From Shigella phage vB_SboS_Gloob: DNA of 64,000 nucleotides. This document shows positions 1 through 64,000 of this stretch, one piece after another. The translations under genes and the position numbers were made by a program. How positions within the stretch are numbered: position 1 is the first letter of the stretch; every line of letters starts with the position of its first letter. The notes under the pieces were generated by a model. The model searched no databases. It saw nothing but the letters and a program-made list of their open reading frames with translations, and was not told where the DNA came from. Where the stretch lies: the sequence record OL615011. The stretch is one strand, 5' to 3'.

Positions 1-2757
1 ATGAAAATGCGCAAGTCCGAGCACTTCATCCGCTCGTCGTCTTCCATTCAGGGGCAGGCGTTTAACGTCAAAATGAACGACAAGATGTTTGAGACTCTGT
101 TCTCATCATTGTATCGTTACAAAGAGGCTGCAGCCCTGCGTGAAACCACCTGTAACGCCATCGACTCCCATGGCATGCGTGATCGTATGCACCGCATGGT
201 AGCATCCCACTACGCGCCTCTCACTCCCCCTCCTGCCCGCCACAGCAAATATCTCGCGCCGAAGGGCACACGAGTTGTTGTGCATTTGCCTGATGACTTT
301 GAGCCATGGCTGGAAATCCGTGATTACGGTATCGGTCTGCCGCTTGAGAAGATCATCGGTGAAGCCATCCCAGCGCAGGAAGATGAGGTGCTGCTGGAAG
401 GCAACATGGTCGTGAAGGAAGACGAGATCCCCGATTCGGCCGAAGTCATCGGTATTCCAGGGTTCTACAATGGGTCTTTGGTGTTCCGTCGTGAAGACGG
501 CGAGATCATTCGCACGCCTGGATTGTACACCACCCTCTTCCACAGTACGAAGGAAGAAGATGATGATCAGATTGGGGCATTCGGTCTTGGCTCCAAATCA
601 CCATTTGCGGTATCGGATTCGTTCACTGTGGAAAGCCGCATGGACGGCAAACTCCATCGCTTCCTGATGTACCTGAATGCCAAGCGCATCCCAACGGTCG
701 ATCTGATCACCAAAGATCTTGAAACCCGTGATCCTAAGCCGGAAGACACCGATGAGTTCAACGGCATGACGGTGAAGATCCCGGTGAAGAACGCTCGTTT
801 CTCTGCATTCTCCGATGAACTGGTCCGTCTTGGTCGTGTTATGCGCCCTGAACAACGCCCAATTGTTGAGAACGCTTCATACCGCTTCAGCTGGGAAGAT
901 ATCAGTTATGATTTCAAGGTCAACAACACGTACATCCAGCCGAAAGGCCAGGGGAACACCCATTATGCTGTGATGGGCGGCGTGTCATACCCGATTGACC
1001 TGGACCAGCTGGACCCGGACACTGCTTCCATCATGAGCAAGTTCCCGTCGTCCTATACATTCTTTGAACTCGGCTCGCTGAACGTACCGCCGTCGCGTGA
1101 AGACCTGTCGTATGACGAATTCACGCGTGAGACGCTCTCTGAGGAGTTTAAGGGCACCGCCAATGCAATCTTGACAGAAAAGATGCGCGACCTGGAGTTG
1201 GCGTGTAAGCGTGGTCCTCTTGCCCTGTATATGGAGAAGGCAAGACTGAGCGAAATGTTCGGCAGCGGGTTCCGTAAGATGGTTGAAAAGGAATACCCGG
1301 CGGACAAGCGCTTCCATGATTCATATTACCGTTACCCGCTGCCTGTTGAGATTGATCGCGATTATGACCATACCGCGCCGTTCAATGAGCTGTCATCGCC
1401 GTTCTCTATGGAGATCTTCTATGGCTGGGGTGAGTCCAGTACCCTGACCATTTCAGAAATCCAGAAGTGGATTGATCGCGGACAGCATGTTACTGTGGTG
1501 ATCGAAGACAGTGTTCGTGCACGTAATCTGAAGATCAAGCAGCTGAAAGATACAGGGACGATGGTCATCGTGGCCAAGCCGAACACATCCTATGTCACCA
1601 AGCGCAACCAATCTAAGGACAACCCTGCGTTCAAGAATTCTCAGGCTCTCTATGATTTCTTTGAAACTTGGATCGGCAAAGAAGAAACGACGGTCGATTA
1701 TCTGTGCTTCGCTGACAAGTTCGTAGATTGGCTGAGTGCGGTGCTGGAGCCTGCTGAAGTTAAGTTCATGAACGAACTGACGTATGTCACGCCTCCGGTC
1801 ACCAAAGACCCTGGCCTGTTTCCGTTCACGTCCAGCAACTTCGACATAAAACAGTATGAAGAACTGACTGGTGAACAGATCTCGGATATTATCAACAAGG
1901 GCGAGCGCATCGTCTATATCGAAGTGTCTGGGCACGAGTGTATCCACCAAGTAATGGACAGAACGTTGACAGCTGCGGCGGCGCGGGGTATTCGTAAATC
2001 TCTGTATGAGCACGCAGTCAGTGTTGACGATGAAGGCAAGCCAGTGTATATCAGCGACATGCTGAACGTTCACAACAGGATCTTCCTGGCTCGCCGTAAA
2101 TCCGTGCCAATGATGAAGAAGTTCCCAGAAGTCTTCATCCCGATCGATGAAATCCTGAAGATCATGTTGGAAAACGTGAAGCCTATGATGGAGCGCGATA
2201 GCGCCAGGCGCATACTGGAATCATACCGCCGCATGCGCCTTGGGGCGGATCGATTAAAATACGGGAGCCGTCTGGTTCACCAGGCGTTTGGTGATGTTGA
2301 AGACGATCGTTATGGCAAATTGGTCAGCCGTTACAACAAGTTAATGAAAGTCGTGGACGATATCTTGGATGAGCAGACTGTACGTCATTACCAAAGCCTG
2401 GCGAAAGCCCCGGTTTCAATCAATGACAAGCGCCGCTTTAGCCATTTCCAGGACACAATACATTCTCTTAACGTGAATTTGTACGCCAACGAGCGTGACG
2501 AAAAGATCTTCCGTTCAGAACATCAGATGCTACAGATCTTTGGCTACGCTTCGGATGTGTTGCGGTCTCATGGATTTACACCGTTTGATATATCGAGGAC
2601 TCCGTCATTGAAAGCAAGGCGGGAAAACCGATTGACCATCGAGCGTCACCGTGTTATCCGGTTCTTGAAAGAGAATTACAAACCAAGCGCCCTGAACCCG
2701 ATTGAAAATTCTTCGGATTACTTGGACGTTATTTCAAATTCCATCATCAGGGCATAA
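1..2757 (+). CDS. rIIA: rIIA-like protein; begins at window edge, may be 5' truncated
   Basis: 918-aa ORF; N-terminal GHKL-ATPase-like motif ETTCNAIDSHG; directly followed by an rIIB homolog as in T4. Confidence 0.6.
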   Translation: MKMRKSEHFIRSSSSIQGQAFNVKMNDKMFETLFSSLYRYKEAAALRETTCNAIDSHGMRDRMHRMVASHYAPLTPPPARHSKYLAPKGTRVVVHLPDDFEPWLEIRDYGIGLPLEKIIGEAIPAQEDEVLLEGNMVVKEDEIPDSAEVIGIPGFYNGSLVFRREDGEIIRTPGLYTTLFHSTKEEDDDQIGAFGLGSKSPFAVSDSFTVESRMDGKLHRFLMYLNAKRIPTVDLITKDLETRDPKPEDTDEFNGMTVKIPVKNARFSAFSDELVRLGRVMRPEQRPIVENASYRFSWEDISYDFKVNNTYIQPKGQGNTHYAVMGGVSYPIDLDQLDPDTASIMSKFPSSYTFFELGSLNVPPSREDLSYDEFTRETLSEEFKGTANAILTEKMRDLELACKRGPLALYMEKARLSEMFGSGFRKMVEKEYPADKRFHDSYYRYPLPVEIDRDYDHTAPFNELSSPFSMEIFYGWGESSTLTISEIQKWIDRGQHVTVVIEDSVRARNLKIKQLKDTGTMVIVAKPNTSYVTKRNQSKDNPAFKNSQALYDFFETWIGKEETTVDYLCFADKFVDWLSAVLEPAEVKFMNELTYVTPPVTKDPGLFPFTSSNFDIKQYEELTGEQISDIINKGERIVYIEVSGHECIHQVMDRTLTAAAARGIRKSLYEHAVSVDDEGKPVYISDMLNVHNRIFLARRKSVPMMKKFPEVFIPIDEILKIMLENVKPMMERDSARRILESYRRMRLGADRLKYGSRLVHQAFGDVEDDRYGKLVSRYNKLMKVVDDILDEQTVRHYQSLAKAPVSINDKRRFSHFQDTIHSLNVNLYANERDEKIFRSEHQMLQIFGYASDVLRSHGFTPFDISRTPSLKARRENRLTIERHRVIRFLKENYKPSALNPIENSSDYLDVISNSIIRA

Positions 2758-2788
2758 TAGTCCTGTTAACCAACGTGGGAACTACAAG

Positions 2789-4351
2789 ATGAACAAGATT
2801 GACGAAAAGATCCTCAAGCATTTGAAGGCAGGCATGAGCCAGAGCGCAATTGCTACTCTGTTGGGCATACCCCGCTCGACTGTACAACGTGTTGCAGACA
2901 CGGAATTCGGTGTTAACCCGTTATCGCTGAAATCTCTGACCACTGAAGAGATTCAGCAGATTCAGGTGAAGAGCAAGGCTGGTGAAAGCAACCGCGCCCT
3001 GGCTGAGTTCTTTGCTGTAAGCGCCAAGACCATTGCTCGCGCTCTGCTGGTCCGGATTACTGAGGAGGAAAACAAGGTAACTGTGATCTCTCCTATCAAG
3101 CAGGAAGAGCAGGAAGTATTCGAAGTACAGCCTGGTGGAACAGCCAAAGACAAAGATGGCTCAGAATGGTATGTTGGGGCATATCTACCGAACCACAACA
3201 AGTATCTGTGTCTCACCAACGACGGTAATTTCACAGGGGCTTTCTTTGAAAAGTCTGAATTGACTCCTGTTGAAGGTGATAGTCGCGCTTTCGGTGTTGA
3301 AGCTATCGGCAAGATGGCAGAAATTTCTGTGGCGCTGTCAGAAGGTGCGGATAAAGTTCCGAGCAACGTTGAAATCAGCGTTGTGGTTGACGGGGAAACC
3401 TATCCTATTCGTGGATCCTTGGATGCCCGTCGTCGTGTTGGTTACTTCGATGCCATCCTCGGCCGCACCCTGCGCCTGGCTCTGTCTTCTGTAGAATTCA
3501 CCGTCGCTATCAAAGACGTTGAAGAAGTGGCTGGTGACAAGAAGACCAAGCAGGACTTCGGCGCGAAAGACCTGGACGTGTTCCTGAACGAACACCAGAT
3601 CCTGATTCTGCCTGACAGCGTTGTTATCGCGATTGATGGCAAGCCGGAAACGATCACCACTTCACATCCAGCATATGACCGCATCGTACAGGCGATCAAA
3701 GACAAAGATGTGAAGCTGGCATACTCGCTGATGCGCCCTCGTGATGCCATCGCGAAGTACGCTGAAGGTCTGGTAGACGTGTCTGACAACCGTGTCCGCT
3801 GGTCTGGCCATGACATCACAGGCACATCCATCGCCAAGCGCGTACTGGCGCTGATGCTGAAGGGTGACTTCCACAACCTGGACCGCATGGCGAAGTTTAT
3901 GGACAAAATGTTCCAGAACCCGTCGGCTGCTCTGGTTCAGTCTGGGCGCATCTATGAGTTCATGGCGTACTCCGACATCGAAATTGACGACGATGGTGAC
4001 ATCATCCTCTACAAATCGGTGCGCGGCAACTACATGGACAAGCACAGCAACACGATCAGCAACGCCCCAGGCACTATCGTGCGCATGGCTCGCTCATTCG
4101 TGAACGACAACAACTCCGACCTGTGTTCATACGGTCTGCATGTGTGCTCCCTGGCCTACCTGAAGGAGTGTTTCGGTTCTGTGGGACAGCGTGTCGTTCG
4201 CTGTAAGCTGAACCCGAAAGATATCGTGTCTATCACCAACGATTACGGCTCCAGTAAAATCCGCTGCTGTGAATACATGGTGTTGGATGATTACACGGCT
4301 GAGTACAACCGTCAGCACAAGTCTATTGACGTGACAGGTCTGTACAAGTAA
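2789..4351 (+). CDS. rIIB: rIIB-like protein
   Basis: C-terminal region (NAPGTIVRM...CSYGLHVCS...RCCEYMVLDDY) closely resembles T4 rIIB as recalled; N-terminal HTH-like segment; ATG at 2789 inside longer track ORF. Confidence 0.75.
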   Translation: MNKIDEKILKHLKAGMSQSAIATLLGIPRSTVQRVADTEFGVNPLSLKSLTTEEIQQIQVKSKAGESNRALAEFFAVSAKTIARALLVRITEEENKVTVISPIKQEEQEVFEVQPGGTAKDKDGSEWYVGAYLPNHNKYLCLTNDGNFTGAFFEKSELTPVEGDSRAFGVEAIGKMAEISVALSEGADKVPSNVEISVVVDGETYPIRGSLDARRRVGYFDAILGRTLRLALSSVEFTVAIKDVEEVAGDKKTKQDFGAKDLDVFLNEHQILILPDSVVIAIDGKPETITTSHPAYDRIVQAIKDKDVKLAYSLMRPRDAIAKYAEGLVDVSDNRVRWSGHDITGTSIAKRVLALMLKGDFHNLDRMAKFMDKMFQNPSAALVQSGRIYEFMAYSDIEIDDDGDIILYKSVRGNYMDKHSNTISNAPGTIVRMARSFVNDNNSDLCSYGLHVCSLAYLKECFGSVGQRVVRCKLNPKDIVSITNDYGSSKIRCCEYMVLDDYTAEYNRQHKSIDVTGLYK

Positions 4352-4365
4352 TCTTCAGTAAACCT

Positions 4366-4393
4366 ACAAGGGGGCTTCGGCCTCCTTTTCTTT
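4366..4393 (+). terminator. rho-independent terminator downstream of rIIB
   Basis: GC stem with ttcg tetraloop (aagggggcttcggcctcctt) followed by T-run. Confidence 0.6.
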
Positions 4394-4402
4394 GAGGTCG
4401 AT

Positions 4403-4708
4403 ATGTTAACCACTGATGTCTACTTCAAATATGCGCGACAGACGTATGGCTCGCATCGTGTGACAGACAAATTCTTGATAGACTCCTTCCAGTTTGAAGG
4501 GGAGATGAGGGAATACTCACACAAACAATTCCCACCCCGTGAAGTTCATGGTGACCAGTTCGTGAAATTGTTCTGTCGCTGCGGCGGTTGTGACTTCACA
4601 GATGATGGGTATGCAATGCACGTATACTGCTGCAATTGCTGTGGTAAATACATAACAGTCTATAGGAGAACCAATCATGGCGAAGAAACCCGAAACCAAG
4701 AAAGTTGA
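4403..4708 (+). CDS. hypothetical Cys-rich protein
   Basis: 101-aa ORF with CRCGGC...CCNCCG cysteine cluster; overlaps next gene start. Confidence 0.4.
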   Translation: MLTTDVYFKYARQTYGSHRVTDKFLIDSFQFEGEMREYSHKQFPPREVHGDQFVKLFCRCGGCDFTDDGYAMHVYCCNCCGKYITVYRRTNHGEETRNQES

Positions 4709-5102
4709 AACCGCAACTACAGCCCCCGTTGATGACATCCAGGCGAAGGAGGAAGGTGTGTTACCCACCTACCTGCAACGCGCTGTGGACAACATGCCTA
4801 CAGGCGGGGATGGAGGCGTCGTCTACGCTGGCGGGTACGGTTGGGTGTGCGAATACCGAGACGGCACCAAAGAACTCCTTCAGGAGCTTCCAGGGCTGGC
4901 GTCCACGCTGAAGCGTTATGGTCGCGACAAGTATGGCAAGCCGTTTGAGAAGGGCGCTGTCGTCTCCACCAACATTACAGCAGATACTCTGAACCTTCTG
5001 GGTGTGGACGACCTGAAGCTGCTGGCTGAACCTTTGGGTATCACAGTAGAAGATCGCATTACGTTGATTGCTCAACTGATCGAAAAATTGCAGATTAAAT
5101 AA
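4677..5102 (+). CDS. hypothetical protein
   Basis: 141-aa ORF preceded by AGGAGA ribosome-binding site. Confidence 0.6.
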   Translation: MAKKPETKKVETATTAPVDDIQAKEEGVLPTYLQRAVDNMPTGGDGGVVYAGGYGWVCEYRDGTKELLQELPGLASTLKRYGRDKYGKPFEKGAVVSTNITADTLNLLGVDDLKLLAEPLGITVEDRITLIAQLIEKLQIK

Positions 5103-5131
5103 AGCAGTGTACAACAGCTGAATTAATCTAT

Positions 5132-5524
5132 ATGGTTATCGTTGACGAAAGCAATCTGATAGAGTATGCCCTGAGGCATTACATTGTTGATTCTATCTCA
5201 CGGGATGAGTTGCTGACAGACATACAGCGAATTTCGCTAATTAACCAATCATTGAAGAGATTTGTGCCTGGCAAGAGTCCAAGGCTCATATTGAATCAGC
5301 TGATCACTCTCTTCAATACGTTCGAAGCAGAAGCAGTCTGTCGTATGCTTGTGTTGAAAACGGATAAGTCTCAGCTTCCGCGCCTCAAGGCTGCTTTGTT
5401 GACGTTAGGCGTATGGCGTGATGATTTATGTTCCGGTTCATACGAACCAGATAACGAGCTATTAATGGCTCTGAACAACGATTTGGGCGAGTGGAGGAAA
5501 CCATGCCAACAATCACTGTATTAG
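5132..5524 (+). CDS. hypothetical protein
   Basis: 130-aa ORF, no clear RBS. Confidence 0.4.
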   Translation: MVIVDESNLIEYALRHYIVDSISRDELLTDIQRISLINQSLKRFVPGKSPRLILNQLITLFNTFEAEAVCRMLVLKTDKSQLPRLKAALLTLGVWRDDLCSGSYEPDNELLMALNNDLGEWRKPCQQSLY

Positions 5525-6312
5525 TAGCACCGGAAGTTGTTCGCAACAAACCGGAAACCGAGCGTCTGCACACCGTGACAGGCACTGCCAAGGGTTGGGA
5601 AAAGACCAGTCTTAACCAAGACCCTGACGAGATCCTGACCGAGTGTAAAGGCCTGGATACACTTCTGACCAAGAGCAATCTGCAGGCTGATGGCGTGACC
5701 AAAGTTGATCCAACCAAGCCTATCGGCTTCGAGATCTCTTACGAAATCCACGACCCAAGCGCCGTGCTGACCACTGGCCTGACCATCACCCCTGCGACTG
5801 CTGGTGGTGAAGTCGGTCAGGTTGTTGAACTGCTGGCGACCGTCGCTCCGGCGAACGCGACCTACCAGGGTGTCAACTGGTACTCTGGTGACATCACCAA
5901 AGCTGTACACATCGGCGGTGGTAAATTCAAGCTGCTGGCTCCTGGTTCTGTGACTGTGTACGGTGTTACCATCGAAGGTGGCCACACTGACTCTACCGTC
6001 ATCACAGTGGCGGGTGCGCTGGCTCTGTCTACTGATCTGGCTGCTTCTCAGGATGTAACAGCAGGTGAAGACGCAACCTTCACCATCGCTGCTACAGGCG
6101 GCACTACCCCATACACATATGCTTGGTACTTCTCTGATGTCCCTGGTGGTGAAGGTGTGGTGATCGATGCTGGCGCTAACGCCACTGCTGCAACTGCGAG
6201 CCTGGTTATCACCGCAGTTGATGCCGCAGACGAGGGTGAGTACTGGTGTGTTGTTGAAGACGCCGATGGCCACTCTGTGACCTCTACCCGTTGTGAAATG
6301 GCTGTGGTCTAA
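5503..6312 (+). CDS. Ig-like domain protein (Big_2-like plus I-set-like), possible Hoc-like surface protein
   Basis: GGAGGAAACC RBS before ATG 5503; tandem Ig-like segments (YQGVNWYSGD...VTVYGVTIEGG; DATFTIAATGG...DEGEYWCVVEDADG). Confidence 0.6.
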   Translation: MPTITVLVAPEVVRNKPETERLHTVTGTAKGWEKTSLNQDPDEILTECKGLDTLLTKSNLQADGVTKVDPTKPIGFEISYEIHDPSAVLTTGLTITPATAGGEVGQVVELLATVAPANATYQGVNWYSGDITKAVHIGGGKFKLLAPGSVTVYGVTIEGGHTDSTVITVAGALALSTDLAASQDVTAGEDATFTIAATGGTTPYTYAWYFSDVPGGEGVVIDAGANATAATASLVITAVDAADEGEYWCVVEDADGHSVTSTRCEMAVV

Positions 6313-6314
6313 TC

Positions 6315-6545
6315 ATGAAGGGCTTCCAGGACTTTCTTGAAGACTCGGCAGCCCCTGGAACCACGACCGCCGATGTGGGGAAACCCGAAGGCGGTATGGT
6401 GAAAGAGCCTGTCAAGAAACCCAAGGATCTTGAGGAAGAACAAGAGCAGACCGACTTCCAAAAGATCTTTGGGAATATCTTCAAAGACCTCGACCTGAAG
6501 AATGCACGAAGGTGGAACTTCAGGACAGGCAAATATGAAGACTAA
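6315..6545 (+). CDS. small protein with capsid-targeting-sequence-like N-terminus (MKGFQDFLED)
   Basis: N-terminus matches the MKxFQDFLTE paralog family in this window and resembles T4 internal-protein CTS MKTYQEFIAE. Confidence 0.6.
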   Translation: MKGFQDFLEDSAAPGTTTADVGKPEGGMVKEPVKKPKDLEEEQEQTDFQKIFGNIFKDLDLKNARRWNFRTGKYED

Positions 6546-6570
6546 AAGAGGCTCCGGCCTCTTTTTCATT
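6546..6570 (+). terminator. rho-independent terminator
   Basis: agaggctccggcctct hairpin followed by TTTTT. Confidence 0.6.
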
Positions 6571-6633
6571 TCCAGCATTCGGTGTATAATGGACCCGTTC
6601 CCCATGAGCGGAACCTAACTGAGGATACACCAA

Positions 6634-7146
6634 ATGCAATCCATGATCAAACGTAAAGTAGAAATCTCCCTGAATGCCCATGTTGAAATGATCCAGCAGC
6701 TTGTGTCTGACGCATATGAGGTACAAAAGGATCGCCAATCGAAGGGAGGCGTGATGGACCCCACCTGTCCCGGAAACATACTACACTATCGCATGCTGCG
6801 CTGGACTGGGCATACGGCTGCTCTGAAGAAACTGCTTTCTAAAAGATTCCAGGCCGAAAACGATGCCTATGTGTTTGGCGTCTTCCATAATTCGCGTGAA
6901 CGCGATGCGCTCTTCTATCCTTCCCGCAACCCAAAGACAGGCGAAGAACTGCCTATCCCTGATGTCGACAAGGAAGAGAGCACGGCCACCATCGCCCATT
7001 TCATGGGCACGAATATCGATAAAGCAAACATCATCGTGTTCTCTGATACACTTCATGATCCGAAACGCTTGGCTGCCGCCCATGAAATGTTGCGCAATAG
7101 CCGCAGTGCTTTCACAAATTTGACTTTAGTAGTGTTTCTGGGCTAG
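6634..7146 (+). CDS. hypothetical protein
   Basis: 170-aa ORF; TATAAT-like box about 45 nt upstream. Confidence 0.55.
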   Translation: MQSMIKRKVEISLNAHVEMIQQLVSDAYEVQKDRQSKGGVMDPTCPGNILHYRMLRWTGHTAALKKLLSKRFQAENDAYVFGVFHNSRERDALFYPSRNPKTGEELPIPDVDKEESTATIAHFMGTNIDKANIIVFSDTLHDPKRLAAAHEMLRNSRSAFTNLTLVVFLG

Positions 7147-7195
7147 ATAGTTACAGGGGAGGAAACTCCCCTATTTCCCTAACAGGAGGCGCACA

Positions 7196-7393
7196 ATGTA
7201 CAAGTTCAGAATTAACAGAGAACGTAATTCGTTCAAGTTCGGTGTAGTCGCTGGAGTTTGTTTGTTCCTGGCGCTCGAAAGCGTTGTCAGCCTGCTTACA
7301 ACATCACAAATGCAGGTGACTCGTTACCTACTTGCCATTATATTTTCTGCTGTCGGTTTACTCTGCTCCTATTTGGGGTGTGTGAAGAAATAA
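7196..7393 (+). CDS. small membrane protein (two predicted TM helices)
   Basis: AGGAGG RBS; hydrophobic segments VVAGVCLFLALESVV and LLAIIFSAVGLLCSYL. Confidence 0.55.
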   Translation: MYKFRINRERNSFKFGVVAGVCLFLALESVVSLLTTSQMQVTRYLLAIIFSAVGLLCSYLGCVKK

Positions 7394-7435
7394 ACTGGCT
7401 GCACACAGCAATACTTTGATTTGAGAAACTACATC

Positions 7436-7924
7436 ATGATGCTGTTAATGAGCGTTCCACAGAACAAGATGACCCCTGAAACAGAGGGTAAGAATCACTT
7501 CAACATCTACAGCCAGAGCCAAACGGAACTCGGGCGCTTCCTCTCGCATTTTGCCCATCATCCAGTGACTACCTATGAGCACGGCGTGTTCAACTCCATG
7601 GAAGGCTACTGGTATTGGCTAAAGTACAGGGATGACAACCTGCGCTTGCTCGACGGCTACGAAGCCAAGCAATATGGGCAGGGGTTGGCGGCCACTCGCA
7701 TCGCTGTCCTTGATCCATCATCCGAAGAATTCAAGCGCGACATTCTGTTTGCCACCAGCATGAAACTCCAGACAATGCCCGACCTGCTGAAGATCAGATT
7801 GGCGTACAGTCGACTCCCTCTGATCCATGCATACGTTCGGAACGGGAAATATAGTTTTCAAAACTCTATGGACTTTATCATAGACCACATTAATCGTCTC
7901 CGCATACAAGGAACTTTGAAATGA
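7436..7924 (+). CDS. hypothetical protein
   Basis: first ATG of track ORF (track start is TTG); stop overlaps next gene start (ATGA). Confidence 0.5.
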   Translation: MMLLMSVPQNKMTPETEGKNHFNIYSQSQTELGRFLSHFAHHPVTTYEHGVFNSMEGYWYWLKYRDDNLRLLDGYEAKQYGQGLAATRIAVLDPSSEEFKRDILFATSMKLQTMPDLLKIRLAYSRLPLIHAYVRNGKYSFQNSMDFIIDHINRLRIQGTLK

Positions 7925-8502
7925 AATTTCTACATACCATCATTGGCACTTCTTACGATTGCACTGCTCATTGCCCTGACCGTTCGTCTGTGTTCGTCCT
8001 AGGTAAACTGGTAGAAGAATTGTGTGAGCTGTCTGATGTCTACAATGGCCTGGCGGCGTCGGAACCCCTGAACGGTGAAATCGCTGATGTTATCATCTCT
8101 GCGATTGATTTGCTATATGTCGTGGAGTTTAACCCTCACCAAATCAATGGTTGCATGAACAAGGAAGAAATGATCGATTCTGTTATCTTCCGTCTTGCAG
8201 AATTGGGGGCGACAGAATCAAAAGATGTGGAGAGCCACTGGTTCCATGTGGGTGATCTGAAACCGGAGAAGCATCTGGCGCTGGCCTTGCACTATCTAGG
8301 CAGAACAACCCGCCTTTTGAACCAACCATACCGTTCAGAAGACGATCTGGCGTACCTGGTGGACAGGATCATCACCTTCGCGGCCAAAATGGCTTGCGCT
8401 GTTGGCATCGTCAACTCTGTGTCTCAGTCGGACACGCGAGTGAAGGTGGAACACGCTATTGAACACAAAGTTGAAAAGTGGCGCACTAAATTTGGTCTAT
8501 AA
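7921..8502 (+). CDS. MazG-like nucleoside triphosphate pyrophosphohydrolase (putative)
   Basis: all-alpha MazG-like acidic motif LVEELCELSD...EIADVIISAIDL. Confidence 0.5.
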   Translation: MKFLHTIIGTSYDCTAHCPDRSSVFVLGKLVEELCELSDVYNGLAASEPLNGEIADVIISAIDLLYVVEFNPHQINGCMNKEEMIDSVIFRLAELGATESKDVESHWFHVGDLKPEKHLALALHYLGRTTRLLNQPYRSEDDLAYLVDRIITFAAKMACAVGIVNSVSQSDTRVKVEHAIEHKVEKWRTKFGL

Positions 8503-8551
8503 CCCAAGCCCATACATAATCTTGTGTGTTTACCATTGACGGGATAGACCG

Positions 8552-10465
8552 ATGTCTGATAAAATTGATATTGAACGCAAGTACAAGAAGCTCACGCACG
8601 TCGAGCATATCCTCCTTCGCCCAGAGCGTCATCTGGGCAGCATCCGTTCGTCTGTTGGTACGGTGTGGGTGTACGACCCAACCAAAGACCAAGTCATTTT
8701 CCGTGACAACTTTGAGTACTCCCCCGCCCTGATCAAACAGTTTGATGAAATCATCACCAACTGTGTTGACCACAGCAAGACGCCTGAGGGTAAATCCCTG
8801 ACGGAAATCACTGTCACGGTTTCCCCGATGAACGGTCAAATCATCGTTGCCGACAACGGGGGTATCCCTGTTGTGAAGCACGGTGTTACCAACGAGTGGT
8901 TGCCTGAGATGCTCTTCGGCTCCCTGTATGCAGGCAGCAACTTCAACGACGAAGACGAAGAGTACAACAACCAGAAGTCTGGTGGGCAGAATGGCGAAGG
9001 GGCTTCGCTCGTCAACGTGTTCTCAAAGTGGTTCCGTGTTGCTACCAGTGATGGCAAGAAGTCTTATGCCCAGCTGTTTGAAGACAACATGAGCAAGAAG
9101 TCTAATCCGGTCATCAGCAATACGCCGAAAGAGTTCGGCACCACCATCGCCTGGATTCCTGACTATGCTCGCCTGGGTGTCAAAGGGCTTGACCAGAACA
9201 ACCTGCTGATGATCTATCGCCGCGCGTTTGAAGTGGCTGCGTGTAACCCGCGCCTGAAGGTTGTGCTGAACGGGAAGCAAATCCGGATTGACCGCTTTGG
9301 TCACTTCGTTGATTACTTCCATGCTGGTTCCGCTGTTGATGAATCTGGTGAATGGTCGGTTGCTGTAGCCCCTTCATCCGGTACGTTCATGCACGCATCA
9401 TACGTGAACTCTATTGCCACCCACATCGGTGGTCCTCACGTTGATTATGTCGCCGACCAGATCGTGGCTGCGATTCGTCCTCAGCTGGTGAAGAAGTTCA
9501 AGACCGAGCTGAAACCTGCCATGATCAAGAACCACATGTCCTTGTTCATCGCCGCCGACATCAACAACCCGCGCTTTGACAGCCAGACCAAGGAGCGCAT
9601 GACCACTCCTGTAAGCCAGTTCGGTACGTCGTACAAACCGAGTGACAAACTCATCCGCAAGGCGCTTGAGTTCGTTATGGCTGGTCTGAGCAAAGAACTG
9701 GCTTCCCTGCGCAATGAGCAGGATGATGCTGAGTTTGAAAAGGCCAAGAAGGATATCAGCAAGCGGGATTATCGTGAGATTGAGAAGTATTACCCGGCGA
9801 CCGCCCGTGGTGACCGCAGCGGTTGCTCCCTGTTGCTGACAGAGGGTGATAGCGCCTCCAATCCTATCCTGAACGCCCGTGACACCAAAAAGATCGGATT
9901 GTTCCCGCTTCGTGGTAAGTTCATCAACTGCCTGAACGCCCCGCGCACAAAGGTGATGAACAATGAAGAGTTCAAGAACCTGTGTACGATTCACGGCGGC
10001 GCAGTGCCCGGTCAGCCACTTGACATCAGCCGCTACCCACAGACTGTTGTGGCTACCGATGCGGACGATGACGGCATTCACATCCGTGGGTTGTTGATCA
10101 CCCTGTATTGCACCTACTGGCCGGAGTACGTCCGTCAGGGCAGGCTGAAGCTCCTGCGCACCCCTTACATGCGTGTATGGTGTGGTAAGGTGATGCATGA
10201 GTTCATGAACAACGCCGAGTATGAGGAGTTCCTGAAGACGCCTGATGCCAAGAAGATCACGAAGAAGAAATATCTGAAAGGTCTTGGCGGTAACAGCACT
10301 GAAGACTTCAAACGTATTCTAAACAACCTGGATGCGTATACTACGACGGTCACGCTGGACGATGGCTACCAACAGTCACTGAAGAATGGCTTCGGTGATG
10401 AGGCCGCCGATTACCGCAAAACCTGGTTTAGCGATGTTTGCCTGTTTGAAACTGAGGATGAATAA
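8552..10465 (+). CDS. type II DNA topoisomerase large subunit (GyrB-like; ATPase plus TOPRIM fused, T4 gp39+gp60 equivalent)
   Basis: GHKL ATPase motifs (ITNCVDHS, DNGGIPV) and TOPRIM motif (LLLTEGDSA, DADDDGIHI) in one 637-aa ORF. Confidence 0.85.
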   Translation: MSDKIDIERKYKKLTHVEHILLRPERHLGSIRSSVGTVWVYDPTKDQVIFRDNFEYSPALIKQFDEIITNCVDHSKTPEGKSLTEITVTVSPMNGQIIVADNGGIPVVKHGVTNEWLPEMLFGSLYAGSNFNDEDEEYNNQKSGGQNGEGASLVNVFSKWFRVATSDGKKSYAQLFEDNMSKKSNPVISNTPKEFGTTIAWIPDYARLGVKGLDQNNLLMIYRRAFEVAACNPRLKVVLNGKQIRIDRFGHFVDYFHAGSAVDESGEWSVAVAPSSGTFMHASYVNSIATHIGGPHVDYVADQIVAAIRPQLVKKFKTELKPAMIKNHMSLFIAADINNPRFDSQTKERMTTPVSQFGTSYKPSDKLIRKALEFVMAGLSKELASLRNEQDDAEFEKAKKDISKRDYREIEKYYPATARGDRSGCSLLLTEGDSASNPILNARDTKKIGLFPLRGKFINCLNAPRTKVMNNEEFKNLCTIHGGAVPGQPLDISRYPQTVVATDADDDGIHIRGLLITLYCTYWPEYVRQGRLKLLRTPYMRVWCGKVMHEFMNNAEYEEFLKTPDAKKITKKKYLKGLGGNSTEDFKRILNNLDAYTTTVTLDDGYQQSLKNGFGDEAADYRKTWFSDVCLFETEDE

Positions 10466-10466
10466 G

Positions 10467-10913
10467 ATGGAATACCCGCTAACTCATCAAATGCAGCCAA
10501 CAAAAGACACGTGCATGTCAACGTGTCTGGCGATGTTGCTTGGTCGCCCGGTTGCTGAGGTTGCTGAAACATGGCATGAAAGTTTCGCAAATTGGGAAAC
10601 CACGATTGGTGACGTTCTTTGTATGGAAGGGGTTCCGTTCTTGTGTGGGAAGGGAGTCAACCAAACTGTCACCATCTATCATGATTATGTCTACCTTCTT
10701 TGCGTGCCAAGTCCAGCAACGCCAGGGATATTGCATCAGATCATTATGGATACCCGAGGCGACAAAGTTGTCATACATGACCCACTGAAGGGTACTGGCA
10801 AAAGATATTACACCCTAGATGAAGACGACAAATCTCCTCTGGCGGTAAAACTTGAAACTTGGATTGTAGACTACATTGTCGACCCGTATGAAGTGGGAGG
10901 TTATCGTGGGTAA
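10467..10913 (+). CDS. C39-like papain-fold cysteine peptidase domain protein (putative)
   Basis: HQMQPTKDTCMSTCLAMLLG resembles the Q...DCGxACLAM active-site region of C39 peptidases; later His residues (YHDYV, VVIHD); GAGGA RBS. Confidence 0.5.
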   Translation: MEYPLTHQMQPTKDTCMSTCLAMLLGRPVAEVAETWHESFANWETTIGDVLCMEGVPFLCGKGVNQTVTIYHDYVYLLCVPSPATPGILHQIIMDTRGDKVVIHDPLKGTGKRYYTLDEDDKSPLAVKLETWIVDYIVDPYEVGGYRG

Positions 10914-10914
10914 G

Positions 10915-12246
10915 ATGGTTGCCAAGAGCATTACTGTAACGGACTTTGTCAACACTGACCATAAGCAGTTTTCTGTGGTCAACAGCATCCGTCAAATCCC
11001 TCAGCTGATTGACAGCCTCAAGCCGAGCCAGCGCAAGATCCTTTTCGCTGCTCTTGAGTACAACAAGGAGGAGATCGTTGACCGCCTTGGTATGTTCGCC
11101 GCCGCCCGGACCAACTACAAGTCTGGTGGTGAGAACATGAGCGGCACTATCGTGAACATGGCTCAGGGGTTCCCAGGCACGAACAACATCCCGTACTTTG
11201 ACCGCGACGGCCAGTTTGGTTCTATCATGGGGCGCGACGCGTCGTCGGCACGTTACATTTCGGTGGCTGTATCTGATGTTATCCGCAAGATCTTCCGCAA
11301 GGAGGATGAGGGCATTTTAGAATACAATTACCTTGGTGAAGAAAGACTGGAGCCGAAGTTCTTCCTGCCCATCCTACCCATGTTCCTGGTGAATGGGATC
11401 AATGGTATCGGCACCGGATATTCCACCGACACCCCGTGTCATTGCGTTAAGTCCGTGCTCAGTGCCCTGAGAGCGCTTCTCCGTGGCGAAGACCCGAAAG
11501 ACTTAAAACCGTACTGGAACGGCTACAAAGGGGAGACAGGCTATACTGAGGAAGGAAGAGCATACAGTCGCGGCATCTTCCGTCGCGTCAATGCCACCAC
11601 CCTGCATATCACCGAAGTCCCAGTGGGTTGGTTCGCCAAGACCTATGAGACCAAGGTGTTGCTGCCTCTGTACAAGGCTGGTATCCTGACCGAGTACGCC
11701 AACGACACGACCGAAGATGGCTGGGATATCACGGTTGTATTCAAGCGGGGTGAACTCTCTAAGCTGAGTGATGAACAGGTTGAGCAGATGTTCAAGTTGT
11801 ACTCTGCTAACAAGCCTGTTTGGACAGCATGGGATGAAGACGGGGTAATCCATCGTTATGCGGGCTGGCAGGATATGTTGCTGCCGTTCTTCAATTATCG
11901 CCTGTCACGGTATGAAGACCGTCGCCAGTATCTGTTGAAGGACATGGCAGACAGGATCCGCAAGCTGGGTGACCGGGCGGTGTTCATTGAATGGGCGACG
12001 CGTGTTGATCTCCGCCAAAAGATTGACGTGCTGAAGTCTCTGTTCATGCAGGACTATCCGGACTTTGGCGGTGATCTTGACGAGTTGTTCAAGATGCCGC
12101 TGTCGTCTATTACTCTGGACGCCCGTGAGCGCCTACTCAAGCAGATTGAGAACCTTGAAGCACAACACAAGGAATTAAGTAAGAAAGAGGACATCGATCT
12201 TTACACTGAAGACCTTGATGACCTTGAAAAGGCTCTTGGCCTATAA
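10915..12246 (+). CDS. type II DNA topoisomerase medium subunit (GyrA-like, T4 gp52-like)
   Basis: N-terminal region (LKPSQRKILFAALEY...ARYISVAVS...LPMFLVNGINGIGTGYSTD) resembles T4 gp52; start taken as ATG after upstream stop. Confidence 0.8.
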   Translation: MVAKSITVTDFVNTDHKQFSVVNSIRQIPQLIDSLKPSQRKILFAALEYNKEEIVDRLGMFAAARTNYKSGGENMSGTIVNMAQGFPGTNNIPYFDRDGQFGSIMGRDASSARYISVAVSDVIRKIFRKEDEGILEYNYLGEERLEPKFFLPILPMFLVNGINGIGTGYSTDTPCHCVKSVLSALRALLRGEDPKDLKPYWNGYKGETGYTEEGRAYSRGIFRRVNATTLHITEVPVGWFAKTYETKVLLPLYKAGILTEYANDTTEDGWDITVVFKRGELSKLSDEQVEQMFKLYSANKPVWTAWDEDGVIHRYAGWQDMLLPFFNYRLSRYEDRRQYLLKDMADRIRKLGDRAVFIEWATRVDLRQKIDVLKSLFMQDYPDFGGDLDELFKMPLSSITLDARERLLKQIENLEAQHKELSKKEDIDLYTEDLDDLEKALGL

Positions 12247-12250
12247 CATC

Positions 12251-12268
12251 GGAGGGGTTCGCCCCTCC
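12251..12268 (+). terminator. GC-rich hairpin (possible terminator, no T-run)
   Basis: ggaggggttcgcccctcc with ttcg loop immediately after topoisomerase stop. Confidence 0.4.
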
Positions 12269-12288
12269 TCACCTGCGAGGGTTGTGCT

Positions 12289-12576
12289 ATGTTCTATCTC
12301 CGTTCTGCGGCACCTGTGGTATTCATCATTTTCCTATTTGATTTCCTGGTTCCTCGCTTTATCAAAGAAGAGGTGGCGTTTGGTCTCTATGGTGAGACGG
12401 AAGACCCAGAGGTCGATGAATATTACCCAATGTGCGCCCTGAAAGATATCGAGGAGGGGGAAGATGTTGCAATGGTCGGCACCATGCGTTCTTTCAACCT
12501 GTTTGGGCTTGCACTCTTTCCGAAACTGGTTGGTGAATTGCGCCCCTACGATCCTGATGCTACTGTAGAGGGTTGA
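12289..12576 (+). CDS. hypothetical protein
   Basis: 95-aa ORF, hydrophobic N-terminus. Confidence 0.45.
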   Translation: MFYLRSAAPVVFIIFLFDFLVPRFIKEEVAFGLYGETEDPEVDEYYPMCALKDIEEGEDVAMVGTMRSFNLFGLALFPKLVGELRPYDPDATVEG

Positions 12577-12578
12577 CC

Positions 12579-12890
12579 ATGTCACAGCTTCTGAGTCCTA
12601 AACTTCTGTCTATGGGTGATTCCCTGTATTTTCACTGCCCTGGATGTGGTATGCTTCACCCATATCGCGTAAAGGGTGATGCCCAAGGTCCGATGTGGTC
12701 GTGGAACAACAATGTTGTTGAGCCTACGTTCACGCCGAGCCTGCTGGTGAATGCATCTGATCCAGCATCACGTTGCCATCTGTTCCTGACCGACGGCAAA
12801 ATACAATTCCTCGGCGACTGTTTCCATGATCTGAAGAACCAGACAGTGGATATGGTCGACATCCCTGAACCTGAAATTTGGATTGAATAG
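12579..12890 (+). CDS. hypothetical zinc-binding protein
   Basis: GAGGG RBS; HCPGCG ... C ... CFHD cysteine/histidine pattern. Confidence 0.5.
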   Translation: MSQLLSPKLLSMGDSLYFHCPGCGMLHPYRVKGDAQGPMWSWNNNVVEPTFTPSLLVNASDPASRCHLFLTDGKIQFLGDCFHDLKNQTVDMVDIPEPEIWIE

Positions 12891-12893
12891 ATT

Positions 12894-13304
12894 ATGAAAT
12901 TACTCGGTTATTTTCGCGAACTCCCAACGGGCACTGAAGGCAAGTTGTTCTCACAGGTGAAAGGGAATGACATCGGTGATACGATGGTTCCTCTGTACAC
13001 CCGTGACCTTCCTGCCGAAGGTGCCTGGGAGCGCCGTGTGGTCGCTGCCGCCAACAAATATGGTGATGTGATTGTCGTTGCCGACCGTCACCATAGCAAA
13101 TTCATGAACAGTCAGCTCAAGATCCTGAAAGAGGCTGGTGTGATTAAATCCACCCATACCCGTGAACAGGGCTTTATCGACAATCAGGGCAACTTCCTCA
13201 CTCGTGAAGAGGCTTGCGTCGTAGCCCGTGAAGCCGGACAAATCAATCAAGTGCGCCTGAAGACAACCCCATTCCGTGAACTCTTTTCCGAAGACCTCTA
13301 TTGA
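12894..13304 (+). CDS. hypothetical protein
   Basis: 136-aa ORF starting 4 nt after upstream stop. Confidence 0.55.
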   Translation: MKLLGYFRELPTGTEGKLFSQVKGNDIGDTMVPLYTRDLPAEGAWERRVVAAANKYGDVIVVADRHHSKFMNSQLKILKEAGVIKSTHTREQGFIDNQGNFLTREEACVVAREAGQINQVRLKTTPFRELFSEDLY

Positions 13305-13309
13305 AGAAA

Positions 13310-13331
13310 AAGGCGGTATTATTACCGCCTT
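13310..13331. terminator. hairpin, possible terminator
   Basis: aaggcggtattattaccgcctt inverted repeat. Confidence 0.45.
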
Positions 13332-13354
13332 GACCCCTTGTTTGGTAAGACAAA

Positions 13355-13597
13355 ATGAACCCAGAATTTGAAAACCTGTTTGAGCGTTGCTTCGAGCCTG
13401 CGTCTGTTGCGGGTTACATGGACCGCCTCAGTAAAGAGATCATTGTCCGTCTGGCGGCGAAGGGTATCCATGTTGGTACGCTCGTGCGCAACGGTGACAA
13501 CTTCATCATACAGATGTCCGACTGTCGTCATCGTTCTGGCATCTTCTACGTTAAATGCATTGACAACAGCATTATTGAATGGAGACAGTACGCATGA
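13355..13597 (+). CDS. hypothetical protein
   Basis: 80-aa ORF; stop overlaps next start (ATGA). Confidence 0.5.
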   Translation: MNPEFENLFERCFEPASVAGYMDRLSKEIIVRLAAKGIHVGTLVRNGDNFIIQMSDCRHRSGIFYVKCIDNSIIEWRQYA

Positions 13598-14193
13598 CCA
13601 CATATGTAATCAACGGCGGTGATTTACTGAAAGCCGCCTGTAGTTTCAACCTGATCGACATCTTCGCCCATGGTGCCAACTGCTGGTCTACCATGGGTGC
13701 GGGTATTGCTCTGCATATCGGCAACATCTTCCCCGCCCTGCGTGAAGCCGATGCGAACGACCCTCGTGGTCCAGAGCAACGCCTGGGTGGCATGTCCTAT
13801 GCATTTGACCACAGCAAGGGCGTTTGGGGTGCGAACCTCTACACTCAGTTTTATCCAGGTCCGAATGCCCGCATGCCGTCTGTCATCAGTTCTGTTCAGA
13901 CCCTGTTTGAGCAGGTTCACGAAATTGTGGAAGCAACTAAAGACGAAACTGTCTATGTCGGCCTGCCTGCTATCGGCTGTGGTATTGGTGGTCTGAACCT
14001 CTACAGCGTAGTGCGCCATATTAACCGGATCGCTGAAAGCGTGTATGAAGAGACCCGCCGTCGTGTCGTCCCAGTCTTCTATATCAGGGAAGGAGACGGA
14101 TTCGATGATGACATGATGGAACTTTCTCATCTGGACGCAGAAGGTATCATGATTGTCAAAGATGAGCAAGAAATCATCGACGAGGAGGCGTGA
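13594..14193 (+). CDS. macro domain protein (ADP-ribose binding/hydrolase fold)
   Basis: INGGDLLKA...DIFAHGANCWSTMGAGIALHI matches macro-domain N-terminal signature; later GIGG motif. Confidence 0.65.
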   Translation: MTTYVINGGDLLKAACSFNLIDIFAHGANCWSTMGAGIALHIGNIFPALREADANDPRGPEQRLGGMSYAFDHSKGVWGANLYTQFYPGPNARMPSVISSVQTLFEQVHEIVEATKDETVYVGLPAIGCGIGGLNLYSVVRHINRIAESVYEETRRRVVPVFYIREGDGFDDDMMELSHLDAEGIMIVKDEQEIIDEEA

Positions 14194-14825
14194 TGTACAA
14201 GTCTAATTTCTTGGCTGTGGCTGATAGCGAGACTCTGGGGCGCTGGGATGATGCTGTGATGTTATCCTGGGCACAGACTATCGCTGATCTGACAAAGCGT
14301 TATACTCTTCAGCAGCTGGTTGAGGAGCGCACGACGTTCATCAAGCTGAATGTCAAAGAGCAGATCGAACTCGGTCGCGTGAAGGACCAGGGGACGGTAG
14401 AATGGTGGTTGGGGACGGGTAAACGTAACCCGTGTGATGCGGCTCGCGCCGTCAGTCTGTACCCGACTGAGCAGGACATCTCTATCTTCCAATTGGCAGA
14501 CGAAATCCGCAAGGGTTGTCATCGTCTTGGGGTAGACCCGCGCTCGGTTGACTGGTGTGACCGTAACTTGTTCGATCTGCGCAAGGCTCAGCACACCATT
14601 GAGGTGACGTGTAAGCAGGACTCCAACGAGCCATGGGATTACCACCACACCTTCGACATCGTGAGCTGGCTGAAGGGTGTCGGGCAACAGGATCGCTACG
14701 CTGGCATCAAGGCGTGGGAACTGGAAGGCATGGTCTATCATGATCCTCGTTATGACGCCGCGCTTGATTGGCTTCGCATTCAAAAGACTATGGAAGACCT
14801 GATGGGTCTGGAGGTGGTAGGATGA
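14190..14825 (+). CDS. dexA: DexA-like 3'-5' exonuclease (DEDD family)
   Basis: Exo I motif AVADSETLG; TVEWWLG and C-terminal region resemble T4 exonuclease A as recalled. Confidence 0.7.
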   Translation: MMYKSNFLAVADSETLGRWDDAVMLSWAQTIADLTKRYTLQQLVEERTTFIKLNVKEQIELGRVKDQGTVEWWLGTGKRNPCDAARAVSLYPTEQDISIFQLADEIRKGCHRLGVDPRSVDWCDRNLFDLRKAQHTIEVTCKQDSNEPWDYHHTFDIVSWLKGVGQQDRYAGIKAWELEGMVYHDPRYDAALDWLRIQKTMEDLMGLEVVG

Positions 14826-15127
14826 GCGCATTCTTCGAATTCGTCGGCGTCATAACAGTGACAGTATTCCTCGTGGTGACGTTGGGAGTTCTGTACTCCC
14901 TGTTTGTTCATCCAGCGTTCCAGGCCATCAGTATCATGCGCTGGATAACAGCTTGCTCCTTGTCGGTGGGTAACAAGCCGCCGACTCTGAAAGAGAGATG
15001 GAGTTTCTTCAAATGGGGATATGAAATCGGTGGTCCCAGAACAACCCGCTACTCTAACAACACCGGAGAATGGTGTGGGATAGGCCGATGGCAAGTATTC
15101 AAATCTGAAGAAGATGAAGCCCCGTGA
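14822..15127 (+). CDS. small membrane protein
   Basis: GGAGG RBS; TM helix VGVITVTVFLVVTLGVLYSLFV. Confidence 0.5.
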   Translation: MSAFFEFVGVITVTVFLVVTLGVLYSLFVHPAFQAISIMRWITACSLSVGNKPPTLKERWSFFKWGYEIGGPRTTRYSNNTGEWCGIGRWQVFKSEEDEAP

Positions 15128-15140
15128 GGGGCTTTTCTAT
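15118..15140 (+). terminator. rho-independent terminator
   Basis: gcccc-gtga-ggggc hairpin then TTTTCT; stop codon lies in the loop. Confidence 0.55.
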
Positions 15141-15169
15141 ATCCGGGATAGAGTATCATTGTTTCACCA

Positions 15170-15403
15170 ATGAATCCTCGGGAAACTGCTATGACTACAG
15201 CAAGAAGTTACAGAAAGAACTTCAACATCGAAGGGATTGAGTTCTACCACCATTACGCCCAGGACACCCATGGCACTGTATGCAACACATACATGCTTGA
15301 CGGTCGCCCTGTAGGTTCCGATGAGTTCTATCGTGTTTTGCGCGAGTCTACAGAAGAATCCCTGTCTTACATTATCAATGCCAACGGATTGATTAAACCA
15401 TGA
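15170..15403 (+). CDS. hypothetical protein
   Basis: 77-aa ORF; start uncertain. Confidence 0.4.
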   Translation: MNPRETAMTTARSYRKNFNIEGIEFYHHYAQDTHGTVCNTYMLDGRPVGSDEFYRVLRESTEESLSYIINANGLIKP

Positions 15404-16086
15404 TCAACGTATCAATAAACGACCGAGATTTCGTCCACGCTGTTATGACAAACAACAAAGACCCTCTTGCGTACAACGGGGAGAAGGTTACTCTGTTCTG
15501 GTCAGGCGGCGTGGACAGCACGTACATGCTATTCTGGCTGTTGGCTCACGGGTACGAAGTTCACACGATCTACTGCGAACTGGAGAACAACTCCTTCAAG
15601 GTGAAGCGTGAGAACTGGTCGCGCAAGAAGATCAGGGAATGGGTGACCACAAATTCGCCGAGGTTGAACACTCATTGGCATCACAGAGAAACCCCGATCA
15701 GCAAAATGAGCATCCAGTCTGGTGAGTTCCGGCCTTGTCTGGCTCAAGCCCCTGTGTGGTTGGTGAACACCCAATTCGCGGGTGGCCATTTTGATCGAGG
15801 ACTGCCAAGAACTTATGTGATGGCATACGTCAACGGAGACGACGCTCTACACTGGATCCCTGCCTTCAACAAGATCGTGGAGGGTTATAACATGTTGGCC
15901 AAAGACGGGCATGAGATCACCGTTCTCTTCCCTCTCGCCAGCATGAAGAAGACATGGTTCTACGAAGCCTTGTCGCCAATCTACGGGCTGATGACCTGGT
16001 GTGAATATCTCGTTCTGAAAAAGAACTGTGAATGCCCCGCTTGTGTCCGCCACCGTCATGAACTTTCCGTGTTTGAGGGGAAATAA
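15400..16086 (+). CDS. QueC-like PP-loop ATPase (7-cyano-7-deazaguanine synthase family)
   Basis: PP-loop SGGVDS with flanking LFWSGGVDSTYML...GYEVHTIY; C-terminal C-x8-C-x-C-x2-C-x-R cluster like the QueC zinc site. Confidence 0.65.
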   Translation: MINVSINDRDFVHAVMTNNKDPLAYNGEKVTLFWSGGVDSTYMLFWLLAHGYEVHTIYCELENNSFKVKRENWSRKKIREWVTTNSPRLNTHWHHRETPISKMSIQSGEFRPCLAQAPVWLVNTQFAGGHFDRGLPRTYVMAYVNGDDALHWIPAFNKIVEGYNMLAKDGHEITVLFPLASMKKTWFYEALSPIYGLMTWCEYLVLKKNCECPACVRHRHELSVFEGK

Positions 16087-16427
16087 TGAAACCGTCTGTT
16101 GTGGTGAACGACATCACTATGTTGATAAACCTCGTCAAGGATGTGTTTCCACAACAGGTGGATGTCGAGTATGTTGGGAAGAACGGGAAGTGCTATCAGG
16201 TTGCTCTGTTGTTGAAGCACGTGTACCCTCAAGCAGAGATCCATTACAGTCAGATTGAAGGTCATGTGTACACTCTGATTGATGGGAACTATTACGACAT
16301 CGACGGCATCCAATTCAGTGTCCCACCGGACACGTGTTTGCTCGAACACAATAGAGGCCACAAACCACATCGCTGGCATAAAGGATTTGTGAACGTACCG
16401 ATTTTAGAATGGTTGAGGAGACCATAA
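16086..16427 (+). CDS. hypothetical protein
   Basis: GAGGGG RBS; TAATG overlap with upstream stop. Confidence 0.55.
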
Positions 16428-17083
16428 TGGCAGGAATTGTGAAGTATCTGGGAGACACCCACCTTGGGCACAAGAAGATCTTCAAGCCCCGTGGGTTCGA
16501 CACACAGGAAGCCCACGACGCTGCGGTCATTGACAGTATCTTCCAGGGACTGAAGTCCCGAGACGTCCTTGAACTGGCAGGAGACATCTGCTTCATCGGG
16601 GCTGAGGGGTTCATTCGCCTGATGCGCGAGGGTGCCAAGCGGAACATTGATGAGTTCAAGCGCCGCCCGGTTCCCGATGATTGGCGTCCGAACTTTATCA
16701 TCAGGGTGGCGCAAGGCAACCATGACAGCTTCAAGATGCTGATGGCTCTGTATATCGACGGCTGGATTAGTTCCTTCGGTGCCATGTATGAGCGTGACAC
16801 TCCGGTCGGTCGTGTGTTGACCACTCACGTTCCTTATCAATTAGACCGCTGGGCGTATAATATCCATGGTCATCTTCACGGTGAAATGCGTGAAGAACGT
16901 GAATACCTGAACTGCAGCTGGGAACAATTCAAGCGCCCTGTGACATTGGCCGAGCTGCTCTATACCAATCTGGGGATTGAAATTTTCCTGGTCAGAAAGT
17001 GCCTTCTGAAGTGGAGAAGGTGGAGTTCACGGGTTATCGGGGAGGAGATCCCAACTTGCGTTTCTCCTCTCCTTGTATCGTGA
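16427..17083 (+). CDS. calcineurin-like metallophosphoesterase (putative)
   Basis: GDTHLGH and GNHD metal-binding motifs. Confidence 0.6.
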
Positions 17084-17285
17084 AAAGAACAGAAACGGGC
17101 TATTACGTCAGACCAATCGTATTGATGGGCAGCGTGATGACATTAAGAGCAACCGCCGACCATGTTTCTATACAAGGCAGCCCAGAGATTACATGTGGGA
17201 TAACCCACATGAACTGCAAGCCGATTATCCCGACATGGTTGATTATTGGTGTGCTTTCTGTTTTGGCTCTGAAAGGGGTATTGTT

Positions 17286-17624
17286 ATGAAAAAGCCGCGC
17301 ATCACAGGACACCAACTCTCGGTTCTCTACGGGATAGAGAACTTTGAGAAAGGTCATCGCCGTTATGGTGAACGGTACTTGCATCCCAAATCCTGGGCCA
17401 ATGACAAGGGCAACACCGTCTGGACGTTCCAGGTATGCCCGAACGCTGGTGGTTTCACCTCCGTCAAAGGCGATCCATGGGACACCCGCACAGGGGCTTC
17501 CCTGCTCGCCAAGGGGTTGATCGAACCAGCTGGCTCAATGGTTCATGACGGTTCGTACGTGAACTGGCCGAACACTGAGGTGACGTTCTACCGCCTGACT
17601 GAACTCGGTAAGTCTTATCTCTGA
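17286..17624 (+). CDS. hypothetical protein
   Basis: internal ATG (MKKPRITG) of 183-aa track ORF with AGGGG RBS; hairpin plus T-rich run downstream. Confidence 0.5.
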   Translation: MKKPRITGHQLSVLYGIENFEKGHRRYGERYLHPKSWANDKGNTVWTFQVCPNAGGFTSVKGDPWDTRTGASLLAKGLIEPAGSMVHDGSYVNWPNTEVTFYRLTELGKSYL

Positions 17625-17694
17625 ATAAAGATTCAGCGGTTATTGAAGAAGGGGGAGTATATACTTCCCCTTAGTTTATTAAGAGGAACCGGAA

Positions 17695-18036
17695 ATGACC
17701 CCATTAAAAGAAATGTATGAGCGCCTGGCTGAACTGCAGGCGAAGGAAAAGCGCTTCTCGGAAGAAGAGACAGAGCTGTCCGAGCTGAACACTTTGATCG
17801 CCACTCGCGAGAAGTACCTCCAGCGCTACATCAACCATCCTCCCCACATGGTGGAGCGTGTGTCTGAAGCGATCATGCCGTTTGCTGGGCGTGAGTTTAA
17901 TGAGCAAACTCGTGAAGAGATACTCAAAGTCATCGTAGCAGAAGTCCATTCCATGGTCTCCCTCGGCCAGATCTTTGGCCGCGCAGACCAGGAGGACATG
18001 ATCTTCCTTCTGAACAAGAATGTGGTGGTGAAATAA
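17695..18036 (+). CDS. hypothetical protein
   Basis: AAGAGGAA RBS; 113-aa ORF. Confidence 0.55.
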   Translation: MTPLKEMYERLAELQAKEKRFSEEETELSELNTLIATREKYLQRYINHPPHMVERVSEAIMPFAGREFNEQTREEILKVIVAEVHSMVSLGQIFGRADQEDMIFLLNKNVVVK

Positions 18037-18542
18037 TGTCCATCAAGCCCCGTATGATGTTTGCGCACATGCGCTCGGCTCATGCATATGCACTGTCCAG
18101 CTATGCTCGGCGCCTGAAGGTCGGCTGTGTTATCGTTGATGAACAGACCGACCAACCTGTTGCCATCGGTTGGAACGGGACTGCTCCTGGCGCTCCTAAT
18201 GTCTGTGAGCAGGAAGTAGACGGTGAGTTGGTATCAGTCGGGGTTGTCCACGCAGAAGAGAACGCTTTGATGCGCATCCCTGAAGCATTGGACAACCGCG
18301 TTGATCTGACGATGTTCGTCTCACACAGCCCATGCCCTGTTTGTACTCAGCTGATAATCAAAAGCTGCGCTATCAAGAAGGTCATCTACAATATACCGTA
18401 CCGAATCACAGACGGCATTATTGAAATGCTGGCTGCTGGAATTGAAGTATATCGCATGGTCGATCAGTATGCTGTAGTCCAGCATTCTGTGAAGAACGGC
18501 GAACTGGTATCCACCCCTGTTTTAGTGAACCCTGACAAGTAA
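18036..18542 (+). CDS. dCMP deaminase (cytidine/deoxycytidylate deaminase family)
   Basis: zinc-binding motifs HAEENAL and SPCPVC. Confidence 0.8.
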   Translation: MSIKPRMMFAHMRSAHAYALSSYARRLKVGCVIVDEQTDQPVAIGWNGTAPGAPNVCEQEVDGELVSVGVVHAEENALMRIPEALDNRVDLTMFVSHSPCPVCTQLIIKSCAIKKVIYNIPYRITDGIIEMLAAGIEVYRMVDQYAVVQHSVKNGELVSTPVLVNPDK

Positions 18543-18552
18543 GGAATTTATC

Positions 18553-18960
18553 ATGCGTTATGTAGATCGTATGCTCGGCAAAGACGAGCACGTTATTGCC
18601 TTCACCCGCCCGACCTGGTGGAGCGGCTTCTGGATGTATGTGTTGGTTGTGCTGCTGTTTGTGCCAACCTTCGGTGTCAGTCTGCTGTTCCTGATCCCGA
18701 CTGTACTGAACGTCCTGACCACTGAATTCGCTGTGACCAACAAGCGTGTCATCGTCAAACGTGGTTTCATCCGTCGTGATGCTGATGAGTTGCGCATCGG
18801 CAAGGTGGAAACAGTGAAGGTCGACCAGTCCATCACAGGTCGCATCCTGGGCTTCTCTACCATCAGTGTCATCGGTACGGGCGGCACTCGCCTGCTGGCC
18901 ACGGGTTGTGCTGGCGGCAATGCGTTCCGTCAGAAGATCTACGACCAGCTGGACGATTGA
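18553..18960 (+). CDS. membrane protein with bacterial PH-like domain
   Basis: two TM helices then bPH-like segment (FAVTNKRVIVKRGFIRR...KVETVKVDQS). Confidence 0.55.
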   Translation: MRYVDRMLGKDEHVIAFTRPTWWSGFWMYVLVVLLFVPTFGVSLLFLIPTVLNVLTTEFAVTNKRVIVKRGFIRRDADELRIGKVETVKVDQSITGRILGFSTISVIGTGGTRLLATGCAGGNAFRQKIYDQLDD

Positions 18961-19175
18961 TTGTGATCACTTCAGGCTACACCATCGACCTGTATTGTGA
19001 ATGCTCCGACTGCAAATCATGTAGTTGGGCTTGGGAAGAACACCACCCCAAATGCGGGTTCAAGCAGTACTCTGGTGAGACTTGGGGTGAGTGTGTCAAA
19101 CAGGCGCGAGCAGACGGCTGGCAAATCGGGCGTGACAGATATACCTGCTACGCCCCTGGCCACAAAAGAAGTTAA
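18957..19175 (+). CDS. small Cys-rich hypothetical protein (non-ATG start assumed)
   Basis: CECSDCKSC...C...C cysteine pattern; only TTG/GTG starts available after upstream stop. Confidence 0.3.
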   Translation: MIVITSGYTIDLYCECSDCKSCSWAWEEHHPKCGFKQYSGETWGECVKQARADGWQIGRDRYTCYAPGHKRS

Positions 19176-19786
19176 GGCAATAGAAGTCCATCATCCCGCT
19201 CCGTTGGGGCGGGTTTAATCTCCTTCCGCATCTGTTCCTTCAGCACCCTGACGCGTTCGGCTTGTCGGCGGTCTTGCATCTCCATATCCCGTTTCTTCTT
19301 CGACTTCAGCTCAAACTGTTTGCGCACATCCGGATCTTCACCTGGAACAAGATGCTCTTCAGTCCAGATAATGAACTTCCAGTTCTTCTTAGCACACAGC
19401 TCACGGGTGGCCTCCCACTTGGCAGAGTTGACCAGCCAGGTTCGCATCGCATTGTTGAATGTCGACTCCTTCATGTTCGGAGTCTTCTTCGGCTGCTTGA
19501 TCTGGTCTTTGGGCTTGATCTCAATGAGGGTGACCTGCAGTTCCTCTTGCCCTTCACGGCGCGTCCAGACCTTGAGGTCCATGAAGTAACGATGGGTGCG
19601 CCCGTCGACTGGGGAAATGTAAGGGATTACAGTCTCCTCGCTCGACCACTTCACTATCGCGGAGTTCATATCACAGAACTTGAAAGCCACCAACTCCAGC
19701 GAAGAGCGGAAGATGATGTTGTTCACATTCCCCTGATACTTCTTGGGATTAACCGGGGTATACTTCCCCTGAAGATAGTTGCTCAT
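19172..19786 (-). CDS. PD-(D/E)XK-like nuclease (putative) with basic coiled-coil tail
   Basis: YFMDLKVW ... TLIEIKPK fits D...E-x-K nuclease core; lysine/arginine-rich C-terminus. Confidence 0.5.
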   Translation of the reverse strand: MSNYLQGKYTPVNPKKYQGNVNNIIFRSSLELVAFKFCDMNSAIVKWSSEETVIPYISPVDGRTHRYFMDLKVWTRREGQEELQVTLIEIKPKDQIKQPKKTPNMKESTFNNAMRTWLVNSAKWEATRELCAKKNWKFIIWTEEHLVPGEDPDVRKQFELKSKKKRDMEMQDRRQAERVRVLKEQMRKEIKPAPTERDDGLLLP

Positions 19787-19836
19787 AATTTAGTCCTAAA
19801 TAGCCATAACACTCTATCTATTTAAGGGCTGAGACC

Positions 19837-20805
19837 ATGTCCGACTTCAAAAAGACAATCGATAAGATCAAAGTTCTGAACACGAAGGGATTGTCCCAGG
19901 CTCAGAAGCAATTGACTTATCCCCTGGACGTCACTGGGGGTAAGACCCTGGGACACTATGTCCTATTCAACATCAACCGCATCTCCGGTTCATCTTACGG
20001 TGACACGGCTACCCAGACTGTCGAGAACCCAATACAGAACCCTCTGGGGAATACTCCTGTGGTCTATGGGTCCAAGTCTGGTTCCATCACCAAATATGCA
20101 TGGGCGCGTCACGTTCGCTCGAACGAATCCATAGTCCTGTGTATGCCAGAGTCCATTACAACCAACTATGGCGTTGGCTGGAATGGCAGTGAGCTGGGGC
20201 TGGCTGGAATGGGGGCACAGTTCCTTTCCCGCGCCGCCCAAGACATGACTCAGTTTAAACTGGGTGATGCATTGAACGTCGGGAAGGAGATGGGGCGATT
20301 CGCTGCCACCAAGGCCATTCAGTCGGCCTCTGAGTCTATTCCGTTCCTGCCGACCATCAACGCCCATGACACCCTTGAGTTGTTCACAGGCACCATGACC
20401 AACCCGTATGTGGAGATGATCTTCCAGGGCGTCCGCAACCGTGAGATTCCATTTACATTCAAATTCACGCCGCGATCTCAGAAGGAAGCCAAGATGGTCC
20501 GCGAGATCATCCGTCTGTTCAAGATGCACATGTACCCTGAGTACAAGTACAACAAGAACTCCAGTGCCTTCTATCTGCATCCATCGACCTTTGATATCAC
20601 GTTCATGGTCAATGGTGAGCGTAACCAATGGCTCCACCGCATCTCCACCTGCGTGCTGTCCAACATGTTCGTCAACGAAACGCCGGACAGTTCATATGCA
20701 GTACACAAGGATGATGGGATCGTGTCTACACAGGTTGACATGACCTTCATCGAACTGGAGCCTCTGCATAAAGGGCGCTTTGAAACCGAAGGTGATAGCT
20801 TCTAA
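19837..20805 (+). CDS. putative tail/baseplate structural protein
   Basis: first gene of a plus-strand block ending in a tape-measure-like gene; no specific motif recognised. Confidence 0.5.
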   Translation: MSDFKKTIDKIKVLNTKGLSQAQKQLTYPLDVTGGKTLGHYVLFNINRISGSSYGDTATQTVENPIQNPLGNTPVVYGSKSGSITKYAWARHVRSNESIVLCMPESITTNYGVGWNGSELGLAGMGAQFLSRAAQDMTQFKLGDALNVGKEMGRFAATKAIQSASESIPFLPTINAHDTLELFTGTMTNPYVEMIFQGVRNREIPFTFKFTPRSQKEAKMVREIIRLFKMHMYPEYKYNKNSSAFYLHPSTFDITFMVNGERNQWLHRISTCVLSNMFVNETPDSSYAVHKDDGIVSTQVDMTFIELEPLHKGRFETEGDSF

Positions 20806-20816
20806 GAGAGGATGCC

Positions 20817-21371
20817 ATGAAATATTTTGAGAAGTTTCCCCTTGTTTGGCATCAATTGCAAGATGTCCAAGAGAATGATCAGGTGCTGTTACAGAACTTA
20901 ACGCGCCGGGTAATGATCTTACAGAAAATTAAGGACATCGAAGGGCTTCTCCTGCCGTATACGATCCAAGAGGGGGAAACCCCAAGGTCTTTCGCAGAAC
21001 GCGTTTACGGATCCTTCGAGTTGTTTTGGATACCTTGCCTGATAAACGGCATCATGGACATCAATAAAGACTGGCCGAAACCGGAACGTCGTATTGTTGA
21101 AGAACTGACTACAGACTATGGCATCGATGGTATGTGGGATACAGCCTATTATGTCGACCAGTTCAACAATGTGACTGACGCCCGTGCGATCAAATTTGCA
21201 TATAACCTGGACCTGGATGAGCCGTCCATAATTGCTAACTATGGTCTGACGGCAGTTTCATATCATGATGACGCAATCAGTAAGAACGAAGCCAAACGGA
21301 ACATCCAAGTACTCGACCCAGATTATGTGTCTTCGTTTGTCAATCAGCTGGAGCAGGAGTTGGCGAAATGA
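20817..21371 (+). CDS. putative baseplate/tail protein
   Basis: position within tail block; 184 aa. Confidence 0.5.
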   Translation: MKYFEKFPLVWHQLQDVQENDQVLLQNLTRRVMILQKIKDIEGLLLPYTIQEGETPRSFAERVYGSFELFWIPCLINGIMDINKDWPKPERRIVEELTTDYGIDGMWDTAYYVDQFNNVTDARAIKFAYNLDLDEPSIIANYGLTAVSYHDDAISKNEAKRNIQVLDPDYVSSFVNQLEQELAK

Positions 21372-22756
21372 TCGAAAACAGAGAGACCCAAGACGGTATT
21401 GTAACACCGTCAACAACATTTGACCTGAAGTATATGGCGATCCTCCCTCATACACCCCAGGGCGGAACACCAACGCCATATGACCTGACGGCGTTGTTTG
21501 AGGAGTTCAACGTCTTCCAGGATCTGGGTCTTGAAGGGAAGTCATCTCCATCGCTTACAGCCAATGTCTTGATAAAAGAGGGGTGGGACATTCTGGACAC
21601 AATGCCTATCTTGGGTGGTGAAGAAGTTGTGGTGTCATTCAAGAGTCCGGCGGCCTCGGATTACACAACCCTTTCTCTGCGCGTGGCTCGGGTAGGGCGC
21701 GTGGCCGATGAGTCCAACAGCTCGTCCAAGAAAGCATTCTGGTTGCACATGGTGACTACCGATGCCTACAAGGACAGCATGATCCGCTGCTCCCTCGGTC
21801 TTGACGGTTCGTACTCTGACATGGCAAAGGTAATCTTCAATCAGCTGGAGTCGCGCACCAAGTTCGAAGACATCGACCCGTCATATGGCATTCAAGAGCG
21901 ATTCGCCACCCCGCTCTGGCCTGTGCTGCGATCTATTGATTATATGGCGAGCCGTTCTTATGACGAATTGTTCATGCCATTCGTTTTCTATGAAGACTTC
22001 AATGGCTATCACTTCAAGAGCCTGACGACGTTGTTCAACCAGGGTAGCCAGTCATTGACGGCAGAAGAGAAGCAGGAACTGGCTCAGCAGAACAAGTTAT
22101 TCCGTGATCCTCAGGACGCGCCGCTCATGCAGGATAACAACTTCAACTCTGAGCGTTTCATGCGCACTATCATTAAGGCAGAGAAGAAGCTGGCGCGTGA
22201 CCAGTTCATGGCAAACTACCGTGATGTCCTAGCGGTGAATGAGCGCGTCTACGACTTTGAGACCAAGACAGTCACCCCAACACAGCGCATCTACACTGAG
22301 TGGTTTGCAGAGACGGCTCACCTTGACCCATTCCCGATGTTCTCAGATGAATTCGATCGTCAGAACGTCCGTTATATTGAAGCACAGCCAGACGGCGCGG
22401 AGCAGATTGATTATGCTCGTCGTGTTATCAACTTCAGTCTTGCCAGTACTGTGATGCGCGTGTTGCTCGTTGGTGATAACCGCCTGAACGTCGGCCAGGT
22501 ATTCTACATCGAAGACCAATCCAACCGTCCTAAGAAGAACGAAAACCTGGCAGAGTTAAGTAAGCTATCGACAGGCCACTATATCGTGACCAAAGTACGT
22601 CACAAGATTTCCCGCCTGACCAAAGATTATCAGTGCATCGCTGAGATTGCCAAGGACAGTTTGCTGGAGCAGGTGCTTCCACCTCAGACCAATCAGACAA
22701 CTGCTTCCACCACTACTCCTCAGGCGATTGAGAAAGGCCAAGCACAGAAGGTTTAA
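21368..22756 (+). CDS. putative baseplate hub/tail protein
   Basis: 462-aa ORF immediately upstream of tape-measure-like gene; start overlaps upstream stop. Confidence 0.5.
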   Translation: MIENRETQDGIVTPSTTFDLKYMAILPHTPQGGTPTPYDLTALFEEFNVFQDLGLEGKSSPSLTANVLIKEGWDILDTMPILGGEEVVVSFKSPAASDYTTLSLRVARVGRVADESNSSSKKAFWLHMVTTDAYKDSMIRCSLGLDGSYSDMAKVIFNQLESRTKFEDIDPSYGIQERFATPLWPVLRSIDYMASRSYDELFMPFVFYEDFNGYHFKSLTTLFNQGSQSLTAEEKQELAQQNKLFRDPQDAPLMQDNNFNSERFMRTIIKAEKKLARDQFMANYRDVLAVNERVYDFETKTVTPTQRIYTEWFAETAHLDPFPMFSDEFDRQNVRYIEAQPDGAEQIDYARRVINFSLASTVMRVLLVGDNRLNVGQVFYIEDQSNRPKKNENLAELSKLSTGHYIVTKVRHKISRLTKDYQCIAEIAKDSLLEQVLPPQTNQTTASTTTPQAIEKGQAQKV

Positions 22757-22767
22757 CGAGGTGACCC

Positions 22768-24714
22768 ATGGCACAGGAAGCAACGAACAATGATGTTGTC
22801 AAAGTTCTAGACAAGATCAAGGCGGAGATGATGCAGCGCAAACAACTCCGCGCTCAGAATGAAACCAACAAACAGCTTGACCGGATGAACAAGAATCTGG
22901 CCAAGCTGGAATCTGCTGCTAAACAGGACACCAAGGCCGAGTCCAAGCCATTTGAAATCCGCATCCCGACGGTCAATGAGATCGTCATGGGATTCGCTCG
23001 CATGTCTCCGATCTTCACCCGCGACTTCGGCGTATGGATGAAGGATACCGTCGATGTGGGCAACGAAGGCAATCGGGAACTGGAAAACATCGCAGGCAAA
23101 ATTGACCGCCTCGGTGAGATCACCCGCATGCCAACGGATGACACGTCCCTGGAGTATCTGAACCTCATCTCAGATCAGTTGAAGTCGGCCAATGATGACA
23201 GCCTCAAGCGCATGGACGAGCAGAGTGTGTCTCTGGTTCGTGTAGGATCATTCCTGAACATGATAGACGGAGTGATGATCGAGGTTCGTGATGATGTTGC
23301 TGAACTGAAAAAGAACTCCGATGACAGCCTTACTCGCTTGTCCAGCATTGAAGACAAGATTGGGCGCACGGGTGGTCATATCGTTGGAGCGCTGACACGC
23401 ATCTTTGATGAAGACCAGAAGTGGCGTGAGAAGGAAGAGATGCGCCGTGGGGAAACCGACAAAGAAACGGGTGGTCATCCTCAGGCGAGTTCTGTTATAC
23501 CCAAAGACGATGACCAGAAAGACGATTCCTCCGGTATCGGGGCGGCGGTGGCGGCCATGCTTGGCCTGAATGCACTGAAGGGATTCCTGCTCAAGCCATT
23601 CAAGATCATCGGTGGCGTTGTCGGGGCTTTCCTCGGTATGTTCTCCAAGCTGGGAGAAGGTATCACCAAACTTCTGGGTCCATTTGGGAAGGTGTTCAAG
23701 TTCCTGAAAGTCGGTCCACTGGCTCTCCTGTCTATGATCTGGGACTTCGGTAAAGGCTTCATTGATGCGAAGGAGATCCTGGGTAAAGGTGCTGTCACGA
23801 TAGTTGACCGGGTACGGGCGGGCATATCCGAGTTGGTCGGTGGCTTTGGTGATCTATTTGACTGGGTGTCCAAGATCTTTGGCTTCGATACAGAGGCGGG
23901 AGAAACCCTGCGCAAATACACCCTCATGCTCACTGAGGCTCCCGCTCGCTGGCTGAATGGTATTGTAGACTGGATTAGTAACGACTTGTTTGCAGGGATC
24001 GGGAGAGGGACGTCTCTTACGGATATCCCTGGCAAGCTGGCAGACAACCTTCAGTCGGAATTGATGAAGCTGGTCGACTGGATCACAGGTGGCATCAGTG
24101 GTGTTATCGACGAGGGCATGGGTGTCGCCAACAAGGTCATTGACGATATCAAGAAGGGTTTTGCCGAAAACGTGAAGAAGCCTTTCTTCAACATGCTGAA
24201 CGCTATCACCAACGCGATGTTCGATATCGTTGACAAATTCGTCAGTATCATCCCAGACGCTCTGGGTGGACAGGCTGCGAAGCAGAAGATGGATGAGGCT
24301 CGCCAGTCTATGCTGATTGGCACTGATGAGAATCCGTCTCCTAATACGACAGCGGCCTCGCAGCCACAGATGCCACCACAACCGAACATTGATCCACAAA
24401 CGCTGACTCCGATACCTTCTGGTGTGTCTTCAGATTACAAGAATGTGACTGATGACCGCACCTCTCAGCTGAAAGATGCATATGGGTCTATCGGTGGTGG
24501 TACTCTGGGTGGGGCTATGCCATCACAAGGGAGGGCGCTGTCTAATATTGAACAAGTGCAAGGCGGCTATTCACCGCCTCCAGCCAGCGTCGTAATGCCA
24601 GTGCAGCAGAATGTGGATGCTTCTAAGAAGATCAACACGACCAATAACTTCAACAGCTCATCCCTTGAGCCTGAGAACAAAACAGATAATTCCCGCATCC
24701 TGTGGGAATGGTAA
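22768..24714 (+). CDS. tail length tape measure / baseplate hub protein (T4 gp29-like)
   Basis: N-terminal coiled coil, central Gly-rich hydrophobic repeats (GIGAAVAAMLGLNALKGFLLKPFKIIGGVVGAFLGMF). Confidence 0.6.
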   Translation: MAQEATNNDVVKVLDKIKAEMMQRKQLRAQNETNKQLDRMNKNLAKLESAAKQDTKAESKPFEIRIPTVNEIVMGFARMSPIFTRDFGVWMKDTVDVGNEGNRELENIAGKIDRLGEITRMPTDDTSLEYLNLISDQLKSANDDSLKRMDEQSVSLVRVGSFLNMIDGVMIEVRDDVAELKKNSDDSLTRLSSIEDKIGRTGGHIVGALTRIFDEDQKWREKEEMRRGETDKETGGHPQASSVIPKDDDQKDDSSGIGAAVAAMLGLNALKGFLLKPFKIIGGVVGAFLGMFSKLGEGITKLLGPFGKVFKFLKVGPLALLSMIWDFGKGFIDAKEILGKGAVTIVDRVRAGISELVGGFGDLFDWVSKIFGFDTEAGETLRKYTLMLTEAPARWLNGIVDWISNDLFAGIGRGTSLTDIPGKLADNLQSELMKLVDWITGGISGVIDEGMGVANKVIDDIKKGFAENVKKPFFNMLNAITNAMFDIVDKFVSIIPDALGGQAAKQKMDEARQSMLIGTDENPSPNTTAASQPQMPPQPNIDPQTLTPIPSGVSSDYKNVTDDRTSQLKDAYGSIGGGTLGGAMPSQGRALSNIEQVQGGYSPPPASVVMPVQQNVDASKKINTTNNFNSSSLEPENKTDNSRILWEW

Positions 24715-25374
24715 TCAGATTCCGTGGGCTTGGATTAGCTCACGGAGTCTCTGTTTTGAATATGTTGTATCCTCATCCGGAACCACAGCATTCGCCTTCC
24801 TGAGCAGGAAAGCCTCAGAGTTCCAGTAGATGTCCTCTCGCAGTTGGGTGTCATACAGGTGGATGAACCCCACGATCTTGTTCAGACCAACCAGGAACCA
24901 CATCGGGAACCGCTTGGTGATGATGTCTGTCAGCAGCGCCGGGTGCCCCTGGCCTGTGCCCTTCACATAATCAATGAACGACAGGTTGCGCTCTTTGATG
25001 GCTGGGATCATCTCCCTCTCGAACTCCTCAAGGAAGTTGTACGTGAAGTTGTCGTACAGCTTGCGATATTCATCATAATTCGATTGCGCCTGGCGGGTAA
25101 GCAACGTGGTCACCCAGGTCTTCGGTGATTTGATGAAGTTGGCGATGATGTAGTTCTCTACCACTTCACCCTGAGATGTTTCGAACCGACGAGCCAGGCG
25201 AGCAAACTGTTTGCACACGGCTTCCTTCGCCAAGAAGGTTTCGAACTTGTAGTTCATCGGTCCATACAAACTGTAGTCGAAGTCCTTGGTGGTGAAGTGC
25301 AACTTAATCGCCATGAAGACACAATACACGTTGAACGCCCGTTCATATTCCATCTTCTGCCACTCTGTCAACAT
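24715..25374 (-). CDS. gp59-like helicase loading protein (putative)
   Basis: overall resemblance to T4 gp59 as recalled (aromatic/basic N-terminal region, SNYDEYRKLYDNFTYNFLEEF). Confidence 0.5.
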   Translation of the reverse strand: MLTEWQKMEYERAFNVYCVFMAIKLHFTTKDFDYSLYGPMNYKFETFLAKEAVCKQFARLARRFETSQGEVVENYIIANFIKSPKTWVTTLLTRQAQSNYDEYRKLYDNFTYNFLEEFEREMIPAIKERNLSFIDYVKGTGQGHPALLTDIITKRFPMWFLVGLNKIVGFIHLYDTQLREDIYWNSEAFLLRKANAVVPDEDTTYSKQRLRELIQAHGI

Positions 25375-25535
25375 TCGCGTTTCCTCGGGTTATTGGCGGC
25401 TCGGCGTTTTTGGTTTCTTGCCCTGCAGTATTCTTCAAATTCTGCTCGCAGACCTTTCAACTGAATGAACGCGTATGCATCGGCCAACATACGAACCAGT
25501 TTGCGAGGATTGTAAGGCTTGTCTTTGATCAACAT
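25368..25535 (-). CDS. small basic protein (55 aa), not in supplied ORF track
   Basis: ATG 25535 with AGAGGAA RBS; MLIKDKPYNPRKL...NQKRRAANNPRKREC; stop overlaps gp59-like start. Confidence 0.35.
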   Translation of the reverse strand: MLIKDKPYNPRKLVRMLADAYAFIQLKGLRAEFEEYCRARNQKRRAANNPRKREC

Positions 25536-25783
25536 TTGCGTTCCTCTTCTTTGACAAATTGCAACAACTCTTCCATCAGCCCTTTCTTCTTGACGAACTG
25601 TAACACCAGGATGAAGCGACGGAAGGAGCGGGGGACAACACGATAACCCTTCGCCCAGTGGTTCACAACATTAGAACAATCCAATAAACGAGCCAGCCCA
25701 GATTGTGACACACCCAGGCTCAGCAGAACCTTGTACATGTACTTCTTGTCATTTACCGGAAGCTCTTTCATTCTTAAACTCAT
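25529..25783 (-). CDS. putative HTH DNA-binding protein
   Basis: helix-turn-helix-like segment LGVSQSGLARLLDCSNVVNHWAKG. Confidence 0.45.
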   Translation of the reverse strand: MSLRMKELPVNDKKYMYKVLLSLGVSQSGLARLLDCSNVVNHWAKGYRVVPRSFRRFILVLQFVKKKGLMEELLQFVKEEERKC

Positions 25784-26006
25784 GGTATCTGTCCGCTAAT
25801 GTCTTGTAATGTTTGTCAGGATTATACTCCTGTTTGGAATAGTGAAGAGTAAGGGAAGCGCTCAGGCCGAGGATCATCACGGCGATGAGCACCTTGTGGT
25901 TATTGATCTCCGGAATAGCTATCCACACCAGCACCATCACAAGCGAGCTGACAACCAGGGACAGCAAGAACGTTAATGTACACACCAATGCGAATAGCTC
26001 GTCCAT
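25749..26006 (-). CDS. small membrane protein
   Basis: two hydrophobic helices (LVCTLTFLLSLVVSSLVMVLVWIAI; VLIAVMILGLSASL). Confidence 0.45.
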   Translation of the reverse strand: MDELFALVCTLTFLLSLVVSSLVMVLVWIAIPEINNHKVLIAVMILGLSASLTLHYSKQEYNPDKHYKTLADRYHEFKNERASGK

Positions 26007-26010
26007 CAGA

Positions 26011-26226
26011 TCACCCCTTCAGTTCGATTTTCAGGTCATCAACATAACAACCCGTCTCTGTGTCCCAGATCTCAATACTGAAATGCTGGGTCGCCACTTT
26101 TGGGGTAAATCCCCAGGCCTCTGCTTTCTCAAGAAAGGAGTTTTGGGCGTCCTCTGGCGTCCCGGACACGGATTGAACCTGTAGACCGTCACACCCATCA
26201 TGATACTGCAGCAAATACACTTTCAT
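26011..26226 (-). CDS. hypothetical protein
   Basis: 71-aa ORF directly downstream of ligase. Confidence 0.45.
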   Translation of the reverse strand: MKVYLLQYHDGCDGLQVQSVSGTPEDAQNSFLEKAEAWGFTPKVATQHFSIEIWDTETGCYVDDLKIELKG

Positions 26227-27650
26227 TATGCAGACTCCAGCAGGAATACAATGTTTTCGATGTATGCTTTCTGAATCGCATAGACTTCATCCAGCGTGTT
26301 GGCCACTTTCTTGTCGATACGAATTTCAGCAAGGCGAGGAAGGAACAGTGACTTCAGCGCATCATCCGTCTTATCCTGTACGCCATTGGAGAGCACTGCG
26401 GCAATCTTGCCAATGTAGTCGCCCTGGTTCTCCCACATACGGAGTCTCAGCTCATCTGAGATCCCTGAGACGCCAACAACAAGCAAGCCATCGGAAGTCT
26501 TACACAGCAGGGAGCCAAAGGTCTTGGCGTGTTTACCTTTCTTGTCCGCCTCGTTGAAGCCCACGATTTCAAGGTCACACTCCACTTCCATCTTCAGCTT
26601 CAGACCTTCCGAGGAAGTCCCGTCTTCCCACGGCATGTCAGCAGCCTTACAGATCGTGCCTTCTTCTTTACGAGCCAGCGCGTCTTTGAAGTGGTCGACA
26701 GCTTCGGCAAATGAGTGAACAACACGGGTTTCCTGAACCTGAACCAGCCCATCTTCTCCGTGGAACATTTGCATGATCATGTCGAAGCGGGTTTCATACG
26801 GCAGGTCTACGCGCTCGGCGTTGAACCACTTCTCATAAGGTACGACATCCCACACCCGGTAGATCACCTGATAACGATCTTCCAGGGGTTCGCCAGTCTG
26901 AATCACGCTGTTGAGTTTGCCGTTGCCGACAGCGCGAGGTAGGATAGAATTCGACTTGAGGTCAACAACGAGTAGTTCGCCATGGAACACGCTCTCACCA
27001 ATCCCCGTATCATAGATGATGTCCTTGAACACCAGTGACAGATTGTCAACCGAACCGCCTGCGATAAGGGAACCGGAGCGAGAGCGGATCTCAGGCTCTT
27101 TGTTGTAACGGCAGATGATATTGGCGAACATACCGTCTGACTTCAGCTGGCTGTAGACGCCGCGCTTGAAGTCCATCTTCTTCAGCAGGTCAATCGTCAT
27201 GTTGTCATAACGATGATACGGAAGGATGTTGATCAGGCGTCCAGTGCCTCCGGCGGTGTTGAATGCAGCGTTGATGCCCTTCTCAGCAATACCCGCCTTG
27301 ATATCACGGTCCAGGATCATCTGGATGAGTTCGTGGTATTGGGGATCCATCTTCAGGGCAACAGAGGCCAGCAGGGCATCAGCCTTTTGACCACCGACAA
27401 GGCGCTGCGCCATCTGGTCGAGGACGTCATAGACTTCGCTGATGTCATCAGTCTTCTCACGGACGAGCATGCGAGGATACGCGCTGAGCTTCAACTCAGT
27501 CCGATAGAACGACGTCATTGGGTCATAGACATACTGCAGGAAGTCTGCCAAGTCTGGGTTGTTCTTGAATGCTTCGGCCAGCACAGCTTTCTTCGCATTG
27601 CTGCCTTTGGTTTCGCGAAGTCGGTGAACTGTTTCGAGGATAGGGATCAT
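26226..27650 (-). CDS. ATP-dependent DNA ligase (T4 gp30-like)
   Basis: adenylation motif KSDG (LKSDGMF); N-terminal region resembles T4 DNA ligase as recalled; 474 aa. Confidence 0.8.
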   Translation of the reverse strand: MIPILETVHRLRETKGSNAKKAVLAEAFKNNPDLADFLQYVYDPMTSFYRTELKLSAYPRMLVREKTDDISEVYDVLDQMAQRLVGGQKADALLASVALKMDPQYHELIQMILDRDIKAGIAEKGINAAFNTAGGTGRLINILPYHRYDNMTIDLLKKMDFKRGVYSQLKSDGMFANIICRYNKEPEIRSRSGSLIAGGSVDNLSLVFKDIIYDTGIGESVFHGELLVVDLKSNSILPRAVGNGKLNSVIQTGEPLEDRYQVIYRVWDVVPYEKWFNAERVDLPYETRFDMIMQMFHGEDGLVQVQETRVVHSFAEAVDHFKDALARKEEGTICKAADMPWEDGTSSEGLKLKMEVECDLEIVGFNEADKKGKHAKTFGSLLCKTSDGLLVVGVSGISDELRLRMWENQGDYIGKIAAVLSNGVQDKTDDALKSLFLPRLAEIRIDKKVANTLDEVYAIQKAYIENIVFLLESA

Positions 27651-27705
27651 GTGGTGTCTCCAGGGTTATATGTGCTGCTATTATAACCCTGGGGACTTCA
27701 ATAGA

Positions 27706-27912
27706 TTATTGGCGGGTGCGGGATCTTGCCTGGCTGATAATGAGGTCAACATGCGGAAGTCGGTCCAATTCCCTTCGGCGCTTGCGTTCCTTACGCCATT
27801 CATGGAATTTTTCGTCTAACATTTCTGTGTTGATGATCGTTGCAATGATGCCAAATGCTCCAACAAAGGTCAAGATCATTTTGATCGAGTCCATCATGAA
27901 CCCTCCGCCCAA
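27706..27912 (-). CDS. small single-TM protein
   Basis: TM helix ILTFVGAFGIIATIINT followed by basic tail. Confidence 0.45.
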   Translation of the reverse strand: MGGGFMMDSIKMILTFVGAFGIIATIINTEMLDEKFHEWRKERKRRRELDRLPHVDLIISQARSRTRQ

Positions 27913-28427
27913 ACAAAGCCGTATTTGTTCAGTAGATCCACAGTTTCACCACGGGCGCGAGCCACGATAGATTCCACTGATTCTTCCACCTCGAGCGGCG
28001 GGCAACCAGCCTTTTCATATGTGTTAAGCAAGAGAGCAAGTTCTTTTACGAACCCTCTTTGTTCCTCTCTTCCAAAGAACCACATCCGCAGATCGTCACG
28101 TTCCCCATGCTTGTTCAGATAGAACATATTCGCGCACACGTAATCGTTTTTCTGAACAACGCCATTTATCTCCGGCCAATGCAACCCAGTCATCGCATAA
28201 TTGAAGAATTCCGAAGGGGTGACTTCGTCCGACACATAATACAAACGGAAGTCACCGCTGGGACCATGTTTGCAAATTCTATCCAGCATTATTTTGTGGA
28301 TGTCAACACGGTCTCGCGTCAAGACTTCCCGTTTCTCTAGTCGACCTCTCAGCCAAGCACTACCAATACACAAAAGAACGAAAGCAGTAGCACCAGTGAG
28401 TATGCCGAAAGAATCAAGATTGATCAT
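27894..28427 (-). CDS. N-terminally membrane-anchored protein
   Basis: TM helix FGILTGATAFVLLCIGSAWL then about 150-aa soluble domain. Confidence 0.5.
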   Translation of the reverse strand: MINLDSFGILTGATAFVLLCIGSAWLRGRLEKREVLTRDRVDIHKIMLDRICKHGPSGDFRLYYVSDEVTPSEFFNYAMTGLHWPEINGVVQKNDYVCANMFYLNKHGERDDLRMWFFGREEQRGFVKELALLLNTYEKAGCPPLEVEESVESIVARARGETVDLLNKYGFVWAEGS

Positions 28428-28469
28428 AAGATCCCCCGAAGTGATAGAGGGGCATAAGCCCCTCCGATG

Positions 28470-29078
28470 TTATTTGCTCAGGCTGGCGAGGTAGTTGTCG
28501 GCTTCGATAGACGACGGGCTGTTGGCGGAGTAGCTCGAATCAGCGATTTCGGTTTCGCGCAGGATGGCATCGATATCGATGGTGGTCATGCCAGCGGCAT
28601 AATCGATATCTTCAGGGAGCACCAGACCCAGGTCGTTCGTCTCTTTTTGAACACGAACCAGCTCGAGGTTGGACTTCACTTCGTCCAGTTTGTCACCCAG
28701 CTGGATGATCGCACCGTTCAGTTTGTCGCTGCTTGCTTCTATGTCCTTCACCTGAGCCAACAGGGCTTCGCCAATACGACGGCGATGCAGGACAATCAGG
28801 GCGTCGGCGCGGGTTGGTGTGACACCGCGAGCGATGGCGTCCTTCAGTACTTCTTCGCGCTTGGCAGCTTCACCCAGGTTCTGTTCTGCGGTCTTCTTCA
28901 GCTTGACGCCGTTGCGAACGTTGGCGACACGGGCTTCTTCCAGGCGGCGGATTTCATCAGACAGCTTACGGGCAGCCAGGTTCAGGCGCTTTTCGGTGCC
29001 GGTCAGTTTATCCAGACCCGTGGTGACGTTGGCTTCAACAGTGGTGAAGATGCGTTTCAGTAAGTTTTTCAGCGACAT
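28470..29078 (-). CDS. PspA/IM30-like coiled-coil protein (putative)
   Basis: N-terminal amphipathic segment MSLKNLLKRIFTTVEANVTTGLDKL resembles PspA N-terminus; long heptad-like coiled coil. Confidence 0.5.
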   Translation of the reverse strand: MSLKNLLKRIFTTVEANVTTGLDKLTGTEKRLNLAARKLSDEIRRLEEARVANVRNGVKLKKTAEQNLGEAAKREEVLKDAIARGVTPTRADALIVLHRRRIGEALLAQVKDIEASSDKLNGAIIQLGDKLDEVKSNLELVRVQKETNDLGLVLPEDIDYAAGMTTIDIDAILRETEIADSSYSANSPSSIEADNYLASLSK

Positions 29079-29093
29079 TAGTGTGATCCTCAG

Positions 29094-29435
29094 TTATTTC
29101 TTCGGGGGTTTAATTGAGGTGAAAGAATCCTTCCAACTCTTGAATTGTTCAACCAGAGCATCTTTACCCAGCTCGCCATTTGACACGCTGTGAACGTAGG
29201 CGAATGCCCCATAGCTGGATCCTGGCATAGCCTTACAGATGCGCAGACTGACCAAAGACTCGCCCACAGAAACAAGGTAATGATCGCGGCGATTGTCCAG
29301 GGCATAGTGGTTGTCATGAAACTTGTCGATAACAACACAGTTCTGAGGTTCGACGTCAATCGGTAGCCCGTTGGCTTCGGATCCACCGCGCCCAAGCACG
29401 CAGCCTGGGAATAATGTTTCTACGAGTGTGGTCAT
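29094..29435 (-). CDS. hypothetical protein
   Basis: 113-aa ORF; TATAAT-like box and AGAAGGA RBS upstream. Confidence 0.5.
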   Translation of the reverse strand: MTTLVETLFPGCVLGRGGSEANGLPIDVEPQNCVVIDKFHDNHYALDNRRDHYLVSVGESLVSLRICKAMPGSSYGAFAYVHSVSNGELGKDALVEQFKSWKDSFTSIKPPKK

Positions 29436-29489
29436 GGTCTGTTCCTTCTGTAAGTTCCCATGTATTATATGGGTGAATCGTTTAATGAA

Positions 29490-29840
29490 TTATTTGTTAT
29501 GAAATCCCAAAGCCTTGCGGACTTCTTCACGGTGTTTCTGCTCTTTCTGAGCCTCTGTGCGATTAATCCGGCGATTGTGATGTCGGACGAGAGCTTTGTA
29601 CACAGCCTTGGCTTCATGGTGAGGCAGGCAATCTGTGTGATAACCAATATCGACTGTGTAGCCTGAACAGCTGTTGACCGTGTAAGCATACACTTTGACG
29701 CCGTTATAGATCACAGCATCGATCCCAACCAGTCGCTCTCCGTTCCATTCAACGTCATCGGCGTCAATGGCATCGATTAGACAACGGATTTCGGCGCTCA
29801 GTGGTGGTATACAGAACAACCAGTTGATAAACTTGATCAT
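29490..29840 (-). CDS. hypothetical protein
   Basis: 116-aa ORF, basic C-terminus. Confidence 0.5.
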   Translation of the reverse strand: MIKFINWLFCIPPLSAEIRCLIDAIDADDVEWNGERLVGIDAVIYNGVKVYAYTVNSCSGYTVDIGYHTDCLPHHEAKAVYKALVRHHNRRINRTEAQKEQKHREEVRKALGFHNK

Positions 29841-29841
29841 G

Positions 29842-30057
29842 TCACTTCCTCATCAGTGAGAGCAGGTTGACCGCAGCCGGACGCGCATCAGGGGCGTAGA
29901 AGACGTCCTGAGAGTGCCTCTTACAGCACGGGCAATCCTTCGTGGCGATTACACAGGGAGCCTTGTCCACGGCAAATCCGGCGGCTTCGGCTTCCTTCAC
30001 GGTGGTGAATGGCAGGTAAGCACTTGTGCCCTGCCCTCCGCATGAACATTCCATCAA
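29842..30057 (-). CDS. small Cys-rich protein
   Basis: CSCGG ... C ... CPCC pattern. Confidence 0.45.
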   Translation of the reverse strand: MMECSCGGQGTSAYLPFTTVKEAEAAGFAVDKAPCVIATKDCPCCKRHSQDVFYAPDARPAAVNLLSLMRK

Positions 30058-30170
30058 CGTTTCCTCTTAAAGGGGATGATCAGAGCTATGATAACAAGCA
30101 TAGCTGTAATCACCCCGCATGCTATTAGACCAAAGGCGAACGACTTCAGAACAAACTCAATCAAATTCAT
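30057..30170 (-). CDS. very small membrane protein (37 aa), not in ORF track
   Basis: MNLIEFVLKSFAFGLIACGVITAMLVIIALIIPF; start overlaps upstream stop. Confidence 0.3.
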
Positions 30171-31372
30171 AACTTCCTCAATTTGGCTCTGGTGACCTGA
30201 GTTTGTTTAACGCCATTATACTCGGTCAGTTCTTTGACACGACCACGGATGATCATGTCGCCCTGCAGGAACTCGGTATCCATGTACGAGGTCTTCCAGG
30301 TAATTGTATTACCTTCTGCTGTTTTGAAAGTGAACAGGTAGCTGTCGCCGTATTCATTAGAGAAGAGGAAGGTACGCTTGTCAAACGTGACGCGGACTTC
30401 CAGCATTTCACCGACTTCTGCTACCCACTTGTTCTCCGTCTTGCGGTCGGTGCGAGGACGATGGATGTAATCGTAATACTTCTTGGCACCCCAACGGACT
30501 GTGTTGGAATCCTTAATGAGGTGATAGCCAGGTTCACACATGCGTTTCAAGCGAACATTGAATTCGTTGGATTCAGACAGCGCGCTGATGAAGAGCATCA
30601 TGTGGTACATTTCTGACTCGGCGTCTTCGCGATATTCACGAGCCTTAATCAGAAACATCTCGGCATCAGAACCCGCCTTTGGCTTCTGCCCAGCACGCAG
30701 GTAGCCCAGCACCTGGTCAAACAGTTCTGATTTGATGTCCACTCCAGCCAGCAGCACCTGGAAGCATGCACGCAAATAACCGTGGGTGTCCGCGAAGCGT
30801 TCATTCCGGACGCGATAGATCCCCTCTGGGTCGTCTTCATCCGGCATGAAGAATTCGGTGATGCCCAGATAGTAAGACATAATCGCATCAAGAGATTTCT
30901 GATGCGGTACGTAGTGATGCATGCAGGTGCTACCGATCAGCATCTGGGTGTGGGTCTGCTCATTCTCAATCACATATGTGTTCTTGCGATTGATGAGCAG
31001 ATTGCAGTGCTGGCACCAAGAAACGTTCTCCCCCTCGAAGCGACGGATGAAGTCGGCATTGATGTTGTCAGACAGTTTGTTCAGGATGACCTTTGGGTAT
31101 TCGTGATTGAACTGACCGATAATCTTCCATCCGCCGTAAGAAACTGGGCGGTCAATGCCTTCTCCTTCGAGGGTGACGGGTTTCCACCAGTGAGTAAGGA
31201 TCTCACCAGTGATGTCACGGGTGTGGGTCTTGAAGGGATCACCATAAGTCACAGTCGGGAACGGGACACCCAGCCTTTCGGCAGTGCGCTCGAGCTTCTT
31301 CAGCCGCTCAACGACCAGTTCTTCATTGTCGATCGGAATGTTGAATGTTTTGGCGTTCATTTCCAGCCTCAT
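30167..31372 (-). CDS. hypothetical protein with Cys/His cluster
   Basis: 401-aa ORF; WCQHC ... STCMHHY motif; AT-rich putative promoter upstream. Confidence 0.6.
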   Translation of the reverse strand: MRLEMNAKTFNIPIDNEELVVERLKKLERTAERLGVPFPTVTYGDPFKTHTRDITGEILTHWWKPVTLEGEGIDRPVSYGGWKIIGQFNHEYPKVILNKLSDNINADFIRRFEGENVSWCQHCNLLINRKNTYVIENEQTHTQMLIGSTCMHHYVPHQKSLDAIMSYYLGITEFFMPDEDDPEGIYRVRNERFADTHGYLRACFQVLLAGVDIKSELFDQVLGYLRAGQKPKAGSDAEMFLIKAREYREDAESEMYHMMLFISALSESNEFNVRLKRMCEPGYHLIKDSNTVRWGAKKYYDYIHRPRTDRKTENKWVAEVGEMLEVRVTFDKRTFLFSNEYGDSYLFTFKTAEGNTITWKTSYMDTEFLQGDMIIRGRVKELTEYNGVKQTQVTRAKLRKL

Positions 31373-31447
31373 GATTTAGTAACAACTCTTCAATAGAGAT
31401 TAAATATTAGGCGCTTTATTCTTGAAAGTAAAGTTATTGAAATTAAA

Positions 31448-31470
31448 AAGCCCAGTACTTGACTGGGCTT
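31448..31470 (-). terminator. rho-independent terminator (minus strand)
   Basis: aagcccagtacttgactgggctt hairpin; T-run on minus strand. Confidence 0.55.
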
Positions 31471-31487
31471 CTTGGTATTCGGTCCGT

Positions 31488-31808
31488 TTATTCTTCAGCA
31501 GAATCAACGTTCGGGTCACGATCCGGTTTAGCGTTCGGGAACAAGGATTCATAAAGATCCTGATACTTCTCGCTCGTTTCGATCGTTTTCTGGTAGGTGC
31601 CATTCGCGCGGTCAGACACAACCTTACGCAGGTCGCTGGCCTTAATGCCCGTGTCTTTCGCCAGCTCGGCCAGAGTCTCAGTAATGAAAGTCTGTTCCGA
31701 TTTGATGCGGACCTGGGCGGCGCGGCAGTTTTCAATCGCGCCCATCAGCTTGCGGCGAGACTCAGGATCAGACGGTAGTGCATAAAAGCCGATTTGTTCT
31801 ACAGACAT
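31488..31808 (-). CDS. hypothetical protein
   Basis: 106-aa ORF. Confidence 0.55.
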   Translation of the reverse strand: MSVEQIGFYALPSDPESRRKLMGAIENCRAAQVRIKSEQTFITETLAELAKDTGIKASDLRKVVSDRANGTYQKTIETSEKYQDLYESLFPNAKPDRDPNVDSAEE

Positions 31809-31823
31809 TTGTTGTTCCTCTTG

Positions 31824-32180
31824 TTAAGATCTCATGCCTTGTGGGATCAGATTAGCCCCACGGCGGCGTAAAAAGAAGTTTACGATGGAGTGATATTGGA
31901 ACTTCGGGATGATCTCTACACCGTCTTCCGTCGTATACCATTCCACTGTGTTGGTGCGCACTGGAAGGGGGAATGACGGCAGATCCAGCTGTACGAGTTC
32001 ACCCTCTTGGCAGATCATGCCGATGCCATATTCCTCCCAGATTTTACGATTGTCAAAGAACTCCAGAGTCTGCTCCGGACTCAGCTCAATCGCTTGTTTG
32101 GTGTGGCACACCTGTTTGGTGGCCTGCACCAGGCCAGCCATAAAATCATTGTGTAACATGATGTGCTCCTGGTTTAACAT
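31824..32180 (-). CDS. hypothetical protein
   Basis: 118-aa ORF. Confidence 0.5.
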   Translation of the reverse strand: MLNQEHIMLHNDFMAGLVQATKQVCHTKQAIELSPEQTLEFFDNRKIWEEYGIGMICQEGELVQLDLPSFPLPVRTNTVEWYTTEDGVEIIPKFQYHSIVNFFLRRRGANLIPQGMRS

Positions 32181-32221
32181 TCAGATCATAGAATTATACC
32201 CTATGACCCACTATATTGAAT

Positions 32222-33655
32222 TTAACCGAAATTCCAATTATTGACTGTTTGGGCTTTCTGCTCATCGCTCGCCGCCGAACCTGACTTGTTGAGGTCATGT
32301 TTGATGTGTACATTCTCAACATATTTGGCCTCAGCCTCAGTCAGGTCCTTCTTAACTTCATTCCAATCCAGGTCAAACAGGATCTGTTTGTCTTGGTCCA
32401 TACCAAACAGGAATGACTTCAGCTTTTGCTTGTTGGCATAACGGTTCTTGAGTATTGAGGCTCGGGCTTTCTTGACCGCCGCCAGTTCGTCAGGAGCATA
32501 GAATGCCATGATGAAGTCGGCCACCTTCGGGATACCGATAGCATCTGCCAGGTCACTGATTCCACCATCCGTGCTATTCTGATTCTCACGATTGAACTGC
32601 ATGCCAGTCCATACAGGGACATCAAACTCAAATCCCAGCGCACGAAACTCACGAGCCACAGACGTGTAATAGACGTTTGTGTTCTGCATCAGGTGGGCAG
32701 GCAGGCGCGAGGAAGCAGCTTCACCAAGGTAGTCAATGATGATGACGTCAGGGGCGCGGCCTGTTGCTTGGATGTACTCAAGGATGTCGCGGCGGAATAA
32801 ACCTGTGTGCCCAGCGCCGGACGGATATTCCTTGATGACGATATCACCCTTGGGTGCACCATCTTGGCGACTGCGGAGCTTCTCTATCGTGGCGATGTAC
32901 TCGTGCCTTGTGAGTTTCTCTAAAGACTCAAAGTCGCGACGCATGATACGGGCATCAAGACGGTGTCGCCAGACGTTCTCGGCCACTTCGAGGGTGAATA
33001 CAAAGACGTTCAGCCCCTGCTCCGAGTACCCTGCGGTCAGGTCAATCAGCGTTGTGGTCTTACCTGCGTTGATCGCGCCTGTTACGATGTTCAGTGTCTT
33101 CTTACCAACGCCGCCGCGCGTCGCCTTGTTGAAGATCTCAACCGCGAACGGGATCTTGGCCTCGTTGGAGTTCATATGGTCATACTGCTCTGCCGCCATC
33201 TCCCAATAGATGTGGCCGAGGTATGAATCAAACCGGATCGCCAGGGCTTCCTGCAACAGGGTCGGGATGTTGTTCATCTCGTCCTTGCGCTTCTCATCCC
33301 CATAGATGTTGACGGCGGTCTTGATTGCGTTATGTACAGCCTTTTGCCGCGCCCAGGTCTCTGTTTCCTTCGCCAGCCACTCTTCATTGAAGGTGTTGTC
33401 GTTGATGTTCTCCAGGGCAGATACCGCCTGGTCAAACACATATTCGTTCAGCTTTGTCCGTTCAAGAATGATAGACAGTGCTTCGATGGACGGACGGGCA
33501 TTGTACTCTGCGGCATAACTGTCAATCAGGCCAAAGATAACCTTTTCGCCTTCGTTGTCAAAATAATCGGCTTTCAGGTACGGCAGGATCTTTCTTTGAT
33601 AATCTTCATTGTAAATCAACTGTGAAAGCACGACAGATTCGAGTAACATTGGCAA
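32222..33655 (-). CDS. DnaB-family replicative DNA helicase (T4 gp41-like)
   Basis: Walker A GAINAGKTT, Walker B IIIDYLG, RecA-like core. Confidence 0.85.
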   Translation of the reverse strand: MPMLLESVVLSQLIYNEDYQRKILPYLKADYFDNEGEKVIFGLIDSYAAEYNARPSIEALSIILERTKLNEYVFDQAVSALENINDNTFNEEWLAKETETWARQKAVHNAIKTAVNIYGDEKRKDEMNNIPTLLQEALAIRFDSYLGHIYWEMAAEQYDHMNSNEAKIPFAVEIFNKATRGGVGKKTLNIVTGAINAGKTTTLIDLTAGYSEQGLNVFVFTLEVAENVWRHRLDARIMRRDFESLEKLTRHEYIATIEKLRSRQDGAPKGDIVIKEYPSGAGHTGLFRRDILEYIQATGRAPDVIIIDYLGEAASSRLPAHLMQNTNVYYTSVAREFRALGFEFDVPVWTGMQFNRENQNSTDGGISDLADAIGIPKVADFIMAFYAPDELAAVKKARASILKNRYANKQKLKSFLFGMDQDKQILFDLDWNEVKKDLTEAEAKYVENVHIKHDLNKSGSAASDEQKAQTVNNWNFG

Positions 33656-33985
33656 CTACCCCACCAAAAATTTATTGTATTCCTGAGCATTACGCTGCAT
33701 GAGGGTTACAAGGATATCCCCTGTCACCTCAGTGAACAAGTCATTTTCTTTCAAATTCACAAACATCAGACGTAATGGTTTCTTCAATATATCGGTCACG
33801 AAAGACAGGCGGGGTTCGCCGTCCACTTCGTTGATGGCAACCTTGCCGAACCGGAATTGAACGCCACGGAATTTGCCAGAAGTGATCTTGATGATCGCCA
33901 GCTGATCAGCACCAGGGTCGATGATTGTGTAGTTATTGGGGGAGTTGCCTCCCCCTCCGTTGTCACTCGGATGTGTTGATAACAT
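33656..33985 (-). CDS. hypothetical protein in the position of T4 gene 40
   Basis: located between helicase and UvsX as gene 40 is in T4; start overlaps UvsX stop by about 20 nt. Confidence 0.45.
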   Translation of the reverse strand: MLSTHPSDNGGGGNSPNNYTIIDPGADQLAIIKITSGKFRGVQFRFGKVAINEVDGEPRLSFVTDILKKPLRLMFVNLKENDLFTEVTGDILVTLMQRNAQEYNKFLVG

Positions 33986-35048
33986 GGTCCATCTGCTCCA
34001 GCATGTTCGCAGGCATAACAGTACCGTTAGAAACACCGAACATCTTCTTCACGTCATCGGCGAAGTCGACATTCTCCAGAAGCGGATACCAGAAATCATC
34101 ATCCATCTGACGCTTCTGATATTTCTTTTCCTTCTCAGGATCGAAGCCGCCCTTGGCTGTACGCACATACCAGCCGGAAGACGGCATATCAACGTAACCC
34201 AGAGCACGAGCGATCTCAAGCAGGCCGCTCCAGCGGTCAATGCCACCGTCGTACAGCACCGTCACAGGGAGCTTGGCTTTCTCTTTGACATGGCGACCTT
34301 TCATGATGCCGATATTGAAGTTCCAGCCCAACAGATCTTTGTCTTCCTTCACCTGAGAACGGGTGATGAACCAGATCAGGTTGGACGACAGGAAGCCCTG
34401 CTTGCCGCCTTTGATGTTAGGCTCGGCATACTGGTTGCCGATCTCGTCATAGTAGGAGTTGATCCACACCAGAACGAGTTCTTTGCTGTTGATTTCGGGA
34501 GTAATGACACGCCAGAAGCTGTTGAGAGCACGGGCGCGGGTCATATCCTGTGTATCTTTACCAGCGATGGCGTCTTCAACTTCTTTGGTAGACGGCAACT
34601 GGCTGATTGAGTCGATGAACACGATGACCTTGTCACCCTTCTTGACTTCCTGAAGGATTTGCAACAGGCGGATCTTGGTCTGCTCAACGTTGTCAATCGG
34701 CACGTACAGGACGCGATCCATGTCAATACCCATAGACGTCCAGTAATCGGCGTTGGCACCCTTTTCCGAGTCCGCAAAGACGCAAATAGCATCAGGGAAC
34801 TTGTCCATGTACGCCTTGACATCTACCAGACCGAACATCGTTTTGAAGGTACGGGAATCACCCACCATCATCTTGATACCGGAGATCAAGCCGCCGTCAA
34901 TACGCCCAGACCAGGCGATGTCAATCAGGGGAATACCAGTAGAACAGATGATAGACGGTTCCAGCGCGTCGGATTGGGACAGCACTGAAGCCTGGTCGTC
35001 ATGTTTCTTGGCAACCTTCAGCATGCGGTCCATTAATGAACTGGCCAT
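33963..35048 (-). CDS. uvsX: UvsX recombinase (RecA-like)
   Basis: strong resemblance to T4 UvsX as recalled (GGLISG, KSNFGL-like, VVFIDSISQL, TRAKAL-like, GGIDRWSGLL). Confidence 0.85.
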   Translation of the reverse strand: MASSLMDRMLKVAKKHDDQASVLSQSDALEPSIICSTGIPLIDIAWSGRIDGGLISGIKMMVGDSRTFKTMFGLVDVKAYMDKFPDAICVFADSEKGANADYWTSMGIDMDRVLYVPIDNVEQTKIRLLQILQEVKKGDKVIVFIDSISQLPSTKEVEDAIAGKDTQDMTRARALNSFWRVITPEINSKELVLVWINSYYDEIGNQYAEPNIKGGKQGFLSSNLIWFITRSQVKEDKDLLGWNFNIGIMKGRHVKEKAKLPVTVLYDGGIDRWSGLLEIARALGYVDMPSSGWYVRTAKGGFDPEKEKKYQKRQMDDDFWYPLLENVDFADDVKKMFGVSNGTVMPANMLEQMDHVINTSE

Positions 35049-35575
35049 TTCACTTCCTCTTTATTGTTGATCGTCGTTAATAATTCTACACCCATAACCT
35101 TCTGGGACAAAATGTTAACCGCCTCTTGGATGCTCTTCAGAGACATCATCTCAACAGGCGACGGTGCGTCATTATGTCGGTCGGTTAGGTACATATTGCG
35201 CAGATTGTTGTAGTTCGTGCGGTTGATGCACGCAGCGTTCAGCGCAATATTCAGGATATACATCATCTGTTCAATGGTTACATCCTTTGGCATGGCGTGG
35301 ATGTAATAGATCGAACCTTCGAAGTAGACGTCCACCAGTTCCTCTGGTATCTCGACGCCACCGCTGGCATACTCTTCGATCATCCTGAACAGAGACTCTG
35401 GTTGCTCGCTGGCGATCTTATGCGTGACAGTCGCCGAAAGACCATCACCCAGTTTAACAGGCCTGGTGTATTCAGTGATGAATACATTATGACCGCCGCC
35501 GATGATGTGCTCGGCGAAATTAGCGGATGCGTTCGCCGCGTTGTCTGCATGATATGAAACGACGACTGTAAACAT
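35033..35575 (-). CDS. hypothetical protein occupying the position held by beta-glucosyltransferase in T4
   Basis: first ATG (MFTVVV) of longer track ORF; lies between UvsX and gp56-like gene. Confidence 0.5.
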   Translation of the reverse strand: MFTVVVSYHADNAANASANFAEHIIGGGHNVFITEYTRPVKLGDGLSATVTHKIASEQPESLFRMIEEYASGGVEIPEELVDVYFEGSIYYIHAMPKDVTIEQMMYILNIALNAACINRTNYNNLRNMYLTDRHNDAPSPVEMMSLKSIQEAVNILSQKVMGVELLTTINNKEEVKWPVH

Positions 35576-36120
35576 TAGAACTCCAGGGTCAGAGGGGTTT
35601 CTGTGGACTTGTCGTAATCCGCGCCGCCAGCAGCACGCAGACGATTGCGATCGTTCTTGCGCTTGTGTGCCAGCATGTAGGTTTCGGCATCCAGTCCCAA
35701 ATAACCACAAGCATACGCAAGGAAAGCAGCCAGCACATTGCGCTCTGGATGAGACATAAAATGCGTGAACAGATTTGTCACATGGAGGAAATCTGGCTTT
35801 CTCTGAATAGGTTGGTCAGACACATAACCCGTCATGTCGTACATATCATGCGGCTCCGCTTCTTTTTGTATAACGGCACACAGCATGAAGTGGACGACAT
35901 CGACCAATTCGTAAACCGCATTGACTTGGTGCCATTGCTGGTCTTTACCATAGATCTTCCAGCTGGTCGAAACTTCGTCAAGGAACTCTGCCCACTCGCG
36001 GTAGATAGAGTTTACCACCGCGACTTCGGTCCAATGCTTCTGCCACTCTTCCCCAAAGTAGGCCACGTTGGTGGCCTTTTGGAGTTCGAGCAGGCTTTTG
36101 ATATGCCCTGCTGTGATCAT
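35575..36120 (-). CDS. gp56-like dNTP pyrophosphatase (dCTPase/dUTPase type, MazG-like)
   Basis: YELVDVVHFMLCAV resembles T4 gp56 region FELVDIFHFVLNMF as recalled. Confidence 0.6.
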   Translation of the reverse strand: MITAGHIKSLLELQKATNVAYFGEEWQKHWTEVAVVNSIYREWAEFLDEVSTSWKIYGKDQQWHQVNAVYELVDVVHFMLCAVIQKEAEPHDMYDMTGYVSDQPIQRKPDFLHVTNLFTHFMSHPERNVLAAFLAYACGYLGLDAETYMLAHKRKNDRNRLRAAGGADYDKSTETPLTLEF

Positions 36121-36686
36121 TTACGTTCTCCGTAGAATTTAACGAACGGTGCCCAACCATCAAATGGATTGAGGAATTCGTAGTCCACTTCCATCTTATC
36201 AATGAAAGCCTCTATATCGTCCTCTATGATACCAGCGCGGTCGGCCTTTGAAATGCGGGTGATAGGACATTTCGTACTCAGCGCCCACTCATATTCCTGA
36301 GGGGTGCGCAGATCGCTCACGATATAATGTACATGAGGGTTCTGCTCCACCAGAGGAAGCTGGAAGCGCTTGAAGAATGCCAGGAACAGATCAGGCTGTA
36401 CGTAACGCAAGCCCGTATCGCTGCCGAGATGAAGCCAGATCTGCCGTGGGGTTAAGCCCTTGGGGTTATCAGGGTGGATGTAAGGAACGTCCTTCACGGC
36501 ATCCTCTACCTCCGCTGGCAGCCACGGGTAAATGTAGTTGGCGACCCGGCGCAGTTCATCTGAGAACGAAAGGCGCTGGATATCCATATCACCCTGTAGA
36601 TGGTGATAGCTGATGAGGGACTCCAAACAGAAGTCCTTACCGGAGCGCTTGCGCCCCGTAAAGAATTCAAGGTTCGGGTACATCAT
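36117..36686 (-). CDS. gp1-like deoxynucleoside monophosphate kinase
   Basis: N-terminal P-loop FTGRKRSGKD matches T4 gp1 (LSGVKRSGKD) as recalled. Confidence 0.7.
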   Translation of the reverse strand: MMYPNLEFFTGRKRSGKDFCLESLISYHHLQGDMDIQRLSFSDELRRVANYIYPWLPAEVEDAVKDVPYIHPDNPKGLTPRQIWLHLGSDTGLRYVQPDLFLAFFKRFQLPLVEQNPHVHYIVSDLRTPQEYEWALSTKCPITRISKADRAGIIEDDIEAFIDKMEVDYEFLNPFDGWAPFVKFYGERK

Positions 36687-45665: not shown

Positions 45666-46173
45666 TACTTTTCTCCAGTTCATAATCGCGCTCCACAACA
45701 TATTGGTAGACACGCATCTTAATATAGTCGGCACCACCTGCTGAAGACAGCACCCTCCATCCACTACTAAGGACATTCATCTTATATTGACCAACACCCT
45801 CTTGAAAATAACTTTTAATCTGTTCCAGCTTTCGCCCACGATGATAATACGAGATGAGTTCACCGATAACAATACAATCGGGATAATGTTTGTCAAGGGT
45901 ATCAATATTTCGGTGGACGTAGACAGGCAACACGTCTTCATCGTCGATAGGGCTGTAGTACGGGTCTACGATGACCACCTGTAGATCATACGACAATAAA
46001 TCCTTGACGCCCATACGACAGAACTTATAATCTTCGTGCTTCATTGCCACCTGGAGGATATTCTCTTTCTTGGCATAATCGGTCAGGAAGATAAAGAAGT
46101 CTGTGTTGGGATCGGGATATTGTATAGACAGTTCTTTGCCTATTTCACTAAAACAAAATCCGCGCATTTTCAT
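45643..46173 (-). CDS. hypothetical protein
   Basis: 176-aa ORF; contains VVIVDPYYSP segment. Confidence 0.5.
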   Translation of the reverse strand: MKMRGFCFSEIGKELSIQYPDPNTDFFIFLTDYAKKENILQVAMKHEDYKFCRMGVKDLLSYDLQVVIVDPYYSPIDDEDVLPVYVHRNIDTLDKHYPDCIVIGELISYYHRGRKLEQIKSYFQEGVGQYKMNVLSSGWRVLSSAGGADYIKMRVYQYVVERDYELEKSNAKRKTR

Positions 46174-46216
46174 TCCTCGTTATAATTACTCTTACAATAT
46201 ACCGTGGAGATACATT

Positions 46217-47023
46217 ATGAATTTGCCATCATTGCCCAGAACAGAAAAGACATATAAAAGCGACTTTTGGCCTACTGTGATCAAATATCGCGCCTTTACT
46301 GCGGGGCAACAAACTTTATTACTTCAGGTGTCAGATCCGCAAACGCCGATTGAAGAACGCGCGGCCATGATGGAGAGCCTCTTCAGCGAGTGTGTAAATG
46401 CAGGTGCGCCTTTCAGCAAACTGCCAATCGGTGTTGTTGAGGAAGTGTTCATCCGTATGCGCATGATCGCCATCGGCGAATTGATGAAGATTCGCTACAA
46501 GTGCAATAATCAGGTTGAAGAAACGATCGATCTAGGGGATGGTCAAGAAAAGCGCCAGATGGTTCCCTGTGAGCAGGAACTGACTCTACCTATCCCGCTG
46601 AACAATGTAAAATGCATTGCTCAGGACGGCTTCCAGGAGACGTTTGACCTGCCGGGTGGCTATCACCTCAAGATGCGCCAACCTTCCTTCTCGGACGCTA
46701 CGGCGCTGTCTGATGCTGCAAGTGTTGAGATGATGCTGGCCACCTTTATCGACTGCCTGTACGATGATGACGGTCAGGTGTGGAAGGTTGAGAATCCTGA
46801 AGAAATCGGGATCACTCCGGAAGAGGCTACCGAGCGCCGCCGTGTGAAAGAAGCATTTGTTGAGTGGGTGAAGGATAACATCGAATCAGATGTCATCGAC
46901 AGCATTACGAAGAACTTCTTCCACAAAATACCGCGCATCCACTACAAGAGTTCAATCAAGTGTCCGAAGTGTGGTAAGGAACACAAGATCGAATTCAATA
47001 GCATTAATGAAATTTTCATCTAA
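46217..47023 (+). CDS. hypothetical protein with C-terminal zinc ribbon (possible baseplate assembly protein by position)
   Basis: ATG 46217 inside track ORF; C-terminal CPKCGKEH; terminator downstream. Confidence 0.55.
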   Translation: MNLPSLPRTEKTYKSDFWPTVIKYRAFTAGQQTLLLQVSDPQTPIEERAAMMESLFSECVNAGAPFSKLPIGVVEEVFIRMRMIAIGELMKIRYKCNNQVEETIDLGDGQEKRQMVPCEQELTLPIPLNNVKCIAQDGFQETFDLPGGYHLKMRQPSFSDATALSDAASVEMMLATFIDCLYDDDGQVWKVENPEEIGITPEEATERRRVKEAFVEWVKDNIESDVIDSITKNFFHKIPRIHYKSSIKCPKCGKEHKIEFNSINEIFI

Positions 47024-47171
47024 TGTTTGAAACTGATTTACTATCCTACTTCGTGATGTGTGATGAATTGAAGTTACACGGCTATAGCATATTTGAAATC
47101 AACGAGTCGATGCCGTGGCATCTTGACTTGTTAACCGAAGCCCTCAAGGTCAGGTTGTCTAAGAAACAGTA

Positions 47172-47195
47172 ATCCCGCTTCGGCGGGATTTTTAT
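47172..47195 (+). terminator. rho-independent terminator
   Basis: atcccgcttcggcgggat hairpin (ttcg loop) then TTTTTATT. Confidence 0.65.
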
Positions 47196-47533
47196 TGGCT
47201 TAACTGTAAAACAGGTTAACGCGTGCTCTCTTTACCTGAAATTGTTATAATGGGCCTGTTCCTGAGTCATTTGTTGGGGATCGTCTATTTTGAATCAGAT
47301 TGTCAGTAAAATACCATTTTTCAAGGAGTGTTCTGAGGTGTACAGTTATTGCCTCGCTCTTATGCCTCCATGGCATTGGAATGGTGCTGCCTGCATAAGG
47401 CGGTGTGATGAGCGAAGCGAATAGGATCGAATAACAAATAAAATGAACGGAAGCAGAGCTTCCTATAGTATATAAGGCAAAATCCGCTGCGCATAAATAC
47501 CTTCAAATCCTTGTTTGACAACCGGAATTCACT

Positions 47534-49141
47534 ATGTTAGACAATATGAGATGGTTTTATGGCACCGTTGAAGATGTCAACGATCCAGACCAAAACGGGC
47601 GCGTCGCCGTCCGCATCTATGGCGTCCACACTGATGACACCGTCCTCCTGCCTACGGATAAACTCCCATGGGCGAAGGTACTGATGCCTGCTTCAAACGC
47701 CTCCTCTGCTGGTTTAGGTTGGTCTCCAACGGGTATCATTCCCGGCACTGAGGTTATGGGGTTCGCCCTTGACGAAGCATACCAGAACCTGCGTATCACT
47801 TGGACTTGGCCTGGGGCAAATCCCACTGATGGGGCAGACACGAATCCACTGGCTCTCGGACAGGTCGTTCAATCGGTAGAACGTCAGGCGTACAACGCCG
47901 TCACTGACGTTCCTGTGAAACAAGAAGACGAACCACAACCAGATCCACAACCACCTGTTGGTGGGTATGATCCTGAAAAATGGATGACCATCGCTCGTGG
48001 TGAGCTGGGTGTCAAGGAGTACGCCGGAAAGTTCAACAACAACCCGCGCATTATAGAATATCACAAGACAACCTCCCTTGGTGCTTCTGAAGATGAAGTG
48101 TCGTGGTGTGCGGCGTTCGTGGGCTGGGTTATGTTGCAGGCTGGATACACGTCTACGCGCTCCGCTCTTGCCCGATCTTACCTTACATGGGGTAGTGCAC
48201 TGTCAGCACCACAATATGGTGCTATCGTAGTCTTCCGGCGCGGTAACAACCCTACATTTGGACACGTGGCGTTTGTACAGAAGTTCGATGCAAACTATGT
48301 CTGGTGTATCGGTGGCAACCAATCCGATTCAGTGAAGGTCAGCCGCTTCAGCCGTTCGTCAGTCCTGGGCTACCGCTGGCCTGGTCCTGCTAACACAGCC
48401 ACAGCCGCGCCTGCGCAGCAGAATGGTAAATGGTCAGAACCTATCCCAGATCGTACTCCAAAGGAACAACCGACTCCGGCTCCTACAGGGCGCGTCCAGG
48501 ATATTGATAACACGGGCGAAACTATGGTTCCGGCAGCGGGTGGCTCCAAGTACCCGTACAACAACGTCATGGCGTCCCGAGCAGGTCACATAATGGAGGT
48601 GGACGACACTCCTGGTGGTGAGCGTCTTCATTGGATGCACATGTCCGGCTCCTACAAACAGATGCTCCCGAACGGCGACGTCGTCAACAAGTCAGTGAAG
48701 GATCATTATGACCTGACCATGTTTGACAAGCGCTATTATGTCGGCGGGGACCACAACCTGACGGTCAAAGGAACTGAAGTTCAGCGCAAGACTGGTGAGG
48801 TCTATCACCTTCACTCCAACAACTACTCAAATGTGGTTGCTGGTACAGCGCTTATGAAGTTCAGCAACCTAGCAGAGATCCAAGCCCAGAATATCCTGCG
48901 CATCATCTGTGAGACTCTGGAAGTTGGTGGAACTCTCAAGGTGCCGAAGATCCTGGCCACTGAGATCATCGCCGACAAACTGTCGGTCGCTCAGACGATT
49001 GATGGCAACATCAAATATGCCGAGGGTGCAGGTCGTGCTTCTTCTCTGTCTGGTGCTACCCCTGCAACCCCATCGGGTCCAGGCGAGATAGATATTAAGG
49101 CAGAATTAAAAGACAATGGTGGTAATTTCGGCACCGAGTAA
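47534..49141 (+). CDS. baseplate central spike protein (gp5-like) with CHAP peptidase domain
   Basis: N-terminal OB-like region, central Cys/His CHAP-like motifs (SWCAAFVGWV ... GHVAFV), C-terminal beta-helix-like repeat region. Confidence 0.75.
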   Translation: MLDNMRWFYGTVEDVNDPDQNGRVAVRIYGVHTDDTVLLPTDKLPWAKVLMPASNASSAGLGWSPTGIIPGTEVMGFALDEAYQNLRITWTWPGANPTDGADTNPLALGQVVQSVERQAYNAVTDVPVKQEDEPQPDPQPPVGGYDPEKWMTIARGELGVKEYAGKFNNNPRIIEYHKTTSLGASEDEVSWCAAFVGWVMLQAGYTSTRSALARSYLTWGSALSAPQYGAIVVFRRGNNPTFGHVAFVQKFDANYVWCIGGNQSDSVKVSRFSRSSVLGYRWPGPANTATAAPAQQNGKWSEPIPDRTPKEQPTPAPTGRVQDIDNTGETMVPAAGGSKYPYNNVMASRAGHIMEVDDTPGGERLHWMHMSGSYKQMLPNGDVVNKSVKDHYDLTMFDKRYYVGGDHNLTVKGTEVQRKTGEVYHLHSNNYSNVVAGTALMKFSNLAEIQAQNILRIICETLEVGGTLKVPKILATEIIADKLSVAQTIDGNIKYAEGAGRASSLSGATPATPSGPGEIDIKAELKDNGGNFGTE

Positions 49142-49219
49142 AGTCTTGGTATAGTTTAGTGGCAGAGGGGCAGCACTTCCCTCTGCCCCTTCTAGTCATC
49201 CTGAGAGGGGGTCACGCAA

Positions 49220-49600
49220 ATGAAAGAGTACAAAGATGTCGATCTGAAGTTCGGCATGCACCCGGTGACCAAAGATGTCACCATGAAATCAGGCGTATAC
49301 GCTGTCTTGCAATCTGTGCGGAATATCGTCATGTCTTCAGTCGGGGACTGGCCCACTTATCCTGGGATCGGTGCAGGGTTGTATAATCTCCTTGGAGAGA
49401 ACACCACCCCAACGATTCAGGTAGATGTGAAGAACAAAGTTGAAGATGCTATTGCTCTGTATGAACCGCGAGCCGAGGTAGAAGAAGTCACGGTGAGTCT
49501 GTCAGAGGATTACCATTCTCTGGGCGTGACCATCACATTCTATGTGGTCAACAATCCAGATCCAATAACAGACACCGTGTGGTTGAAAAGGACGAATTAG
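49220..49600 (+). CDS. gp25-like baseplate wedge protein (GPW/gp25 family)
   Basis: resembles T4 gp25 as recalled (SVGDWPTYPGIGAGLYNLLGENTTP; YEPRAEVEEV; VVNNPDPIT). Confidence 0.75.
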   Translation: MKEYKDVDLKFGMHPVTKDVTMKSGVYAVLQSVRNIVMSSVGDWPTYPGIGAGLYNLLGENTTPTIQVDVKNKVEDAIALYEPRAEVEEVTVSLSEDYHSLGVTITFYVVNNPDPITDTVWLKRTN

Positions 49601-49947
49601 AATTTCGTCCTGAATGCCGGAGCCACGACTAACATGAAGTGGCTCAATAACCTGAACATCTCTTTACCGTTGAAGTGGTAGAGGATAATCATCGGTCTGA
49701 CATCAACTACCGAACCATCCAGCTTCTTGTTCAACACAAATCTGGAACCGACACTAACCTTCCCACGCTCTTCGTCTCCTGGTTTGTCGTAGACCACGCA
49801 ACTGGTGGCATAACCGATCTGAGATCCATCCTCAGACCGCAATGGTAGCATGTGCCCTTCAGACATCAGATGATGCAGGTTCTGGTATAAACCTTTGTCT
49901 GGTATGGGCACTGCCAGCTGCATGCTCAGCTCTTTGTAATCTTGCAT
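49597..49947 (-). CDS. hypothetical protein
   Basis: 116-aa ORF. Confidence 0.4.
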   Translation of the reverse strand: MQDYKELSMQLAVPIPDKGLYQNLHHLMSEGHMLPLRSEDGSQIGYATSCVVYDKPGDEERGKVSVGSRFVLNKKLDGSVVDVRPMIILYHFNGKEMFRLLSHFMLVVAPAFRTKF

Positions 49948-49952
49948 GGCGT

Positions 49953-50414
49953 CTACTCCGTCAGGGTGATCACAACCATATTTAAGACTGTGTCGATAGC
50001 TCGGGCTGTTTCCTCTTCATGGAGGGTTTCGGCGCGGAGGTGAACGTCTGTGATGAAATTGTCGATGTGCATTGACGTCAGGTACGGGCGGTGCTGGCTG
50101 ACCGGACGGTTGATCAGTACATAGTTACGCAGTGTGTTGAAGTCCTGCTGAGAGCACCCTGTGGTATCAATACGCAGGAAGCGTTCATTGTGGCTTGTCT
50201 TCAGTTCAGTTACTTTGCCGAGGTAGACCAGAGGTCCATTGCGACCGATACGGAACATAACATCAACAACAGACTTGAAGATTTCGCGTTCAATCAGTGC
50301 GGTGGGTGACCAGCAGATCTCTTCTTTGTCATCGGCGTACAGGGTGTCGATCACCAGAGGGAGTTGAATGTAACCGAAGTTGTGCAGTGGGTTGGTGAGT
50401 ACTTTGTTTGTCAT
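49953..50414 (-). CDS. hypothetical protein
   Basis: internal ATG (MTNKVLT) of track ORF. Confidence 0.5.
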   Translation of the reverse strand: MTNKVLTNPLHNFGYIQLPLVIDTLYADDKEEICWSPTALIEREIFKSVVDVMFRIGRNGPLVYLGKVTELKTSHNERFLRIDTTGCSQQDFNTLRNYVLINRPVSQHRPYLTSMHIDNFITDVHLRAETLHEEETARAIDTVLNMVVITLTE

Positions 50415-50490
50415 GATATAGTTCCCGCTTTCAATTTGTGGCGAATGCCAATGAATTACTGGGAAGTATAGGGGAGGGCGTTTCAAAAGT

Positions 50491-50513
50491 AAAGCCCCTC
50501 ATTGAGGGGCTTT
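50491..50513 (-). terminator. rho-independent terminator after glutaredoxin/nrd operon
   Basis: aaagcccctcattgaggggcttt hairpin; T-run on minus strand. Confidence 0.55.
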
Positions 50514-50519
50514 GGCTTG

Positions 50520-50744
50520 TCAGCGTTTGAGGCTGGCGGCGAGTCCACTAACGTCGGTCACGGTCTGGTCAGCGAGGACGATTACAGGCATCGACATGCG
50601 CTGTTTACCCGTCAACTTCTGAAGTTCTTCCAGCTGGTAGTCTTTGTCCAGCTTGAGGATCTTGTGTTCCAGCCCTTTCATCTTGCACAGATTTTCGGCT
50701 GTTACACACTGAGCGCAACCTTGTTTGGAATAGATCGTAATCAT
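50520..50744 (-). CDS. glutaredoxin/NrdH-like redoxin
   Basis: CAQC active-site motif in a 74-aa thioredoxin-fold-sized protein downstream of nrdB. Confidence 0.7.
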   Translation of the reverse strand: MITIYSKQGCAQCVTAENLCKMKGLEHKILKLDKDYQLEELQKLTGKQRMSMPVIVLADQTVTDVSGLAASLKR

Positions 50745-50753
50745 TTCTCACCT

Positions 50754-51857
50754 TTAAGCGAATTTGAGGCCGTCGGATACTGAACCAGTCAGTACACCCA
50801 TAAGATAATCAGGAGCTTCAGCTTCCTGCAACGCGTACTGCATTGTCTTATTATTTAGCCACTCGTTGATCCATGGCACTGGGCATTCCTTACGTGGTTC
50901 CCCAGGATACGGGTGTCCGATAGCGCCCATGCGGTGGGTGAGCAACCAGTCTACCATATGGTGTAGGATCTTCGCGTTCAGGCCAAGCATGGAGCCGTCC
51001 TGGAACAGATAGTCAGCCCATTGCTTCTCCTGATTGCCCACGTCCAAGAACATCTGGGTCATCTCACCGCGCAGTTCCTCACGGATGATTTCGAAGTCAG
51101 GGTCCATACCAGGCAGGCGGTTCAGCAGAGTCTGGGTCAGGATCAGGTGATCTTGCTCATCACGGGCGATCTGGCGAATGATTTTAGCATTGCCTTCCAT
51201 CTTCTTCTGGAACTGTGTGAACGCCCAAGAGCACGCAAAGGACACGTAGAAGCGGATGCCTTCCAGTGTGTTGGCAGCAAACAGAGCACGCCAGAATGCA
51301 CGTTTGGCATTCATCATGTCTTCACGGGTAAAGGCGCGACCAGCCATACGCATGCCACTGTAACGAACCATATCGTCATAGTGAGTACTAATCTGATGCG
51401 CGCAATCCACGATCTCTGCAACGTCCAACACGTGGTCAAATACGATACCAGGATCGTTCACAGTATTACGCAGGATGTGGGTGTAAGACAGAGAGTGGAT
51501 GGCCTCCTGGCGCGTCCATTCAAGGACAGCGAACTGCATTTCAGGGGTAGATGCCCATGGACCAAACGCTTCAAACGGAGCCGCACCCTGGATAGAATCC
51601 AGCATGGTCTGGCGCTTCAGGTTGCTCTCATAGATGCGCTTTTCAGCAGGTGTGAGGGTTGCATAGTCGGCCTTGTCCTTGGTGATGTCTACTTCTTCCG
51701 GACGCCAGAACTGACTGAGGCCTTTCTCATACCACTTCTGTACGAAAGGCCACGCCACAATATCATAGCGCTGGATGCTCACTGGGTCACCGAAGAACGG
51801 CAGACCAGTGTTGTTCGAGCTTGGGTCGAATACGGAGAATTGTTTCTGTTCGCTCAT
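50754..51857 (-). CDS. nrdB: ribonucleotide reductase class I beta subunit
   Basis: EAIHSLSY metal-site motif; internal ATG (MSEQKQF) taken as start. Confidence 0.85.
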   Translation of the reverse strand: MSEQKQFSVFDPSSNNTGLPFFGDPVSIQRYDIVAWPFVQKWYEKGLSQFWRPEEVDITKDKADYATLTPAEKRIYESNLKRQTMLDSIQGAAPFEAFGPWASTPEMQFAVLEWTRQEAIHSLSYTHILRNTVNDPGIVFDHVLDVAEIVDCAHQISTHYDDMVRYSGMRMAGRAFTREDMMNAKRAFWRALFAANTLEGIRFYVSFACSWAFTQFQKKMEGNAKIIRQIARDEQDHLILTQTLLNRLPGMDPDFEIIREELRGEMTQMFLDVGNQEKQWADYLFQDGSMLGLNAKILHHMVDWLLTHRMGAIGHPYPGEPRKECPVPWINEWLNNKTMQYALQEAEAPDYLMGVLTGSVSDGLKFA

Positions 51858-51858
51858 G

Positions 51859-52152
51859 TTATGCCTTGCCTTCGTGGAGTTTGATCTGTTCGGTGGTAAT
51901 GTAATTCTTGATGTTAGCAACAAAATCCCGGCGTTTGTCTTCAGGTAATTTGCTGAGGTCTAGAAGGAAGTGGGTACGGTTCACAGTGTCCATTGGATCC
52001 GTGTAGTTCAACGGGATAGCCGTGACTTCGCCGCCGTTGTGCCAAGCAGTGGCCACTTTCACGTTGCGCAGAACATTCTCCGCTTCCATTTTGCTGTTGT
52101 GTTCGAGCAAGATACCTGGTTGGCCAGGGACCAACAATAACGTCTGGAACAT
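51859..52152 (-). CDS. hypothetical protein between nrdA and nrdB
   Basis: 97-aa ORF tightly packed between the two subunit genes. Confidence 0.45.
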   Translation of the reverse strand: MFQTLLLVPGQPGILLEHNSKMEAENVLRNVKVATAWHNGGEVTAIPLNYTDPMDTVNRTHFLLDLSKLPEDKRRDFVANIKNYITTEQIKLHEGKA

Positions 52153-52222
52153 ATAGAACTCCTGATGAATAAGGGGTGATATCTCACCCCTGATGATATA
52201 ACGGTAGCAGGTTTAGACCAAC

Positions 52223-54502
52223 TCACACCACACAGGTGTCACAAACTTCTTCAGCCTGTTTCAGCTCTTCGTCTTCCTTGGCGTCCTTGTTCGTGTTGTA
52301 ATACAGAGTCTTGCCACCCCACATATAGAACGACAGGATATCCTGCATCATCTTAGCACGAGGGATCTTGCCGTCTGGGTACTTCTCTGGGTCATACCAC
52401 GTGTTGGTACTGATGGACTGGTCAACCCAGCGCTGGATGACAGCGGCGGTCTTCAGGTACTCGATGCAGTCCAGGTCCCACTTGAGGTCATACAGCGGTC
52501 CAAGGGTCTCTACATCCGGAACAACCTGCTTGTACGTGCCGTCCTTGCTGCCCTTAATGCTTACCAAGCCCTTCGGTGGCTCAATGCCGTTCGTTGCGTT
52601 GAGGACTTGTGAGGAGCTTTCGGTAGGGGCTACTGCCAGCAGGGTGGCATTGCGGATACCATAGGTCTTCAGGTCATCCTTCAGGTCATCCCAGTCCAGC
52701 CCATATGCCATGCCTTCCGGCTTCTTACCATTTGGCAGGATGTCAAGCGGAAGCGGCTGAAGATCGGCGGTGACCTGTCCCATACCATGGATAGTTCCGC
52801 GTTTACACGCCCCGAACTTCATAGCCAGACGGTTGGATGCCTTGACCAGATAGAAGTGAAGGTGTGCCATCCACGCATCCAGCATCTCGAGGCCAGCTGG
52901 TGAACCGTAGCCCGTGAAGTTCTTGGCCAGGAAGTGAGCCACGTTCACGATACCAACACCCAGAGGACGATAGTCTTCAACAGCCTTGCGAGCCTGAATC
53001 GCTGGATAGTCCTGATATTCAAGCAGCATGTCCAGCGCAGACACCAACACGAACGCCACGTCTTCCATTTCGGTCGGGTCTTCGAATGCTGTCAGGTTGA
53101 AGGAAGCCAAGGTGCACAGAGCCACGCGCCCGTTTTCATCGTTGTACTGCTCGAACTCACGGGTCGGCAGGGCGATTTCAAGACACAGGTTGGAGCTGTA
53201 GATGGTGTCGAGGTTGAATGGGCTGTATTCATTCATGTGATCGACAAATGCGATGTAGATGCGGCCTGTGTCTGAACGCTGGTCTAACAGCATCTGGAAC
53301 ACTTCTTCGGCCTGCAGCTTCTTAGAACGTACCAGGCCTGCATCGGCGGCCTTGATCATGTTCTCATACAGAGTACGGAACTTGTCAACGTCGGCGAAGT
53401 ATGCTTCGTACATTTCACGGTTGTCTTTCGGGTCGAACAGATACAGAGGCTGCTTGGCAACCAGGCGCTCAAACATCACGCGGTTGATCTGAATACCGTA
53501 GTCGATACGGCGTTCGCGGTTTTCTTCAGTGCCACGGTTATTCTTCAGTACAACGACGTCATCGAACTGGTAATGCCACAGAGGGATGTACGCTGTCGCC
53601 GCACCACCACGAATGCCGCCCTGGGAGCAAGACTTGAGCGCCCCAGTGAGATACTTGATGAATGGGATCAGGCCTGTGTGAACCATCTCTCCGCCGCGAA
53701 TAGGACTGCCAATCCCACGGATAGCCCCGACGTCAAAGCCGATACCCGCACGTTTGGACACATAGTCAACGATGGTCTTGGCCGTTGCGTTGATAGAGTC
53801 CAGGGTGTCACCAGTTTTGATCAGGACACAGGAACTGAACTGACGGGTAGGAGTACGAACACCTGCCATAATCGGGGTGGGAAGACTGAACTTGCCTGTG
53901 CTGGCATATTCATAGAACTTCTTCACCATCTCCAGGCGGCTGTCTTTGTCCCAGTTAGAGAACAACGCCATGGCGATTCCCATGTACATGACCTGTGGGG
54001 TTTCGTAGAAGATCTTGCTGTCTTTCTTGGAACGGTCGCGCAGCAGATACTTCTCTGTCAGCTGGCCCATGGCCGCCCACGTGAAGTTCTTATCGCGTTT
54101 GTGGTTAATGACATCGTTCAGCTCGTTGAACTCTTCTGTCGTGTAGAGATCAAGGAACTCACGATCATACACGCGCTGTTTGATGTTCTTGACGAAGATA
54201 TCCAGCAGGTGAGGCGGCTTGTACTGGCCATAGACAGCCTTGCGCAGATCATATGACTTCAGACGAGCAGCCACATACTGGTAATTGGGTTTGTCTACAG
54301 AGATCAGTGAAGCAGCAGCCTGGATGAGGATATCCTGAATGCGATCTGTTCTCATGTTGTCGGTGAACTGAATCTTCGATGCAGCGATCACCTCTGACAT
54401 TGATACACCAGTCAGGCCGTCACATGCGCGGTCTACGACTGCGTGTAGTTTCTCAATATCAAAGGGGACAGAAGATCCGTCCCGCTTAATGACGTTAATC
54501 AT
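52223..54502 (-). CDS. nrdA: ribonucleotide reductase class I alpha subunit
   Basis: ATP-cone N-terminus (VIKRDGSSVPFD), catalytic motif NLCLEIALPT, C-terminal Cys pair. Confidence 0.9.
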   Translation of the reverse strand: MINVIKRDGSSVPFDIEKLHAVVDRACDGLTGVSMSEVIAASKIQFTDNMRTDRIQDILIQAAASLISVDKPNYQYVAARLKSYDLRKAVYGQYKPPHLLDIFVKNIKQRVYDREFLDLYTTEEFNELNDVINHKRDKNFTWAAMGQLTEKYLLRDRSKKDSKIFYETPQVMYMGIAMALFSNWDKDSRLEMVKKFYEYASTGKFSLPTPIMAGVRTPTRQFSSCVLIKTGDTLDSINATAKTIVDYVSKRAGIGFDVGAIRGIGSPIRGGEMVHTGLIPFIKYLTGALKSCSQGGIRGGAATAYIPLWHYQFDDVVVLKNNRGTEENRERRIDYGIQINRVMFERLVAKQPLYLFDPKDNREMYEAYFADVDKFRTLYENMIKAADAGLVRSKKLQAEEVFQMLLDQRSDTGRIYIAFVDHMNEYSPFNLDTIYSSNLCLEIALPTREFEQYNDENGRVALCTLASFNLTAFEDPTEMEDVAFVLVSALDMLLEYQDYPAIQARKAVEDYRPLGVGIVNVAHFLAKNFTGYGSPAGLEMLDAWMAHLHFYLVKASNRLAMKFGACKRGTIHGMGQVTADLQPLPLDILPNGKKPEGMAYGLDWDDLKDDLKTYGIRNATLLAVAPTESSSQVLNATNGIEPPKGLVSIKGSKDGTYKQVVPDVETLGPLYDLKWDLDCIEYLKTAAVIQRWVDQSISTNTWYDPEKYPDGKIPRAKMMQDILSFYMWGGKTLYYNTNKDAKEDEELKQAEEVCDTCVV

Positions 54503-54587
54503 AGCGATCCTCGGTTTGTGTTATAAGCAGGTTTTATTATACGCCGCCCTCGTAGATTGAAGGCGGCGGGGAGTGTTGGTGAGTTAC

Positions 54588-55430
54588 TTAAATGTCGTAC
54601 AGATCGTTGACTTCCAGCATCAGGCGGGTGAAGTCGCCACGCCCGTTGCGGTCGGATTTATCGAACTCAATGATGCTGAACGGTTGAACCCAATCAGGGT
54701 ATTCATCACCGACGCCAACACCATCGATCTTCAGGGTTCCGGCCTCCAGCTTGGCGTTGAAATCGCGGAAGGATTGAACGTACTTTTCCAGGGCGCTATC
54801 ACGCAGGCGCTTGTTGGACTGTTTGATGTCACCGTTGACAAAGATGTAGGTTGAATCAGATGCGCGGGTCAGCAGGTTCTTCAGCTGCTCCATATCGCAT
54901 TCCTGCGCTTCTTCGATGATCAGGAAGGTGTCGTCAAAGGTCATACCCTTGATGGTCTCCAGATCCTGTATCTCGATGATCCGCTTCTCCCACAGATAGT
55001 TGAAGAAACCGTCGCTCCCTGTGTCGGTCTTCAGCACCTTCTTCAACGTCTGAATCAGGGGCATCAGGTATGGCATGAGCTTTTCGTACGTGTCGCCAGG
55101 ACGGAAGCCTGCTGTCTGGCCTGTTGGCAGCGGAGAGCGCGTGATGACAATCTTGCTGACAACTTTATCGATCAGGAGCTTGGCGGCGGCTGAGGCACCG
55201 CAGTACGATTTACCTGTACCAGCAGGACCGATTGCGATGGTGAGGTTTTCTTCAAGAGCAGATTGATATGCGAGGTTCTGATTCTCTGAGAGGCCATTGA
55301 ACGGAGCGATTCTGAAGTCACCTTTGGAGAACTTCATCCAGTCATCTTCTTTCTGAACAGTCTCCTTCTTACGTGCTGACTTGGTCTTGCCCGCTGGCTT
55401 CATACTTACAACTTTGGTGGCAGATTGCAT
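54588..55430 (-). CDS. PhoH-like ATPase
   Basis: Walker A GPAGTGKS and PhoH-like core; ATG with AGGAAGG RBS. Confidence 0.8.
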   Translation of the reverse strand: MQSATKVVSMKPAGKTKSARKKETVQKEDDWMKFSKGDFRIAPFNGLSENQNLAYQSALEENLTIAIGPAGTGKSYCGASAAAKLLIDKVVSKIVITRSPLPTGQTAGFRPGDTYEKLMPYLMPLIQTLKKVLKTDTGSDGFFNYLWEKRIIEIQDLETIKGMTFDDTFLIIEEAQECDMEQLKNLLTRASDSTYIFVNGDIKQSNKRLRDSALEKYVQSFRDFNAKLEAGTLKIDGVGVGDEYPDWVQPFSIIEFDKSDRNGRGDFTRLMLEVNDLYDI

Positions 55431-55513
55431 GGGAACCTTCCTATATCTCAGGGGTGTCATCACCTTTAATTAAGGCGACACACCCAGCATACCCGAGGGG
55501 TGGATAAAGAAAA

Positions 55514-55529
55514 AGGCCGTTTCCGGCCT
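55514..55529 (-). terminator. rho-independent terminator after endolysin gene
   Basis: aggccgtttccggcct hairpin; TTTCTTTAT on minus strand. Confidence 0.6.
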
Positions 55530-55534
55530 TTGAG

Positions 55535-56329
55535 TTAACTGAAACTCTTGTATGCAGCAGCGAGCTTCGTGTCGTACTGGTTCTTGGCATACGCCGGACC
55601 ATTATAGCGCCGCGCAAACTCAGCCCAGTTCTTGTCCTTCAGAGCCTGCCAGAGCTTGGCGTCGGCCTTGATGAACTTCACGAATGCCATCAGATGGGCG
55701 CGTTCGCCTGTCAAGAAGTCATTGAACATCTCCTTGGCGTTGGCGTACCCACAGACCTGGCAGTTGAAGCCCATGATCTGGAAGAGGCCGTATGAAGCGC
55801 TCTCGTACGCACAATCCTCATCGATGTTGATGGCCGCATGAAGTCTATCCAACTCTGCATCGCCGCCCGTGTACCCGCCTGCCACTGGACTGACAAGGGT
55901 TGGATACATCTGACCAGCAGCATTCGCCCGAGCCTGCCCGAACTTCGCCATCATCTTCTTGTACATGATGTGACGCTCAAACAACGTCTTGATCTTACCA
56001 GACTTGGTGAAGCCAGTGCCACGGGATTCAACCTGATTGACTGCCTTCACAGAGGCGAGGTCAACCCCCAGCTGGTTGGCTGCATCGATAAGGTCAGCCT
56101 CAGTCAGGTGATCCTGATGGGCGTCTCCGGCGTTGCGAATAGCATAGGAGGTCTTTGGACCCACAATACCATCAATGACAAGCCCCGCACCCGCCTGAAC
56201 GGATTTGACAGCGTTCTCTGTTGCCTTACCAAAGATGCCGTCAGCGACGAGGGTGAAGCCGATTTTGTTGAGGCTCTGCTGAAGTGCCTTCACTTCAGTG
56301 CCACGGTTGCCAAGTTTTAGAATGGCCAT
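55535..56329 (-). CDS. endolysin: N-terminal peptidoglycan-binding domain plus C-terminal muramidase-like domain
   Basis: PG_binding_1-like repeat (GTEVKALQQSLNKIGF...DGIFGKATENAV...DGIVGPKTSYAI); GGAGG RBS. Confidence 0.7.
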   Translation of the reverse strand: MAILKLGNRGTEVKALQQSLNKIGFTLVADGIFGKATENAVKSVQAGAGLVIDGIVGPKTSYAIRNAGDAHQDHLTEADLIDAANQLGVDLASVKAVNQVESRGTGFTKSGKIKTLFERHIMYKKMMAKFGQARANAAGQMYPTLVSPVAGGYTGGDAELDRLHAAINIDEDCAYESASYGLFQIMGFNCQVCGYANAKEMFNDFLTGERAHLMAFVKFIKADAKLWQALKDKNWAEFARRYNGPAYAKNQYDTKLAAAYKSFS

Positions 56330-56397
56330 AAGAAAATACCTCCGCAATGAATGCGAAGGTATTTAAAGTGAAAGTGAACTACTTGAGGGAGTGTGTA

Positions 56398-56733
56398 CTA
56401 CATTTCTTTGAGCAGCGTTGCCATAAATTCCACCTTCTTGCGCAAACTGATGTACGCTTCCGGAGCCGATTTGCCACGCCCTTCTAATGAATCCCACCCG
56501 ATGATTTTCGCCGACCAAAGTTTCTCATACTGATGGTAGGTCATCAAAAACGACTTACGACACATTTTGATGTCTGCGCCTTCTATGTTTCTGAGTATTT
56601 CCCAGTCCACCTGGCCCAAAGAAATTTTGAGTTCATACAGAGCCAATCTTGACAATTCCAAGTTATTCTTTGGAGTGCCTTCTGGTTTACCTGGCTCTGT
56701 TATGGCCAAAGCCTCTTGTTTTGTTAGTTTCAT
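56398..56733 (-). CDS. hypothetical protein
   Basis: 111-aa ORF. Confidence 0.45.
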   Translation of the reverse strand: MKLTKQEALAITEPGKPEGTPKNNLELSRLALYELKISLGQVDWEILRNIEGADIKMCRKSFLMTYHQYEKLWSAKIIGWDSLEGRGKSAPEAYISLRKKVEFMATLLKEM

Positions 56734-56918
56734 CTTGCTACCACCACTGGCATAACTTCTCTGAAGGACGTACGAACTTCGACGTCGTACCCGTATTTTT
56801 CAAGGACTGCCAGCATCGCCTGCTCGAGTTCCTCTTGGAACTGAGGGAAGACTTTGTTCGGAATGCGGTCGGCAACCCAGAGAGCGCCTGAAGAGGCTTG
56901 GATGACAGCGCGGGACAT
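56730..56918 (-). CDS. hypothetical protein
   Basis: 62-aa ORF overlapping downstream start. Confidence 0.4.
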   Translation of the reverse strand: MSRAVIQASSGALWVADRIPNKVFPQFQEELEQAMLAVLEKYGYDVEVRTSFREVMPVVVAR

Positions 56919-56972
56919 AATGGTCTCCTACCAAAAATCTGAATAAGGAGGGGAGTTTCCTCCCCCTTTCGA

Positions 56973-57461
56973 TTAAGCCAGTTTACCCACCAGGGTCTGA
57001 ACGTCTTTGGCGGTCAGTTTACCCATTTTGACGTACTGAGCTTTTGCTTCACCACCAGCCGCTTTCACGATGTCTTCGTTTGCGTAGCCTTTCTTAGGGA
57101 AGACCATCACAGAGAAGGAACCGTTGTTCAGCGGGTTCAGCTGGATGCGACCTTTACCAACTACGATGGTGCCGTAAGTTTCGGTATTCGCTTCGACGAC
57201 GTGGATGTCGTGACCCAGGTCTTTCAGCATGCCAACTTTGTCGGCAGTCTTAGCAACCACAGCTTTGTCAACCACAACCTGCTCTACCAGGGTGAAGCCG
57301 TTGGTCGCTTTTACTTTGCCGTTCAGCAGGTTCATGAAGGAAGTTTTACCACCAGTGAAGCCAGCTGCCTGAGCGATGCGGAACATTTCAACTTTAGCAA
57401 CTTCGGTGTTCAGTTCGAAAGAGATGGTGCCGTTGGTGATCAGAGTTTTGGTAGTAGCCAT
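56973..57461 (-). CDS. hypothetical protein (possibly abundant/structural)
   Basis: internal ATG (MATTKTL); long structured AT-rich leader upstream. Confidence 0.5.
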   Translation of the reverse strand: MATTKTLITNGTISFELNTEVAKVEMFRIAQAAGFTGGKTSFMNLLNGKVKATNGFTLVEQVVVDKAVVAKTADKVGMLKDLGHDIHVVEANTETYGTIVVGKGRIQLNPLNNGSFSVMVFPKKGYANEDIVKAAGGEAKAQYVKMGKLTAKDVQTLVGKLA

Positions 57462-57608
57462 GATGTAATTCCTCATAATGTAGTTGGTTCGTTTCACTTT
57501 TCATTCGGCGGTGTGTTGCCGCCCTATGTGAACTATAATAGTGCATCATTATTGAAGAGTAAAGTCTTTTTCAATAAATTTTTAAAATAATTTTGAAGTA
57601 TTTTAAAA

Positions 57609-57627
57609 GGCCTCATTCGACGAGGCC
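57609..57627 (-). terminator. rho-independent terminator
   Basis: ggcctcattcgacgaggcc hairpin; TTTTAAAAT on minus strand. Confidence 0.5.
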
Positions 57628-57656
57628 TGGAGGGAGGTGATGTGAAGTAAAAAGTT

Positions 57657-57863
57657 TTAGCTCGGGCGAACTCTTACAAACTCGCGAGCCAATTCGGCCT
57701 GCTCAGCACTGATGGGAACCCCATGGAAGTCCACCTGGCCATTCTTCCAGCCGTGGATGAAACTCGGGGACTCTTCCCCAGATAGGACATACCCCTCACG
57801 AGATTTCAAGTATCCCCGCACGATCTCCCCGTCGTCCAGTTTGTTCAGTTCTTCTAACGTCAT
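57657..57863 (-). CDS. hypothetical protein
   Basis: 68-aa ORF immediately downstream of primase. Confidence 0.45.
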   Translation of the reverse strand: MTLEELNKLDDGEIVRGYLKSREGYVLSGEESPSFIHGWKNGQVDFHGVPISAEQAELAREFVRVRPS

Positions 57864-58918
57864 TTCACTTTCCTCAGTTCAGCGAATTGCAATGAAGCAG
57901 CCATACCCTGGTAGACGTTCTTGGCGATCAGCTTCAGGAGGTCTTGTATCGGCATGTTGCCCTTTGACGGCATGACCATGTCGTTGATATCCTTCCACGG
58001 AACGTCCGGTGGGAACAGCACGACCTTGACACCTTTATCTATCATCTTCTGAATACCGTCACACACCTGCGGGTTCCGGTACTGATTATCAGGGATATAG
58101 ATGTCGCCCTTCACGCTCAACAAGTCGGCATCTGCTGACGCCATACAATTCGGCAGGAAGAGGCTATCAATCGGACCTTCCACCACCAGCTTGGTCTTGT
58201 GAATGTTCACCCGGTCTTCCCCATAGACTTTGGTGTCCTCGTCCTTGGGCTTGACTGTCGCGTATCGCAGGGTCGCGTTCTTGTCGAATGCACGCCCCTG
58301 AACGACCTTCATCCGCCCGTCTTGCGTCCAGAATGGAATCACCAGCCGTTCGTCATCAGGGATCTTCAGTTGCTTTTCGGGGTCTGTTTCAAACAGCTTC
58401 AGGTCTTCACGAAAGCGCTGTGTGTAGTACAGTAAGGACCAAGTGCTCTCCGGCAGCCCTCGCCACTGTACGTACTGTCGAGCCTTATGGTCAGGCGGTA
58501 GTAGATCAAGCCGGAGCATATTGCCGAGGAGGCTCTCGTCGCGTTTTGCCGCCACTGAGCCAATACGGGCGGTCTGTGTCAGCTTTGGCAACGGCTTCAG
58601 GGAAGGAAGTGGTCTGCCCGACGTATCACCCAGCAGGCGGAACTTCTCCATGTTGTACTCTGTTGAGAGGCGCTCATCGAACTTCTTCAGCCAGAACTCA
58701 AATGACCAGCCATTCATCTGGTTGCAGTTGTGGCACTTGAACCGGAAGCAGTCATGATCCCGATCATAGAAGAAGTATCCACGGCGCTTGTTAGCAGACT
58801 TCGTGGAGTCACCACACAGGGGACAACGGAAGTTTGCGACAGTACCAACGCGCTCCCACTTGAACTTGTCAAGGCGGGGCGACACGTTGTTGATAAATTG
58901 CTCGTCAAGAAATTTCAT
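57860..58918 (-). CDS. DNA primase (T4 gp61-like)
   Basis: N-terminal zinc ribbon (FRCPLCGDS...CHNCN) and TOPRIM (LVVEGPIDSLFL) resembling T4 gp61 as recalled. Confidence 0.8.
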   Translation of the reverse strand: MKFLDEQFINNVSPRLDKFKWERVGTVANFRCPLCGDSTKSANKRRGYFFYDRDHDCFRFKCHNCNQMNGWSFEFWLKKFDERLSTEYNMEKFRLLGDTSGRPLPSLKPLPKLTQTARIGSVAAKRDESLLGNMLRLDLLPPDHKARQYVQWRGLPESTWSLLYYTQRFREDLKLFETDPEKQLKIPDDERLVIPFWTQDGRMKVVQGRAFDKNATLRYATVKPKDEDTKVYGEDRVNIHKTKLVVEGPIDSLFLPNCMASADADLLSVKGDIYIPDNQYRNPQVCDGIQKMIDKGVKVVLFPPDVPWKDINDMVMPSKGNMPIQDLLKLIAKNVYQGMAASLQFAELRKVK

Positions 58919-59189
58919 TTATCCACCCGGTACGGAAAAGGATAGATTTATACTCTTCCACCATGTCCTGGTCGTAATCAGTTTGACGGGAATACGATTG
59001 GGCTTCAGCACAATCAGCGCCAAGTTCCACAGAAGCCATAGCGGCTTTCATGTTCAATTTATTTTTGTACTCAGAAACCATCCCATGTCTTTCCAAATAT
59101 TCACTTGCCTGGATAAATCGTTTTTCTCTGGCGAACATTAGACCATAGTTGATTTCTGAAAACTCTCTGTTGTATGCTTCTAATGACAT
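58905..59189 (-). CDS. hypothetical protein
   Basis: 94-aa ORF. Confidence 0.45.
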   Translation of the reverse strand: MSLEAYNREFSEINYGLMFAREKRFIQASEYLERHGMVSEYKNKLNMKAAMASVELGADCAEAQSYSRQTDYDQDMVEEYKSILFRTGWINEIS

Positions 59190-59198
59190 AATGACCTC

Positions 59199-59810
59199 TT
59201 AAATCGCTGGCCTCTGGAACACTTCGGTCACAGTATAGTCTACACCACGACTTTGAGCTATACACAGTTGGCGCCAAGCCCCATACAGGATATTCTGTTC
59301 CCCAGCCGTGTTGCGCTCAAAGTGGGCGAAGCCGTCCAGGAGATCCATGTAGCTGCGCATATGCCGGGTAACGGTTCTTCCTCTCTTGATCTGTTCATCA
59401 AGATACTTCTGATAATGCTCTGGTGATGACAATGAAGAGTACTGCATGTCTGGCACATGAACTGGCATCAGGGACTTGCGGGGTGTGAAGTAGAACAACC
59501 CCCACTTTGGTGGCAGGTCTTCAACCCTGATCACATCCTGAGGGCAGACATAAAAGCGGTATGCACCCATCCCTGTTGTGGGGTCCATCCGATGGGGCTT
59601 CTTCTTGTCGGTGAGGAAGTCGGCGCGGGACACCTTCACTTCCATCAGGACAGAGCACCCACCTGAACGAAACCCGATGGCATCAGGTGATTCTTTGTTG
59701 TCAAACGAATTTGGCTCGATGAAGACAGCGCCGCAGTTCATGCGACCGCGCAGGTAGTTGGCCGCGATCTCACATCCTTCACGATGTGTCGGGGTAAAGA
59801 TTTTGCTCAT
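59199..59810 (-). CDS. PD-(D/E)XK nuclease-like protein
   Basis: PDAIGF ... LMEVK core motif; AAGGA RBS before ATG. Confidence 0.5.
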   Translation of the reverse strand: MSKIFTPTHREGCEIAANYLRGRMNCGAVFIEPNSFDNKESPDAIGFRSGGCSVLMEVKVSRADFLTDKKKPHRMDPTTGMGAYRFYVCPQDVIRVEDLPPKWGLFYFTPRKSLMPVHVPDMQYSSLSSPEHYQKYLDEQIKRGRTVTRHMRSYMDLLDGFAHFERNTAGEQNILYGAWRQLCIAQSRGVDYTVTEVFQRPAI

Positions 59811-59867
59811 TGTCCTTTCCTTTCGGTGAATAATGAGCAAAATTATATGCCTTTATTTCGTATTGAC

Positions 59868-60221
59868 TTACGACAGCTGCTTCAGTTTGTAGATCGTCTG
59901 ATAGCACAGCGTCTTGATTTCATCAAGCGTGTTCTGAAGGTGGGAGTCGCACTGCCTGTAGATGCCATCGACGTCTATCACCACGCTGTTGACATAGGAG
60001 ATAGGGTCTGGGTTATAGAGCTTGATGTTCTCAAACGACGGAACGTACTGGCCACCCGCACCGATGTATGCTTCGGTAAACGTGTCCAGCAAGTCCTCCA
60101 GTTCCCCGTAGAACTCCCCGAGAGCTTTGTGCTTGGCGTAGGACGTTGTAACGAAGTGCAGGGCATGAGAGTGGGCTATAGCAAGCAGTCCACGGTTGAT
60201 GAAAATACTCGCGTTAACCAT
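59868..60221 (-). CDS. hypothetical protein
   Basis: 117-aa ORF. Confidence 0.45.
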   Translation of the reverse strand: MVNASIFINRGLLAIAHSHALHFVTTSYAKHKALGEFYGELEDLLDTFTEAYIGAGGQYVPSFENIKLYNPDPISYVNSVVIDVDGIYRQCDSHLQNTLDEIKTLCYQTIYKLKQLS

Positions 60222-60310
60222 GATTTGTTTCCTGTATTGTGAACCATCTAGTATTTAGTGTTAATGGGTCCATGAGGTACTATATAGAATAATATAACTG
60301 GAGAACGAAA

Positions 60311-60916
60311 ATGAAAACTTTTCAAGACTTTTTGACCGAAGCCGCGCCGCCGATGTCTGTTCATATCAAGGCAGACAAGATCGGCAAGTCCACCGAAGAC
60401 AATATCGGTACTTTCTTGCGAGTTAGTGTTAGTGGCGACAAAGCTACTTTTGAAACCCCAGACGGGCGCAAGATAATCCTGACCAATGCCAAAGACATCA
60501 TTTCCGCATCTGGCCTGAAAGATGGCCAGTTTGCCAGTGCCCAGATGATTGACAAGGTTGATACTGACACCGCTGTCAAGTACAACAAATCAGGCAAATA
60601 TATTGACTTGTTGGATGTCAAATCAGGTATGGGCAATTCCTTTATCTCCATTGACGGTAACAAGCAATGGAAAGAAATGACCGAAGGTGGTTGGTATGCG
60701 TATAAAGGCGGTCGCCCCGGCTTGGCTCGTTATAAGATCGCCATGGTTATGGGACCTCATGCGGGTATGCCATCTCCTGGGGAAGATATTGAATACGAGT
60801 TACCGAATGGCGGCAAAGAACGCGGAACCGTCATGAAACTGAATGGTGCATCCAAGCTGATGGACGTCAAAAACGAAAAAGGTAAGAAAGTACAAGTCAG
60901 TATGTATGTGAAATAA
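60311..60916 (+). CDS. internal-protein-like protein with CTS-like N-terminus (MKTFQDFLTE)
   Basis: N-terminal decapeptide nearly matches T4 capsid targeting sequence; L-x-E cleavage context. Confidence 0.6.
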   Translation: MKTFQDFLTEAAPPMSVHIKADKIGKSTEDNIGTFLRVSVSGDKATFETPDGRKIILTNAKDIISASGLKDGQFASAQMIDKVDTDTAVKYNKSGKYIDLLDVKSGMGNSFISIDGNKQWKEMTEGGWYAYKGGRPGLARYKIAMVMGPHAGMPSPGEDIEYELPNGGKERGTVMKLNGASKLMDVKNEKGKKVQVSMYVK

Positions 60917-60920
60917 CAAA

Positions 60921-60940
60921 AACCCCGCCGAAGCGGGGTT
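60921..60940. terminator. bidirectional terminator
   Basis: aaccccgccgaagcggggtt hairpin with A-run and T-run on either side, between convergent genes. Confidence 0.65.
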
Positions 60941-60944
60941 TCTT

Positions 60945-61427
60945 TTATGGCTTGACCAGAGTCATCTTGACGGTTTCACCCGTGTCGGTGTCTGTCAGGG
61001 TCATGACGTCTTGTGCGTTCACAGACTTCACTTTCCCTTGTCGCTTGTCGCCGTTGCGGTTGTAGTAGTCGATCAGTTCGCCTTTGGTTGGGCGGCCAAC
61101 ATCGGTGATGTCATACTGGCCGCGCTTCCCCAGCGCCCGGTGATCCACGCCTTCGGTCTTTAGATTCTTAACCCCCTCCAGGAATGCTTTGAGTAGATCG
61201 CCTGGGATAGGGGGCAGCTTCAGCTTCTCGGCCAATTCCTGTGGCTCACCTTTGATGGTCGAACCACTAGGGGACTTGTGCCCGTAGAACGTACCAGGAG
61301 TCTTGCCTTGATAGATTGAATAGCTCGGACCTTTGCTGTCGTACACAAGGGAACAAGTCCATTCAGTCTTGACTAAACGCCAACCAACTTGCTTGACCTC
61401 CGTTAGGAAGTCCTGGAACCCTTTCAT
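60945..61427 (-). CDS. internal-protein-like protein with CTS-like N-terminus (MKGFQDFLTE)
   Basis: same N-terminal motif as 60311 and 6315 genes; unrelated body. Confidence 0.6.
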   Translation of the reverse strand: MKGFQDFLTEVKQVGWRLVKTEWTCSLVYDSKGPSYSIYQGKTPGTFYGHKSPSGSTIKGEPQELAEKLKLPPIPGDLLKAFLEGVKNLKTEGVDHRALGKRGQYDITDVGRPTKGELIDYYNRNGDKRQGKVKSVNAQDVMTLTDTDTGETVKMTLVKP

Positions 61428-61435
61428 ACATCCCC

Positions 61436-62005
61436 CTAGACAGGCTTAACGCCGAGGAACTTGGCAATGTCAGCAGCCAGGTTTTTACCCTTGCTGATAT
61501 CCTGCTCCTTGCCGTTGCAGGTGACGATCACATACGGGTCATCTTCACCACCGAAGTTCACGGTGATCGCCTTGCCGATGCCAGGGATGCCAGAGTATTC
61601 GAACTCAGTGCGACCACTCTTGCGGGACTTGCCAACACCCAGTGCTTTACCGATCATCTTGTCCATGTTCGCCAGTTCCTGAGCATAGGCTTCGGTCACC
61701 TGGCCTTTGTCGGCAGACTTGCCAAAGAAGAATTCGAAGCCGTCATGGACAGCAACGACTTCCTGACCTTGGGAGATACCGTGAGTCTGGTCTGGGGTCA
61801 GCTTCACCTTGATGTTGTTGCCGTTGGTTAACTCCAGGTTGTAGACATCCGCCTGATTGTCAGGAGTGATCTGGGTCACGGTAGCACCGGAGCACCACTG
61901 AGTGCCGTCAGCTTGCTTGGTGATGGATACGCTTTTGCCCTGGACACCAGCATGGGTCTGAGGCTGAGCAGCTTGTTCTTTAAAGTATTGAAGGAACGGT
62001 TTCAT
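61436..62005 (-). CDS. internal-protein-like protein with divergent CTS-like N-terminus (MKPFLQYFKE)
   Basis: MK-x-F ... F-x-E pattern; TATAAATA box and GAGGAG RBS upstream. Confidence 0.55.
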   Translation of the reverse strand: MKPFLQYFKEQAAQPQTHAGVQGKSVSITKQADGTQWCSGATVTQITPDNQADVYNLELTNGNNIKVKLTPDQTHGISQGQEVVAVHDGFEFFFGKSADKGQVTEAYAQELANMDKMIGKALGVGKSRKSGRTEFEYSGIPGIGKAITVNFGGEDDPYVIVTCNGKEQDISKGKNLAADIAKFLGVKPV

Positions 62006-62030
62006 CTTGAATCTCCTCGGGGATTTCAGT

Positions 62031-62038
62031 TATTTATA
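62031..62038 (-). promoter_or_regulatory. T4-type late promoter box TATAAATA (minus strand)
   Basis: exact TATAAATA about 25 nt upstream of ATG at 62005. Confidence 0.45.
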
Positions 62039-62062
62039 AGCCCCCGAAGGGGCTTTAGATGA

Positions 62063-64000
62063 TCAGATCTTAATCTGCATGTTGCCGCCCAGGGACTGCT
62101 CATACTCACTGTATGCGCTCTCCCCGTCGTCTTTCGCCCACTGGTCAGACTGCTGGGCGCGAGCCAGAGTCATCAGGTTTGGTTCAGTCGGGTTGTAACC
62201 CTTGGACTTCGCATCCTGGTACAGAGTCTGCAGGTACTGGTTGGCGCGGTCAATCTGAGCTTTGAACTCGCGATATGCACCTTCAGTTGTATTGCGGCGG
62301 AAGGTGATATCCCAGTCCACGTTCAGAGTCTGACCATCACGGCTTGCATAGATCTGCCAATCCAGGTCGCGACCTTTTGGAGCGTTGTCGCGGATGGAAC
62401 CAGCGTATGTTGCAAGGTCAACACCAGTCTTCTTAGCAGTATCCGGTTCTTTATCCAGGCGTTCTGTTTCTTTGGACAGGATACCCAACATAAATTCATT
62501 GGTGCGGCGATCCGCCATGTCGTGCCCGCGCCAAAGGACTGAACCGTTGTTGTCAACAAAAATGTCGTCCAAAAATACTTGTTTCGGATTATGTGACGTG
62601 CTGTTCAGAGTTTGCATATTCCGAGATATCATTTCCATTTTAGAAGAAATTTCATCGATCACGGCCTGAACAATATCTTTCTTCAAAGGAAGTTCATATG
62701 TCTTCGGATTGTTCAACAGTCGCCCTTTCTGAGAGATCATCGGCGTGAACGCGACTTTTCCTTTGTCGTAGTAATAGGTCACATTCGTGGTCAATACAGC
62801 ACCATCATACTTCCCAGTTTTCGGGAAATTGACACCAGACCAAGTGATGGACATACCGTTGACAGTCTCACCAAACACCATGGCGTTGCGCGGCATCTTC
62901 AGGGTTCCAGAGTTGACCAGATCAGCGCCCTGGGCATTCAGGTCGATAGAACCATAGATGGTCCCGCTACGATCTTTCAGCATCAGGGTCTTGTCGCCCT
63001 TCTCTGGGATGATTTCCAGCAGGTGCTTGCCGCGCAGAGGCTCTTTGTTGAGTTCCAACAGAGCAGTGTTCCCTGGCTTCACACGATTCAGGACAGCGTC
63101 GGACACTTTCAGAGTCCAGTTTGCGGTTTCCACATAACCCCAGCCCTGAGAATGACGGATGGCCTTGATAGGGTATGGGGCACTCATTGGCACTGCGCTG
63201 ATTTCCCATTCGCCGCGATACTGATGTTCAGCGACGTATGTGATCGTTTCCATGATTTCGTTTGCCACCCGACGAGCATCGCCAGAGATGACACCAGGCT
63301 GAGTTTCGATTTCAGAGAACACGTTGTAGGTCAGATTCTTGCCATCGACTGAATCGAAGCTGACGATGATCACCAGACCACCTTTAGTTTGATAACGCGC
63401 CTGTCCGATCTTCTTAATGCTTTCCCCTGGGAGATAGCTTGCTTTCTGGTCAATGTTGGTATCAATGATACCCAGAACACGAGCGATGAAACCGCTGTCA
63501 CGCAATTGATCGATACTGGTTGCCCCGATTGTGGTGTTGGAGTCAGCTGGCGCGGTCTTCTGCTGAGAACCTTTCCAAAATTTTGTGGACGCCGTGGTGA
63601 AATCATTCAAGATACTGATAGGGACTTGCGGTAATTTCAACTGACGAGCAATGAAATCAGCACTTTGCCCACGCACAGATTTCTCATTCATGTATGCGCC
63701 AACATACACGCCTGGCTCATTGTAGTGGGGAGCGATATTTGCCGTGTTCATGCGGCCTCTCTCCTTACCAACCCATATCAACATGGGTTGATCCCCGTTT
63801 GAAGTTAATTTCCATCCGTTGGAATCATCAACAGAAGATGAAGCCCCCACATCTGGGGTATTGTCTTGAACCGGAACGTCACCGACCTTGTCTGGGTCAT
63901 CCCAGGTGATACCCTGCATCTTCGGACCGTCGAATACCTGAGCAGGATCTTTGCCCTTACGGACCAACCACACATAACCACGGTCGGGGACGGGCGCATA
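62063..64000 (-). CDS. large hypothetical protein, 5' end beyond window
   Basis: reading frame stays open to position 64000 (track start at 63973 is an internal GTG); more than 645 aa. Confidence 0.6.
   Translation of the reverse strand, partial: YAPVPDRGYVWLVRKGKDPAQVFDGPKMQGITWDDPDKVGDVPVQDNTPDVGASSSVDDSNGWKLTSNGDQPMLIWVGKERGRMNTANIAPHYNEPGVYVGAYMNEKSVRGQSADFIARQLKLPQVPISILNDFTTASTKFWKGSQQKTAPADSNTTIGATSIDQLRDSGFIARVLGIIDTNIDQKASYLPGESIKKIGQARYQTKGGLVIIVSFDSVDGKNLTYNVFSEIETQPGVISGDARRVANEIMETITYVAEHQYRGEWEISAVPMSAPYPIKAIRHSQGWGYVETANWTLKVSDAVLNRVKPGNTALLELNKEPLRGKHLLEIIPEKGDKTLMLKDRSGTIYGSIDLNAQGADLVNSGTLKMPRNAMVFGETVNGMSITWSGVNFPKTGKYDGAVLTTNVTYYYDKGKVAFTPMISQKGRLLNNPKTYELPLKKDIVQAVIDEISSKMEMISRNMQTLNSTSHNPKQVFLDDIFVDNNGSVLWRGHDMADRRTNEFMLGILSKETERLDKEPDTAKKTGVDLATYAGSIRDNAPKGRDLDWQIYASRDGQTLNVDWDITFRRNTTEGAYREFKAQIDRANQYLQTLYQDAKSKGYNPTEPNLMTLARAQQSDQWAKDDGESAYSEYEQSLGGNMQIKI

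Follow-up and report, generated by a model that had tools for sequence, protein, structure and literature searches.

An Ig-bearing protein of Shigella phage vB_SboS_Gloob as a probable late-made, N-terminally anchored surface decoration of the virion

Gene identity and start codon

The window analysed here is the whole 64,000-nt stretch of Shigella phage vB_SboS_Gloob (sequence record OL615011), an Agtrevirus sequence with 97.8% identity to Shigella phage Ag3. The gene under study encodes an acidic protein (computed pI 4.3) with Ig-like domains, hereafter the Ig protein, and its position is given together with the neighboring features in Table 1. The ORF listing and the sequence place its ATG at 5503 and its stop codon at 6310-6312. 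The frame is open further 5' to a GTG at 5491, and ATG 5503 was taken as the start because it has a ribosome-binding site and because the same start is annotated in Ag3, LIMEstone1 and CBA120. The 269-residue reading frame with a strong ribosome-binding site described by the first-pass annotation is thus retained, and sequence comparison reveals a purine-rich Shine-Dalgarno element at the gene in CBA120, Serratia 2050H1 and Erwinia Bue1 as well. A 250-residue antisense ORF at 5521-6273 lies opposite the gene; we read it as a probable shadow ORF, solely on the ground that the plus-strand frame has a ribosome-binding site, Pfam and PHROG matches and annotation in relatives.

Table 1. Features of the locus, with coordinates in the window.
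Feature	Position	Strand	Basis or remark
Rho-independent terminator ending the rIIA-rIIB unit	4368..4394	+	Terminator scan; annotated in LIMEstone1; hairpin -14.7 kcal/mol
TAAATA late-promoter-like element, GGTAAATA in context	4645..4650	+	26 nt before ORF004 ATG; putative late promoter in LIMEstone1
ORF004, 141 aa, DUF7440 / PHROG 3795; opens the cassette	4677..5102	+	Pfam DUF7440, E 2.6e-47
Second TAAATA element	5096..5101	+	30 nt before ORF005 ATG
ORF005, 130 aa, DUF7207	5132..5524	+	Pfam DUF7207, E 1e-27
Shine-Dalgarno GGAGG	5493..5497	+	5 nt before the ATG of the Ig protein gene; direct sequence reading
Ig-like virion protein CDS, 269 aa	5503..6312	+	ORF/sequence; orthologue of Ag3 orf00006, LIMEstone1 ORF006, CBA120 orf006
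N-terminal domain, aa 1-85, presumed virion-anchoring module	5503..5757	+	Most conserved part, limited to Ackermannviridae
Big_2-type Ig-like domain	5758..6012	+	Pfam match aa 91-160
I-set/Ig_3-type Ig-like domain, very acidic (pI 4.05)	6013..6309	+	Pfam match aa 182-259
ORF007, 76 aa	6315..6545	+	Begins 2 nt past the stop codon of the Ig protein gene; T4-type CTS-like N-terminus
Rho-independent terminator ending the ORF004-ORF007 cassette	6547..6566	+	Sequence: AGAGGC-TCCG-GCCTCT, then TTTTT

The PHROG 215 family, 'structural protein with Ig domain', matches residues 1-269 of the Ig protein (E 2.6e-80), and Ag3 orf00006, at identical coordinates, carries that same description. Identity reaches 96.3% with LIMEstone1 ORF006 and 99.6% with the protein of Salmonella phage P46FS4; about 270 Ackermannviridae genomes have an orthologue with 84-99.6% identity at this locus. 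Judged by sequence, the gene is one more allele of this Ackermannviridae (ViI-like phage) family. The family itself is already known, having been annotated and confirmed by proteomics in relatives and likened to Hoc in 2012, and the gene matters little as a discovery. Labels in public records vary among tail fibre, Ig-like tail protein, structural protein with Ig domain and Hoc.

Cassette organization and late expression

The order rIIB, (ORF003), ORF004, ORF005, Ig protein gene, ORF007 and histone-like gene is common to Ag3, LIMEstone1, CBA120, 2050H1 and Bue1. ORF005 is co-oriented with the Ig protein gene and overlaps its start by 22 nt. The first-pass annotation had placed the gene in the early region next to rII. 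The position beside rII holds only loosely: the gene begins 1.15 kb past the rIIB stop, and three small ORFs as well as a rho-independent terminator lie in this interval. The terminator that closes the cassette folds with -13.6 kcal/mol (z = -4.6; none of 200 shuffled sequences was as stable) and is kept in CBA120, LIMEstone1, 2050H1 and Bue1. A SAP/HeH domain in ORF004, considered on account of the name of a BFVD match, found no support in Pfam.

The perfect T4 late promoter TATAAATA, present in two copies in the whole window, is absent near the Ig protein gene, and the element preceding ORF004, GGTAAATA, differs from this perfect octamer. In Serratia 2050H1 and Erwinia Bue1, a perfect T4-type TATAAATA is located at the homologous position, directly past the rIIB terminator. 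Genome-wide, 11 of the 15 TAAATA hexamers precede an ORF start by 25-39 nt (binomial P about 2e-18), and the genes in question are of the T4 late type; they include gp48-, gp4-, gp54-, gp2- and gp5-like genes, the endolysin and orthologues of structural proteins confirmed by mass spectrometry. This positional signal may serve as a simple marker of late genes in Ackermannviridae. Late transcription of ORF004-ORF007 from the TAAATA elements is probable and in part shown, and the assignment to the early region is not confirmed for a gene situated in a terminator-bounded cassette with T4-type late-promoter-like elements.

ORF007, immediately downstream, starts with MKGFQDFLED, which resembles the capsid targeting sequence (CTS) of T4 IPII and IPIII, MKTYQEFIAE; T4 IPI begins MKTFKEF. 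The motif is retained by the ORF007 orthologues of CBA120, 2050H1 and Bue1, the last of which is unannotated. The earlier statement that the Ig protein gene lies directly upstream of a CTS-like gene is accordingly correct.

Domain architecture of the Ig protein

The Ig protein can be divided into three parts: an N-terminal domain, a Big_2 Ig-like domain and an I-set/Ig_3 domain. In Pfam, the Big_2 model (PF02368) scores 23.3 bits, a borderline value relative to its gathering threshold of 22.8, and a sequence search of the PDB pairs this domain with the Big_2 domain of 7quz (E 2.7e-9). The C-terminal domain is matched by Ig_3 (PF13927), which scores 39.7 bits (cut-off 30; E 7.1e-10) over residues 183-252, and by I-set (PF07679) at residues 182-259, with 30.3 bits against 23.7 (E 4.3e-7). 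In the AlphaFold2 prediction, residues 83-269 fold into two beta-sandwiches, with mean pLDDT over ten-residue blocks of 83-97 from residue 91 onwards (83-94 for the Big_2 part, residues 91-170) and of 71 for the block 81-90, and a Foldseek search with the model retrieves tandem Ig structures. With the Pfam cut-offs passed and two Ig folds modelled, both Ig-like segments proposed by the first-pass annotation are upheld, including by the structure prediction that it had suggested as a check. Among solved structures, the top matches of the I-set domain are the decoration protein gp17 of N4 (9e99, E 1.6e-10) and pb10 of T5 (5lxk and 8zvi, about 3e-7).

A family-specific N-terminal domain

Residues 1-85 hold 48 of the 61 invariant alignment columns, and their mean identity is 88%, compared with 65-71% for the Ig domains. 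Matches to the domain occur solely in Ackermannviridae, in 282 records, all of which contain the Ig protein gene. In other lineages, the same N-terminus is followed by two or three Big_2 domains that replace the C-terminal array. An exhaustive HMMER search against 1.84 billion representatives returned 12 matches, about eight of them real and all of Ackermannviridae type; the others were repeat proteins (of the SpaA, WD40 and ankyrin types and one of unknown type) and were discarded as false positives. Scans of IMG/VR and of metagenomes likewise recovered Ackermannviridae loci only, on IMG/VR contigs of 152-164 kb and on three metagenome contigs, two of them shorter than 2 kb. In the full-length AlphaFold2 model the pLDDT of this domain is below 50, and a confident model was obtained only when it was folded alone with an alignment of 11 sequences; modelled in this way, it is not predicted to be Ig-like.

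Residues 11-64 of the domain weakly resemble residues 35-87 of ORF004. The Ig protein falls below the Pfam cut-off of 25 for DUF7440 (PF24224), with 22.2 bits and E 1.7e-4, and its homologues score 20.9-24.4 bits. All 11 N-terminal domain sequences match PHROG 3795, the ORF004 family (best E 7.5e-5), and hhalign gives a probability of 40% (E 2.9e-4). These comparisons are only suggestive of kinship with DUF7440 and ORF004. A bolder proposal, that residues 1-85 form an undescribed family-specific virion-docking fold of which ORF004, another product of the late cassette, is a stand-alone relative, appears to us quite improbable. Were it true, the phage would make two proteins on one docking module, one bearing Ig domains and the other a different C-terminal cargo, and the Ig protein and ORF004 would either vie for shared sites on the particle or occupy them together.

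Presence in virions and location on the particle

The presence of the protein in virions was assessed from published proteomics. In LIMEstone1, ESI-MS/MS of purified particles detected ORF006 (4 unique peptides, 21.9% coverage), and it was listed as a confirmed structural protein; its authors named it Hoc, in the sole proteomics paper that names the protein. In Sajous1 virions, gp83, a putative orthologue assigned by gene order only, was represented by 43 spectra. The portal and the sheath gave 89 spectra each, and because these two are equal, so that the counts do not track copy number, the Sajous1 spectra cannot discriminate head from tail. A late-made adhesin-like or envelope-directed protein, non-structural and merely co-purifying with particles, might be detected too, and the LIMEstone1 data do include rIIB, DNA ligase, PhoH and gp44. 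These, however, are low-coverage proteins with one peptide and less than 5% coverage, well below the values for ORF006; the Sajous1 spectra, the status of the gene as core to Ackermannviridae and an N-terminus constrained like a docking surface also speak against co-purification, which we regard as very improbable. The claim of the first-pass annotation that the gene encodes a virion protein, to be abandoned had the protein been absent from particles, is thus borne out for a 96.3%-identical orthologue, and we conclude with considerable confidence that the Ig protein is a late-made, virion-associated, Ig-bearing surface protein.

The explanation that best accommodates the data as a whole is probably that the Ig protein is made late and decorates the particle surface as an acidic protein fixed there by its N-terminus. 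The Ig protein gene would be transcribed late with ORF004, ORF005 and the CTS-bearing ORF007 from a cassette that is flanked by terminators and driven by the TAAATA elements, part of which the promoter analysis above already bears out. The product would enter the virion, as its close orthologue does, and the family-specific domain of about 85 residues may dock it on the particle. This role as an anchor is suggested because a conserved N-terminus with swapped C-terminal arrays is the pattern of pb10, of Sf14 gp20 and, inverted, of Hoc. The likeliest docking site would be the outer face of the gp23-like capsid lattice, as for T5 pb10 or Sf14 gp20. From there the acidic Big_2 and I-set domains, in that order, may project into the solvent and be exchanged between lineages. 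Purely on the analogy of Hoc and pb10, these domains might bind glycans such as host surface polysaccharide or mucus in a weak, multivalent manner, might prevent particles from clumping, or both, and the protein might be dispensable.

That the site is the capsid is the reading we favor, by a modest degree of confidence, since the top solved-structure matches of the I-set domain are N4 gp17 and T5 pb10, and since the next gene of the cassette, ORF007, begins with a T4-like CTS. The protein could instead be an accessory of the tail, neck or baseplate whose N-terminal domain docks on the sheath, the collar or the tailspike complex. Records of Vi01, CBA120, P46FS4 and many others call it 'tail fiber protein' or 'Ig-like tail protein'; PHROG families of major and minor tail proteins match the Big_2 and Ig regions, the Big_2 domain matching Ig appendages of major tail proteins; tblastn with this domain leads to genes of Stenotrophomonas phages labelled 'tail tube protein'; and virion mass spectrometry does not separate head from tail. 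Nevertheless, the Pfam and PHROG tail matches are restricted to mobile Ig modules, which are common to head and tail proteins, and the nearest sequence relatives of the Ig domains with solved structures are capsid decorators. Outside the Ig modules, Pfam and PHROG detect no homology to a fibre or spike shaft or to a receptor-binding domain; with 269 residues and neither a trimeric shaft nor such a domain, the protein does not resemble a fibre or spike. Moreover, its cassette is shared with the head-internal-type ORF007, far from the tail and tailspike clusters, the one proteomics paper to name it chose Hoc, and 'tail fibre' looks like a label copied from record to record. A tail, neck or baseplate location is therefore possible but, in our judgement, unlikely. 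Our literature search found no capsid cryo-EM of any Ackermannviridae member; as to head versus tail, the protein is absent from the family review, and the S117 tailocin paper contains no proteomics.

True orthology with T4 Hoc, whose hallmark is a conserved capsid-binding part at the C-terminus that contains an ESRNG loop, was considered too. PHROGs named 'Hoc-like head decoration' do match the Ig protein, in its I-set/Ig_3 domain alone. BLASTP against T4 Hoc, however, yields weak Ig-to-Ig similarity (E 0.024) with no alignment to Hoc residues about 290-376, and the polarity is reversed, with an Ig domain at the C-terminus and the conserved non-Ig domain at the N-terminus. Orthology was consequently rejected, its probability being close to nil. 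The term 'Hoc-like' of the first-pass annotation is apt as an analogy but not as homology, the conserved domain being N-terminal and unmatched to the capsid-binding domain of Hoc.

Labelling the gene 'tail fiber protein', as is widespread in Ackermannviridae records, is probably wrong, and the label is unfit for host-range predictions. The conserved N-terminal domain and the interchangeable Ig domains that follow it may also offer a natural handle for display and engineering on therapeutic or diagnostic phages once its binding site has been mapped.

Comparison with known systems

The likeness to T4 Hoc lies in an acidic string of Ig-like domains, two of them here and presumably exposed on the particle, in a T4-related myovirus and in a gene away from the main structural cluster; the reversed polarity and a presumed anchor unrelated to the C-terminal binder of Hoc set the two apart. 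Hoc proteins sit singly at the centres of major-capsid-protein hexamers and can be dispensed with in the laboratory. T5 pb10 and Sf14 gp20 provide a parallel in layout, with a conserved N-terminal non-Ig domain followed by one or more Ig-like domains that are solvent-exposed in those proteins. A presumed anchor more conserved than the Ig part is a further likeness, and an N-terminal capsid-binding domain is the characteristic feature of pb10 and gp20; no helical-bundle anchor homologous to the N-terminal domain of pb10 or to the capsid-binding domain of gp20 was found in the Ig protein. The I-set domain is also related in sequence to the C-terminal domain of pb10 (5lxk, E 3e-7).

In the case of N4 gp17, a 32 kDa decoration protein, residues 172-263 of the Ig protein align with gp17 residues 88-180 and share the motif GGxxPxTYxW; the Ag3 annotation itself records a similarity to gp17. 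Only this one domain is homologous to gp17, in contrast to the N-terminal domain, for which an Ig-like fold is not predicted. From the PHROG 215 proteins of other Ackermannviridae nothing substantive distinguishes the Ig protein: it shares with them homology over the full length, the three-part architecture, rIIB-ORF004-ORF005 upstream and ORF007 downstream, and an orthologue identified in virions by mass spectrometry.

Gene identity and presence in the virion

Bases 4000-8000 of the window align with Shigella phage Ag3 over their full length and at matching coordinates (97.8% identity), and with other Aglimvirinae (SKML-39, P46FS4, LIMEstone1) at 88-96% identity; from this sequence identity, the window is the left end of an Agtrevirus genome (Ackermannviridae, 'ViI-like'). 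The gene studied here (Ig gene) encodes a protein (Ig protein) that matches PHROG 215, 'structural protein with Ig domain', over its full length (E = 2.6e-80), with counterparts in Ag3 (orf00006) and LIMEstone1 (ORF006). A tblastn search with the protein retrieved 308 phage records, 269 of them with at least 80% coverage at 84-99.6% identity. The gene is already known, being annotated in the near-identical Ag3 and belonging to a named PHROG, and both the virion presence of the family and the Hoc analogy have been in print since 2012. GenBank and RefSeq give this one gene conflicting product names: tail fiber protein, putative tail protein, Ig-like tail protein, Ig-like virion protein, structural protein with Ig domain and unknown structural protein. 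The antisense ORF opposite it is provisionally read as a shadow ORF, solely because ribosome-binding site, domain hits and the annotated gene of related genomes all fall in the plus frame.

The first-pass annotation had proposed a virion protein, and a 96%-identical orthologue is indeed present in particles: LIMEstone1 ORF006 (96.3% identity) is labelled 'confirmed structural protein' in its record, the source cited for it as a virion protein being Table 2 of Adriaenssens et al. Virions of Sajous1 yielded 43 spectra for gp83, a 'putative tail fiber protein' encoded four genes from rIIB, which is probably the orthologue of the Ig protein.

Features of the window around the Ig gene and at related sites
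Feature	Position	Strand	Remark
rIIA	1-2757		window start
rIIB	2789-4351		annotated start
Rho-independent terminator	4368-4394		after rIIB
ORF003	4403-4708	+	101 aa, Cys-rich (FCRCGGC...CCNCCGK), zinc-ribbon-like
Putative late promoter TAAATA	4645-4650	+	annotated in LIMEstone1
ORF004	4677-5102	+	DUF7440 / PHROG 3795
TAAATA	5096	+	before ORF005
Shine-Dalgarno GGAGG	5493-5497	+	5 nt ahead of Ig gene ATG
Ig gene	5503-6312	+	ATG 5503, stop 6310-6312, 269 aa
Antisense ORF	5521-6273		250 aa
ORF007	6315-6545	+	leader MKGFQDFLED
Second terminator	6547-6566		after ORF007; -13.6 kcal/mol, z = -4.6
Extended -10 promoter TGTATAAT	6583-6590	+	right after cassette terminator
Histone-like DNA-binding gene	6634-7146		
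TAAATA examples	4645, 5096, 19797, 41348, 47494	+	
TAAATA examples	62036, 60257, 56365, 49984, 45166, 41372, 19824	-	
117-aa ORF	59868-60221	-	TAAATA ahead
CTS-like leader ORF	60311-60916	+	MKTFQDFLTE
CTS-like leader ORF	60945-61427	-	MKGFQDFLTE; starts 61427
CTS-like leader ORF	61436-62005	-	MKPFLQYFKE; starts 62005

A late cassette beside rII

The earlier placement of the Ig gene in an early region fails, as the gene lies in a terminator-bounded unit with late-promoter-like elements ahead of ORF004 and ORF005. The two terminators enclose ORF003, ORF004 (DUF7440), ORF005 (DUF7207), the Ig gene, which overlaps ORF005 by 22 nt, and ORF007. In Agtrevirus, Limestonevirus and Kuttervirus the rIIB terminator and the late promoter are separated by ORF003, and in the window the promoter element sits within the 3' end of this ORF. 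Serratia phage 2050H1 and Erwinia phage Bue1 do without ORF003; there the octamer TATAAATA, which matches the T4 late promoter perfectly, comes straight after the rIIB terminator and 24-28 nt ahead of ORF004. The homologous position in the window reads GGTAAATA. Beyond the cassette, the extended -10 element ahead of the histone-like gene, kept in CBA120 and LIMEstone1, would mark the return to host-sigma70-type (early) transcription.

Across both strands of the window TAAATA is under-represented (15 copies against about 31 expected), and for 11 of these copies an ORF of at least 100 aa has its first ATG 25-39 nt downstream (background expectation 1.3%; binomial P about 2e-18); the copies before ORF004 (26 nt) and ORF005 (30 nt) are two of the 11. 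The ORFs so preceded are of T4 late type (gp48-like tube cap, gp4-like head closure, gp54-like protein, gp2-like DNA end protector, gp5-like hub-lysozyme, resolvase, endolysin) and include orthologues of LIMEstone1 ORF078 and ORF080, both confirmed by mass spectrometry (MS). The full T4 octamer has only two copies in the window, and published work on Ackermannviridae describes a similar motif, CTAAATAcCcc. By its positioning, TAAATA behaves as a predicted late-promoter core of this family. The 117-aa ORF at 59868-60221 equals LIMEstone1 ORF078 in length and has a nearly identical N-terminus; the PHROG it matches bears the name 'starvation-inducible transcriptional regulator' (a Dps/ferritin-like name), odd for a virion protein.

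Together, the terminators, the late-promoter elements and the TAAATA positional signal argue strongly for late transcription of the Ig gene, most likely as part of a small late cassette wedged beside rII, which fits with the presence of its product in virions.

Domain architecture

Pfam places a Big_2 domain at residues 91-160 of the Ig protein, just above the cut-off (23.3 vs 22.8 bits), and Ig_3, I-set, ig and V-set matches at residues 182-263 (Ig_3 39.7 against a cut-off of 30; I-set 30.3 against 23.7), so that the two Ig-like segments described earlier, like the ribosome-binding site, are confirmed. An AlphaFold2 model built on a 23-sequence alignment shows two beta-sandwich domains in residues 83-269 (10-residue mean pLDDT 83-97 from residue 91; 71 for block 81-90), and Foldseek matched it to tandem-Ig structures in the PDB, bearing out the proposed fold. 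The protein is acidic (pI 4.3; I-set domain 4.05).

Among the 23 homologues the N-terminal segment is nearly invariant, with 48 of 61 invariant columns within residues 1-85, and is followed by a variable Ig array: Big_2 plus I-set in Agtrevirus, Limestonevirus, Kuttervirus and Taipeivirus types, and one, two or three Big_2 domains in other lineages. Mean pairwise identity among sequences of the same architecture is 0.88 for residues 1-85, 0.65 for Big_2 and 0.71 for I-set.

The N-terminal domain

Filter-free HMMER against 1.84 billion representatives gave 12 hits for the N-terminal domain (residues 1-85), about 8 of them real and all of these with the N-domain-plus-Big_2 architecture, and the 282 phage records found by tblastn were all Ackermannviridae-type genomes; IMG/VR and metagenome scans added none outside this family. 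As far as these sequence searches reach, the domain is restricted to the Ackermannviridae Ig protein family. PDB sequence searches retrieved nothing for it, even by profile at E <= 10, and its pLDDT is below 50 in the full-length prediction; equating it with the helical pb10 or Sf14 gp20 anchor was therefore rejected.

Residues 11-64 weakly but consistently resemble residues 35-87 of ORF004, encoded two genes upstream. DUF7440 scores 22.2 bits on the Ig protein (E = 1.7e-4) and 20.9-24.4 bits on homologues, all below the 25-bit cut-off; all 11 N-domain sequences match PHROG 3795, the ORF004 family (best E = 7.5e-5), and hhalign gives 40% probability (E = 2.9e-4). BFVD yields a weak match (E = 0.07), a Serratia phage protein of 132 aa that is possibly another member of this family. 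We regard this similarity as a lead only: the putative anchor module may have in ORF004 a stand-alone relative, encoded in the same late cassette. ORF004 is confined to Ackermannviridae, and its orthologues are absent from published virion lists.

Location on the particle and comparison with known decoration proteins

ORF007 starts 2 nt past the Ig gene stop codon, and its leader, like those of the other three CTS-like ORFs, resembles the starts of T4 IPIII and IPII (MKTYQEFIAE) and IPI (MKTFKEF); the capsid targeting sequence (CTS) is the N-terminal leader that loads T4 internal proteins into the prohead core. LIMEstone1 ORF080 (MKPFIQYFNE) and ORF082 (MSKPSFLQFMQE), MS-confirmed virion proteins, are orthologues or neighbours of these window ORFs. 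All four products are likely internal proteins loaded into the prohead core and cleaved past the leader. In Bue1 (NC_048702) an unannotated ORF007 orthologue of about 81 aa (MKTFKEFCESEAPS...; about 3028-3273, plus strand) lies between the Ig gene and a terminator, and its leader nearly equals the T4 IPI start.

That the Ig gene is probably transcribed together with CTS-type ORF007 is circumstantial evidence that the cassette is head-related. The main rival reading, under which the protein may instead sit on the tail or neck, is the one given in many records; the matches behind it are confined to mobile Ig modules, beyond which the 'tail fiber' label is without support. For the Big_2 domain, the PDB match is a bacterial Big_2-CBM56 structure, while in PHROGs it matches the Ig appendages carried by major tail proteins. 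The best solved-structure matches of the C-terminal Ig domain are capsid decoration proteins, N4 gp17 (9e99, middle domain, E = 1.6e-10) and T5 pb10 (8zvi, 5lxk; E about 3e-7), and 9d7z, an 'Ig-like domain-containing protein', is also among them. A literature search for capsid cryo-EM structures from Ackermannviridae found none. We infer that the capsid may be the site.

On the best explanation, the Ig protein would be expressed late and join the virion, docking through its conserved N-terminal domain as a putative anchor, with the two acidic Ig-like domains pointing outward; by analogy with Hoc and pb10, these would lend the particles a weak multivalent adhesion, stop them from clumping, or both. 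The protein may bind glycans and may be dispensable. The earlier description as Hoc-like holds for a way of working like Hoc/pb10-type decoration and not for descent: BLASTP against T4 Hoc detected only a weak similarity between Ig domains (E = 0.024), and the N-terminal domain is unlike the pb10 anchor, so that the protein belongs to neither family. T4 Hoc has its defining conserved capsid binder at the C-terminus, whereas the conserved part of the Ig protein is N-terminal.

Follow-up and report, generated by a model that had tools for sequence, protein, structure and literature searches.

The 64,000-nucleotide stretch of Shigella phage vB_SboS_Gloob DNA analyzed here (sequence record OL615011; called the window below) contains a 76-codon open reading frame (ORF) directly behind an Ig-like gene, and the product of this ORF begins like the capsid-targeting sequence (CTS) of the T4 internal proteins. 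The locus raises the question of whether such a product is directed to the phage head and, if it is, in what capacity. The initial annotation had proposed a small internal head protein. On the evidence presented below, head targeting of some kind, be it as an accessory or as a stable internal protein, appears probable. That the 76-aa protein is a head-core-targeted prohead accessory, transient or of low abundance, and not a basic, DNA-associated, injected internal protein, is a proposal to which we give an even chance. The features on which the argument draws are collected in Table 1.

Table 1. Features of the window that bear on the 76-aa gene
Feature	Coordinates	Strand	Evidence or remark
TAAATA box	4645..4650	+	32 nt before ORF 4677; 'putative late promoter' according to the LIMEstone1 annotation
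Second TAAATA box	5096..5101	+	36 nt before ORF 5132; precedes the Ig/small gene pair
Ig-like capsid-decoration-type gene	5503..6312	+	Pfam Ig_3, Big_2; phrog_215 'structural protein with Ig domain'; alternative GTG start 5491
Small CDS, 76 aa	6315..6545	+	ORF list; starts MKGFQDFLEDSAAP
Leader MKGFQDFLED, codons 1-10	6315..6344	+	T4-CTS-like; F4 and F7; E9-D10 replaces x-E10
Invariant core TTTADVGKPEGGMVKEP, residues 16-32	6360..6410	+	Alignments; A-P-A-x5-VGKPxGG in distant relatives
L39-E40-E41	6429..6437	+	Motif scan; sole internal L/I-x-E match; candidate second cleavage site
C-terminal conserved segment FQKIFGNIFKDLDL...WNFRTGKY	6456..6542	+	Alignment; short predicted helix and hairpin
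Intrinsic terminator	6544..6571	+	9-bp stem AAAAGAGGC-UCCG-GCCUCUUUU, then UCAUUU; closes the transcription unit
Leader gene MKTFQDFLTE-AAPP, 201 aa, basic	60311..60916	+	Leader scan
Leader gene MKGFQDFLTE-VKQ, 160 aa	60945..61427	-	C-terminal 67 aa match 79-aa Ag3 gp094 / Sajous1 gp216
Leader gene MKPFLQYFKE-QAAQ, 189 aa	61436..62005	-	Core gene; relatives' product is a proven virion protein
Exact T4-type late promoter box TATAAATA	62031..62038	-	Upstream of the 189-aa leader gene
Candidate S77 protease substrate peptides			MKGFQDFLEDSAAPG, MKTFQDFLTEAAPP, KDLEEEQEQ

Conservation and setting of the small gene

The 76-aa ORF is a real gene under purifying selection and belongs to the core of the ViI-like (Ackermannviridae) phages. 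The window is part of an Agtrevirus genome with about 98% identity to Shigella phage Ag3; its positions 5400 to 7200 align with Ag3 and close relatives at 97.9 to 99.5% identity, with matches in 269 Ackermannviridae records. Gene order and coordinates around the ORF are identical in Ag3, where the counterpart is gp007 (YP_003358494); this gene, LIMEstone1 ORF007 and Vi01_007 are all annotated as hypothetical or uncharacterized. A tblastn search detected the gene, at 60 to 100% identity, in 279 Ackermannviridae phage records, nearly all labeled 'hypothetical protein', from phages of Salmonella, Klebsiella, Escherichia, Dickeya, Serratia, Shigella, Enterobacter and Yersinia. Comparisons with Ag3, LIMEstone1, Vi01 and Sajous1 gave pN/pS values of 0.09 to 0.12, with pS reaching 0.69. 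The protein matches the unnamed PHROGs family phrog_4805 (E 5e-47), and profile searches against Pfam, NCBIfam and PDB returned no match.

Conservation is concentrated in a few segments. Residues M1, K2, F4, E9, D10, S11, T16 to M28, P32, F56 and G72 are invariant among 23 cluster representatives of the family. A hidden Markov model (HMM) search with the family against 1.84 billion representatives yielded only 12 matches, 11 of them small proteins of 46 to 87 aa; the odd one is a 1,432-aa repeat protein that aligns over profile positions 11 to 25 only. In distant relatives from the full HMM search (P0036-P0043), which have 41 to 61% identity, the leader is kept and is followed by [ST]-x-A-P-A and then VGKPxGG, and an F..IFGNIF segment is usually present. 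With the leader removed, the product had been expected to retain about 65 residues rich in Lys and Glu. Both the length (66 to 67 residues) and the Lys/Glu richness stand, but with 12 K+R to 13 or 14 D+E this remainder is net acidic, with a pI of about 5.1 to 5.4. AlphaFold2, supplied with the 23-sequence alignment, returned a mostly disordered model (mean pLDDT 59, pTM 0.19) with short helices at residues 5 to 9 and 47 to 52 and the highest pLDDT (65 to 75) in the C-terminal 20 residues. Neither a fold nor an enzymatic domain is predicted.

In PDB, the upstream Ig-like protein best matches the N4 32-kDa decoration protein and T5 pb10; it possesses an N-terminal domain of its own of about 90 aa, and its relatives were found in virions as LIMEstone1 ORF006 (Hoc-like, 4 peptides) and Sajous1 gp83 (43 spectra). 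Its TAA stop codon occupies 6310-6312 and the ATG of the small ORF lies at 6315, confirming the 2-nt gap and the extent of the ORF (6315-6545) recorded by the initial annotation. The small gene is the next one after the Ig-like gene in each of five divergent lineages; the two are 2 nt apart or overlap by 1 nt, and the order is rIIB, DUF7440 protein, DUF7207 protein, Big_2/Ig-like protein, small protein, histone-like protein, and the adjacency extends to relatives with only 41 to 61% identity. This rII/histone-like/topoisomerase part of the genome is outside the head module. No Shine-Dalgarno sequence precedes position 6315, while each of the three sister leader genes described below has one; translational coupling of the small ORF to the Ig-like gene is therefore likely, and its translation would probably occur by re-initiation after the Ig-like stop codon. 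We rejected a frameshift fusion of the two genes as unlikely: the -1 frame is the one invariably used by the small ORF, but in four lineages this frame is open for only 6 to 19 codons before the ATG.

The ORF is also followed by a terminator, as had been noted from the sequence: the hairpin at 6544-6571 has a predicted folding energy of -15.6 kcal/mol (z = -2.4 versus shuffles). It was found by RNA folding and was missed by a simple terminator scan; the same scan detected no terminator-like site on the + strand between the TAAATA box at 5096-5101 and position 6544. The small protein would be made together with the Ig-like decoration protein from one transcription unit. The two TAAATA boxes resemble the late -10 boxes of LIMEstone1 structural genes, about 20 of which are annotated, but the hexamer is expected some 30 times by chance in the window. 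Exact matches to the T4-type late box TATAAATA occur twice in the window versus 0.48 expected, and none lies upstream of the Ig/small gene pair. On its own, the hexamer is weak evidence for late expression of the 76-aa gene.

This tight pairing would also fit an alternative in which the 76-aa protein is a partner of the Ig-like decoration protein, acting in a 1:1 pair, for instance as a chaperone, anchor or regulator when that protein is mounted on the capsid, and the likeness of its leader to the CTS is ancestral or incidental. The conserved junction in every lineage examined, distant relatives included, the missing Shine-Dalgarno sequence and the confirmed presence in virions of the decoration-type neighbor all agree with such a partnership. 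However, the known Ig-like decoration proteins T4 Hoc, T5 pb10 and N4 gp17 attach to capsids by their own domains, and the protein encoded here has its own N-terminal domain of about 90 aa. Furthermore, a leader specialized for the prohead interior is hard to square with decoration of the outside, and the 76-aa protein was not found alongside the Ig-like protein in virions. We consider a dedicated partner of the decoration protein quite unlikely.

The leader peptide and its sister genes

The six frames of the whole window contain 939 ATG-initiated ORFs of 40 aa or more, and we scored the N terminus of each for seven features: K2, an aromatic residue at position 4, a Q/K-type residue at 5, an acidic residue or Q at 6, an aromatic residue at 7, L/I/F/M at 8 and an acidic residue at 10. 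Exactly four ORFs (6315+, 60311+, 61427- and 62005-) displayed all seven and none displayed five or six, in agreement with the initial description of this gene as the fourth with a CTS-like leader. Residues 1 to 8 are identical in the 6315 and 61427 ORFs. The initial annotation had further proposed a nucleotide alignment to test for leader duplication, and the alignment did not support one: the four leaders have 17 to 22 of 30 nt in common, the neighboring 30-nt blocks on each side only 3 to 12, and the mismatches within the leader fall mostly at third codon positions. Similarity that is confined to the 30-nt leader and spares the encoded residues argues for selection on the peptide, and the unrelated flanks speak against a recent duplication at the DNA level, which we rejected.

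Within the 76-aa family, the leader residues M1, K2 and F4 never vary, and F7 reaches 90% conservation or more; since these residues are also kept in the distant relatives, the N terminus itself is likely to be functional. The pattern extends well beyond this family. An exact-pattern DNA scan of IMG/VR for MKxFQDF[LF]xE returned 25 sites, all 25 at the starts of ORFs (48 to 201 aa) and all on phage contigs, with GC contents of 32 to 55% (loci L030-L054). Judged by these sequences, the MKxFQDF-type leader is widespread in the T4 superfamily, where it would tag many unrelated small proteins of uncultured phages.

In T4, the first ten residues of IPIII are enough for incorporation into the head; the aromatic residues at positions 4 and 7 carry targeting, and positions 8 and 10 also have roles (PMC9026906). 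The T4 record (NC_000866) gives MKTYQEFIAE as the start of IPII and IPIII and MKTFKEF... as that of IPI. Both targeting determinants, the aromatic positions 4 and 7, are present in MKGFQDFLED. The unusual feature of this leader is its Asp10, which is invariant in the Ackermannviridae members: positions 8 to 10 read L-E-D and do not match L/I-x-E, the motif of the T4 prohead protease (PMC9026906). In T4, Asp at position 10 of the leader inhibited processing and did not block targeting (PMC9026906).

How the leader end would be processed can be approached by comparison. It reads LEDGS in LIMEstone1 ORF007 and FLE-S, FLNE-S or FLEE-T in the distant relatives of the 76-aa protein. The alternative motif F7-L8-E9 would place Phe at P3, as does Y-F-K-E in a sister leader, and the Ag3 major capsid protein contains, near residue 50, NLGE-SDAPGS, which resembles LED-SAAPG of the 76-aa protein. 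Three outcomes are possible: cleavage after E9, cleavage after D10, which would leave S-A-A-P much like the S-D-A-P of the capsid protein, or no cleavage. A second cut may occur at L39-E40-E41, whose three residues are each conserved at 90% or more among family members.

The three sister genes, clustered near the end of the window, differ in distribution and composition. The 60311 gene was found in only 14 phage records of about 280 related ones (Escherichia, Shigella, Salmonella and Klebsiella phages). On this sequence survey, such a patchy distribution is typical of variable cargo, and the 76-aa and 189-aa genes are core. The products of 60311 and 61427 have pI values of about 9.2 to 9.3. 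In the 61427 gene, the leader is followed by an insert of about 81 aa and a 67-aa C-terminal domain that corresponds to nearly the entire 79-aa Ag3 gp094, LIMEstone1 ORF079 or Sajous1 gp216; the insert carries AEKLKLPPIPGDLLKAF, which resembles ARQLKLPQVPISILNDF in the neighboring large protein. Modules in this gene appear to have been shuffled directly behind the leader.

Two other ORFs border the cluster. A 636-aa ORF (62063-64000, - strand), still open at the end of the window (...YAPVPDRGYVWLVRKGKDPAQVFDG), represents the C-terminal part of a protein like the approximately 795-aa Sajous1 gp214. Genes of this type are annotated as split by frameshifts in Ag3 (gp098, gp097 and gp096) and LIMEstone1 (ORF082 and ORF081), and the split could be real, stem from an error in sequencing or mark a programmed frameshift. 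On the other side, 59868-60221 (- strand) encodes a DUF5856/Dps-like protein ('starvation-inducible regulator'), whose homologues LIMEstone1 ORF078 and Sajous1 gp217 are present in purified virions and lack a leader.

Head machinery and virion proteins of related phages

The machinery that would recognize such a leader is encoded by Ag3 outside the 64-kb window. Its head module comprises a portal, a 55-aa gp67-like protein (gp162), a 101-aa gp68-like protein (gp161), a prohead protease (PF03420 Peptidase_S77, E 2e-30) and a scaffold (PF25623 T4_CASP, E 5e-43) with 13 [LI]xE sites. No Ackermannviridae capsid is present in PDB, and the best match of the major capsid protein there is T4 gp23. Given this T4-type head module, a T4-type tag in these phages is unsurprising; at the level of sequence, the 76-aa gene and its sisters show that the head-targeting tag of T4 operates, or is at least conserved, in Ackermannviridae.

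Within the same module, the gp68-like protein (NC_013693.1 105568-105873; L006 7569-7874) has F-A-D-F-L at residues 9 to 13, echoing F-x-D-F-L of the leader. The two may represent a shared scaffold-binding motif.

Two published virion proteomes allowed us to follow leader-bearing proteins into particles. For LIMEstone1, in which gel slices were analyzed and proteins under 8 kDa can be lost, the annotation flags structural proteins confirmed by mass spectrometry (MS). A strict leader scan of about 147 of its 152 kb identified ORF007 (77 aa), ORF079 (79 aa), ORF080 (189 aa), ORF167 (61 aa) and ORF173 (152 aa); ORF082 (163 aa, MSKPSFLQFMQE), an offset variant missed by the strict pattern, was spotted by eye in the translation. 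All three leader proteins longer than 150 aa (ORF080, ORF082 and ORF173) are MS-confirmed in virions, and none of the three small ones (ORF007, ORF079 and ORF167) was confirmed in the gel slices. For Sajous1, CsCl-purified virions were digested with trypsin in solution and analyzed by LC-MS/MS. Here, the leader proteins gp214 (196 spectra), gp215 (189 aa; 32 spectra) and gp216 (79 aa, leader MKGFPDFLKE; 20 spectra) were all detected; gp214, a 795-aa protein with a leader-like MAIPSFLNFLEE followed by SK, ranks in the top five virion proteins by abundance. Other leader-bearing proteins of Ackermannviridae phages thus end up in virions.

One of these proteins has a recognizable domain: LIMEstone1 ORF173 (HE600015.1 135190-135648; L009 23191-23649), a virion protein that begins MKTFLQYLQE-SEHP, matches ART-PolyVal (PF18760, E 5e-12).

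The 76-aa family itself is unreported in either virion list, that is, as LIMEstone1 ORF007 (Table 2 of that proteome) or Sajous1 gp82 (Table 6). Small size alone does not explain the missing gp82, since the 55-aa gp67-like gp153 was detected in Sajous1 virions (2 spectra), and a gp82-type protein is expected to give good tryptic peptides (IFGNIFK, DLEEESGFK and DLDLSK). The proteome papers on Ag3, CBA120 and PD10.3 leave the 76-aa gene unmentioned or analyzed only major gel bands.

These data bear directly on the small internal head protein proposed by the initial annotation. Spelled out, such a reading would have the leader target the protein to the core, the protease remove 9 or 10 residues, and a stable product of about 7.5 kDa reside with the DNA and be ejected into the host like T4 IPI and IPII. 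The parts of this reading that hold are the T4-type leader, the machinery and the sister proteins in virions: all of the leader and machinery evidence applies to it, a leader protein of nearly equal size (gp216) is present in Sajous1 particles, and a product below 8 kDa could have been lost from the LIMEstone1 gel slices. Other parts fit poorly. The in-solution Sajous1 proteome lists gp83, gp216 and even gp153 but not gp82, despite its suitable peptides. The product is acidic and predicted to be disordered, unlike the basic products of 60311 and 61427 and the basic T4 internal proteins; its gene is core, unlike variable arms-race cargo; and Asp10 speaks against normal processing. A stable internal head protein is, in our judgment, unlikely.

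Absence from the LIMEstone1 and Sajous1 virions is also what would be seen if the 76-aa protein stayed in the cytoplasm, for instance as a regulator or host-directed factor, its leader having been acquired by module shuffling and no longer serving as a targeting tag. The location of the gene in the rII/histone-like/topoisomerase part, away from the head module, and a position 10 that deviates from all other leaders would be in keeping with this. In contrast, M1, F4 and K2/F7 are retained at 90% or more through the family and in its distant relatives, which would not be expected of a leader that has lost its role; all other tested carriers of the motif are virion proteins; and the gene is in a transcription unit with a structural gene. 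There is, we think, only a small chance that the protein is cytoplasmic.

We favor the proposal that the 76-aa protein is a prohead accessory brought to the head core by its leader. A transient or low-abundance role is suggested by the combination of an acidic, largely disordered product with universal conservation and with absence from the protein lists of two virion preparations; its mean pLDDT of 59 and its conserved internal L-E-E also agree with such a role. From the sequence, the match to the T4 CTS at the targeting positions, the bimodal distribution of the leader motif (4 of 939 ORFs, with nothing intermediate), the signs of selection on the leader peptide, the purifying selection and the conserved place of the gene after the decoration gene, with TAAATA boxes upstream and a terminator downstream, would all be consistent with it. 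By analogy with T4, so would the scaffold and protease of Ag3 and the leader-bearing virion proteins of LIMEstone1 and Sajous1. On the other hand, absence from the virion lists fits a non-head protein equally well, and the L-E-D leader end with its Asp10 makes cleavage uncertain. Ag3 gp162 and gp161 are already positional homologues of the T4 small core proteins; with gp67- and gp68-type genes present in the head module, the 76-aa protein would be an extra component. It also counts against an accessory role that the gp67-like gp153 was detected in Sajous1 virions, and that late expression is read from weak hexamer matches.

In the model that follows from this proposal, the 76-aa protein would behave much like the small processed T4 core proteins gp67 and gp68. 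During prohead construction, its leader would dock via Phe4 and Phe7 on the gp22-type scaffolding core. The S77 prohead protease would remove the leader by a cut after E9 or after D10, ahead of S-A-A-P, with a possible further cut at L39-E40-E41; alternatively, the protease may be unable to cut the leader, owing to Asp10. The latter case admits a further idea, drawn by analogy with the T4 position 10 variant, in which the leader is a naturally uncleavable or slowly cleaved targeting peptide and the protein is a regulator, not cargo. Made in a fixed ratio with the decoration protein, it might fill leader-binding sites on the scaffold or engage the prohead protease, and so set the amount of tagged cargo loaded or time maturation. 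We regard such a regulator as very improbable; if true, it would represent a new role for a CTS-type tag.

Comparison with known systems

These observations offer a lead to the function of a core gene that is 'hypothetical' in nearly all of its approximately 279 records, in a family that has found wide application in the biocontrol and detection of Salmonella, E. coli O157, Shigella, Klebsiella and Dickeya. Literature linking capsid-targeting sequences to Ackermannviridae was not found in the library searched, and internal or prohead proteins are not discussed in the review of the family. The nearest points of comparison are in T4.

The T4 proteins gp67 and gp68 are small head-assembly proteins that are fragmented by the prohead protease (PMC9026906). 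The 76-aa protein resembles them in its size, its conserved internal L-E-E and its morphogenetic-gene-like conservation. Its single conserved L-E-E site and its non-detection in virions would be compatible with fragmentation by the protease and loss of most of the product from the head, but are no proof of either. It differs in that it has no homology to gp67 or gp68, its gene sits beside rII and the Ig-like gene and not between those for portal and protease, and it carries an MKxF..F leader, which gp67 and gp68 lack. Orthology to gp67 or gp68 was rejected, since profile matches are absent and separate homologues of 55 and 101 aa are present in the Ag3 head module.

T4 Alt, an ADP-ribosyltransferase carried in the head and injected, has a parallel in LIMEstone1 ORF173, a leader-tagged ADP-ribosyltransferase found in virions, which shows that the leader marks enzymes for packaging in this family of phages; the 76-aa protein, in contrast to both, has neither an enzymatic domain nor a predicted fold. 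The T4 hoc-inh pair likewise places a decoration gene next to a gene for a small or minor head-related protein, in this case an inhibitor of gp21. We did not retain this analogy, since T4 Inh is a 226-aa protein that has no leader and no similarity to the 76-aa protein.

The closest comparison is with the CTS-bearing internal proteins of T4. Their MK-x-[YF]-x-[ED]-F-[IL] leader with aromatic positions 4 and 7, their small size, the gp22-type scaffold and the gp21-type S77 protease all have counterparts here, and the sister leader genes give rise to virion proteins. Outside the leader, however, the 76-aa protein has no similarity to them. The T4 internal proteins are basic, folded and hypervariable, while the 76-aa protein is acidic (pI of about 5.0 to 5.4), disordered and encoded by a family-wide core gene; its family is undetected in LIMEstone1 and Sajous1 virions, and an invariant Asp takes the place of Glu at position 10. 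As is practiced with T4, the tag could serve to bring foreign proteins into Ackermannviridae phages, and its Asp10 variant provides a natural test case for separating targeting from cleavage.

Follow-up and report, generated by a model that had tools for sequence, protein, structure and literature searches.

The closest described systems to the phage protein analyzed here are the C39 peptidase domains of PCAT1, ComA PEP, LahT150 and CvaB (PF03412; MEROPS C39, clan CA). In CvaB, the Gln, Cys, His and Asp of the catalytic set are residues 26, 32, 105 and 121, and mutagenesis is reported to have shown Cys32 and His105 to be essential. Gly-Gly is a cleavage site common to C39 enzymes and ubiquitin-like proteases. 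The C39-like domain of HlyB (3zua) no longer has the catalytic Cys, its role being limited to substrate binding, and the 3erv protein of Bacillus anthracis is a C39-like protein that stands alone. Another group, the Pei proteins PeiW, PeiP and PeiR (MEROPS C71), comes from phages and prophages of methanogens.

We analyzed a 148-amino-acid (aa) open reading frame (ORF) in a 64-kb window, the whole stretch of DNA under study, which is the left part of the genome of Shigella phage Ag3 (phiSboM-AG3; FJ373894.1; Ackermannviridae, Agtrevirus) and has the same coordinates. Its product resembles the C39 domains in the order and spacing of Gln, Cys, His and Asp (residues 10, 16, 90 and 105), in the motifs C-x3-C-L-A-M and D-P-x-x-G, and in its size, which is similar at ∼140 to 150 aa. 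Unlike the C39 domains of peptidase-containing ABC transporters, the phage protein is neither fused to nor encoded beside an ABC transporter, no bacteriocin or leader-peptide gene lies near its gene, and it is phage-encoded and presumably cytoplasmic. The full catalytic set is kept in its family, unlike in the HlyB-type domain, and 3erv, the other stand-alone protein, is bacterial. Two marks by which C39 membership is assigned, a Pfam score over the threshold and a link to an ABC exporter, were both absent. The protein fits best as a divergent branch of the clan CA C39-like group, one whose members stand alone and are borne by phages.

Table 1. Coordinates of the features discussed, numbered from the first nucleotide of the window
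Feature	Position	Strand	Remarks
Topoisomerase II large subunit gene, fused gp39+gp60 type, 637 aa	8552..10465	+	Upstream flank; Pfam domains, GenBank annotation
Shine-Dalgarno element GAGGA	10454..10458	+	8 nt 5′ of the ATG; sequence and comparison with P46FS4
Left TAAGATGG copy	10463..10470	+	Large subunit stop, G, ORF start; Ag3 and P46FS4 junctions compared
148-aa ORF, predicted C39-like (papain-fold) stand-alone cysteine peptidase	10467..10913	+	phrog_4049; Ag3 orf00015
Gln10 codon CAG	10494..10496	+	Predicted oxyanion hole, six residues before the nucleophile as in C39
Cys16 codon TGC	10512..10514	+	Predicted nucleophile; first residue of helix 16-25; motif C-x3-C-L-A-M
His90 codon CAT	10734..10736	+	Predicted catalytic base; strand 89-95
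Asp105 codon GAC	10779..10781	+	Predicted third triad residue; motif D-P-x-x-G
Topoisomerase II medium subunit gene (gp52)	10906..12246	+	Downstream flank; Pfam, annotation, sequence
Right TAAGATGG copy	10911..10918	+	ORF stop, G, gp52 ATG; Ag3 and P46FS4 junctions compared

The ORF extends on the + strand from an ATG at 10467 to a TAA at 10911-10913 (Table 1). In GenBank it is orf00015 of Ag3, a "conserved hypothetical phage protein," and the Ag3 genome paper names both topoisomerase genes, with this ORF absent from its text. The initial annotation had placed it between the two topoisomerase II subunit genes, which the Pfam searches of both flanks bore out. The upstream protein carries HATPase_c, DNA_gyraseB, Toprim and TOPRIM_C domains, which identify it as the large subunit of a T4-like topoisomerase II, of the fused gp39+gp60 type, and the downstream protein, of 443 aa, is gp52 (DNA_topoisoIV, E = 4.9e-65). 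That the ORF starts 2 nt after the upstream stop was also correct: the large subunit TAA (10463-10465) is followed by a single G (10466) and then by the ATG. A 175-aa reading from an ATG at 10386 was rejected, as every homologue in the alignment begins at the Met of 10467. The start of gp52 is ambiguous. GenBank uses the GTG at 10906, which has a GGAGG 5 nt on its 5′ side and gives an overlap of 8 nt with the ORF; the ATG at 10915, at which gp52 begins in insert-less phages, follows the peptidase TAA after one G. A scan of 8552-12246 found no promoter-like or terminator-like site on the + strand, and from this, the Shine-Dalgarno element and the stop-G-start junction we infer that the large subunit, peptidase and gp52 genes form one transcription unit. 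The GC content of the ORF was 46.8%, compared to 52% for the flanks. Among the three close alleles of Ag3 and phages Se-J and AV101, dN/dS was 0.08 to 0.17, and the protein is therefore under purifying selection. We note that an 8-bp-stem hairpin with a T-rich tail, which resembles a terminator, occurs on the minus strand at 10505-10528, across the Cys16 to Cys20 codons inside the ORF; it is probably due to chance, because such sites are fewer in this region than expected from shuffled sequence.

The peptide HQMQPTKDTCMSTCLAMLLG, which comprises residues 7 to 26 of the protein, had been read in the initial annotation as a good match to the catalytic-Cys region of C39 peptidases. With the single sequence as the query, Pfam gave only a weak match to Peptidase_C39_2 (PF13529), limited to residues 2 to 26 (E = 0.13; 13.2 bits, for a cutoff of 24 bits). 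Nothing significant was found in Pfam, in NCBIfam or, with phmmer, in the PDB, the E values of 0.1 to 1.3 being at chance level (poxvirus A26, FxLD lanthipeptide). When PF03412 was searched with 10 diverse family members, the best E value was 0.05, in one of the ten, and the phage protein stayed below the curated thresholds of both PF03412 and PF13529. In PHROGs, it falls firmly within phrog_4049 (E = 4.5e-53), which is listed there as a family of unknown function.

We then turned to the family as a whole, with an alignment of 60 homologues drawn from annotated phages and a large protein collection and 23 to 97% identical to the query, of which 58 are full-length and the other two are gene calls truncated at the N terminus. 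Gln10, Cys16, His90 and Asp105 are kept in every one of the 58 full-length members, and His90, Asp105 and Pro106 are invariant in all 60. Cys20, Leu21, Ala22, Met23, Ser82, Gly109 and Tyr115 are nearly invariant. The motifs shared within the family, QPTxxSCxxTCLAM and DPxKG, mirror HQTETAECGLACLAM and HDPARG of CvaB. Comparison of this alignment by hhalign with 106 PF03412-annotated domains of the CvaB/MchF/RaxB type gave an E value of 1.5e-5 and a probability of 79.8% over 95 columns (residues 4 to 109). It paired Cys16 with CvaB Cys32, Cys20-Leu-Ala-Met with CvaB Cys36-Leu-Ala-Met, His90 with CvaB His105, and Asp105-Pro with the Asp121-Pro of HDPARG. The residue after the catalytic His is Gln in 46 of the 60 family members, whereas it is Phe in CvaB. 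Near Gln10, hhalign set a two-residue gap and paired CvaB Gln26 with Gln8; read directly from the sequences, the Q-x5-C spacing of Gln10 and Cys16 equals that of CvaB Q26 and C32. From its invariance and this spacing, Gln10 is the candidate oxyanion-hole residue. Taken together, homology to genuine C39 domains is detectable by profile-profile comparison, at a strength that is moderate and not overwhelming, the hhalign probability falling short of 95%. The motif match is weak alone, and it is the family alignment, the profile-profile comparison and the fold comparison that make it significant. The C39 reading fell short of the Pfam thresholds when single sequences were searched but gained support from the family profile, and His90 answers to the candidate His residues that had been noted downstream of the Cys.

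An AlphaFold2 model built from the 60-sequence alignment (pLDDT 90.2, pTM 0.87) placed Cys16 at the opening of helix 16-25, His90 on strand 89-95 and Asp105 right after strand 102-104, as assigned by DSSP. The modeled arrangement, with the Cys at the N terminus of a helix and the His and Asp on the facing beta-sheet, is that of the papain fold. The four best structural matches were all C39 domains, to which the structural alignments showed 10 to 15% sequence identity. These were followed by the pseudomurein endoisopeptidase PeiR (8.7, 20% identity) and the B. anthracis C39-like protein (8.7), and then by Alr0975 (8.3) and staphopain (8.0). Foldseek, too, ranked PCAT1 first (probability 1.0, E = 4.8e-3). 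Among predicted viral structures, the significant matches (E ≤ 0.001) were uncharacterized or unnamed, except for one Bacillus phage "Peptidase C39 domain-containing protein." Both parts of the original proposal, a papain fold and a Cys/His dyad, are thus supported, with PCAT1 as the fold match and Cys16 and His90 as the conserved, putative catalytic pair.

To place the gene among related phages, a 1.6-kb junction query (9900-11500) was compared with phage sequences and matched 284 records, essentially all from Ackermannviridae. The ORF is present in 38 of these, and the topoisomerase genes abut in the rest. The insert-less records listed, which include Vi01, PhaxI, Dickeya and Klebsiella phages and the Agtrevirus P46FS4, match in two pieces that span ∼1,151 to 1,153 bp rather than 1,601 bp, and a difference of 448 bp (1,601 versus 1,153) recurs in many of them. 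P46FS4 has no insert, and its flanks are 98.9% identical to those of Ag3. Its junction, ...GAGGATGAATAAGATGGTTGCC..., consists of the large subunit stop, a G and the gp52 start, and the Ag3 junction is this sequence split by exactly 448 bp between copies of the 8-bp direct repeat TAAGATGG. With each copy made up of a stop codon, a G and a start codon, the translational-coupling junction between the topoisomerase genes is present twice as a result of the insertion. The GAGGA element that precedes the ORF in Ag3 serves gp52 when the insert is absent, as seen by comparison with P46FS4, and close to its 3′ end the cassette holds a GGAGG that gives gp52 a ribosome-binding site again.

The junctions and alleles vary between carriers. 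Se-J and AV101 have alleles 91 to 95% identical to that of Ag3, and on the left-hand side they show overlaps (TAATG and TGATG). Most Kuttervirus carriers have an allele of the same family at the same site between the topoisomerase genes that is 61 to 67% identical, with an ATGA overlap on the right-hand side and another gp52 N terminus. Therefore, either the site has been used more than once or an old cassette has been lost repeatedly. The gene is an optional single-gene cassette, and its pattern of presence and absence resembles that of homing endonucleases and mobile cassettes; no nuclease domain (HNH, GIY-YIG, LAGLIDADG or others) was found in the ORF with Pfam, PHROGs or NCBIfam. The gap had been described in the initial annotation as a known insertion site in T4-type phages. 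The 38 carriers among 284 records, together with the AP2-domain gene described below, bear out its use as an insertion site, but Ag3 is a ViI-like member of Ackermannviridae and not a T4-type phage in the strict sense.

Several further observations were made at this locus. Salmonella phage Se-J, which is classified as a Kuttervirus, carries an allele of the Ag3 type (94.6% aa identity), and the other Kuttervirus carriers differ from it in the gp52 N terminus as well (MTTITVTDF against MVAKSITVTDF), which suggests exchange between genera or two separate acquisitions. The gap between the topoisomerase genes is filled by an AP2-domain gene (locus 926-1447) in Dickeya phage phiDP10.3 (KM209270.1); for its 173-aa product, the Pfam AP2 match (E = 1.2e-6) was below threshold and no HNH domain was detected. 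AP2 domains are found in some homing endonucleases. In Salmonella phage vB_Sen_ST2, also a Kuttervirus, an HNH/NUMOD3 homing-endonuclease gene (locus 2266-3114) lies directly 5′ of the large subunit gene, a position at which Ag3 has no such gene, and this again shows that the locus readily takes up insertions.

The family extends far beyond this site. By tblastn, it was detected in 152 phage records, from Ackermannviridae, Queuovirinae (Seurat, 9g and Vibrio phages), Vequintavirinae, Pseudomonas Samunavirus, a jumbo Erwinia phage and others, and an exhaustive profile search returned 1,135 clusters at 50% identity (E ≤ 0.001). With few exceptions, the best 150 of these 1,135 clusters are stand-alone proteins of 135 to 160 aa, and every context inspected was phage or prophage DNA. 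Outside Ackermannviridae, the gene is not linked to topoisomerase genes and is found within arrays of small, unannotated, early genes, as in Queuovirinae, Vequintavirinae, Samunavirus and the jumbo Erwinia phage. Homologues are also carried by seven Pseudomonas genome assemblies, on contigs of 12 kb to 1.3 Mb. At one annotated Pseudomonas locus, the homologue (5989-6465) lies in a lambdoid prophage between the genes for Replication protein P and NinG, that is, in the nin region, a classic place for accessory genes, and the family therefore occurs in temperate as well as virulent phages. An all-against-all comparison of the neighbors at 11 loci from different phage groups found no conserved neighbor, partner or substrate gene common to the lineages. 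A functional tie to the topoisomerase was rejected, as most relatives keep identical topoisomerase genes without the ORF and, in other phages, the homologues lie away from topoisomerase genes; the gene thus has nothing demonstrable in common with topoisomerase function.

We consider it likely that the product of the ORF is a papain-clan cysteine peptidase that is active, cytoplasmic and stand-alone, with the C39 double-glycine peptidase domains as its closest relatives, carried as an optional cassette. The invariant catalytic set, the fold and the purifying selection argue for an active cysteine hydrolase, in which Cys16 at the N terminus of the first helix would act as nucleophile, the triad would be completed by His90 and Asp105 of the adjoining sheet, and Gln10 would form the oxyanion hole. 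The gene may be cotranscribed and translationally coupled with the topoisomerase genes, its product apparently being made alongside the replication proteins. The 148 aa include no detected signal peptide, membrane segment or wall-binding domain, and the lack of the first two, with the position of the gene in early or replication operons, suggests that the enzyme would work in the cytoplasm while the phage infects the cell. If C39 enzymes are a guide, it would most likely cut specifically, once or at a few places, after a small-residue site of the Gly-Gly type. A regex scan of all ORFs of the window gave no strict match to a double-glycine leader, and a relaxed scan gave one unconvincing match (43989-44192). 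Because phages of the genus can do without the gene, which moves by itself and has no conserved partner among phage genes, a substrate from the host, protein or peptide, is more likely than one from the phage, and cleavage of it would benefit the phage under some conditions. The role would then be an accessory one, in host takeover or counterdefense, which we suggest with low confidence.

We also weighed an isopeptidase or amidase instead of a leader-peptide protease, either a lysis endoisopeptidase like PeiW/PeiR (C71) or a deconjugase of ubiquitin-like or CBASS-type conjugates from host defense. PeiR was the sole PDB sequence matched by the family profile, the aligned parts including the Cys motif as well as the DPAKG motif; cleavage after Gly-Gly is shared by C39 enzymes and ubiquitin-like proteases; and the gene of the Seuratvirus VogelGryff lies ∼1 kb upstream of an endolysin-holin-spanin cluster. 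The PeiR sequence match was not significant, however (E = 0.61), and C39 domains took all four top places in the structural search. Most of the 228 aa of PeiR lies outside the 148-aa single domain of the phage protein, the extra part presumably consisting of N-terminal wall-binding repeats; the phage protein shows neither these repeats nor significant similarity to the catalytic domain, the two marks of C71, and it lacks a signal peptide and any membrane segment. Its hosts are Gram-negative and have no pseudomurein, and the gene lies in a replication operon in Ag3 and among early genes or in the nin region elsewhere, not in lysis cassettes. For a deconjugase, the PADLOC models gave no link to a defense system. 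An isopeptidase of either kind is therefore judged unlikely.

A papain-fold enzyme might also modify a host protein without proteolysis, as a glutamine deamidase (OspI, Cif), a transglutaminase or an acyltransferase, but Foldseek matches to such enzymes reached probabilities of only 0.02 to 0.2 with E values above 0.4, and the motifs C-x3-C-L-A-M and H-x14-D-P-x-x-G are of the C39 type and not of the deamidase type, which makes such a modifier very unlikely. The sporadic presence of the gene among near-identical genomes (38 of 284), the AP2-domain gene that fills the same gap in phiDP10.3 and the lower GC content of the ORF would all fit a C39-like domain that binds without catalysis, like that of HlyB, or the cargo of a selfish insertion that brings the phage no benefit. 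Inactive domains lack the catalytic Cys, though, whereas Gln, Cys, His and Asp are invariant in this family; the dN/dS values reflect selection on the protein, and a nuclease domain was not found in any library searched. We regard a silent or selfish element as highly improbable. An active C39-like cysteine peptidase thus remains the preferred reading.

A more specific version of this peptidase reading is a widespread phage protease of counterdefense or host takeover, a cytoplasmic Gly-Gly-directed peptidase or deconjugase that would inactivate a component of host immunity and move as a single-gene cassette between unrelated phages; in this full form, it is speculative and distinctly unlikely. 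Candidate targets would be ubiquitin-like or CD-NTase conjugates (Bil, type II CBASS) or another conserved protein of Gammaproteobacteria. No PADLOC defense model matched the peptidase, and Ksap1, the trigger of Avs2, was set aside as an unrelated protein of 74 aa. Accessory genes that vary between near-identical phage genomes are often weapons in phage-host conflict, and the importance of the family would rise considerably if it proved to be a counterdefense protease. Ag3, with the gene, and P46FS4, without it, form a natural pair that differs by exactly this gene within near-identical flanks, which makes its function directly testable.

The C39 assignment is not new for the family, as it is already in databases for orthologues. 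A UniRef cluster of eight Kuttervirus orthologues (including Salmonella phages Maynard, SeF6a, bering and EP75) is named "Peptidase C39 domain-containing protein," as is a Vequintavirinae homologue, and a table entry in a 2022 Salmonella phage paper gives phrog_4049 under the SeF6a label (PMC9409062). Our search of the literature on phrog_4049, on C39 in these phage groups and on stand-alone papain-like early proteins of phages found no functional study of any member. For Ag3, the analysis replaces the label "conserved hypothetical" by the supported prediction of an enzyme whose catalytic residues are named, a compact and probably active protease found in ∼1,100 sequence clusters from virulent and temperate phages of Gammaproteobacteria. 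We also note that the members of the Henunavirus type are longer, at ∼190 to 195 aa (one at locus 3995-4567), and bear a C-terminal extension of ∼45 aa that is absent from the 148-aa form.

Follow-up and report, generated by a model that had tools for sequence, protein, structure and literature searches.

A Tk.4/AdfM-like macrodomain gene with a glutamine-type active-site signature in Shigella phage vB_SboS_Gloob, predicted to encode a DNA (thymidine) ADP-ribosylglycohydrolase

The gene block and its junctions

The window analysed here is a stretch of 64,000 nucleotides from Shigella phage vB_SboS_Gloob (sequence record OL615011), which covers the left portion of an Agtrevirus genome (Ackermannviridae). 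Over 2.7 kb around the macrodomain gene, it shares 95.9% identity with Shigella phage Ag3 (phiSboM-AG3) and 96.5% with Salmonella phage SW16-7, in both cases at nearly the same coordinates. The features of the locus, in positions of the window, are as follows.

13310–13331, + strand: GC-rich hairpin AAGGCGGTATTATTACCGCCTT, preceded by the Arn.3-like gene and followed by the four-gene block
13355–13597, + strand: 80-aa ORF, DUF7234 (1.2e-42) / PHROG 5593
13594–14193, + strand: macrodomain gene, 199 aa, homologue of T4 Tk.4/AdfM
13612–13635, + strand: NGGDLLKA, aa 7–14, beta1-loop segment, aligning with the G-N8-L9-L of Thermus aquaticus DarG that contacts ADP-ribose
13669–13710, + strand: HGANCWSTMGAGIA, aa 26–39, ADP-ribose-binding loop 1, in which N29 aligns with DarG N22
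13834–13866, + strand: NLYTQFYPGPN, aa 81–91, family signature (Q85 codon at 13846–13848)
13975–13992, + strand: GCGIGG, aa 128–133, Gly-rich phosphate-binding loop 2, aligning with DarG G117-A-G119-N120-G121-G
14041–14190, + strand: C-terminal region, aa 150–199, with 16 Asp/Glu and 5 Lys/Arg, comprising the last core strand plus the extension
14182–14188, + strand: Shine-Dalgarno sequence GAGGAGG of the DexA-like gene, within the 3' end of the macrodomain gene
14193–14825, + strand: DexA-like DEDDh 3'-5' exonuclease gene, 210 aa
14822–15127, + strand: 101-aa ORF, PHROG 2531, closing the tightly packed block
15117–15134, + strand: hairpin AAGCCCCGTGAGGGGCTT, then TTCTAT, terminator-like, at the end of the block

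The four overlapping genes, namely those for the DUF7234 protein, the macrodomain protein, the DexA-like protein and the 101-aa protein, whose Ag3 counterpart is annotated as a membrane protein, probably share one transcript. The DUF7234 stop overlaps the macrodomain start as ATGA, and the macrodomain stop TGA (14191–14193) has one base, the A at 14193, in common with the dexA ATG (TGATG); both overlaps had been pointed out in the preliminary description and both are present in the sequence. The dexA stop likewise overlaps the ATG at 14822 as ATGA. The macrodomain ATG at 13594 has GGAG 9 nt upstream, and the in-frame ATG at 13579, which is chosen as the start in some records, has none.

Two GC-rich hairpins (13310–13331 and 15117–15134) flank the block. 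The first was reported on the minus strand by the scan, its stem being palindromic, and is possibly a terminator or an RNA-stability element; together the two may delimit a small transcription unit, as terminators or RNA-processing sites.

Several neighbouring genes were also observed. The homologue of T4 Arn.3 at 12894–13304 matches PHROG 839 at 1.4e-50 and is called a "tRNA processing enzyme" in some records, and neither Pfam nor NCBIfam gave support for this gene. Before it, 12573–12890 encodes 105 aa that match DUF6527 (2.6e-14) and contain a CxxC...zinc-ribbon-like motif; relatives of this protein are misannotated as "anaerobic dehydrogenase", and a "Lar family" gene stands at the matching place in phage Guerrero. 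At 15400–16427, a gene for a 228-aa QueC-like PP-loop ATPase (PHROG 1550 at 3.6e-73; Pfam QueC over the N-terminal part only, 1.8e-6) is overlapped by a YunG-like gene downstream of it (113 aa; PF24591 at 7e-43). This pair is missing at this position in Ag3 and is present in ChubbyThor and in the Kuttervirus Guerrero (as "alpha hydrolase"); the QueC-like gene could encode a lone 7-deazaguanine-pathway-like enzyme or have another nucleotide- or DNA-modification function.

Macrodomain fold and active site

The product of 13594–14193 belongs to the DarG/TARG1/Poa1p ("ALC1-like") subclass of macrodomains. It is too divergent for the Pfam Macro model (PF01661), which it matches at 16.3 bits against a gathering cut-off of 22, and precomputed PF01661 matches are present for shorter and more distant relatives. 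The macrodomain call therefore rests on PHROG, profile and structure evidence. The protein matches PHROG 335 at 8.6e-63, the NCBIfam DarG model (NF048014) at 1.8e-8 over model positions 6–137 of 338 (34.1 bits against a curated cut-off of 250), and the PADLOC DarG model at 2.2e-7. A single-sequence search of the PDB was marginal (DarG, E = 0.027), so a profile of 65 homologues was needed (alignment A1, built from 80 database homologues); with it, DarG was found at 2.8e-16, TARG1 at 1.3e-13, SCO6735 at 3.3e-12 and Poa1p at 2.2e-10. The AlphaFold2 model computed from the same alignment, a structure prediction of the kind proposed in the preliminary description, is confident over the whole chain (mean pLDDT 96.6, pTM 0.93) and has the three-layer alpha/beta/alpha macro fold, and Foldseek placed it closest in the PDB to TARG1 (3.4e-10), Poa1p (4e-9) and the DarG macrodomains (about 2e-8). 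The earlier identification of a macro-domain protein, which had been made from motifs now located at aa 7–14 and 26–39, thus agrees with the fold, profile and PHROG matches.

The Tk.4/AdfM family, the concept of an orphan antitoxin and the annotation of this gene are all already known. Ag3 carries the ORF as "Tk.4 protein", followed by "DexA exonuclease", and ChubbyThor as "putative ADP-ribose binding protein", while in other records it is mostly a "hypothetical protein" or a "phosphatase". By tblastn, relatives were found in 2,625 of 50,697 phage records, the Tk.4 loci of T4-like phages among them. T4 Tk.4 itself, taken from the T4 genome, belongs to the same PHROG 335 and gave a BLASTP match of 34% identity over 115 aa (2e-16); this identity is limited, and members of one macrodomain family can differ in substrate specificity. 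The two proteins have AHGxNCxxTMGxG, NLYTQFxPGPN and PxIGxGIG in common, the second with Gln at the catalytic-lysine position.

The ADP-ribose-binding loops are intact. In T. aquaticus DarG, ADP-ribose is contacted by N22 and by the G117–G121 loop (PMC5179494); besides N29, the G35-A-G37 of loop 1 aligns with DarG G28/G30. In loop 2, G128, G130, G132 and G133 are all retained, with almost no variation across the 65 homologues, so the macrodomain call withstands a check named in the preliminary description, namely a loss of the Gly-rich loop on careful alignment. H26, G27, N29, C30, G37, N81, Q85, G89 and P125 are invariant in the 65 aligned homologues, and T84 is nearly so.

Among these, Q85 stands where DarG (K80) and TARG1 (K84) have the catalytic lysine, and T4 Tk.4 also has Gln there. 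K80 is the key catalytic residue of T. aquaticus DarG and is equivalent to TARG1 K84 (PMC5179494). T84-Q85 was aligned to the Thr-Lys of DarG, TARG1 and PhiKZ gp104 by HMM, in the independent MAFFT alignment A2 and through a bridging homologue, a family member that matches Mycobacterium tuberculosis DarG at 2e-18. A Lys-to-Gln replacement is known from the Streptomyces coelicolor protein SCO6735 (PDB 5E3B), a chromosomal ALC1/TARG1-like macrodomain of the Gln type in which Gln85 occupies the place of the DarG/TARG1 catalytic lysine (PMC9411070); Q85 of the phage protein corresponds to it by transitivity via DarG K80 and TARG1 K84, rather than by a direct alignment. SCO6735 (5e3b) came seventh in the PDB search with the bridging homologue. 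Its loop 1 has H24/N27 at the places of H26/N29, and its K34 and K89, which have been probed by mutagenesis, correspond by offset from aligned residues to A36 and G89 here. An additional structural element has also been reported for the SCO6735 subclass.

SCO6735 is a proven hydrolase of ADP-ribosylated thymidine in DNA. It removes thymidine-linked ADP-ribose with a higher efficiency than DarG or TARG1, it protects cells from DarT, and its Q85A/E replacements are inactive; the proposed mechanism is water-mediated, with Gln positioning the substrate (PMC9411070). Since Gln is thus known as an alternative active site for the very reaction predicted here, Q85 is not evidence of inactivity. The invariant Gln-for-Lys would tie the T4 Tk.4 clade to an SCO6735-type, and not a DarG-type, mechanism, which offers a hypothesis for a large phage family.

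Loop 1 also resembles Poa1p, an ADP-ribose-1''-phosphate phosphatase, in its His-x-x-Asn-Cys motif, and this common motif accounts for the "phosphatase" label of the family. Of the catalytic residues of Poa1p, H23 is matched by the invariant H26. The equivalent of S30, aa 33, is Thr here and T, V, I, S, A, M or L in the family.

The DexA-like neighbour

The downstream ORF, which the preliminary description had also named correctly, is a genuine DexA homologue with predicted exonuclease activity. It matches PHROG 255 at 7.9e-53, T4 DexA with 25% identity over the full length (5e-10) and the T4 DexA crystal-structure chain 8kel (PDB 8KEL) at 1.3e-4, and the DEDDh residues are kept as D11-x-E13 (Exo I), D128 (Exo II) and H183-x4-D188 (Exo III).

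The gene order was surveyed in 79 IMG/VR loci that encode a family member, 19 of the Ackermannviridae type and 60 others. The order Arn.3-like gene, macrodomain gene, dexA is found in all 19 Ackermannviridae-type loci, with DUF7234 between the Arn.3-like and macrodomain genes in 18. The dexA gene abuts the macrodomain gene in four of the 19, and 250–460 nt are inserted between them in the other 15. In the three cases examined (a P46FS4-like locus, a Kuttervirus locus and the GenBank record of phage Guerrero), the insert is an ORF of 114–127 aa, which overlaps both the macrodomain gene and dexA in the P46FS4-like and Kuttervirus loci and is arranged in the same way in Guerrero; at the equivalent of the window junction 14193, it lies at 4597–4980 in locus L025 and at 4603–4947 in locus L011. 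Because this ORF is present in close relatives and missing in the window and in Ag3, the junction appears as an indel hot spot. Among the 60 other loci, dexA was not found within 4 kb of the family member in any, and the Felixounavirus and Krischvirus arrangements around the homologue are likewise unrelated to the macrodomain–dexA order. T4 has tk.4 flanked by vs and tk, with dexA not adjacent but about 52 kb away.

It could be supposed that the macrodomain protein and DexA are a dedicated pair, in which, for instance, de-ADP-ribosylation is coupled to exonucleolytic processing of damaged single-stranded DNA and the overlap sets the stoichiometry. The base common to stop and start (TGATG) and the constant order in the 19 loci would agree with such a pair, but the dexA start has a strong Shine-Dalgarno sequence of its own, and overlaps are common in these genomes: in the first 50 kb of the Ag3 annotation, 29 of 70 same-strand junctions overlap, 11 of them by 4 nt and another eight by a single nucleotide. 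The insert that separates the genes in most related loci and in the Guerrero record, and the distance of dexA in T4 and in the other phage loci, also speak against it. We consider the pair very unlikely, and a macrodomain–DexA functional module was rejected on comparative grounds (junction counts, inserts and distant loci). The translational coupling claimed in the preliminary description is thus physically real as an overlap but uninformative as to function, given the 29/70 overlaps and the inserts in 15/19 loci. That the two genes adjoin is a matter of synteny at the level of the family, within an early region where genes are densely packed, and is no evidence for a functional pair.

Across the Ackermannviridae-type loci (L009–L027), identity is 91–99% for DexA, 69–90% for the macrodomain protein and 33–98% for the DUF7234 protein. 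The macrodomain and DUF7234 proteins diverge much faster than DexA, so evolutionary rates differ sharply within one block; the divergence of the macrodomain protein relative to DexA is what an accessory gene subject to different selection would be expected to show.

Predicted role against DarT2-type toxins

Phage relatives with a tested function point to defence against DarTG2. T4 Tk.4 is the anti-DarT factor Macrodomain (AdfM) of the Straboviridae and, like the Gloob protein, is a stand-alone phage macrodomain encoded in an early/accessory region; the contexts differ, being vs-tk.4-tk in T4 and Arn.3-like, DUF7234, macrodomain, dexA in Gloob, and the anti-DarTG2 phenotype is that of T4 only. 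In a saturated T4 transposon library on a DarTG2-expressing host, tk.4 was the single significant hit, and a clean tk.4 knockout was DarTG2-sensitive, on which grounds the gene was named adfM (2025 preprint). This evidence is genetic, and DNA de-ADP-ribosylation by Tk.4 was inferred by the authors, who wrote that it "seems likely" (2025 preprint). PhiKZ gp104 (also AdfM), the DarG2-like orphan macrodomain with which this chimallivirus counters DarTG2, was shown in vitro to clear a TNTC oligonucleotide of the ADP-ribose added by DarT2, and it rescues cells from DarT2 toxicity. It is 27% identical to the Gloob protein (8e-7) and belongs to a clade other than the Tk.4 type, with a DarG-type FPTK lysine motif and import into the phage nucleus. 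The DarG2 macrodomains of T. aquaticus and M. tuberculosis (PDB 5M31, 5M3E, 5M3I) differ in having Lys80 where the phage protein has Gln, and also in a C-terminal DarT-binding domain and an adjacent darT; the Gloob protein, which ends at aa 199 among phage-gene neighbours, has neither.

Taken from sequence and homology, the most probable reading, which we favour with reasonable confidence, is that the gene encodes a Tk.4/AdfM orphan antitoxin with a Gln-type site that would reverse DarT2-type thymidine ADP-ribosylation of phage DNA. During infection, a host DarT2-type toxin would put ADP-ribose on thymidine in single-stranded phage DNA, and the macrodomain protein would strip it off again, which may restore replication and packaging and so neutralise a DarTG2-type defence. 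Catalysis would proceed as in SCO6735, with the glutamine positioning the substrate and an activated water doing the chemistry, and not by the lysine mechanism of DarG and TARG1.

Of the candidate roles listed in the preliminary description, the reversal of host toxin-type ADP-ribosylation is borne out by the Tk.4 homology and the active-site signature, whereas the reversal of Alt/Mod-type modification and the clearance of NAD-derived signals found no support. There is a small but appreciable chance that the protein is instead a general hydrolase of ADP-ribose derivatives, of the Poa1p or O-acetyl-ADP-ribose deacetylase type, acting on ADP-ribose-1''-phosphate or OAADPr in nucleotide housekeeping. 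The "phosphatase" label of the databases implies such a small-molecule activity, but these labels are transferred annotations and not tests; the His-x-x-Asn-Cys motif is common to Poa1p, but aa 33, at the place of S30, is variable in the family, and the family profile favours DarG (2.8e-16) over Poa1p (2.2e-10). Moreover, DarTG2 sensitivity is the sole phenotype known in the family, and no nearby tRNA 2'-phosphotransferase pathway was identified as a source of Appr-1''-p.

A target in protein or RNA, modified by another host ADP-ribosyltransferase (e.g., a CmdT-like enzyme acting on mRNA) or by the phage's own Alt/Mod-type enzymes, appears unlikely. Apart from DarG, the nearest relatives that have been characterised are TARG1 and SCO6735, and both also cleave protein-linked ADP-ribose (PMC9411070); TARG1-like enzymes are active on uracil-ADPr in RNA, and T4 has Tk.4 along with ModA and ModB. 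Against this stand the activity of DarG itself, which is on DNA only, and the specificity of the T4 tk.4 screen hit for DarTG2; in addition, tblastn, a weak test for such sequences, found nothing like ModA or ModB in the 64-kb window (best E 0.69) or in Ag3 1–50 kb. The clearance or sequestration of NAD-derived immune signals, such as the cyclic ADP-ribose isomers of Thoeris-type systems, is exceedingly unlikely: such a phenotype was not met with for family members in the literature examined, and the nearest structures and sequence models are all of the DarG/TARG1/SCO6735/Poa1p subclass, well above ThsA, for which reason this role was rejected as a leading idea.

The orphan-antitoxin reading leaves the C-terminal region of the protein to be considered. 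T4 Tk.4 has 155 aa, whereas the 199 aa of the Gloob protein include a C-terminal extension that is structured and acidic, and T4-type proteins in general have 145–160 aa, as against mostly 177–206 aa in the Ackermannviridae-type clade (P0001–P0037). The extra 40–55 residues are found in this clade only, T4 Tk.4 being without them, and have no counterpart in any characterised homologue. In the AlphaFold2 model, aa 150–199 are confidently folded into a strand (158–164), a helix (171–177), a strand (185–188) and a helix (191–198), and a motif, RRRVVPVFYI...F...L...I.VV..E.EII..E, shows moderate conservation in the clade. The Erwinia phage phiEa2809 and Serratia phage phiMAM1 proteins have BFVD models that superpose along the whole chain (TM 0.78–0.85). 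In DarG, the C-terminal domain directly binds and inhibits DarT by DNA mimicry. It is conceivable, with rather low probability, that the acidic extension confers a second action, whether DarT inhibition by DNA mimicry, docking to the replisome or SSB, or a role with hypermodified-thymidine adducts; if so, the protein would be a new, two-function variant of an orphan antitoxin.

If the predicted anti-DarTG2 role is true, Agtrevirus and Kuttervirus phages, which are therapy and biocontrol candidates against Shigella, Salmonella and E. coli, would have a built-in counter to DarTG2-type abortive infection, and relatives recorded as "hypothetical protein" or "phosphatase" could be re-annotated as AdfM-like. 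Hypermodified thymidine has been reported in the Ackermannviridae, and whether it serves as a DarT2 substrate or not bears on the role of the macrodomain in these phages. In ViI-like phages, a cluster of dUTPase plus thymidylate synthase genes is linked to thymidine hypermodification. In the window, genes annotated as dUTPase and "putative thymidylate synthase" likewise form a cluster, at about 35.7–38.6 kb (Ag3 orf00063–orf00067).

Follow-up and report, generated by a model that had tools for sequence, protein, structure and literature searches.

A highly diverged QueC-family protein of Ackermannviridae phages with altered substrate-binding residues

The window analyzed here, a 64,000-nucleotide stretch of DNA from an Agtrevirus-like phage of the Ackermannviridae (Shigella phage ChubbyThor matches it at 95% identity), encodes a QueC-like PP-loop ATP pyrophosphatase of 228 amino acids (15400..16086, plus strand, ATG start) that falls in a divergent branch of Pfam family PF06508. 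Sequence profiles and fold assign this protein to the QueC family, as a genuine but far-diverged member whose nearest relatives are Cap9 and QueC. It no longer has the side chains by which 7-carboxy-7-deazaguanine is bound, and therefore almost certainly makes no preQ0 and is no sign of 7-deazaguanine in phage DNA. We hypothesize, at a probability of about 0.6, that it is a ligase which uses ATP to adenylate a substrate other than a deazaguanine; both the type of reaction and the substrate class are extrapolated, the former from characterized relatives and the latter from genomic context.

A divergent viral branch of the QueC family

The product of 15400-16086 is 100% identical to ChubbyThor gp63, annotated as "putative alpha hydrophase". 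A sequence-only reading of this DNA had proposed a QueC-like enzyme on the strength of three motifs, and string searches recovered all of them: the pyrophosphate-binding PP-loop SGGVDS (residues 35-40; 15502..15519, plus strand), GYEVH (residues 51-55), and the Cys4 cluster CEYLVLKKNCECPACVR (residues 201-217; 16000..16050, plus strand), in which C201, C210, C212 and C215 and then R217 give the pattern C-x8-C-x-C-x2-C-x-R. Nineteen close homologues (53-92% identity) have the open reading frame at full length, and all of them keep SGGxDS and the four cysteines without change; across 65 members of the family, G37, D39 and S40 of the PP-loop never vary, and S35 and G36 hardly do. The full-length conservation in close homologues, together with a family of 474 clusters (50% identity) at E<1e-10, indicates that the open reading frame is real and that its motifs did not arise by chance. 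The family has so far been found only on viral contigs, and a search of 185,579 species-representative genomes with one peptide pattern and tblastn confirmation, which is not exhaustive, found no cellular relatives.

Membership in the QueC family is supported at several levels. The protein scores 28.1 bits against PF06508 (gathering score 22), 61 of its 65 relatives match QueC, and hhalign pairs it with QueC at probabilities of 94.8% and 96.5% over 182 and 193 columns in two profile alignments. The best PDB sequence matches at both termini are QueC and Cap9, and its fold is of the QueC/Cap9 type, with Foldseek TM-scores of 0.52-0.53 for Cap9 and QueC versus 0.43-0.49 for TtuA; a search of BFVD returned phage homologues only, with propagated QueC names. 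Canonical QueC (PF06508 cluster 1; TIGR00364; PDB 3BL5 and 2PG3) shares with it the fold, the domain order, a length of about 220 amino acids and homology over the full-length profile, as well as SGGxDS, a lysine (K165 in QueC, retained as K184) and a C-terminal Cys4 in the same register. As had been suggested from the letters alone, the cysteines are very like the QueC zinc site: C201, C210, C212 and C215 align with the zinc ligands C188, C197, C200 and C203, so that the motif C(x)8CxxCxxC is matched by alignment, with the spacing of the putative site here being C-x8-C-x-C-x2-C (C-x-C in place of the C-x2-C of QueC) and CGxCxxC in the wider 65-member alignment.

The HMM comparison with other PP-loop families that the sequence-only reading had called for likewise placed QueC and Cap9 nearest, and not a non-QueC family. 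The same comparison bears on the possibility that the protein is a base modifier of the TilS/ThiI/TtuA/DndC kind, adenylating a tRNA or DNA base carbonyl or a backbone group before amination or thiolation. The lower TM-scores of TtuA speak against this, and sequence matches to such enzymes are confined to the PP-loop (E >=0.009; 0.016 for the TtuA type). The TtuA/TtcA/NcsA thiolases have a three-cysteine [4Fe-4S] site and flanking zinc fingers, whereas the phage protein conserves the QueC-type Cys4 only and has no further catalytic cysteine or three-cysteine Fe-S site; there is no RNA-binding domain (THUMP or the TilS C-terminal domain), no neighboring cysteine desulfurase or sulfur carrier, and the family pI is near neutral. 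We consider such an activity improbable. Net charge and pI were also tried as a hint of nucleic-acid binding and, at these near-neutral values, are uninformative. In longer members of the family, Pfam shows no informative domain in the C-terminal extension.

Substrate-binding residues and the preQ0 pathway

Motif definitions for QueC, Cap9 and QatC were taken from PMC13329287, which describes ten PF06508 clusters and according to which E. coli QueC cannot do without Y35, R99, Y131 and Y189. Both profile alignments, which are independent of each other, yield the substitutions Y35->L61, Q37->N63, R99->Q116, N100->A117 and Y189->E202 and a deletion of the PDC of YPDC, with the qualification that in the central part of the protein the residues were assigned by a low-confidence profile alignment and that the canonical QueC profile in the second alignment is shallow (only E. 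coli QueC homologues at >=80% identity). The motif YxQxHxxE is accordingly absent: the family has I or L at Y35, N63 stands for Q37, H39 is deleted or replaced by V68, and E42 corresponds to S65 or to E71, the two alignments differing on the latter. VPxRN is absent as well, with Q116, a residue conserved at 90% or more across the family, at R99 and A117 at N100. The residues P132-D133-C134 of YPDC fall in a three-residue gap, and W152 (Y in the family) lies opposite Y131, inside a helix predicted by the AF2 model to start at residue 147 and run to 166. At the position of the essential Y189, adjoining the first zinc ligand, is E202, for which family conservation again reaches at least 90%.

In place of these residues the family has a signature of its own, comprising NN, a Q replacing R99, GYVMNDDA, and WCE...CGxCxxCxR. 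The first element is the family-specific N63-N64 motif (15586..15591, plus strand), at least 90% conserved in the 65-member alignment, whose N63 is opposite Q37. Another family-specific motif, YVNGDDA (residues 143-149; 15826..15846, plus strand), stands where the canonical ...TDFSGYPDC substrate loop would be: Y143, V144, N145, G146, D147, D148 and A149 are invariant among the 19 close homologues, and D147 is invariant in all 65. At some active-site positions the changes are conservative (Q37->N63, Y131->W152 or the Y of the family, K165->K184, and possibly E42->E71), and thus a related purine-like carboxylate may still bind.

The partners of a preQ0 pathway are also missing. Searches with E. 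coli FolE, QueD, QueE, Tgt and QueA against the window and the whole genome of the related phage EspM4VN gave nothing better than E ~0.3 (the best values being phmmer ~0.3, for FolE, and tblastn 0.85, at a sensitivity that covers recognizable homologues of the E. coli proteins only), so the earlier statement that the window has no recognizable FolE, QueD, QueE or TGT gene holds, and the genome-wide check proposed with it, run on EspM4VN, found none. The annotation of this complete genome contains no FolE, QueD, QueE, Tgt or QueA gene, and across 84 viral loci (1.37 Mb in all) no queD, queE, folE or tgt/dpdA was found.

Weighed against these results, a genuine preQ0 synthase, which would convert host CDG to preQ0 at the cost of two ATP and with ammonia, as canonical QueC does, for queuosine in tRNA or for 7-deazaguanine in DNA via an unrecognized transglycosylase, is very unlikely. 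It would account for the passing Pfam QueC score, for the conserved zinc-site cysteines, PP-loop and K165, and for the conservative replacements of Q37 and Y131; moreover, enterobacterial hosts make CDG (E. coli has queD and queE), and EspM4VN encodes tRNA-Tyr and tRNA-Asn, which belong to the Q-family tRNAs. Against it stand the replacement of Y35, R99 and Y189, the deleted PDC, the missing pathway genes (including DpdA), and a score of 18.8 bits, over residues 33-58 only, against the NCBIfam equivalog TIGR00364 (cutoff 150.3); no tRNA genes were found in the window. Two uncultured phages (L019 and L039) retain a canonical QueC beside the divergent paralogue. Phage ViI carries a homologue of the gene, and in the DNA of ViI and CBA120 5-NeOmdU was the sole extra nucleoside peak (PMC5889632), an HPLC result that is blind to trace-level 7-deazaguanine in DNA or tRNA. 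Of the original QueC proposal, then, the family assignment, the PP-loop and the zinc-site cysteines stand, and the canonical role in preQ0 synthesis almost certainly falls with the substrate motifs.

Members of this family have been noticed before. Hutinet et al. 2019 flagged Ackermannviridae QueC "singletons" of unknown function (ECML-4 YP_009101458 and SFP10), unconnected to QueC in SSNs (PMC6884629), a separation that also counts against preQ0 synthesis, and set them aside without analyzing motifs, family size or context. These singletons are the same family: the Kuttervirus homologue, ECML-4 YP_009101458, occupies the corresponding place in its genome, homologues in the identity band of ECML-4 align at 60-63%, and nothing substantive differs from the copy in the window, which is of the Agtrevirus type.

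Annotation pipelines nevertheless call the gene "QueC-like queuosine biosynthesis" or even "7-cyano-7-deazaguanine synthase", and phrog_1550 merges true phage QueC with the divergent family; owing to such labels and this lumping, these phages will be over-called in surveys of phage auxiliary metabolic genes and wherever 7-deazaguanine DNA is predicted. Ackermannviridae should not be counted as deazaguanine-modifying on this evidence.

Comparison with Cap9 and QatC, and a candidate function

In two known proteins the QueC scaffold has been turned to other ends. Cap9, the QueC-like protein deazaguanylase of type IV CBASS (PDB 9NTO), shares with the phage protein the "CE" at the first zinc ligand. 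It grips its base with the Arg of RN and with the Tyr and Asp of YxDC (bioRxiv 10.1101/2025.04.06.647259), the Arg equivalent to R99 stacking on the base and the Asp equivalent to that of YPDC hydrogen-bonding to it; Cap9 keeps Y/FxQ(x)5E, RN and YxDC for deazaguanine binding, and the phage protein is without these. Cap9 is a host defense protein that lies beside a CD-NTase and the TGT-like Cap10, with Cap11, in contrast to the phage-encoded QueC-like protein, which has no such context (no Tgt-like sequence was found in the window). QatC, of the QatABCD system, also has remodeled substrate motifs with SGGxDS and the Cys cluster kept, and provides a precedent for repurposing of the scaffold (PMC13329287); it differs in its length (about 400 versus 228 amino acids), in being extended at both the N- and the C-terminus, and in having a motif set of its own. 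PADLOC gave no QatC match, and no QatA, QatB or QatD neighbors were found.

By analogy with Cap9 and QatC, the phage enzyme could attach an acid, such as a carboxylated nucleobase, to a phage or host protein at its N-terminus or at a lysine, with a role in counter-defense or takeover. Against this, the base-binding RN and YxDC of Cap9 have been lost, no neighbor resembles a CD-NTase, Cap10/TGT, QatA, QatB or QatD, and no partner is conserved. Three unrelated small open reading frames are translationally coupled upstream of the gene, p77 here, p98 in Kuttervirus and p120 in uncultured phages (hhalign probability <1%), and their N-termini have no feature in common. We regard a protein-modifying role of precisely this kind as improbable.

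The adenylating ligase that we favor would retain the common chemistry of QueC, Cap9 and QatC and apply it to another substrate. The SGGxDS loop would bind ATP and pyrophosphate, with the Asp (D147/D148), the Lys (K184) and the Cys4 kept; the carboxyl (or carbonyl) group of a non-deazaguanine substrate would be adenylated with ATP, releasing PPi; and ammonia or a larger amine would then displace AMP to give an amide. The invariant "CE", common to Cap9, which uses a protein amine and not ammonia, hints at a ligase and not a nitrile synthase.

For the substrate class, we look to genomic context. In most uncultured members the gene is flanked by a replication helicase on one side and DNA polymerase B on the other: among 66 IMG/VR loci, an SNF2 helicase is upstream in 40, PolB is directly downstream in 28 and a gp41-like helicase is nearby in 11, counts that are not independent because these loci come mostly from one or two uncultured lineages. 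This context is absent in Ackermannviridae and in the cultured jumbo phages examined, and a search for cultured relatives of the SNF2-QueC-like-PolB phages matched only the PolB of a Salinibacter phage, at 23% identity. In the window itself the gene lies among those for a macro/Tk.4 protein, DexA, p77, a YunG-like protein, a phosphoesterase and dCMP deaminase, with a topoisomerase gene also nearby. The replication modules of relatives and the dexA, topoisomerase and dCMP deaminase genes here suggest that the substrate is most likely a nucleotide, a nucleobase or a nucleic-acid-associated molecule. A bolder proposal, to which we give rather low odds, is that this viral QueC-derived family uses ATP to join a carboxylate other than a deazaguanine to an amine borne by replicating DNA, a nucleotide, or a replication or host protein; if true, this would be a ligation chemistry new to viruses, and so a new DNA or protein modification in phage replication or counter-defense. 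With its hundreds of 50%-identity clusters on viral contigs only, its retained PP-loop and its place in the replication modules of many uncultured phages, the family is a well-defined candidate for another case, beside Cap9 and QatC, in which the QueC scaffold has been repurposed.

Gene neighborhood and the metallophosphoesterase

The gene for p77 (77 amino acids; phrog_16682, unknown function; 15170..15403, plus strand) lies immediately upstream, its stop overlapping the start of the QueC-like gene (ATGA). Downstream, in the order described earlier, come a Phage_YunG-like protein of 113 amino acids (16086..16427, plus strand; PF24591 at 7e-43, phrog_4814) and then a metallophosphoesterase-like protein (16409..17083, plus strand). 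The identification of the latter as a calcineurin-like phosphoesterase two genes downstream is supported by a match to phrog_547 "phosphoesterase" (2.3e-44) and by GDTHLGH (residues 15-21), GNHD (103-106) and GHLH (154-157), which fit the pattern GDxH ... GD ... GNH[DE] ... GHxH. PdeM matches it weakly and its relatives are annotated as T5-like Ser/Thr phosphatases; it had no match to Pfam Metallophos (E<=0.1) or to PDB sequences.

The two enzymes might be supposed to work as a pair, one adenylating and the other then hydrolyzing a phosphoester, for instance, as they have the same orientation, are less than 350 nt apart and flanked by the same two hairpins, and keep their order in Kuttervirus, Agtrevirus and Taipeivirus-like genomes. 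Such synteny, however, reflects related genomes and not independent co-occurrence: among the viral loci compared, none outside the Ackermannviridae has the phosphoesterase beside the QueC-like gene, and the sole one with any match (L075) is marginal (E 5.7e-4, about 7 kb away). In phage Ag3 a clean 902-bp deletion has removed the QueC-like gene and the upstream 77-aa gene, and both the YunG-like gene and the phosphoesterase persist. This deletion shows that the QueC-like gene is dispensable and accessory in Ackermannviridae, and it already largely refutes a functional pair, which is extremely improbable; the phosphoesterase is a syntenic neighbor only. A small HAD-like "phosphoheptose isomerase" (phrog_1238) recurs close to the QueC-like gene in several lineages but was likewise rejected as a partner: the window has no copy of it, and Ag3 has one even though its QueC-like gene is gone.

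Just upstream of the p77 gene is a GC-rich hairpin with a T-rich tail (AAGCCCC-GTGA-GGGGCTT; 15117..15134, listed on the minus strand by the scan), which possibly marks the start of a transcription unit that ends at a second hairpin (17649-17672, plus strand in the scan).

Membership of the QueC superfamily and loss of its substrate residues

As the sequence-only reading had noted, the 228-residue protein encoded at 15400-16086 (+) contains a PP-loop SGGVDS, a GYEVH motif and a QueC-like cysteine cluster, at residues 35-40, 51-55 and 201-217, respectively (CEYLVLKKNCECPACVR). That the ORF is genuine is shown by end-to-end alignment of its product with 19 close homologues (53-92% identity), among which neither the PP-loop nor the four cysteines vary. 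At E<1e-10, a profile of these homologues retrieves 474 clusters, defined at 50% identity, the matches spanning nearly the whole domain, and mass spectrometry of phage Sajous1 has detected one peptide from the Kuttervirus homologue (PMC10892097). Copies from Ackermannviridae have an N-terminal helix modelled with confidence (residues 6-16, V12 and V15 invariant; residues 1-27 correspond to 15400-15480); most of the remaining family starts at about residue 26-30 and is without it.

Single-sequence methods detect only the PP-loop: the Pfam QueC match scores 28.1 bits over residues 32-80 (gathering score 22), and phmmer finds no significant match in the PDB or to E. coli QueC. A profile of 65 family members matches B. 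subtilis QueC (3BL5, 2.9e-10), Cap9, the QueC-like protein of type IV CBASS (9NTO, 3.5e-9), and QueC 2PG3 (2.9e-8), in each case over two stretches, the PP-loop and a 'PL..K ... C ... CGxCxxC' C-terminus; other PP-loop families all match more weakly than 1e-3 and at the N-terminus only. With hhalign the family aligns to E. coli QueC (94.8% probability, 182 columns) and to a small enterobacterial QueC profile (96.5%, 193 columns). Because of these profile matches and alignments, sequence comparison places the protein in the QueC superfamily, and the QueC-type zinc site recognised earlier is borne out. The score against the NCBIfam QueC equivalog model is 18.8 bits, far below the cutoff of 150.3.

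The signature of canonical QueC comprises SGGxDS, YxQxHxxE, VPxRN, YPDC, K165 and C(x)8CxxCxxC, and four residues, Y35, R99, Y131 and Y189, proved essential on mutagenesis (Libby et al. 2026, PMC13329287). In the Cap9-CdnD structure, the deazaguanine is stacked between the Tyr of YxDC and the Arg of RN and hydrogen-bonds the Asp of YxDC (bioRxiv 10.1101/2025.04.06.647259). Two profile alignments, built independently and in agreement although of low confidence in the central region, map Y35 to L61 (I/L across the family), Q37 to N63, R99 to Q116 and Y189 to E202 (both at least 90% conserved), N100 to A117, Y131 to W152 (Y across the family; within predicted helix 147-166), P132-D133-C134 to a gap and K165 to K184; C188, C197, C200 and C203 map to C201, C210, C212 and C215, so that the Cys4 site aligns with the QueC zinc ligands. 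The counterpart of E42 differs between the two alignments (E71 or S65). Three of the four essential residues are thus replaced, and two of the three base-contacting side chains of Cap9 are missing. We conclude that the protein belongs to the QueC family and is very probably not a preQ0 synthase; that it is a canonical QueC, a reading with which the cysteine site would agree, is very unlikely.

Pathway partners, DNA chemistry and coexistence with true QueC

Searches of the window and of the complete genome of the related Agtrevirus EspM4VN with E. coli FolE, QueD, QueE, Tgt and QueA gave a best E of ~0.3 (phmmer, FolE) and, with tblastn, of 0.85. PHROG-style annotation of EspM4VN revealed none of the five, and in 84 viral loci (1.37 Mb) none is encoded less than 10 kb from the QueC-like gene. 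The earlier failure to recognise FolE, QueD, QueE or a TGT-like gene in the window therefore held against these queries.

The DNA of Ackermannviridae contains the thymidine derivative 5-NeOmdU (PMC5889632; bioRxiv 10.64898/2026.05.19.726188), and LC-MS of ViI and CBA120 nucleosides resolved four canonical peaks and a single fifth, 5-NeOmdU (PMC5889632). Since ViI carries a homologue of the gene (H119), these published data speak against deazapurines, as major nucleosides, in DNA. Modification of tRNA or DNA bases is improbable as the role of the protein.

Two uncultured T4-like phages encode a canonical QueC and a divergent form in a single replication module of T4 type, separated by ~7 kb (L019, 2522-3319 and 10103-10858; L039, 3449-4162 and 10001-10567). 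The canonical proteins have 30% identity to E. coli QueC (E 1e-28) and are intact in YGQKHxxE, VPNRN, YPDC and TCY...CGKCGSC; their divergent counterparts carry NN, Q, GYVMNDDA and FCE...CGDCPAC. That both forms are encoded together argues for distinct functions. As phrog_1550 matches both alike, annotation pipelines label the divergent form 'QueC-like queuosine biosynthesis'. The jumbo-phage members A0A1Y0T107 (Noxifer) and A0A0K2QQR9 (RSF1) are named '7-cyano-7-deazaguanine synthase' in UniProt/BFVD, probably a propagated over-annotation.

Hutinet et al. (2019), with 20 Ackermannviridae among the phages identified, set aside QueC singletons, naming ECML-4 YP_009101458 and the SFP10 protein, and considered that they probably belong to a subgroup of N-type ATP pyrophosphatases with an unrelated function (PMC6884629). 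The ECML-4 protein is the homologue at the same locus, so that neither the gene itself nor the doubt over its function is new to the literature; a 2026 survey of PF06508 did not describe the viral group (PMC13329287). The present analysis contributes a residue-level explanation of why a canonical QueC is excluded, shows how large the family is and that its distribution is confined to viral contigs, describes its setting in replication modules, and documents both its occurrence alongside true QueC and its natural deletion in the Agtrevirus Ag3. The family is a sound enzymology lead and a useful annotation correction, and no surprise for specialists.

Family distribution and a possible reaction

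Sampled relatives match phrog_1550 in 65 of 65 cases and Pfam QueC in 61. No relative turned up when 185,579 species-representative genomes of bacteria and archaea were scanned for a pattern, and IMG/VR yielded 112. Cultured carriers include most Ackermannviridae genera (Ag3-like Agtrevirus excepted) and the jumbo phages RSF1, PS119XW, Noxifer and pVp-JHP1101; 20 Dickeya-phage records that gave matches in the DNA search are missing among the protein matches. Neighbours were clustered in 66 loci, the clusters annotated and the helicase cluster refined. In 40 loci an SNF2-family helicase lies directly 5' of the gene; in 28, a family-B DNA polymerase starts a median of 8 nt 3' of it, and in 11 a gp41-like helicase is nearby; UvsX, FEN and Nudix genes also lie close to it. 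Since just one or two lineages probably account for these loci, they are not independent. Neighbours in cultured jumbo phages are mostly hypothetical, the small upstream ORFs of three lineages are unrelated to one another, and no conserved partner emerged from the neighbourhoods compared.

The PP-loop is intact and strongly conserved; an acidic residue after strand 4 (D147/D148) and K184 are conserved. By analogy with QueC, Cap9 and QatC, a carboxyl or carbonyl oxygen would be activated as an acyl-adenylate, from which an amine would displace AMP, a reaction type that we propose tentatively. An invariant Glu in place of Y189 is common to this protein and Cap9, in which a protein N-terminus acts as the nucleophile; a ligase using an amine larger than ammonia would therefore be slightly favoured over a nitrile synthase. 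A protein ligase like Cap9 itself, which shares that Glu and differs in the base-contacting side chains, is unlikely, if marginally less so than a base modifier. The substrate would be something other than 7-carboxy-7-deazaguanine (CDG) held canonically, and the genomic context suggests a nucleotide, a nucleobase or a replication-associated molecule. Overall, we give a probability of about 0.6 to a QueC-family enzyme that is not a preQ0 synthase and carries out amide-forming adenylation of a non-CDG substrate.

A small HAD-type protein with DFDGT (phrog_1238) occurs 0-3 kb from the gene in unrelated phages (L001 12482-12895, L083 2454-2915, L019 9728-10099, L071 about 7122-7400); its product name, 'phosphoheptose isomerase', looks a misnomer. 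A strict link was ruled out, phrog_1238 being missing from the window and present in Ag3, which lacks the QueC-like gene. In the uncultured phages L022 (6442-8475), L024, L025 and L026, a 677-residue AAA-type ATPase with an apparent intein (Hint/LAGLIDADG-like insert) lies directly 3' of the QueC-like gene.

The Ackermannviridae locus and its natural deletion

The window derives from an Ackermannviridae phage of Agtrevirus type, its 13.5-18.6 kb stretch matching Shigella phage ChubbyThor at 95.4% identity over 100% of the length and other Agtrevirus and Kuttervirus genomes at 88-97%. All on the + strand, a topoisomerase II subunit and several small ORFs are followed by a macro-domain 'Tk.4' protein (13579-14193), the DexA exonuclease (14190-14825), a membrane ORF, a 77-residue ORF, p77 (15170-15403), the QueC-like gene, a YunG-like protein (16086-16427), the phosphoesterase (16409-17083), two ORFs of unknown function and dCMP deaminase (18036-18542).

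Relative to the window, Ag3 has a clean 902-bp deletion of 15184-16085 (compared with L084 2186-2193 in Ag3), which removes p77 from the sixth codon on and the entire QueC-like gene; of p77 only the opening 14 nt (ATG AAT CCT CGG GA) remain, fused ahead of the YunG-like gene. A viable phage can thus do without the pair, which behaves as a single unit. The QueC-like proteins of Agtrevirus and Kuttervirus share ~62% identity, against 94-96% for DexA, 80-95% (91-95% in most loci) for the YunG-like protein and 83-87% for the phosphoesterase, compatible with faster evolution or exchange.

The calcineurin-like phosphoesterase reported two genes downstream is confirmed by GDTHLGH and GNHD, with GHLH also present, and the two genes are neighbours in related genomes. 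A shared pathway does not follow: Ag3 retains the phosphoesterase without the QueC-like gene, and outside Ackermannviridae the two are never adjacent, the sole match being marginal (L075, ~7 kb away, E 5.7e-4). The adjacency is therefore synteny, and functional coupling of the two enzymes is highly improbable.

GC-rich hairpins with T-rich tails (15117-15134 and 17649-17672) flank five co-oriented genes (p77, QueC-like, YunG-like, phosphoesterase and an ORF ending at 17624), which may form a single transcription unit; the upstream ORF terminates in the loop of the first (stop codon 15125-15127). The mechanical ORF 17073-17624 (183 residues) matches phrog_4677 only from residue 72, its true start is probably an ATG near 17286, and the part before that runs over the end of the phosphoesterase ORF. 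Ag3 lacks a counterpart to the final 32 residues of the phosphoesterase ORF (those encoded after nt 16981). The Tk.4-like protein matches the macro domain weakly (Pfam E 0.011) and phrog_335 'phosphatase' strongly, is annotated as ADP-ribose binding in ChubbyThor and, at 73% identity between genera, is also more diverged than DexA. Outside the stretch homologous to the window, EspM4VN (L088 12754-15269) has adjacent genes annotated 'ribose-phosphate pyrophosphokinase' and 'nicotinamide phosphoribosyl transferase', which presumably resemble the phage NAD+ reconstitution pair.
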